NCBI RefSeq assembly: GCF_003334405.1
Contig: NZ_QOWM01000032.1
From: Escherichia coli
Lineage (GTDB): Bacteria; Pseudomonadota; Gammaproteobacteria; Enterobacterales; Enterobacteriaceae
Length of the DNA: 5,842 nt
Reading direction: 5' to 3' (one strand)
Shown here: positions 1-5,842 of the stretch, piece by piece
Layout: every line of letters starts with the position of its first letter
How positions within the stretch are numbered: the stretch's first letter is position 1
Translations under genes and position numbers: made by a program
Notes under the pieces: model-generated
The model's input: the letters and a program-made list of their open reading frames with translations, nothing else
What the model was told of the DNA's origin: nothing
Databases searched by the model: none

Positions 1-1824
1 GCTGTTATGCTTGTTGCGGCATGGTTTGCAGGTTCATTTATTTTCTTTGTGCTTTACTTCAGCCAGATAAAGAATCTGAAACCATTGAAGGCTGTGTTCA
101 GATCCATTGATGCGTACAGGATGGATATTTTTACAGACAGCCTTACTTTATCTGTTGTGACTACGGATATCAGAGTTTTAGCCTTTGTTGCACTTGGAGC
201 AGGATTTGTCGTGTCTCTTATCATCCCTGTTGCGGCGTTGATAAAACTGAACGAGAAGAAAGAAAATATTTTCGGTGATGCGCGATTTGCGACAATTAAT
301 GATATTCGTGAGTCTAACAGTTTCACGCTTGACGGTGACGAAAAAGACGGGATTATCGTTGGTATAAAAGATAAGAAAATCATACGCTATGTGGGAGCAG
401 CATTCAGTGCTATGGGAGCCGGAACAAGGGCTGGTAAAGGTGCTGGTATAGTCATCACTAATCTTATGAAGTACTGGTGGAGTGTTATTATTCTCGATCC
501 AAAAAGGGAGTGTTTTAATATCACCAGTCTTATCAGGAAGGTGATTTTAGGTCATGAGGTTTATAAATTTGATCCCTTTAGTCCGGTAACGCACCGCTTT
601 AACCCTTTGTATTATGTCAGCATGGGAACGAGTGAAGGTTTTAATCAGCTTGAAAATCTTGCGTTGATTATTTACCCCTATAATACAGATGGTGCGGATG
701 CTGGTAGCTATCTTAATAAGACGGCGGGTGGTGTTTTTAAATCTTATGCTGTCGCTTTATGGTTTATGATTAAGAATGATAAGGCTGGACTAAAAACGCT
801 TGATATTGAGCCTGTCTTCTCAATGTCTAAAATTAATCAGCTTTTTGAGCGTGCAGAACCCGAACATCTTCTTTCATTCATGAATGATATTCGTTCAGAA
901 TTAAGGGGGAAAGACAAAACGCTTGCTGATATTGGTGTCGCTGGGCTTAAGGCATTCATTGAGATGGAGGATAAAACAAAAGCACAACTCAAAAGCAACT
1001 TTCTTAATGGATTATCACCGTTTGCTAACCCTAATGTGGCAAATGCTACTGATGGAAATGATTTTGATTTGCGGCAGGTGCGGAAAAAGCGGATGACAAT
1101 TTATTTCTGTATTTCTGGTGATAATGCCAGGTTGGCTGAAAAAATAACAAATATTTTCTTTCAGCTTGCTATACAGGTGAATCTTGAAAAGATGCCAACG
1201 GATGATCCGGAAATAAAGCATGACTGCCTTTTTCTACTGGATGAATTCCCGTCAATTGGTGCTGTAGATTACATCAAGAGTAAATCTGGTCTCATTGCTG
1301 GTTACAAGCTGAAATTGTTGATTGTTTACCAGGTCGGCTCTCAGCTTGAGGAAATCTACAGTTATGCAGGCAGTAAAACATTACTGGCAAGTGCACCCTG
1401 CAAAATTGTTTATTCCGCTTCTGATGTTAAAGATGCGCGGGAGTTATCAGAAGCGATGGGGACACGAACAGTAACTATCGGTTCGAAAAGCAAAAGTCGT
1501 AGTCGTGGAGGAACATCGAGATCTGAATCAGAAAGCCTTATTGAGCGTCCACTGGTAACAACAAATGAACTACTTACACTGAAATTTAGTGAAGAAATCC
1601 TGGCAATGAAGGGAGAAAACCCGATTCGTTGTGAAAAGGCATTTTACTATCTCAATGAGTATTTCTTTGGTGATTTTGTGAAGGTTGCTCCGGAACTTGC
1701 AAACATTTTCCCCAGGAAGAAAGGAAAGCTGGTTATGCCTCCACAGAAAGTATTTGAAAATGAAATCGTCGCAAAAGGGTATCTGGCAGTAAAAGATGTT
1801 CCTGATCTCGATAAAGCGGCGTAA
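1..1824 (+). CDS. virD4: Type IV coupling protein (T4CP), VirD4/TraG family. It is probably 5'-truncated by the window edge, because the frame is open from nt 1 and the first ATG is at nt 7.
   Basis: The 605-aa ORF begins with two hydrophobic helices (AAWFAGSFIFFVLYF and VLAFVALGAGFVVSLIIPVAALI). It has a Walker A-like GAGTRAGKGAG at nt 415-447 (compare APTRSGKG in TraG/VirD4), a T4CP-typical IILDPKRE motif, and a Walker B-like LFLLDEFPSIG starting at nt 1228. The motif order and the length match VirD4/TraG. Stop TAA is at 1822-1824. Confidence 0.94.
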   Translation, partial: AVMLVAAWFAGSFIFFVLYFSQIKNLKPLKAVFRSIDAYRMDIFTDSLTLSVVTTDIRVLAFVALGAGFVVSLIIPVAALIKLNEKKENIFGDARFATINDIRESNSFTLDGDEKDGIIVGIKDKKIIRYVGAAFSAMGAGTRAGKGAGIVITNLMKYWWSVIILDPKRECFNITSLIRKVILGHEVYKFDPFSPVTHRFNPLYYVSMGTSEGFNQLENLALIIYPYNTDGADAGSYLNKTAGGVFKSYAVALWFMIKNDKAGLKTLDIEPVFSMSKINQLFERAEPEHLLSFMNDIRSELRGKDKTLADIGVAGLKAFIEMEDKTKAQLKSNFLNGLSPFANPNVANATDGNDFDLRQVRKKRMTIYFCISGDNARLAEKITNIFFQLAIQVNLEKMPTDDPEIKHDCLFLLDEFPSIGAVDYIKSKSGLIAGYKLKLLIVYQVGSQLEEIYSYAGSKTLLASAPCKIVYSASDVKDARELSEAMGTRTVTIGSKSKSRSRGGTSRSESESLIERPLVTTNELLTLKFSEEILAMKGENPIRCEKAFYYLNEYFFGDFVKVAPELANIFPRKKGKLVMPPQKVFENEIVAKGYLAVKDVPDLDKAA

Positions 1825-1832
1825 AGGAGAAC

Positions 1833-2255
1833 ATGATGAAGAAATTAGTGGTTTTATTGATTTCCATTCTTGCTGGTTGTTCATCACCGCCAGAGCCAAC
1901 ACCCGTGCAGTTTGAAAAGGCAAATGAAGTGATCAATCCCTCATTGCCATATGTCCCCGATTTTCACGGTGTCATAAAGTCAGACGTTAGCGGTAAAGGA
2001 TGGGTTTATGAGATCACTTCCTTATCCGGAGTACAGGCCAGAACGCCGACGTTTTATTACGCTCTGGCTCATGCGGACAGGATTGTAGTGACAACACATG
2101 ATGCTGGGCTGTGGTTTCGAATCAGAGATCTGTTGAAGATGGAAGGGGCAACAGCAGTCGTGGAATGGCGAAACGAGAAAAGTTTTTTACCTGAACAGGG
2201 AAAAATAGTTTTCATTAAAGCACAAAACGAGGTGAAAAATGACTGGAAAAAATAG
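1833..2255 (+). CDS. Lipoprotein of unknown function, a candidate T4SS accessory or surface/entry-exclusion lipoprotein.
   Basis: The N-terminus MMKKLVVLLISILAGCSS carries a classical lipobox L-A-G-C with Cys16. Ser at +2 predicts outer-membrane sorting under the Lol +2 rule. AAGGAG at 1824-1829 fits the second ATG (1836) better than 1833. The gene lies 8 nt after the T4CP stop. Confidence 0.8.
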   Translation: MMKKLVVLLISILAGCSSPPEPTPVQFEKANEVINPSLPYVPDFHGVIKSDVSGKGWVYEITSLSGVQARTPTFYYALAHADRIVVTTHDAGLWFRIRDLLKMEGATAVVEWRNEKSFLPEQGKIVFIKAQNEVKNDWKK

Positions 2256-2544
2256 AGTGGTTTTACCTGCCTTGCTGGCGTTAGGATTAATATCAATAAA
2301 TGCTAATGCCGCTGATCCCTGTAAATCTGTTTTTTGTCTTTATGGTAAAGCTGTCGGTAGTAGTGGAGGGAGTGAGTGCAGTAGTGCCGAAAAGGATTTT
2401 TTTAAAAATGTTGAAAAGAAAAAGGGGAAAATCCGCTGGAGTAAAACATTTGATCTCCGTAAAGGTTTTTTAAATCAGTGCTCAACGGCAGACCCGGCGG
2501 CAATCTCTCTGATCATGAGTAAGTTTGGTAAGATTAAGGGGTAG
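2239..2544 (+). CDS. Small secreted cysteine-containing protein, probably a TrbM/KikA/MpfK-family conjugal transfer protein.
   Basis: GAGGTG at 2229-2234 sits 4 nt before the ATG. The Sec signal peptide MTGKNRVVLPALLALGLISINANA has an A-x-A cleavage site before ADPC. The mature part has the pattern C-x4-C-L ... G-x-EC ... FLNxC, which matches my recollection of the TrbM/KikA family signature. That assignment is from memory and was not searched. The start overlaps the lipoprotein gene by 17 nt. Confidence 0.65.
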   Translation: MTGKNRVVLPALLALGLISINANAADPCKSVFCLYGKAVGSSGGSECSSAEKDFFKNVEKKKGKIRWSKTFDLRKGFLNQCSTADPAAISLIMSKFGKIKG

Positions 2545-2549
2545 ATGAT

Positions 2550-2807
2550 ATGAAAAAAAAAGAAAAGTTTGATTTTCTGAATGCAATAAAAGCAGGGCAC
2601 TCTGGCGTAATAACTGGTAATCCTGCTCATGCATTGGATGATAAGACTATGAACGCCATCATTCATAACTACGTGGCAACGATTGTGCCCGGTAAAGCAG
2701 GTAACTGCAAAGAAACTCCTCTCACAAAGTATTGTTCGAGGACTATGCCAGAGCGTATTTCAGTTGAAGAAATTAATGAGGTTAAAATTTATCCAGAATT
2801 CTTCTGA
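2550..2807 (+). CDS. Hypothetical 85-aa cytoplasmic protein with no recognisable family.
   Basis: AAGGGG at 2536-2541 lies 8 nt before the ATG, and the gene starts 5 nt after the previous stop. There is no signal peptide or TM segment. The ORF is the last gene before the stem-loop. Support comes only from position, RBS and operon context. Confidence 0.6.
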   Translation: MKKKEKFDFLNAIKAGHSGVITGNPAHALDDKTMNAIIHNYVATIVPGKAGNCKETPLTKYCSRTMPERISVEEINEVKIYPEFF

Positions 2808-2826
2808 ACAGAGATAAATGTAAACG

Positions 2827-2860
2827 CCGCAGATTCCAGATTTTAATCTGGAATTTGCGG
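2827..2860 (+). repeat. Near-perfect inverted repeat forming a stem-loop (16-nt arms). It may be a terminator/attenuator, an RNA processing or stability element, or a palindromic operator.
   Basis: CCGCAGATTCCAGATT (2827-2842), TT, then AATCTGGAATTTGCGG (2845-2860). Base-by-base pairing gives 15 Watson-Crick pairs plus one G-U (2832/2855). It sits in the largest intergenic gap of the window (2808-2888). No U-tract follows on the + strand (GGTTGAACAACC), so it is not a canonical intrinsic terminator. Confidence 0.6.
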
Positions 2861-2888
2861 GGTTGAACAACCGAAGGGCGTTAGTTTT

Positions 2889-3323
2889 ATGATGAATAAA
2901 TTTAGTTATGTCAATCGTATGCTTCGGCAAGTTTTTGTTTTTAGTTTTATCACGGCCCCATCAATATCTTTATTTGTTGTTTTTATGTTTTTTTCGTTTA
3001 ATAACTCAATTGCTGGTTCATTTTTAAAAGAGGCCAGGGGGCTTATAACCGATACTCCTTCTGATAAGGTTAACGTCTGTCTTTTCGAAAAGGGCGTACC
3101 ACAGGATATGGAGTTGACAAACTCCACAACTGAACATGTATTAAAAAATAAATGTATAACAACGTTAGTTGATGCTGCTGACTGGCAGGAATCTGTTGAC
3201 GGTTCTATTCGATATTTTTATTGGTCGTCAGTTGTTATTGGCTTTGTGGTCTGGTTTACCTTTAATTTTTGTGCACTGGAAGAACTATTTTATCGTAGAA
3301 ACAGAAAAGGAGACGTTGAATGA
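2889..3323 (+). CDS. Two-TM inner-membrane protein with a predicted periplasmic loop of roughly 70 aa. It is an orphan, translationally coupled to the downstream nuclease.
   Basis: TM1 is VFVFSFITAPSISLFVVFMFFSF and TM2 is YWSSVVIGFVVWFTFNFCAL. Positive residues flank both termini (NRMLRQ and YRRNRKGD), which implies N-in/C-in topology with the central loop (2 Cys) in the periplasm. The stop TGA (3321-3323) overlaps the ATG of the nuclease (3320-3322). The RBS is weak (GAAGGG 2873-2878, 10 nt from the ATG), so the exact start (2889 or 2892) is uncertain. Confidence 0.7.
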   Translation: MMNKFSYVNRMLRQVFVFSFITAPSISLFVVFMFFSFNNSIAGSFLKEARGLITDTPSDKVNVCLFEKGVPQDMELTNSTTEHVLKNKCITTLVDAADWQESVDGSIRYFYWSSVVIGFVVWFTFNFCALEELFYRRNRKGDVE

Positions 3324-3835
3324 GGATTTTTTTAAGCGTAATTTTATTCCTGTTTACTGCTTTTCAGTCTGCAAATGCAGGTGGAATACCTGGTGCTTTA
3401 GCAGGAATACTTTCTACATTAAACCAGGAAATCCAGGGGAAAGTTATTCGTGTTCTCGATGGCGATACCATCGAAGTTTTACAGGACAAAAAGCCCGTCA
3501 GGATTCGCCTGGCAAACATCGATGCACCGGAGAAAAAACAGGCTTTCGGGCGCTGGTCAGCAAATCAGCTTAAAGCTCTGCTTGCAGCACAGCCTGTTAC
3601 GGTGACGTACACGCAGACAGACCGCTACGGACGCATTATCGGTCATGTGTTCACGACGAACGGCACGGATGCCAGCCGCTTTATGGTTCAGTCTGGCGCT
3701 GCATGGGTATATGAACGTTACAACGTGGATGAGTCATTACCGGCTCTACAACGGGAAGCGCAGGAACAAAAACGCGGTTTGTGGGTCGATGCAAATCCGG
3801 TTCCACCGTGGGAGTGGCGATACAAACATAACTAA
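3320..3835 (+). CDS. nuc: Secreted (periplasmic) thermonuclease of the staphylococcal nuclease (SNase) fold family, like plasmid RP4 ParB-type nucleases.
   Basis: AAGGAG at 3307-3312 lies 7 nt before the ATG. The signal peptide MRIFLSVILFLFTAFQSANA is cleaved before GG. There are clear block matches to S. aureus nuclease: LDGDTIEV vs IDGDTVKL, IRLANIDAPE vs FRLLLVDTPE, DRYGRIIGHVF vs DKYGRGLAYIY, and QKRGLW vs EKLNIW. The residues corresponding to the Ca-binding and catalytic residues (Asp, Arg, Asp-x-x-Glu, Arg) are present, so the enzyme is probably active. Confidence 0.93.
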   Translation: MRIFLSVILFLFTAFQSANAGGIPGALAGILSTLNQEIQGKVIRVLDGDTIEVLQDKKPVRIRLANIDAPEKKQAFGRWSANQLKALLAAQPVTVTYTQTDRYGRIIGHVFTTNGTDASRFMVQSGAAWVYERYNVDESLPALQREAQEQKRGLWVDANPVPPWEWRYKHN

Positions 3836-3850
3836 CTGATAGAGGTTTTT

Positions 3851-4255
3851 ATGGCTTTATCACCCAAAGAAAAGAAAGAGTTACAACAACGCTTCGAAAA
3901 GCAATTACTACCTGACCTTGATATGTCATTTGAACTAAATGGCGAAGTATATAAATTTAATTTTGATAAAAATGAGTCAGGTGACTATATCGATAGTTTT
4001 ACACAAGCAGTATGGGGAGGTTATCAGGATGCCGAGGAATGGGAAAAATATGGTAAACATCAGGAGACAGAATTACCTGAATACCCTGAACCAGTCGAGG
4101 GTTGGTGCGACTGTGATAAATGTAAGTCGATGATTTTTCATAAAGAGAAAAATATTTATGTTTGCCTCTCCTGCCATAAACAAACAGAGCCATTTCTTCC
4201 AATTGACTGGAACTCAAACGATTACGATTGGCTACCTTATGAAGATGAATACTAA
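3851..4255 (+). CDS. Highly acidic 134-aa protein with a C-terminal Cys4-type zinc ribbon. Its function is unknown.
   Basis: AGAGG at 3841-3845 lies 5 nt before the ATG. By my count it has 30 Asp+Glu against 14 Lys+Arg, a net charge of about -16. The cysteines C86/C88-x2-C91 ... C105-x2-C108 (nt 4106-4174) form two CxxC knuckles 13 residues apart. It is rich in Trp/Tyr and ends in the acidic-aromatic tail DYDWLPYEDEY. There is no signal peptide. Confidence 0.75.
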   Translation: MALSPKEKKELQQRFEKQLLPDLDMSFELNGEVYKFNFDKNESGDYIDSFTQAVWGGYQDAEEWEKYGKHQETELPEYPEPVEGWCDCDKCKSMIFHKEKNIYVCLSCHKQTEPFLPIDWNSNDYDWLPYEDEY

Positions 4256-4315
4256 TGCTGAATACTTCACAGTCATAATGGATGAAATGGCGACATAAGC
4301 ATTAAGGAGGCAAAA

Positions 4316-4528
4316 ATGAATGATTGGCTCTGTTCTTTACATGATTTAATCACAAATCCTGTATTTATGCTGTCTTTTTCAGTTTTTTGGGTGTCTACGG
4401 GAACACTTTTAATCAGAACTGTATTCAGAAAAATTAACATATCTGAAATTTGCATACTTTTTTTATTATTGACACTAATAATTCTGTCTTTATGTATTTT
4501 TGTAACATTAAAAGCTTCTTTTAACTAA
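4316..4528 (+). CDS. Small (70-aa) hydrophobic membrane protein with two predicted TM helices. Its function is unknown.
   Basis: A consensus Shine-Dalgarno TAAGGAGG at 4303-4310 lies 5 nt before the ATG. The hydrophobic segments are VFMLSFSVFWVSTGTLLI and ICILFLLLTLIILSLCIFVTL, separated by RTVFRKINISE. The coding DNA is extremely AT-rich (I count 20% GC in 4441-4500). Confidence 0.6.
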   Translation: MNDWLCSLHDLITNPVFMLSFSVFWVSTGTLLIRTVFRKINISEICILFLLLTLIILSLCIFVTLKASFN

Positions 4529-4571
4529 AAGCAGCCACTAAAGACAAATCAGATACTTTTTGAGGGTTATT

Positions 4572-5147
4572 ATGCAATATGCATTGTTTGATGGATTTGA
4601 ACGAAAGTTTTTGCTGGATGCTCTTGAATTTGGTGTTCTGAAGGACTGGAAAGAAAATCCGGTAAAAGAACTTCCTGATATTGATGAATCTGTTCACCCC
4701 TTCCATGTCTGCTATGGTGGATATTTATTAAATCCTGGTGTTTCAGATTCAGATATTAGCAGAAAAATAAAAGACCAGACAGGATTCTGGCTGGCAGCTA
4801 TTGATGATACCCGCATGGATTGTCATTCAATAGCTTATTATGATATTCACACACTCCCTCTGATTTCGTGTGGACATCAAAAGATAGTTCCTTTTGCAGC
4901 GTTAATAAAAGCTGATGAATGCATCATTTCTAAAATTTCTGCGTATTCTGGTTTTGCCGTAACAGCCTTTTTGAGAATTAAAGACCAGGATATTGCAATT
5001 AATATACTTAACCGTGAAGGAATTTTTGCCTTTAATGGCTGTGAACGCAGGTTCAGACAACCTGTAGGTGAAGATAACTGGAAACAGGCAGTGTCAGAAG
5101 AACGTGCTATTCGCTGTGCAAACAGACTAATTCAGTGTAAAGGATAA
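4572..5147 (+). CDS. Hypothetical cytoplasmic 191-aa Cys/His-rich protein with no recognisable family. It lies immediately upstream of topB and is probably co-translated with it.
   Basis: The ORF track starts at TTG 4560, but ATG 4572 is preceded by GAGGG (4562-4566) at 5-nt spacing and is the more likely start. It has seven Cys and several His in motifs such as HPFHVCYGG, DCHSIAYYD, SCGHQK and FNGCERRF. Stop TAA at 5145-5147 is 4 nt before the topB ATG. Confidence 0.72.
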   Translation: MQYALFDGFERKFLLDALEFGVLKDWKENPVKELPDIDESVHPFHVCYGGYLLNPGVSDSDISRKIKDQTGFWLAAIDDTRMDCHSIAYYDIHTLPLISCGHQKIVPFAALIKADECIISKISAYSGFAVTAFLRIKDQDIAINILNREGIFAFNGCERRFRQPVGEDNWKQAVSEERAIRCANRLIQCKG

Positions 5148-5151
5148 CAAA

Positions 5152-5842
5152 ATGAGACTTTTTATCGCAGAGAAACCCGCAGTAGCAAATGATATTGTTA
5201 AGGCACTTGGAGGCAATTTTACCCGCCATGATGGCTGGTTTGAAAGTGATAACGCAATTGTGACTAACTGTTTTGGTCATATTATCGAATCACAGCCACC
5301 GGAAAACTATAATCCCGAATACAAAGCCTGGAAGGTTGAAACGCTTCCTTTACGTCTTTATCCCGTGAAGTATCAGCCTGTTGAAAGTGCAGCAAAACAG
5401 GTTAAAACGATTCTCGAACTTATCAGACGTGGAGACGTGACTGAAATTGTTCACGCTGGCGATCCTGATGATGAGGGACAGCTACTTGTTGATGAAGTCC
5501 TGGAATATGCCGGCAACACAAAACCCGTAAAGCGCGTTCTGATTAACGACAACACGCTTCCGGCAGTGAAAAAGGCGCTGGCAAATCTTAAAGATAATCG
5601 TGATTTCAAAGGGCTTTACCTTAAGGCGCTGGCGCGTTCAGTTGCCGATGCCGTCTATGGCTTCTCCATGACGCGTGCTTACACCATTCCTGCAAAAGCC
5701 AGAGGATATCAGGGCGTTCTGTCTGTCGGGCGCGTCCAGACTCCCGTTCTTGGCCTGATTGTGAATCGTACCCGTGCTAACCAGAACCATAAATCCAGTT
5801 TTTACTACACCATGACCGGAGTTTTTCAGCGTGGTGCTGATG
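5152..5842 (+). CDS. topB: DNA topoisomerase III (type IA), N-terminal Toprim region. It is 3'-truncated by the window edge and absent from the supplied ORF track because no stop is reached.
   Basis: AAGGA at 5140-5144 lies 7 nt before ATG 5152. The translation [12 protein letters not shown]...CFGHI...[21 protein letters not shown]...[10 protein letters not shown]...[20 protein letters not shown] is nearly collinear with E. coli TopB ([12 protein letters not shown]...[21 protein letters not shown]...[20 protein letters not shown]). This includes the Toprim Glu and the DxDxEG motif. Confidence 0.96.
   Translation, partial: [230 protein letters not shown]

Follow-up and report, generated by a model that had tools for sequence, protein, structure and literature searches.

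A highly variable gene segment between the transfer operon and topB in the IncX4 plasmid backbone

The stretch of DNA analysed here (the window, 5,842 nucleotides) belongs to the backbone of an IncX4 plasmid: it is approximately 100% identical to NZ_CP070012.1 and matches 1452 plasmid records. Judged from its gene content, it is the IncX backbone in its IncX4 form, with the order pilX11(virB11)-taxB-Cag12-TrbM ... topB-hha-hns (for the definition of the IncX backbone see PMC11880322, for the transfer genes of IncX4 see PMC8725589), and this backbone type is that of a common IncX4 resistance plasmid. The genes hha and hns come after topB, outside the window. The following features are found at the locus:

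2239-2544: TrbM-like gene, left neighbour of the six-ORF block
2550-5147, + strand: six-ORF block between the TrbM-like gene and topB (start 5152)
2550-2807, + strand: orf85, encoding a soluble, basic protein of 85 aa and separated from the TrbM-like gene by 5 nt; annotated as hypothetical protein WP_032233316.1
2822-2884, + strand: conserved stem-loop element, intergenic between orf85 and orf144, left edge of the variable interval
2889-3323, + strand: orf144, a predicted inner-membrane protein with two hydrophobic segments (hydropathy)
3320-3835, + strand: nuc, a thermonuclease of the staphylococcal nuclease family with a hydrophobic, signal-like N-terminal segment
3851-4255, + strand: orf134, an acidic protein (134 aa, pI 4.4) whose C-terminus has a zinc-ribbon-like CxCxxC...CxxC motif
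4316-4528, + strand: orf70, 70 aa with two hydrophobic segments, unannotated, located where the plasmid is richest in AT
4572-5147, + strand: orf191, 191 aa, with an alternative TTG start at 4560
5152-5842, + strand: 5' part of topB (type IA topoisomerase), the conserved right flank; annotation of NZ_CP070012.1

An earlier interpretation, made from the letters alone (the sequence-only reading), had described six consecutive genes on the + strand between the TrbM-like gene and topB, and the ORF list agrees with this. The gaps from gene to gene range from -4 to 81 nt, and all six genes have good ribosome-binding sites. Five of the six ORFs are annotated in RefSeq, the missed one being orf70. We take orf70 as a real gene, because it possesses a Shine-Dalgarno sequence (AAGGAGG) 5 nt upstream of the ATG as well as homologs with 45-48% amino acid identity in two other plasmids (L003 and the IncI2 plasmid L006). 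The absence of transposase, integrase and terminal repeats was also borne out by the window annotation. The repeat pairs at the edges of the block are only short matches at chance level, so that nothing in the window points to cargo bounded by a transposon or IS element, and no transposition or integron machinery is present in the interval.

The nuclease had been called the only recognisable gene of the block, and nuc is indeed the only one that scores above a curated family cut-off (Pfam SNase PF00565: 84.8 bits with a cut-off of 21, E 6.7e-24); it also matches a PDB thermonuclease (E 5e-11). In SNase-type enzymes, the catalytic and Ca-binding residues are the equivalents of Asp21, Asp40, Glu43, Arg35 and Arg87. 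According to the motifs DGDT, RLANIDAPE and DRYGR, which were read by eye from the translation without a structural alignment, these residues are present in Nuc. Residues 3-21 are hydrophobic and signal-like, and the protein may be exported. In its mature domain, Nuc is conserved between IncX4, IncX5 and IncI2. The first approximately 35 codons, however, are replaced jointly with the upstream membrane-protein gene (breakpoint around 3427). Among plasmid-borne staphylococcal-nuclease-like nucleases are RP4 ParB and the IncI1 nuc, whereas Nuc of pKM101 belongs to a different family (phospholipase D).

The other five ORFs (orf85, orf144, orf134, orf70 and orf191) gave no match above threshold in NCBIfam and PHROGs and none to the component models of PADLOC-DB 2.0. 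Orf144 is probably TraP-like, with scores below the formal thresholds: it reaches 13.4 bits with the Pfam model PF07296 (cut-off 25) and 15.3 bits with NCBIfam PRK13739 (cut-off 177). Homologs score 18.5 and 13.8 bits, and three family members match the same part of the profile, again below threshold. An hhalign comparison with F TraP, using a three-sequence profile, gave E 0.0013 and a probability of 18.6% over 77 columns, with the common motif C..C..DAAD[WY]..D.S. Homologs with 36-48% identity are located in an MPF_F tra operon, between traF and trbB, and in an I-type-like transfer cluster (DotD/TraH, TraJ), between traF and the DotD/TraH gene; neither site is the position of F traP, which follows traB. 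Orf144 is found in 170 records (82 of them with at least 80% identity). In most of the sampled nuc-bearing IncX4 and IncX5 plasmids, its slot is taken by an unrelated two-TM protein of 102-113 aa, and orf144 shows no similarity to the 102-aa allele. The overlap of 4 nt between orf144 and the start of nuc suggests translational coupling of the two genes.

Orf85 is present in 296 plasmid records. Its N-terminal two-thirds are replaceable, since the alignment shows unrelated sequence at this place in L004. Segments of it weakly resemble, in permuted order, the VirB11 of the same plasmid, and the NCBIfam model VirB11 also gives a weak match (E 5.6e-5), which remains far under the cut-off. Orf134 occurs in 313 records of IncX4 and IncI2 plasmids and belongs to a small, shallow family. 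The canonical IncX4 allele, 99% identical to that of the window, is WP_001218543.1, and the same accession is found in IncI2. An AlphaFold model of orf134 was unusable (pLDDT 37). The label "exodeoxyribonuclease V subunit beta" was considered and rejected: with 134 aa, orf134 matches only a generic zinc ribbon and no family, and the helicase and nuclease domains of RecB were not found in it. Orf70 (26% GC) is present in 138 records, mostly without annotation. Its slot is empty in L002. In L005 it is filled by a 106-aa gene and DUF6012, and in L003 by DUF6012 together with an orf70-like and a 119-aa gene.

Orf191 is a member of a family that has no name and consists of stand-alone proteins of approximately 185 aa. 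Its end lies 4 nt upstream of topB in every examined IncX4 plasmid, in one IncX1 plasmid (L019) and in mcr-1 IncI2 plasmids. Its fold is predicted with confidence, and the model matches no solved structure. Two identities were rejected: orf191 shows no homology to DUF6012 (PF19475), which occupies the same slot elsewhere (no Pfam match, hhalign probability 0.1%), and a type IA topoisomerase is not supported, since neither orf191 nor 34 family members contain a Toprim or topoisomerase domain of Pfam or NCBIfam. The label "DNA topoisomerase III" on orf191 probably spread from the neighbouring topB.

The conserved intergenic element at 2822-2884 has a 20-bp stem (2822-2841 pairs with 2846-2865), an invariant apex (AGATTTTAATCT) and an invariant 3' tail (GGGGTTGAACAACCGAAGGGCGTTAG), which bears the Shine-Dalgarno sequence of the next gene. 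The minimum free energy on the + strand is -34.7 kcal/mol (z -5.4), compared to -24.9 on the - strand. The element is present in 592 plasmid records, and its position after the T4CP operon is identical in IncX1, IncX5 and IncX-like plasmids. Its sequence is 79-98% identical between IncX subgroups with differing flanking genes. The fold is supported by covariation: 92.8% of the cells are paired and compensatory double changes occur in eight pairs, values that are reached by only 0-1 of 500 shuffles, while slid controls are far lower. No match to Rfam was obtained. An intrinsic (Rho-independent) terminator was rejected, since no terminator-like site is found on the + strand and the stem is followed by ACAACCGAAGGGCG and not by a U tract. 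Promoter-like sites are not in excess (9 found, 14.2 expected). With regard to a single-strand promoter, the tail contains TTGAAC, but no -10 is conserved across the copies. The near-invariance of loop and tail suggests a sequence-specific recognition, which our best model does not explain.

In order to distinguish common from replaced segments, the window was mapped against two plasmids of group IncI2 (L006 and L009) as well as L002-L005 and L010; the synteny was also seen in a Providencia plasmid and in an IncX-like plasmid from Klebsiella. The interval had been proposed to be a mosaic cargo block inserted between two modules, and the alignment to related plasmids confirms the mosaic part: a comparison of IncX4 plasmids with 96-98% identity in taxB and topB reveals at least four replacement slots. 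Of the 971 matching plasmid records, only 44 span 80% or more of 2550-4571. The identity of topB to the window is 95.6-98.2% in other IncX4 plasmids and 87-90% in IncI2. Junctions recur at approximately 2529, 2887, 3427, 3819, 4279-4321, 4545 and 5138, where whole genes or parts of genes are replaced. Other IncX plasmids carry aph(3')-Ia, an AAA ATPase or DUF6012 in the same interval, and in L010, an epidemic-type mcr-1 IncX4 plasmid, 325 unrelated bases replace 2530-4571. Both IncX4 sublineages and plasmids of group IncI2 take part in the exchange, the latter having the nuc-orf134-orf70-topB-hha part in common. The notion of an insertion between two modules did not hold, as the same order (T4CP, Cag12, TrbM, stem-loop, membrane protein, nuc, variable genes, topB) is found in IncX1, IncX4 and IncX5.

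Base composition does not single out the block. The five 60-nt GC counts of the sequence-only reading are exact (26.7, 55.0, 30.0, 20.0 and 58.3%). However, the spread within the block equals that of the remaining plasmid, with standard deviations of 0.084 and 0.083, respectively, at 60 nt and of 0.068 and 0.061 at 200 nt. The argument from a sharp GC alternation therefore fails, because the variation is ordinary for the replicon, an outcome that had been named beforehand as speaking against it. The sole extreme is 4401-4600 with 26% GC, which ties the plasmid-wide minimum of 200-nt windows. Nor does conservation follow GC, as had been assumed in opposing GC-rich conserved genes to AT-rich orphans: the AT-rich orf191 (38% GC, GC3 27%) has, with 1200 plasmid records, the widest distribution of all genes in the block.

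That the block encodes functions needed for mating is contradicted by L010, which lacks 2530-4571, and by a published Tn5 mutagenesis, in which no conjugation-essential gene lies between trbM and topB. The plasmid used there, pHNSHP23, is described as the prototype of the epidemic mcr-1 IncX4 lineage and has 18 conjugation-essential genes, namely those of the pilX, taxA, taxB, taxC and tsxA designations and the four unnamed cds4, cds9, cds10 and cds16 (PMC8725589). Of the latter, cds9 and cds10 lie at the promoter end of pilX, and cds4 and cds16 (L001 20870-21139 and 26277-26819) map outside the block according to the deletion primers. This mutagenesis was performed on agar with isogenic K-12 donors and recipients (PMC8725589) and would be blind to defence evasion, host range, biofilm and plasmid competition. 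[quoted passage not shown] The co-expression with the transfer genes that the sequence-only reading had deduced from the tight spacing is thus not supported beyond trbM, and a strong conserved stem-loop is situated within the block.

Nothing here shows that the block is a new defence or anti-defence system. An anti-defence or establishment role is disfavoured by the lack of PADLOC matches for the orphans and by the position of the block (L001 13239-15836), which is approximately 7 kb and 14 kb away from two 70-nt inverted repeats (L001 22869-22938 and 29919-29988). These repeats probably carry the oriTs, by analogy to the two oriTs that are located inside long inverted repeats in IncX plasmids (PMC3402527). 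Anti-defence genes are concentrated in the leading region, where they work best; from the lagging region, an anti-CRISPR was far less effective (PMC11541004). The proposed exclusion role is likewise not favoured, as the same plasmid has, at another site, an annotated entry-exclusion lipoprotein of the EexN family.

Overall, we consider the interval to be a hypervariable, dispensable accessory segment of the IncX-type backbone, bordered on one side by the end of the pilX-taxB-trbM operon and on the other by the topB-hha-hns module (probability about 0.72). The breakpoint patterns suggest that homologous recombination within the conserved flanking sequences gives rise to the replacements. The genes of the block would modulate transfer and not enable it; whole sublineages do without them. 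Their roles might be associated with the envelope, as for a periplasmic nuclease and its membrane partner, or with DNA handling, as for a companion of topoisomerase III. Transcription would come in from the pilX operon and be processed or attenuated at the stem-loop, which may provide the ribosome-binding site for whichever gene comes next.

Alternatively, the block might be an island whose small genes counter recipient defences or aid establishment after entry, with the variability reflecting an arms race. Its highly variable content within an otherwise conserved backbone, the small uncharacterised proteins (one of them strongly acidic) and a distant orf191 homolog that is part of an array of small genes with common orientation beside a resolvase and a UmuC-like gene would fit, and such roles are outside the reach of mutagenesis in isogenic K-12 strains. 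However, since the block is away from the likely oriT repeats, the stem-loop lacks the conserved -10 of a single-strand promoter and the examined epidemic-type mcr-1 IncX4 plasmid lacks the genes, we regard this as improbable. It is also conceivable that an exported Nuc degrades foreign DNA in or near the envelope in plasmid competition or exclusion, the variable membrane protein being its anchor or inhibitor. The membrane-protein gene overlaps the nuc start in both IncX4 and IncX5, it is replaced together with the N-terminal part of Nuc, and nuc matches the nuclease part, and only this part, of the PADLOC candidate SNc+LTD (E 3.3e-14). Yet the joint replacement may just reflect the breakpoint position, orf144 looks TraP-like with homologs in tra operons that have no nuclease, nuc occurs elsewhere without a membrane-protein gene overlapping its start, and exclusion already has the EexN-family lipoprotein. 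Together with the unchanged stability of pOXA-48 after deletion of nuc (PMC12365149), this makes such a partnership very improbable.

Least probable in our view is a cassette array maintained by site-specific recombination, with the stem-loop as an attC-like or other recombination site. Swaps do occur at gene boundaries, the stem-loop always forms the left edge and is well conserved across IncX subgroups, aph(3')-Ia directly follows it in one IncX1 plasmid, and the module shared with IncI2 lies there downstream of a site-specific integrase gene. But there is one stem-loop per array and not per cassette, no integrase or recombinase is located nearby in IncX4, and breakpoints inside genes (nuc codon ~36, orf85 C-terminus) fit homologous exchange, while G-U wobbles favour a fold of the sense strand, which is consistent, like the ribosome-binding site in the tail, with an RNA role. 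A further idea goes beyond the accessory-segment reading: with 2822-2884, IncX-type plasmids could possess a novel cis-acting element, either for RNA processing or translation control or as a recombination or single-strand-DNA site, that acts as a "landing pad" for the exchange and expression of accessory genes, and some of the passing genes (the membrane protein with Nuc, orf134, orf70, orf191 or its DUF6012 alternatives) could be determinants of plasmid-host or plasmid-plasmid conflict. We consider this rather unlikely.

In published descriptions of IncX plasmids, the taxB-to-topB interval appears as "hypothetical proteins", and a limited literature search on IncX plasmids did not reveal any account of the conserved stem-loop, of the variability slot by slot or of the segments in common with IncI2. 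Intercistronic stem-loops are known to process or stabilise polycistronic mRNA, for instance RNase III sites and REP-type stabilisers. The element at 2822-2884 resembles these as a long, covariation-supported sense-strand hairpin exactly between cistrons and without a U tract, but its almost invariant loop and 3' tail across IncX subgroups are unusual and it has no Rfam family. F TraP is located in the inner membrane and stabilises the pilus, but is not essential. Its features in common with orf144 and the homologs of orf144 are two cysteines, the DAAD[WY]..D.S motif and a predicted membrane segment, and these homologs are located in tra operons. In contrast to F TraP, orf144 is shorter and is encoded after the coupling protein of a P-type (VirB-like) system, an unrelated two-TM protein can take its place, and it reaches, with its homologs, only 13-18 bits in Pfam against the cut-off of 25.

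The leading-region anti-defence islands (Samuel et al. 2024, PMC11541004) are similar to the block in consisting of small, co-oriented, variable and mostly uncharacterised genes on a conjugative plasmid. The block differs from them in that it does not adjoin the probable oriTs but lies downstream of the transfer operon, and in that it lacks ssb, psiB, ardA and a methyltransferase gene and shows no clear Frpo-like single-strand promoter. The closest counterpart of nuc are the SNase genes of pCTX-M3 and pOXA-48, which are located next to transfer or maintenance genes and are essential for neither (PMC12365149). The nuc gene of the window shares with them the SNase domain, the signal-like N-terminus and the proximity to transfer genes, but its start is overlapped by a variable two-TM gene and it is part of a recombination-prone array.

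The block between the TrbM-like gene and topB (2550-5147) forms an accessory segment, variable and dispensable, of a well-known plasmid backbone. In a megablast search of 72,556 plasmid records, the full window was matched at essentially 100% identity by NZ_CP070012.1 (L001), a 32.6-kb E. coli plasmid (IncX4, MOBP, MPF_T), with a single mismatch between the two (blastn). Another 1451 records, nearly all of them conjugative Enterobacterales plasmids, also matched the window. The annotation of NZ_CP070012.1 provides the following layout:

upstream of taxB: virB11
7-1824: taxB
1833-2255: Cag12-family lipoprotein gene
2239-2544: TrbM/KikA gene
after TrbM/KikA: five annotated genes, one thermonuclease and four 'hypothetical'
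from 5152: topB, then hha and hns

To these we add three features of the block itself:

2822-2865, + strand: stem-loop with a 20-bp stem, between orf85 and orf144
to 2884, + strand: invariant tail of the stem-loop
4316-4528, + strand: orf70 (70 aa, two hydrophobic segments), without RefSeq annotation

The six + strand open reading frames proposed from the sequence alone (orf85, orf144, nuc, orf134, orf70 and orf191, the orphans being named by their length in amino acids) are all present at the proposed positions, and five of them are annotated in RefSeq. The proposed absence of a mobile-element signature holds as well, since transposase, integrase and bounding repeats are all missing from the window.

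The window and four other IncX4 plasmids (L002-L005), which are 96-98% identical in taxB and topB, were aligned, and the variable sub-block (2550-4571) resolves into four slots. Slot 1 comprises the N-terminal two-thirds of orf85, replaced by unrelated sequence in L004. In slot 2, L002 and L005 carry an unrelated 102-aa two-TM protein instead of orf144; this slot also spans the first ~35 nuc codons and gives L002 and L005 a different signal peptide. Other genes occupy the place of orf134 (slot 3) in L003. Slot 4 (4256-4545) holds orf70 in the window and L004, nothing in L002, a 106-aa gene and a DUF6012 gene in L005, and a divergent orf70 copy, a 119-aa gene and DUF6012 in L003. Breakpoints recur at about 2529, 2887, 3427, 3819, 4279-4321 and 4545. 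In pMCR_WCHEC1606 (L010), an epidemic-type mcr-1 IncX4 plasmid, the gap between trbM and orf191 consists of only 325 unrelated bases, so that window 2530-4571 is wholly missing from this plasmid. Among the 971 plasmid records matching any part, only 44 cover at least 80% of 2550-4571. The 325-bp spacer of L010 (5191-5500) contains two hairpins with the common loop motif GCGCCAAC, the first of which is also found in L004, and a 19-codon open reading frame resembling a signal peptide.

The same interval can be followed in other plasmid groups. Two kinds of IncX5 plasmids possess the T4CP gene, the Cag12 gene, a TrbM-like gene, the stem-loop, a small open reading frame, a two-TM open reading frame overlapping nuc and further open reading frames; in the one plasmid whose array was read through, it ends in an AAA ATPase gene and topB. 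In IncX1 plasmids, the stem-loop is followed either by DUF6012, topB, hha and hns, or by nuc, an AAA ATPase gene, orf191 and topB, or by aph(3')-Ia and then topB. A matching scheme occurs in one Providencia and one Klebsiella plasmid. Three side observations concern these relatives. Foreign genes have entered the interval in IncX1 as well: the plasmid L016 (3240-5117) carries aph(3')-Ia and a C45 peptidase gene directly after the stem-loop, and another one, L019 (1417-2742), has a gene for an adhesin with a YadA C-terminal domain between TrbM and the stem-loop. In the IncX5 plasmid pRHBSTW-00985_4 (L012, 3758-4153), a PLSDB call of 'OXA-949' (rgi, 100% identity) coincides with the Cag12-family lipoprotein gene and looks like a spurious resistance call.

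Colistin resistance by mcr-1 is carried mainly by IncX4 and IncI2 plasmids, and parts of the block are found in both. The IncI2 plasmid pHNY2 has nuc, orf134, an orf70-like gene, DUF6012, topB and hha. A single protein accession covers its orf134 and that of the IncX4 plasmid L002, and the DNA shows 84-87% identity to the window. In an mcr-1 IncI2 plasmid, topB is accompanied by a nuc remnant, a PcfJ-domain gene and orf191, the latter 95.8% identical to that of the window. The module of nuc, orf134, the orf70-like gene, DUF6012 or orf191, topB and hha was located in two IncI2 plasmids:

L006, 5467-9524
L009, 2571-7737

These sequence comparisons suggest that exchange has taken place between these main plasmid groups of mcr-1.

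The sequence-only reading had described an inserted mosaic block. The mosaic part of this description is borne out by the discrete slots in the IncX4 alignments, but the insertion is not, as the gene order is old and widespread. The common gene order together with the slot-wise replacement characterizes the interval as a long-standing plasticity zone and not as a single drop-in of cargo. The contents of the block are swapped at gene boundaries, most simply via homologous recombination in the conserved flanks.

The argument from base composition fails. The five GC counts reported earlier for 60-nt lines are exact, but the alternation that they had been taken to reveal is ordinary: at 60 nt, the standard deviation of GC is 0.084 for the block and 0.083 for the rest of the plasmid, and at 200 nt it amounts to 0.068 and 0.061, respectively. 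This is an outcome that the sequence-only reading had itself named as refuting its idea. Only 4401-4600, with 26% GC, reaches the plasmid-wide GC minimum. Nor is GC content a guide to conservation: the gene with the widest distribution in the block, orf191, is AT-rich.

The stem-loop folds with -34.7 kcal/mol on the + strand (z -5.4) and with -24.9 on the - strand. Copies exist in 592 plasmid records spanning IncX1, IncX4, IncX5 and IncX-like plasmids, and among species-representative genomes it is also carried by four IncX-like contigs (Rahnella, two Serratia species and one metagenome-assembled genome). In intact arrangements, it directly follows the last gene of the T4CP operon (T4CP-Cag12-TrbM), and the start codon of the abutting downstream gene lies 0-25 nt past it. 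Across 16 copies, 92.8% of cells form pairs and compensatory double changes occur at 8 of the 20 pairs. When the pairing partner was slid by one to three columns as a control, 28-53% were paired, and the observed covariation values were matched by only 0-1 of 500 shuffles. Hardly any variation occurs in the apex AGATTTTAATCT and the tail GGGGTTGAACAACCGAAGGGCGTTAG, and there is no U tract after the stem-loop. It matches no Rfam family, and a sigma-70 or single-strand promoter is unlikely, as the -10 is not conserved across the copies. The stem-loop was also rejected as the IncX oriT, because long inverted repeats of the kind reported to hold IncX oriTs (PMC3402527) lie elsewhere on the plasmid. 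We infer that it is a sense-strand RNA element, which divides the transfer operon from the accessory genes and might supply the ribosome-binding site of the downstream gene. It is also possible that the stem-loop acts in single-stranded DNA or in recombination. The element is a candidate for keeping the expression of the downstream genes apart from that of the transfer operon.

Among the genes of the block, only the nuclease had been considered recognizable, and it is indeed the sole above-threshold match in Pfam, NCBIfam, PHROGs and PADLOC, the five orphans giving nothing above threshold in PADLOC, PHROGs and NCBIfam. The nuc product is a staphylococcal-nuclease homolog with intact catalytic motifs and a hydrophobic N-terminus. 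The orf144 protein has two hydrophobic segments, and together with two homologs it gives sub-threshold TraP matches in the same part of the profile. A small orf144 profile can be aligned with F TraP at an E of 0.0013, and two cysteines and a DAAD[WY] motif are in common. Homologs of orf144 are located in a tra operon of the F type and in a transfer cluster resembling the I type. We regard orf144 as probably TraP-like; it would then be a non-essential membrane accessory of conjugation. The orf85 protein is weakly similar to the VirB11 of the same plasmid, with the pieces in permuted order (residues 1-41 to VirB11 253-293, residues 30-75 to VirB11 202-253), and it may be a recombination scar or scrambled gene fragment. 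In L012, a fragment of 67 aa with a 'TraM recognition domain' (4565-4768) occupies a comparable position just past the stem-loop.

The acidic orf134 protein (gene at 3851-4255) contains a zinc-ribbon motif and belongs to a tiny family. Owing to the small size and shallowness of this family, the AlphaFold model is unusable (pLDDT 37), and a profile search of PDB sequences returned weak zinc-ribbon matches only. No domain match stands behind its database name 'exodeoxyribonuclease V subunit beta'. We judge orf70 to be a real gene, since a strong AAGGAGG ribosome-binding site lies 5 nt ahead of the ATG, in-frame homologs with 45-48% amino-acid identity exist in another IncX4 plasmid and one IncI2 plasmid, and it is present in 138 plasmid records, mostly without annotation. 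It sits where the AT content of the plasmid, taken over 200 nt, is highest. The orf191 family (4572-5147 in the window) comprises ~250 clusters at 50% identity and has no Pfam model. Its AlphaFold model is confident (pLDDT 90.5), with no convincing match among solved structures. In the examined Enterobacterales plasmids of the groups IncX4, IncX1 and IncI2, orf191 lies directly upstream of topB. A general role as dedicated TopB partner was ruled out, as distant members occur in other plasmid contexts without topB, and comparison excluded a relationship to DUF6012. The database name 'DNA topoisomerase III' for orf191 likewise has no domain match behind it.

The expression and the essentiality of transfer genes have been studied in pHNSHP23, described as prototype mcr-1 IncX4 plasmid by Yi et al. 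2022 (PMC8725589). Tn5 saturation identified 18 conjugation-essential genes (PMC8725589). The deletion primers of the unnamed genes cds4 and cds16 map outside the trbM-topB interval, and therefore orf191 and topB, the only genes of the interval present in L010, are not called essential. By Cappable-seq, the transfer region has a single reliable transcription start, located upstream of cds9; RT-PCR connected cds9 with trbM, and 15 genes spanning about 15 kb were raised when PixR was induced (PMC8725589). One of the genes up-regulated by PixR is cds6 (PMC8725589), which may be either the Cag12 gene or the gene that directly follows trbM. In a scan of the window, promoter-like sites were not in excess and a + strand terminator was not found. 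Since the published expression data end at trbM, co-transcription of the block with the transfer operon is plausible but unproven. Outside the window, in the region L001 553-1250 and L029 268-2078, the window-matching plasmid has an IS1 that separates the side with taxC, a small open reading frame and the EexN-lipoprotein gene from virB2, and pilX1 (VirB1) is absent from its listed genes. IS1 may cut off the transfer operon of this plasmid from the PixR-dependent promoter.

Knowledge of the fixed and exchangeable parts of the backbone, and of the trade of the nuc-to-topB module between IncX4 and IncI2, is useful for annotation and plasmid typing as well as for interpreting backbone differences between lineages. 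The practical gains are modest: a missed gene (orf70), the correction of two misleading database names, a probable TraP-like protein (orf144), an unnamed family with a confident fold (orf191) and a conserved structured element. The stem-loop and the orf191 family are the most interesting by-products.

From the tight spacing, the sequence-only reading had taken the block genes to be expressed with the transfer genes, in line with a role in establishment, anti-defence or exclusion. Such a mating-specific or defence-related function is unsupported, and three observations count against it, none of them decisively. The plasmid encodes, at another site, an annotated EexN-family exclusion lipoprotein. 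Anti-defence genes cluster and work best in the leading region (PMC11541004). Two perfect 70-nt inverted repeats, which probably carry the IncX oriTs (PMC3402527), are about 7 kb and 14 kb away from the block:

L001 22869-22938: perfect 70-nt inverted repeat
L001 29919-29988: perfect 70-nt inverted repeat

No new conflict system is demonstrated by these results. Of the two repeat copies, one immediately precedes taxC and ddp1, which seems to be the counterpart of taxA; the other one is close to the replication gene. For IncX plasmids, oriTs have been reported within long inverted repeats in the neighbourhood of taxC and of the replication gene (PMC3402527), and the layout of the 70-nt repeats on L001 agrees with this two-oriT arrangement.

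Follow-up and report, generated by a model that had tools for sequence, protein, structure and literature searches.

ArdA and Ocr are highly acidic anti-restriction proteins that mimic DNA, and the 134-aa protein described here resembles them in being small, strongly acidic (pI 4.4), carried by a mobile element and dispensable for transfer. SSB and T7 gp2.5 provide a functional analogy only, namely a nucleic-acid-binding-type module combined with a flexible acidic tail that contains aromatic or hydrophobic residues, and the protein also shares with SSB a genomic setting with DNA-processing enzymes including topoisomerase III. TraR and DksA are, like it, small proteins of plasmid or host origin whose C-terminal part shows a CxxC...CxxC arrangement, and the proteins of the Lar family (PF14354) are likewise small Cys-motif proteins of mobile elements.

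The gene lies in a 5,842-nucleotide stretch of Escherichia coli contig NZ_QOWM01000032.1 (GCF_003334405.1), here called the window, which is part of the backbone of an IncX4 resistance plasmid. Plasmids of the IncX4 type rank among the chief carriers of the colistin-resistance gene mcr-1 worldwide, and their backbone still holds several genes without an assigned role.

The gene and its neighbours on the IncX4 backbone

The coding sequence (WP_001218544.1) runs on the plus strand from 3851 to 4255, stop codon included, according to both the translation and the RefSeq annotation, and a GAGG Shine-Dalgarno can be read off the same strand at 3842 to 3845, 5 nt ahead of the ATG. Judged by sequence comparison this is a real gene under purifying selection: the frame and the cysteines are retained in homologues down to 43% identity, dN/dS for the whole gene against an 80%-identical homologue is 0.22, and most IncX4 plasmids keep it. 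RefSeq currently names the product a hypothetical protein, while many GenBank records label it exodeoxyribonuclease V subunit beta (RecB). This label is unsupported, as no RecB chain appeared among the PDB matches at E ≤ 10 and neither a helicase or nuclease family in Pfam nor a RecB model in NCBIfam was found for the 134-aa protein, and it calls for correction.

The first-pass annotation, made from the letters alone, had described a strongly acidic protein rich in aromatic residues. The translation bears out its count of 30 Asp/Glu against 14 Lys/Arg in 134 aa, as well as the abundance of Trp and Tyr (5 W and 9 Y, together with 7 F and 5 C; aromatic content 15.7%). The computed pI of 4.42 is lower than that of any other of the plasmid's 38 annotated proteins, and the net charge of −16 corresponds to −0.119 per residue, twice the charge density of the plasmid's next most acidic protein. 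The acidic composition is a true outlier on its plasmid.

Directly upstream, on the same strand, there is a gene for a staphylococcal-nuclease-type thermonuclease with a signal-peptide-like N-terminus (3320 to 3835; annotation, and Pfam SNase with E 6.7e-24), whose stop codon is separated by 15 nt from the start of the 134-aa gene. Nuclease inhibitors are often small and acidic, and the protein could be imagined as a cytoplasmic inhibitor (immunity protein) of this adjacent exported nuclease, given that its gene is found directly 3' of a nuclease gene here, in L002 and in L026, and close to one in L012. We regard this as extremely unlikely, because no nuclease gene is close by in eight lineages (L003, L004, L007, L013, L014, L021, L023, and L005, where it is 7 kb off), because the natural IncX4 variant pX4 has the nuclease without the 134-aa gene, and because a nuclease with a signal-peptide-like N-terminus would be exported unfolded.

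Downstream, and again on the plus strand, an unannotated hydrophobic 70-aa ORF with a strong AAGGAGG Shine-Dalgarno (4316 to 4528), whose frame is kept in L028 at 6843-7091, is followed by a gene for a 191-aa protein of unassigned function (4572 to 5147) in the slot directly 5' of topB. This 191-aa protein has no Pfam or PDB match and is unrelated to DUF6012 (hhalign probability 0.2%), and no sequence relatives in the PDB were found for either of the two. The 5' part of the gene for a type IA topoisomerase (TopB), recognized by tblastn and from the annotation of an identical plasmid, then occupies 5152 to 5842, where the window ends; its start lies 897 nt past the stop codon of the 134-aa gene on the same strand, in agreement with the 0.9 kb first estimated. 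The promoter and terminator scan returned no promoter-like or terminator-like site on the plus strand between the nuclease stop (3835) and 4820, and the Rfam scan of the window gave no match. On the plasmid, the nucleoid-regulator genes hha and hns adjoin the 134-aa gene, which belongs to a long run of genes on one strand, about 15 kb away from the presumed oriT (its position deduced) and outside any obvious leading region. According to the annotation, the IncX4 plasmid codes for no SSB of its own.

Family distribution and domain organization

An exhaustive profile search of 1.84 billion protein representatives recovered only 19 relatives, none of which contains an informative domain, a word-indexed search with the N-domain alone added just two short ones, and three loci were detected in GTDB genome contigs. 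All members of traceable source are located on Enterobacterales plasmids, the family being present on about 330 plasmids and absent from the viral contigs. Profile searches of Pfam and the PDB identified no known family or solved structure that fits. The initial impression that the protein does not resemble ArdA, ArdB/KlcA or PsiB was correct and extends to Ocr (Pfam, E ≤ 1), no viral model matched it, and nothing in the PDB fell below E 0.3 in either single-sequence or profile searches. Nor did NCBIfam, PADLOC (window protein and four relatives) or PHROGs (all 15 members of alignment A2) give anything significant for the protein and its relatives, the PHROGs matches being scattered, single-member ones to families without relevant annotation. 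The best library match was the generic AccD zinc ribbon (Pfam Zn_ribbon_ACC, E 0.043; NCBIfam, E 0.0034), far below the curated cut-offs, and a literature search for DUF6012 or the protein accessions returned nothing. The 134-aa protein is the founding member of a small family, not characterised before, that resides on conjugative plasmids of Enterobacterales.

The protein is cytoplasmic and divides into three modules: an N-domain that is acidic and aromatic, a zinc ribbon of the C4 type with a net basic charge, and a flexible tail. An AF2 model built on the alignment reached pLDDT 75.9, whereas the single-sequence model (pLDDT 41) was useless. The N-domain (residues 1 to about 70; 3851 to 4060, plus strand), modelled with pLDDT 70-91, is predicted to contain a helix (5-22), a beta-hairpin (27-34) and a second helix (49-66), and F15, E16, G44, Y46 and W55 are its conserved residues. 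It occurs on its own in P0053 and P0056 and is repeated in tandem in P0052, and no structural match for it was found.

The zinc-ribbon core comprises residues 78-112 (4082 to 4186, plus strand), as delimited by the alignments and four predicted short strands. The CxxC-x13-CxxC motif noted at first is indeed present as CDKC (88-91) and CLSC (105-108), with an additional Cys at residue 86, but the ribbon is not at the very C-terminus, where it had been placed, as a tail of about 20 residues extends beyond it. C86, C88, C105 and C108 are invariant, and C91 is present in most members and missing from P0046 and P0047. In the AF2 prediction C86-x-C88-x2-C91 comes after strand 82-85 and C105-x2-C108 after strand 102-105, the two Cys knuckles being carried on beta-hairpins as in a C4 ribbon. 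Codon 78 (4082 to 4084, plus strand) is TAC (Tyr) in the window, the less common allele at a position of the CPEP motif that is almost always Cys (TGC); Cys78 is found in the common IncX4 allele and in nearly all relatives of alignment A2, and C78Y is the sole difference between the window gene and the common IncX4 allele in L017. In PLSDB, 19 of 254 records agree exactly with the window over the 61 nt compared.

The ribbon has a conserved basic face (K90, K92, K98, K100, K110, H97 and H109), in which the five lysine positions are invariant, and a net charge of +1 to +4 in all members except two divergent ones. With dN/dS of 0.085 for the ribbon, 0.29 for the N-domain and 0.58 for the tail, substitution patterns indicate that the zinc ribbon is the most conserved module and the tail the least constrained. 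A basic-faced ribbon encoded next to hha and hns would suit a small zinc-finger transcription regulator, either a TraR/DksA-like factor binding RNA polymerase or a protein that binds DNA and represses or activates genes of the backbone, but the chance that the protein is one appears slim. A TraR/DksA identity, considered a weak alternative from the beginning, was rejected, as there is no zf-dskA_traR or other Pfam match, the knuckle spacing is 13 versus about 17, hhalign against E. coli DksA gave a probability of 0.3%, and the AF2 model shows a helix, a beta-hairpin and a helix with no coiled-coil hairpin, in line with the lack of an obvious coiled coil noted at first reading. Furthermore, the Tn5, PixR RNA-seq and Cappable-seq data on IncX4 do not name the gene among transfer genes or regulators, its own regulatory action not being assayed there (PMC8725589).

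The composition of the protein had also suggested an anti-defence or establishment factor, that is, an acidic protein that would inhibit a host DNA-targeting system (restriction, a RecBCD-like nuclease or another defence) by DNA mimicry or other binding, acting in the recipient after transfer. Besides being the most acidic protein of the plasmid, it belongs to a family that mostly retains the acidity (pI 4.3-5.4). As regards an acidic surface array of the ArdA/Ocr kind, which imitates the B-DNA backbone on an elongated dimer, 15 of the 30 acidic positions are conserved, but the conserved core is basic and no matching fold was found. The narrow and patchy distribution, the shuffled domains and the gain and loss as a single-gene cassette are typical of arms-race genes, and several relatives have suggestive neighbours: a gene with a Lar restriction-alleviation domain directly 5' in L005, an Mrr_N/N6_N4 methyltransferase gene close by in L023 and L024, and giant Eco57I/SNF2-type genes in L009 and L026. 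However, we consider such a function unlikely overall, though less so than the alternatives discussed above. None of the ArdA, Ocr, ArdB/KlcA, PsiB and Lar models, PADLOC or PHROGs matched, one relative (P0031) is neutral (pI 7.5), the viral contigs lack the family, and the distance from the presumed oriT, with no obvious leading region around the gene, does not favour it either. The charge density of −0.12 per residue is below that of Ocr or ArdA, and the most conserved module is the basic rather than an acidic one, which disagrees with pure DNA mimicry; the DNA-mimic reading is somewhat weakened.

The flexible tail (residues 113-134; 4187 to 4252, plus strand) ends in DYDWLPYEDEY, as had been reported, and carries a conserved EP-x-x-P-I-D...D-W-L-P stretch followed by a variable YEDEY end. 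Its net charge is −6, and AF2 gives residues 121-134 a mean pLDDT of 42-50, with values under 50 for 128-134. The internal motif D-[W/F]-L-P, which follows the ribbon, is kept even in the relatives without a zinc ribbon (P0053 and P0056). In the IncX clade the tails usually close with a run of acidic residues followed by Tyr (...YEDEY, ...DDDDEY, ...DDEY, ...DESEY), and other endings are ...NDWLP in P0024, ...EIKGQK in P0025, and elsewhere ...FEDE, ...PDKE and ...PENAL; P0031 ends in ...EPLLRL, the tail being missing. A strict SSB-tail mimic, whose C-terminal acidic/aromatic peptide would fill the pocket for SSB-Ct on TopB or on host SSB partners, agrees with a tail that is acidic and predicted to be disordered, with the IncX-clade endings, with the proximity of topB and with an IncX4 plasmid that has no SSB gene of its own. 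Nevertheless, the SSB C-terminus is ...DDDIPF with a terminal Pro-Phe and a free carboxylate, and an Ile-Pro-Phe-COOH end is found neither in the window protein nor in any relative. The widely varying or missing endings, the weakest constraint falling on the tail and the internal position of its conserved element also speak against it, so that the SSB-tail reading is somewhat weakened and, in this strict form, very unlikely.

Linkage to topB, gene loss and a possible role

The link to topB noticed in the window is genuine and reappears where the gene order is rearranged. A type IA topoisomerase gene is found on the same strand within 1.3 kb of the family gene in 8 of the 13 independent lineages (L001, L002, L003, L004, L012, L013, L014 and L021), which include both IncX-like and IncI-like backbones and two cases, L003 and L021, with topB upstream. 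It is 6.6 kb off in L007 and 12.5 kb off, on the same replicon, in pB72C, and none is found within 8 kb in L005 and L009-L011. A DUF6012 gene adjoins the family gene or is fused to it in 5 of the 13 lineages. The linkage can also be followed at the level of single modules: of the proteins that consist of the N-domain alone, P0053 is encoded 0.27 kb from a topoisomerase gene and the gene of P0056 adjoins DUF6012; P0047, in which the first 43 residues of DUF6012 are fused to the zinc ribbon, is encoded by a gene that abuts topB; and an alternative C-domain, of the P0036 type, stands alone one gene 5' of topB. TopB-like genes are present on at least 5000 of 72,556 PLSDB plasmids, and the rate at which adjacency within 3 kb would arise by chance is roughly estimated at about 1% or less. 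The linkage may, in part, reflect shared descent of a backbone segment and not function.

Two repeats bound a single-gene cassette of about 470 bp, the left one, TGGCGATACAAACAT (3815 to 3829, plus strand), at the 3' end of the nuclease gene and the right one, TGGCGACATAAGCAT (4288 to 4302, plus strand), being a vestige of that same 3' end, with 12 of 15 positions matching. The stretch between them is precisely absent from pX4 (L028), and since this plasmid retains TopB (as well as the nuclease), TopB does not need the 134-aa protein. A nuclease::tail chimera, P0023, was rejected as a functional fusion, as it looks like a deletion product.

In the IncX4 plasmid pHNSHP23, the gene is listed neither among those needed for transfer in the Tn5 screen nor in the PixR regulon defined by RNA-seq (PMC8725589), and it is dispensable, including for laboratory transfer. 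In the published IncX4 matings both donor and recipient were K-12 (PMC8725589), and such crosses could not have revealed an anti-restriction role, a point to be counted in favour of the anti-defence alternative. The IncX3 deletion study (PMC11880322) probably has no bearing on the gene, because IncX3 plasmids, from the match counts, appear to be without it.

We tentatively favour, as a possibility still short of probable, a role of the protein as a dispensable accessory or adaptor of a plasmid topoisomerase/establishment module. The block it would serve contains DUF6012, the type IA topoisomerase TopB, Hha, H-NS and sometimes SSB. The basic ribbon, presumably loaded with metal, might contact nucleic acid or an acidic partner, and the acidic N-domain and the tail might dock on a partner protein, possibly TopB, or auto-inhibit the protein towards it, by analogy with the acidic tails of SSB and T7 gp2.5. 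The topB linkage, its persistence at module level, the constraint on the ribbon and its net-basic charge, and the low-pLDDT tail end count for this adaptor. The far wider occurrence of TopB than of the family (at least 5000 versus about 330 plasmids), the C-terminal zinc ribbons that plasmid TopB proteins already bear themselves, the loss in pX4, the topB-free surroundings in L005 and L009-L011, the transfer screen and the possible shared descent count against it.

Two more specific proposals, taken together, seem rather improbable to us: a new TopB partner in the form of a zinc-ribbon adaptor, or a new anti-defence family that joins a DNA-binding ribbon to DNA-mimicking acidic arms. In the former, the D-[W/F]-L-P/acidic tail and the acidic N-domain would recruit or gate TopB, together with DUF6012, on plasmid DNA that is entering the cell or replicating. 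Either of them, if true, would be a mechanism undescribed for conjugative plasmids, and a protein working with topoisomerase III and DUF6012 would offer a first way to explain why at least 5000 sequenced plasmids carry a type IA topoisomerase of their own. At present, the gene is an uncharacterised accessory gene of an ordinary kind, in suggestive genomic surroundings.

Comparison with known systems

The protein differs from ArdA and Ocr in that it shows no profile or fold match to them and holds a basic zinc ribbon. As for Lar, there is no homology behind the likeness, since Pfam gives no match and hhalign yields a probability of 0.4% for the Lar-domain neighbour in L005. Unlike SSB and T7 gp2.5, it has no OB fold and no Pro-Phe-COOH, and its tail end is variable. 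With generic C4 ribbons, such as those of the AccD N-terminus and of TFIIB, TFIIS and RpoM, it shares the two Cys knuckles on short beta-hairpins. The similarities found to this group were only weak, with PDB AccD at E 0.66 and the Foldseek match to TFIIB (1pft) at E 2.9 in addition to Zn_ribbon_ACC, and these lie below significance, whereas the conserved Cys 78 and Cys 86 and the signature CPEP-x2-G-x-C-D-C are specific to the 134-aa family.

Neighbourhood and reality of the gene

All genes of the 5842-bp window lie on the + strand, and the whole stretch is matched at 100% identity by the E. coli plasmid NZ_CP070012.1 (typing result IncX4, MOBP and MPF_T). taxB, encoding the coupling protein (7-1824), is followed by a Cag12-family lipoprotein gene, a TrbM/KikA gene, a pair of small hypothetical genes, a thermonuclease gene of the staphylococcal-nuclease type whose product has a signal-peptide-like N-terminus (3320-3835), the gene for the 134-aa acidic zinc-ribbon protein (3851-4255), an unannotated 70-aa hydrophobic ORF (4316-4528), a gene for a 191-aa protein of unassigned function (4572-5147) and the 5' part of topB, the type IA topoisomerase gene (from 5152), beyond which the complete plasmid carries hha and a homologue of hns. 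The ATG of the zinc-ribbon gene has a GAGG Shine-Dalgarno 5 nt upstream, and no promoter- or terminator-like sites were found when the + strand was scanned from the nuclease gene to position 4820.

The figures counted in the first-pass annotation are all right (134 aa, 30 D/E versus 14 K/R, a CxxC spacing of 13 and the C-terminus DYDWLPYEDEY), as are the Trp/Tyr richness it reported (5 W and 9 Y, and also 7 F) and its placing of topB about 0.9 kb downstream, the topB start lying 897 nt past the stop codon. CDKC occupies residues 88-91 and CLSC residues 105-108. With a pI of 4.42 the protein is the most acidic among 38 annotated plasmid proteins; its charge density is double that of the next most acidic one and its aromatic content is among the highest of the set, a composition beyond chance fluctuation. 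Comparison shows that 3851-4255 is a real gene: homologues at 43-83% identity retain the frame and the cysteines, and dN/dS is 0.22 against an 80%-identical homologue. Judging from database records, the window copy is a minority allele: codon 78 (4082-4084) encodes Tyr where the common IncX4 protein WP_001218543.1, otherwise identical, has Cys. Cys78 belongs to the motif CPEP and is present in nearly all family members, and the window sequence around this codon is exactly matched in about 19 of 254 PLSDB records (IncX4-type).

Upstream, the first 28 residues of the 85-aa hypothetical protein at 2550-2807 (+) resemble VirB11 ATPases over their positions 227-252 (NCBIfam TIGR02788), at an E of 5.6e-5 that falls far short of the curated cut-off; this gene may be what is left of a virB11 fragment. 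The 144-aa hypothetical protein at 2889-3323 (+), whose stop codon overlaps the nuclease start codon, has a hydrophobic N-terminal segment and a weak, sub-threshold similarity to the F-type pilus-stabilising TraP, with E 0.043 in Pfam and 0.01 in NCBIfam. The 70-aa ORF is membrane-like, has a strong AAGGAGG Shine-Dalgarno and is kept in frame, as 82 aa, in the IncX4 plasmid pX4 (6843-7091); neither RefSeq record annotates it.

A tiny family of modular proteins

Scans of Pfam, NCBIfam, PHROGs and PADLOC with the protein and its relatives gave nothing significant, in keeping with the earlier impression that it does not resemble ArdA, ArdB/KlcA or PsiB. Solved structures, searched by sequence and by family profile, gave nothing below E 0.3, and the sole structural hint was the generic C4 ribbon of AccD. 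A role as a transcription regulator is improbable; membership of TraR/DksA, raised in the first-pass annotation as a weaker option, was rejected. Many GenBank records (e.g. CP057708.1 10366-10767) carry the label "exodeoxyribonuclease V subunit beta" (RecB), which is unsupported: sequence searches of the PDB brought up no RecB chain with E<=10, a helicase/nuclease domain is absent and the current RefSeq name is hypothetical. The family is undescribed: it has neither a Pfam entry nor a literature, and its database name is misleading. It is also tiny, as a profile search reading all 1.84 billion representative proteins gave 19 matches at E<=0.001. About 313-332 of 72,556 PLSDB plasmids carry it, mainly IncX4 and from Enterobacterales only; it is nearly absent from GTDB species representatives and absent from the viral contigs scanned.

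According to their alignment, family members are modular. The N-domain (residues 1 to ~70), in which F15, G44 and Y46 are invariant and E16 and W55 nearly so, accompanies the ribbon (78-112) in most members, stands alone in P0053 and P0056 and is found in tandem in P0052. The ribbon, with the signature CPEP-x2-G-x-C-D-C-x-K-C-K-x-M-x2-H-K-x-K-x-I-Y-V-C-L-x-C-H-K-x2-E-P, lies behind the N-domain or behind other N-terminal extensions (P0027, P0032), is N-terminal in proteins with a different C-domain (P0036, P0039, P0040) and in P0047 is preceded by DUF6012 residues 1-43 (Pfam E 7e-12). After it comes the motif EP-x2-[PR]-[IV]-...-[DN]-[WF]-L-P, which is retained in the ribbon-less P0053 and P0056, and then a variable, mostly acidic end. 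As C91 is missing from P0046 and P0047, the cysteines common to every member are C86, C88, C105 and C108, which are likely metal ligands. P0047 itself (L014 8001-8363; 120 aa) consists of the 43 DUF6012 residues, a linker and the ribbon without C91; the coding sequence ends right against the start codon of topB, and the protein was found on 11 contigs. Another relative, P0023 (E. coli, 135 aa), joins two-thirds of the thermonuclease, counted from its N-terminus, to the final 37 residues of the zinc-ribbon protein; the chimera was rejected as a functional fusion since it looks like an in-frame deletion between the neighbouring genes.

Constraint is sharply unequal among the modules: dN/dS is lowest in the ribbon (0.085), intermediate in the N-domain (0.29) and highest in the tail (113-134; 0.58). 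The acidic charge is located in the N-domain and tail; the ribbon is basic (net charge +1 to +4) except in two divergent members, and K90, K92, K98, K100 and K110 are conserved throughout the members compared. A pI of 4.3-5.4 is general in the family but not universal, the tail-less P0031 having a pI of 7.5. A strict mimic of the SSB tail, as the acidic-aromatic C-terminus had suggested, is hardly probable, as constraint is weakest at the end of the tail and a Pro-Phe ending occurs in no member. A function in anti-defence or establishment, perhaps through DNA mimicry, would fit the acidity of the protein, its patchy distribution, its cassette behaviour and some neighbour genes, but the conserved core is basic, there is no match of any sort and the gene is far from the presumed oriT, so that we consider this role rather unlikely. 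The first-pass interpretation is thus borne out in part: its topB link and the absence of known homology hold, and both mimicry ideas come out somewhat weakened.

Recurrent linkage and dispensability

We compared the gene context in 13 lineages. In eight of them (L001, L002, L003, L004, L012, L013, L014 and L021) the same strand has a topB-type gene at most 1.3 kb away; the distance is 6.6 kb in L007 and 12.5 kb, on the same replicon, in pB72C (L026); none was seen within 8 kb in L005 and L009-L011, and the P0056 contigs (L023-L025) are too short to judge. DUF6012 is adjacent, fused or within 1.5 kb in L002, L012, L014, L024 and L026. The suspected link to topB recurs beyond this window, with topB either upstream or downstream of the gene. 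Since gene order and backbone vary by lineage, the backbone being either IncX-like of the VirB type or an IncI-like one that has a type IV pilus, the topB/DUF6012 linkage goes beyond a single frozen arrangement, though shared descent may contribute. At least 5000 PLSDB plasmids have a TopB-like gene, so TopB works without this family. Restriction-related annotations or domains (Lar-domain, Mrr_N/N6_N4 methyltransferase, giant Eco57I/SNF2-type) were found near the gene in four lineages. In five there is a thermonuclease gene no more than 2.5 kb away. Inhibition of this adjacent nuclease is very improbable, as eight lineages have no nuclease gene nearby and the enzyme appears to be exported.

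The slot upstream of topB is occupied by at least three unrelated families: DUF6012, the 191-aa protein and a ~200-aa family (L003, L013). The 191-aa gene (4572-5147 (+); pX4 8165-8740) is named "DNA topoisomerase III" in some records, probably another propagated misannotation; its product showed no similarity to Pfam, PDB or DUF6012. Plasmid SSB genes near the relatives are unusual: the 119-aa SSB of L003 (9344-9703) has no acidic tail, and in that of L004 (5948-6490) EDDIPF is followed by 18 extra residues that would bury the usual C-terminal Phe.

pX4 (NZ_CP047015.1) is precisely without the gene, the nuclease 3' end directly meeting the ribosome-binding site of the small hydrophobic ORF. 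It instead holds a 119-aa gene and a DUF6012 gene farther downstream, inserted ahead of the 191-aa gene. Compared with pX4 6776-6845, the window has a single-gene insert of ~470 bp, at whose borders 15 nt of the nuclease 3' end recur imperfectly (3815-3829 and 4288-4302), and on this alignment the gene behaves as a single-gene cassette. When the IncX4 plasmid pHNSHP23 was screened by high-density Tn5 mutagenesis, 18 genes proved to be required for transfer, namely 10 pilX, taxA, taxB, taxC, tsxA, cds4, cds9, cds10 (pixR) and cds16, and the input library tolerated insertions everywhere but in pir, tsxB and mcr-1 (PMC8725589). As pHNSHP23 is nearly identical to the common IncX4 backbone, we infer that it carries the zinc-ribbon gene. 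The published deletion primers, mapped on the plasmid that matches the window, place cds4 and cds16 elsewhere, and therefore the gene is not on the transfer list. The end of the PixR-activated pilX operon was described as taxB-trbM (PMC8725589). The matings were K-12 to K-12, a design in which any effect against restriction would have stayed hidden.

A possible role beside TopB

On present knowledge, the protein stands among the many small conjugative-plasmid accessory proteins with a generic zinc ribbon. The most interesting lead is that each of its modules is recurrently associated with plasmid topoisomerase III and DUF6012. As the best-supported reading, we tentatively propose that it could be a dispensable accessory or adaptor of a plasmid DNA-topology and establishment block, which would comprise DUF6012, TopB, Hha, H-NS and sometimes SSB. 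Its anatomy, conservation pattern, linkage and dispensability are directly established; the rest of the adaptor role we infer. The conserved basic ribbon might contact nucleic acid or an acidic partner, and the acidic N-domain together with the D-[W/F]-L-P tail might serve for docking or auto-inhibition, by analogy with SSB and T7 gp2.5.
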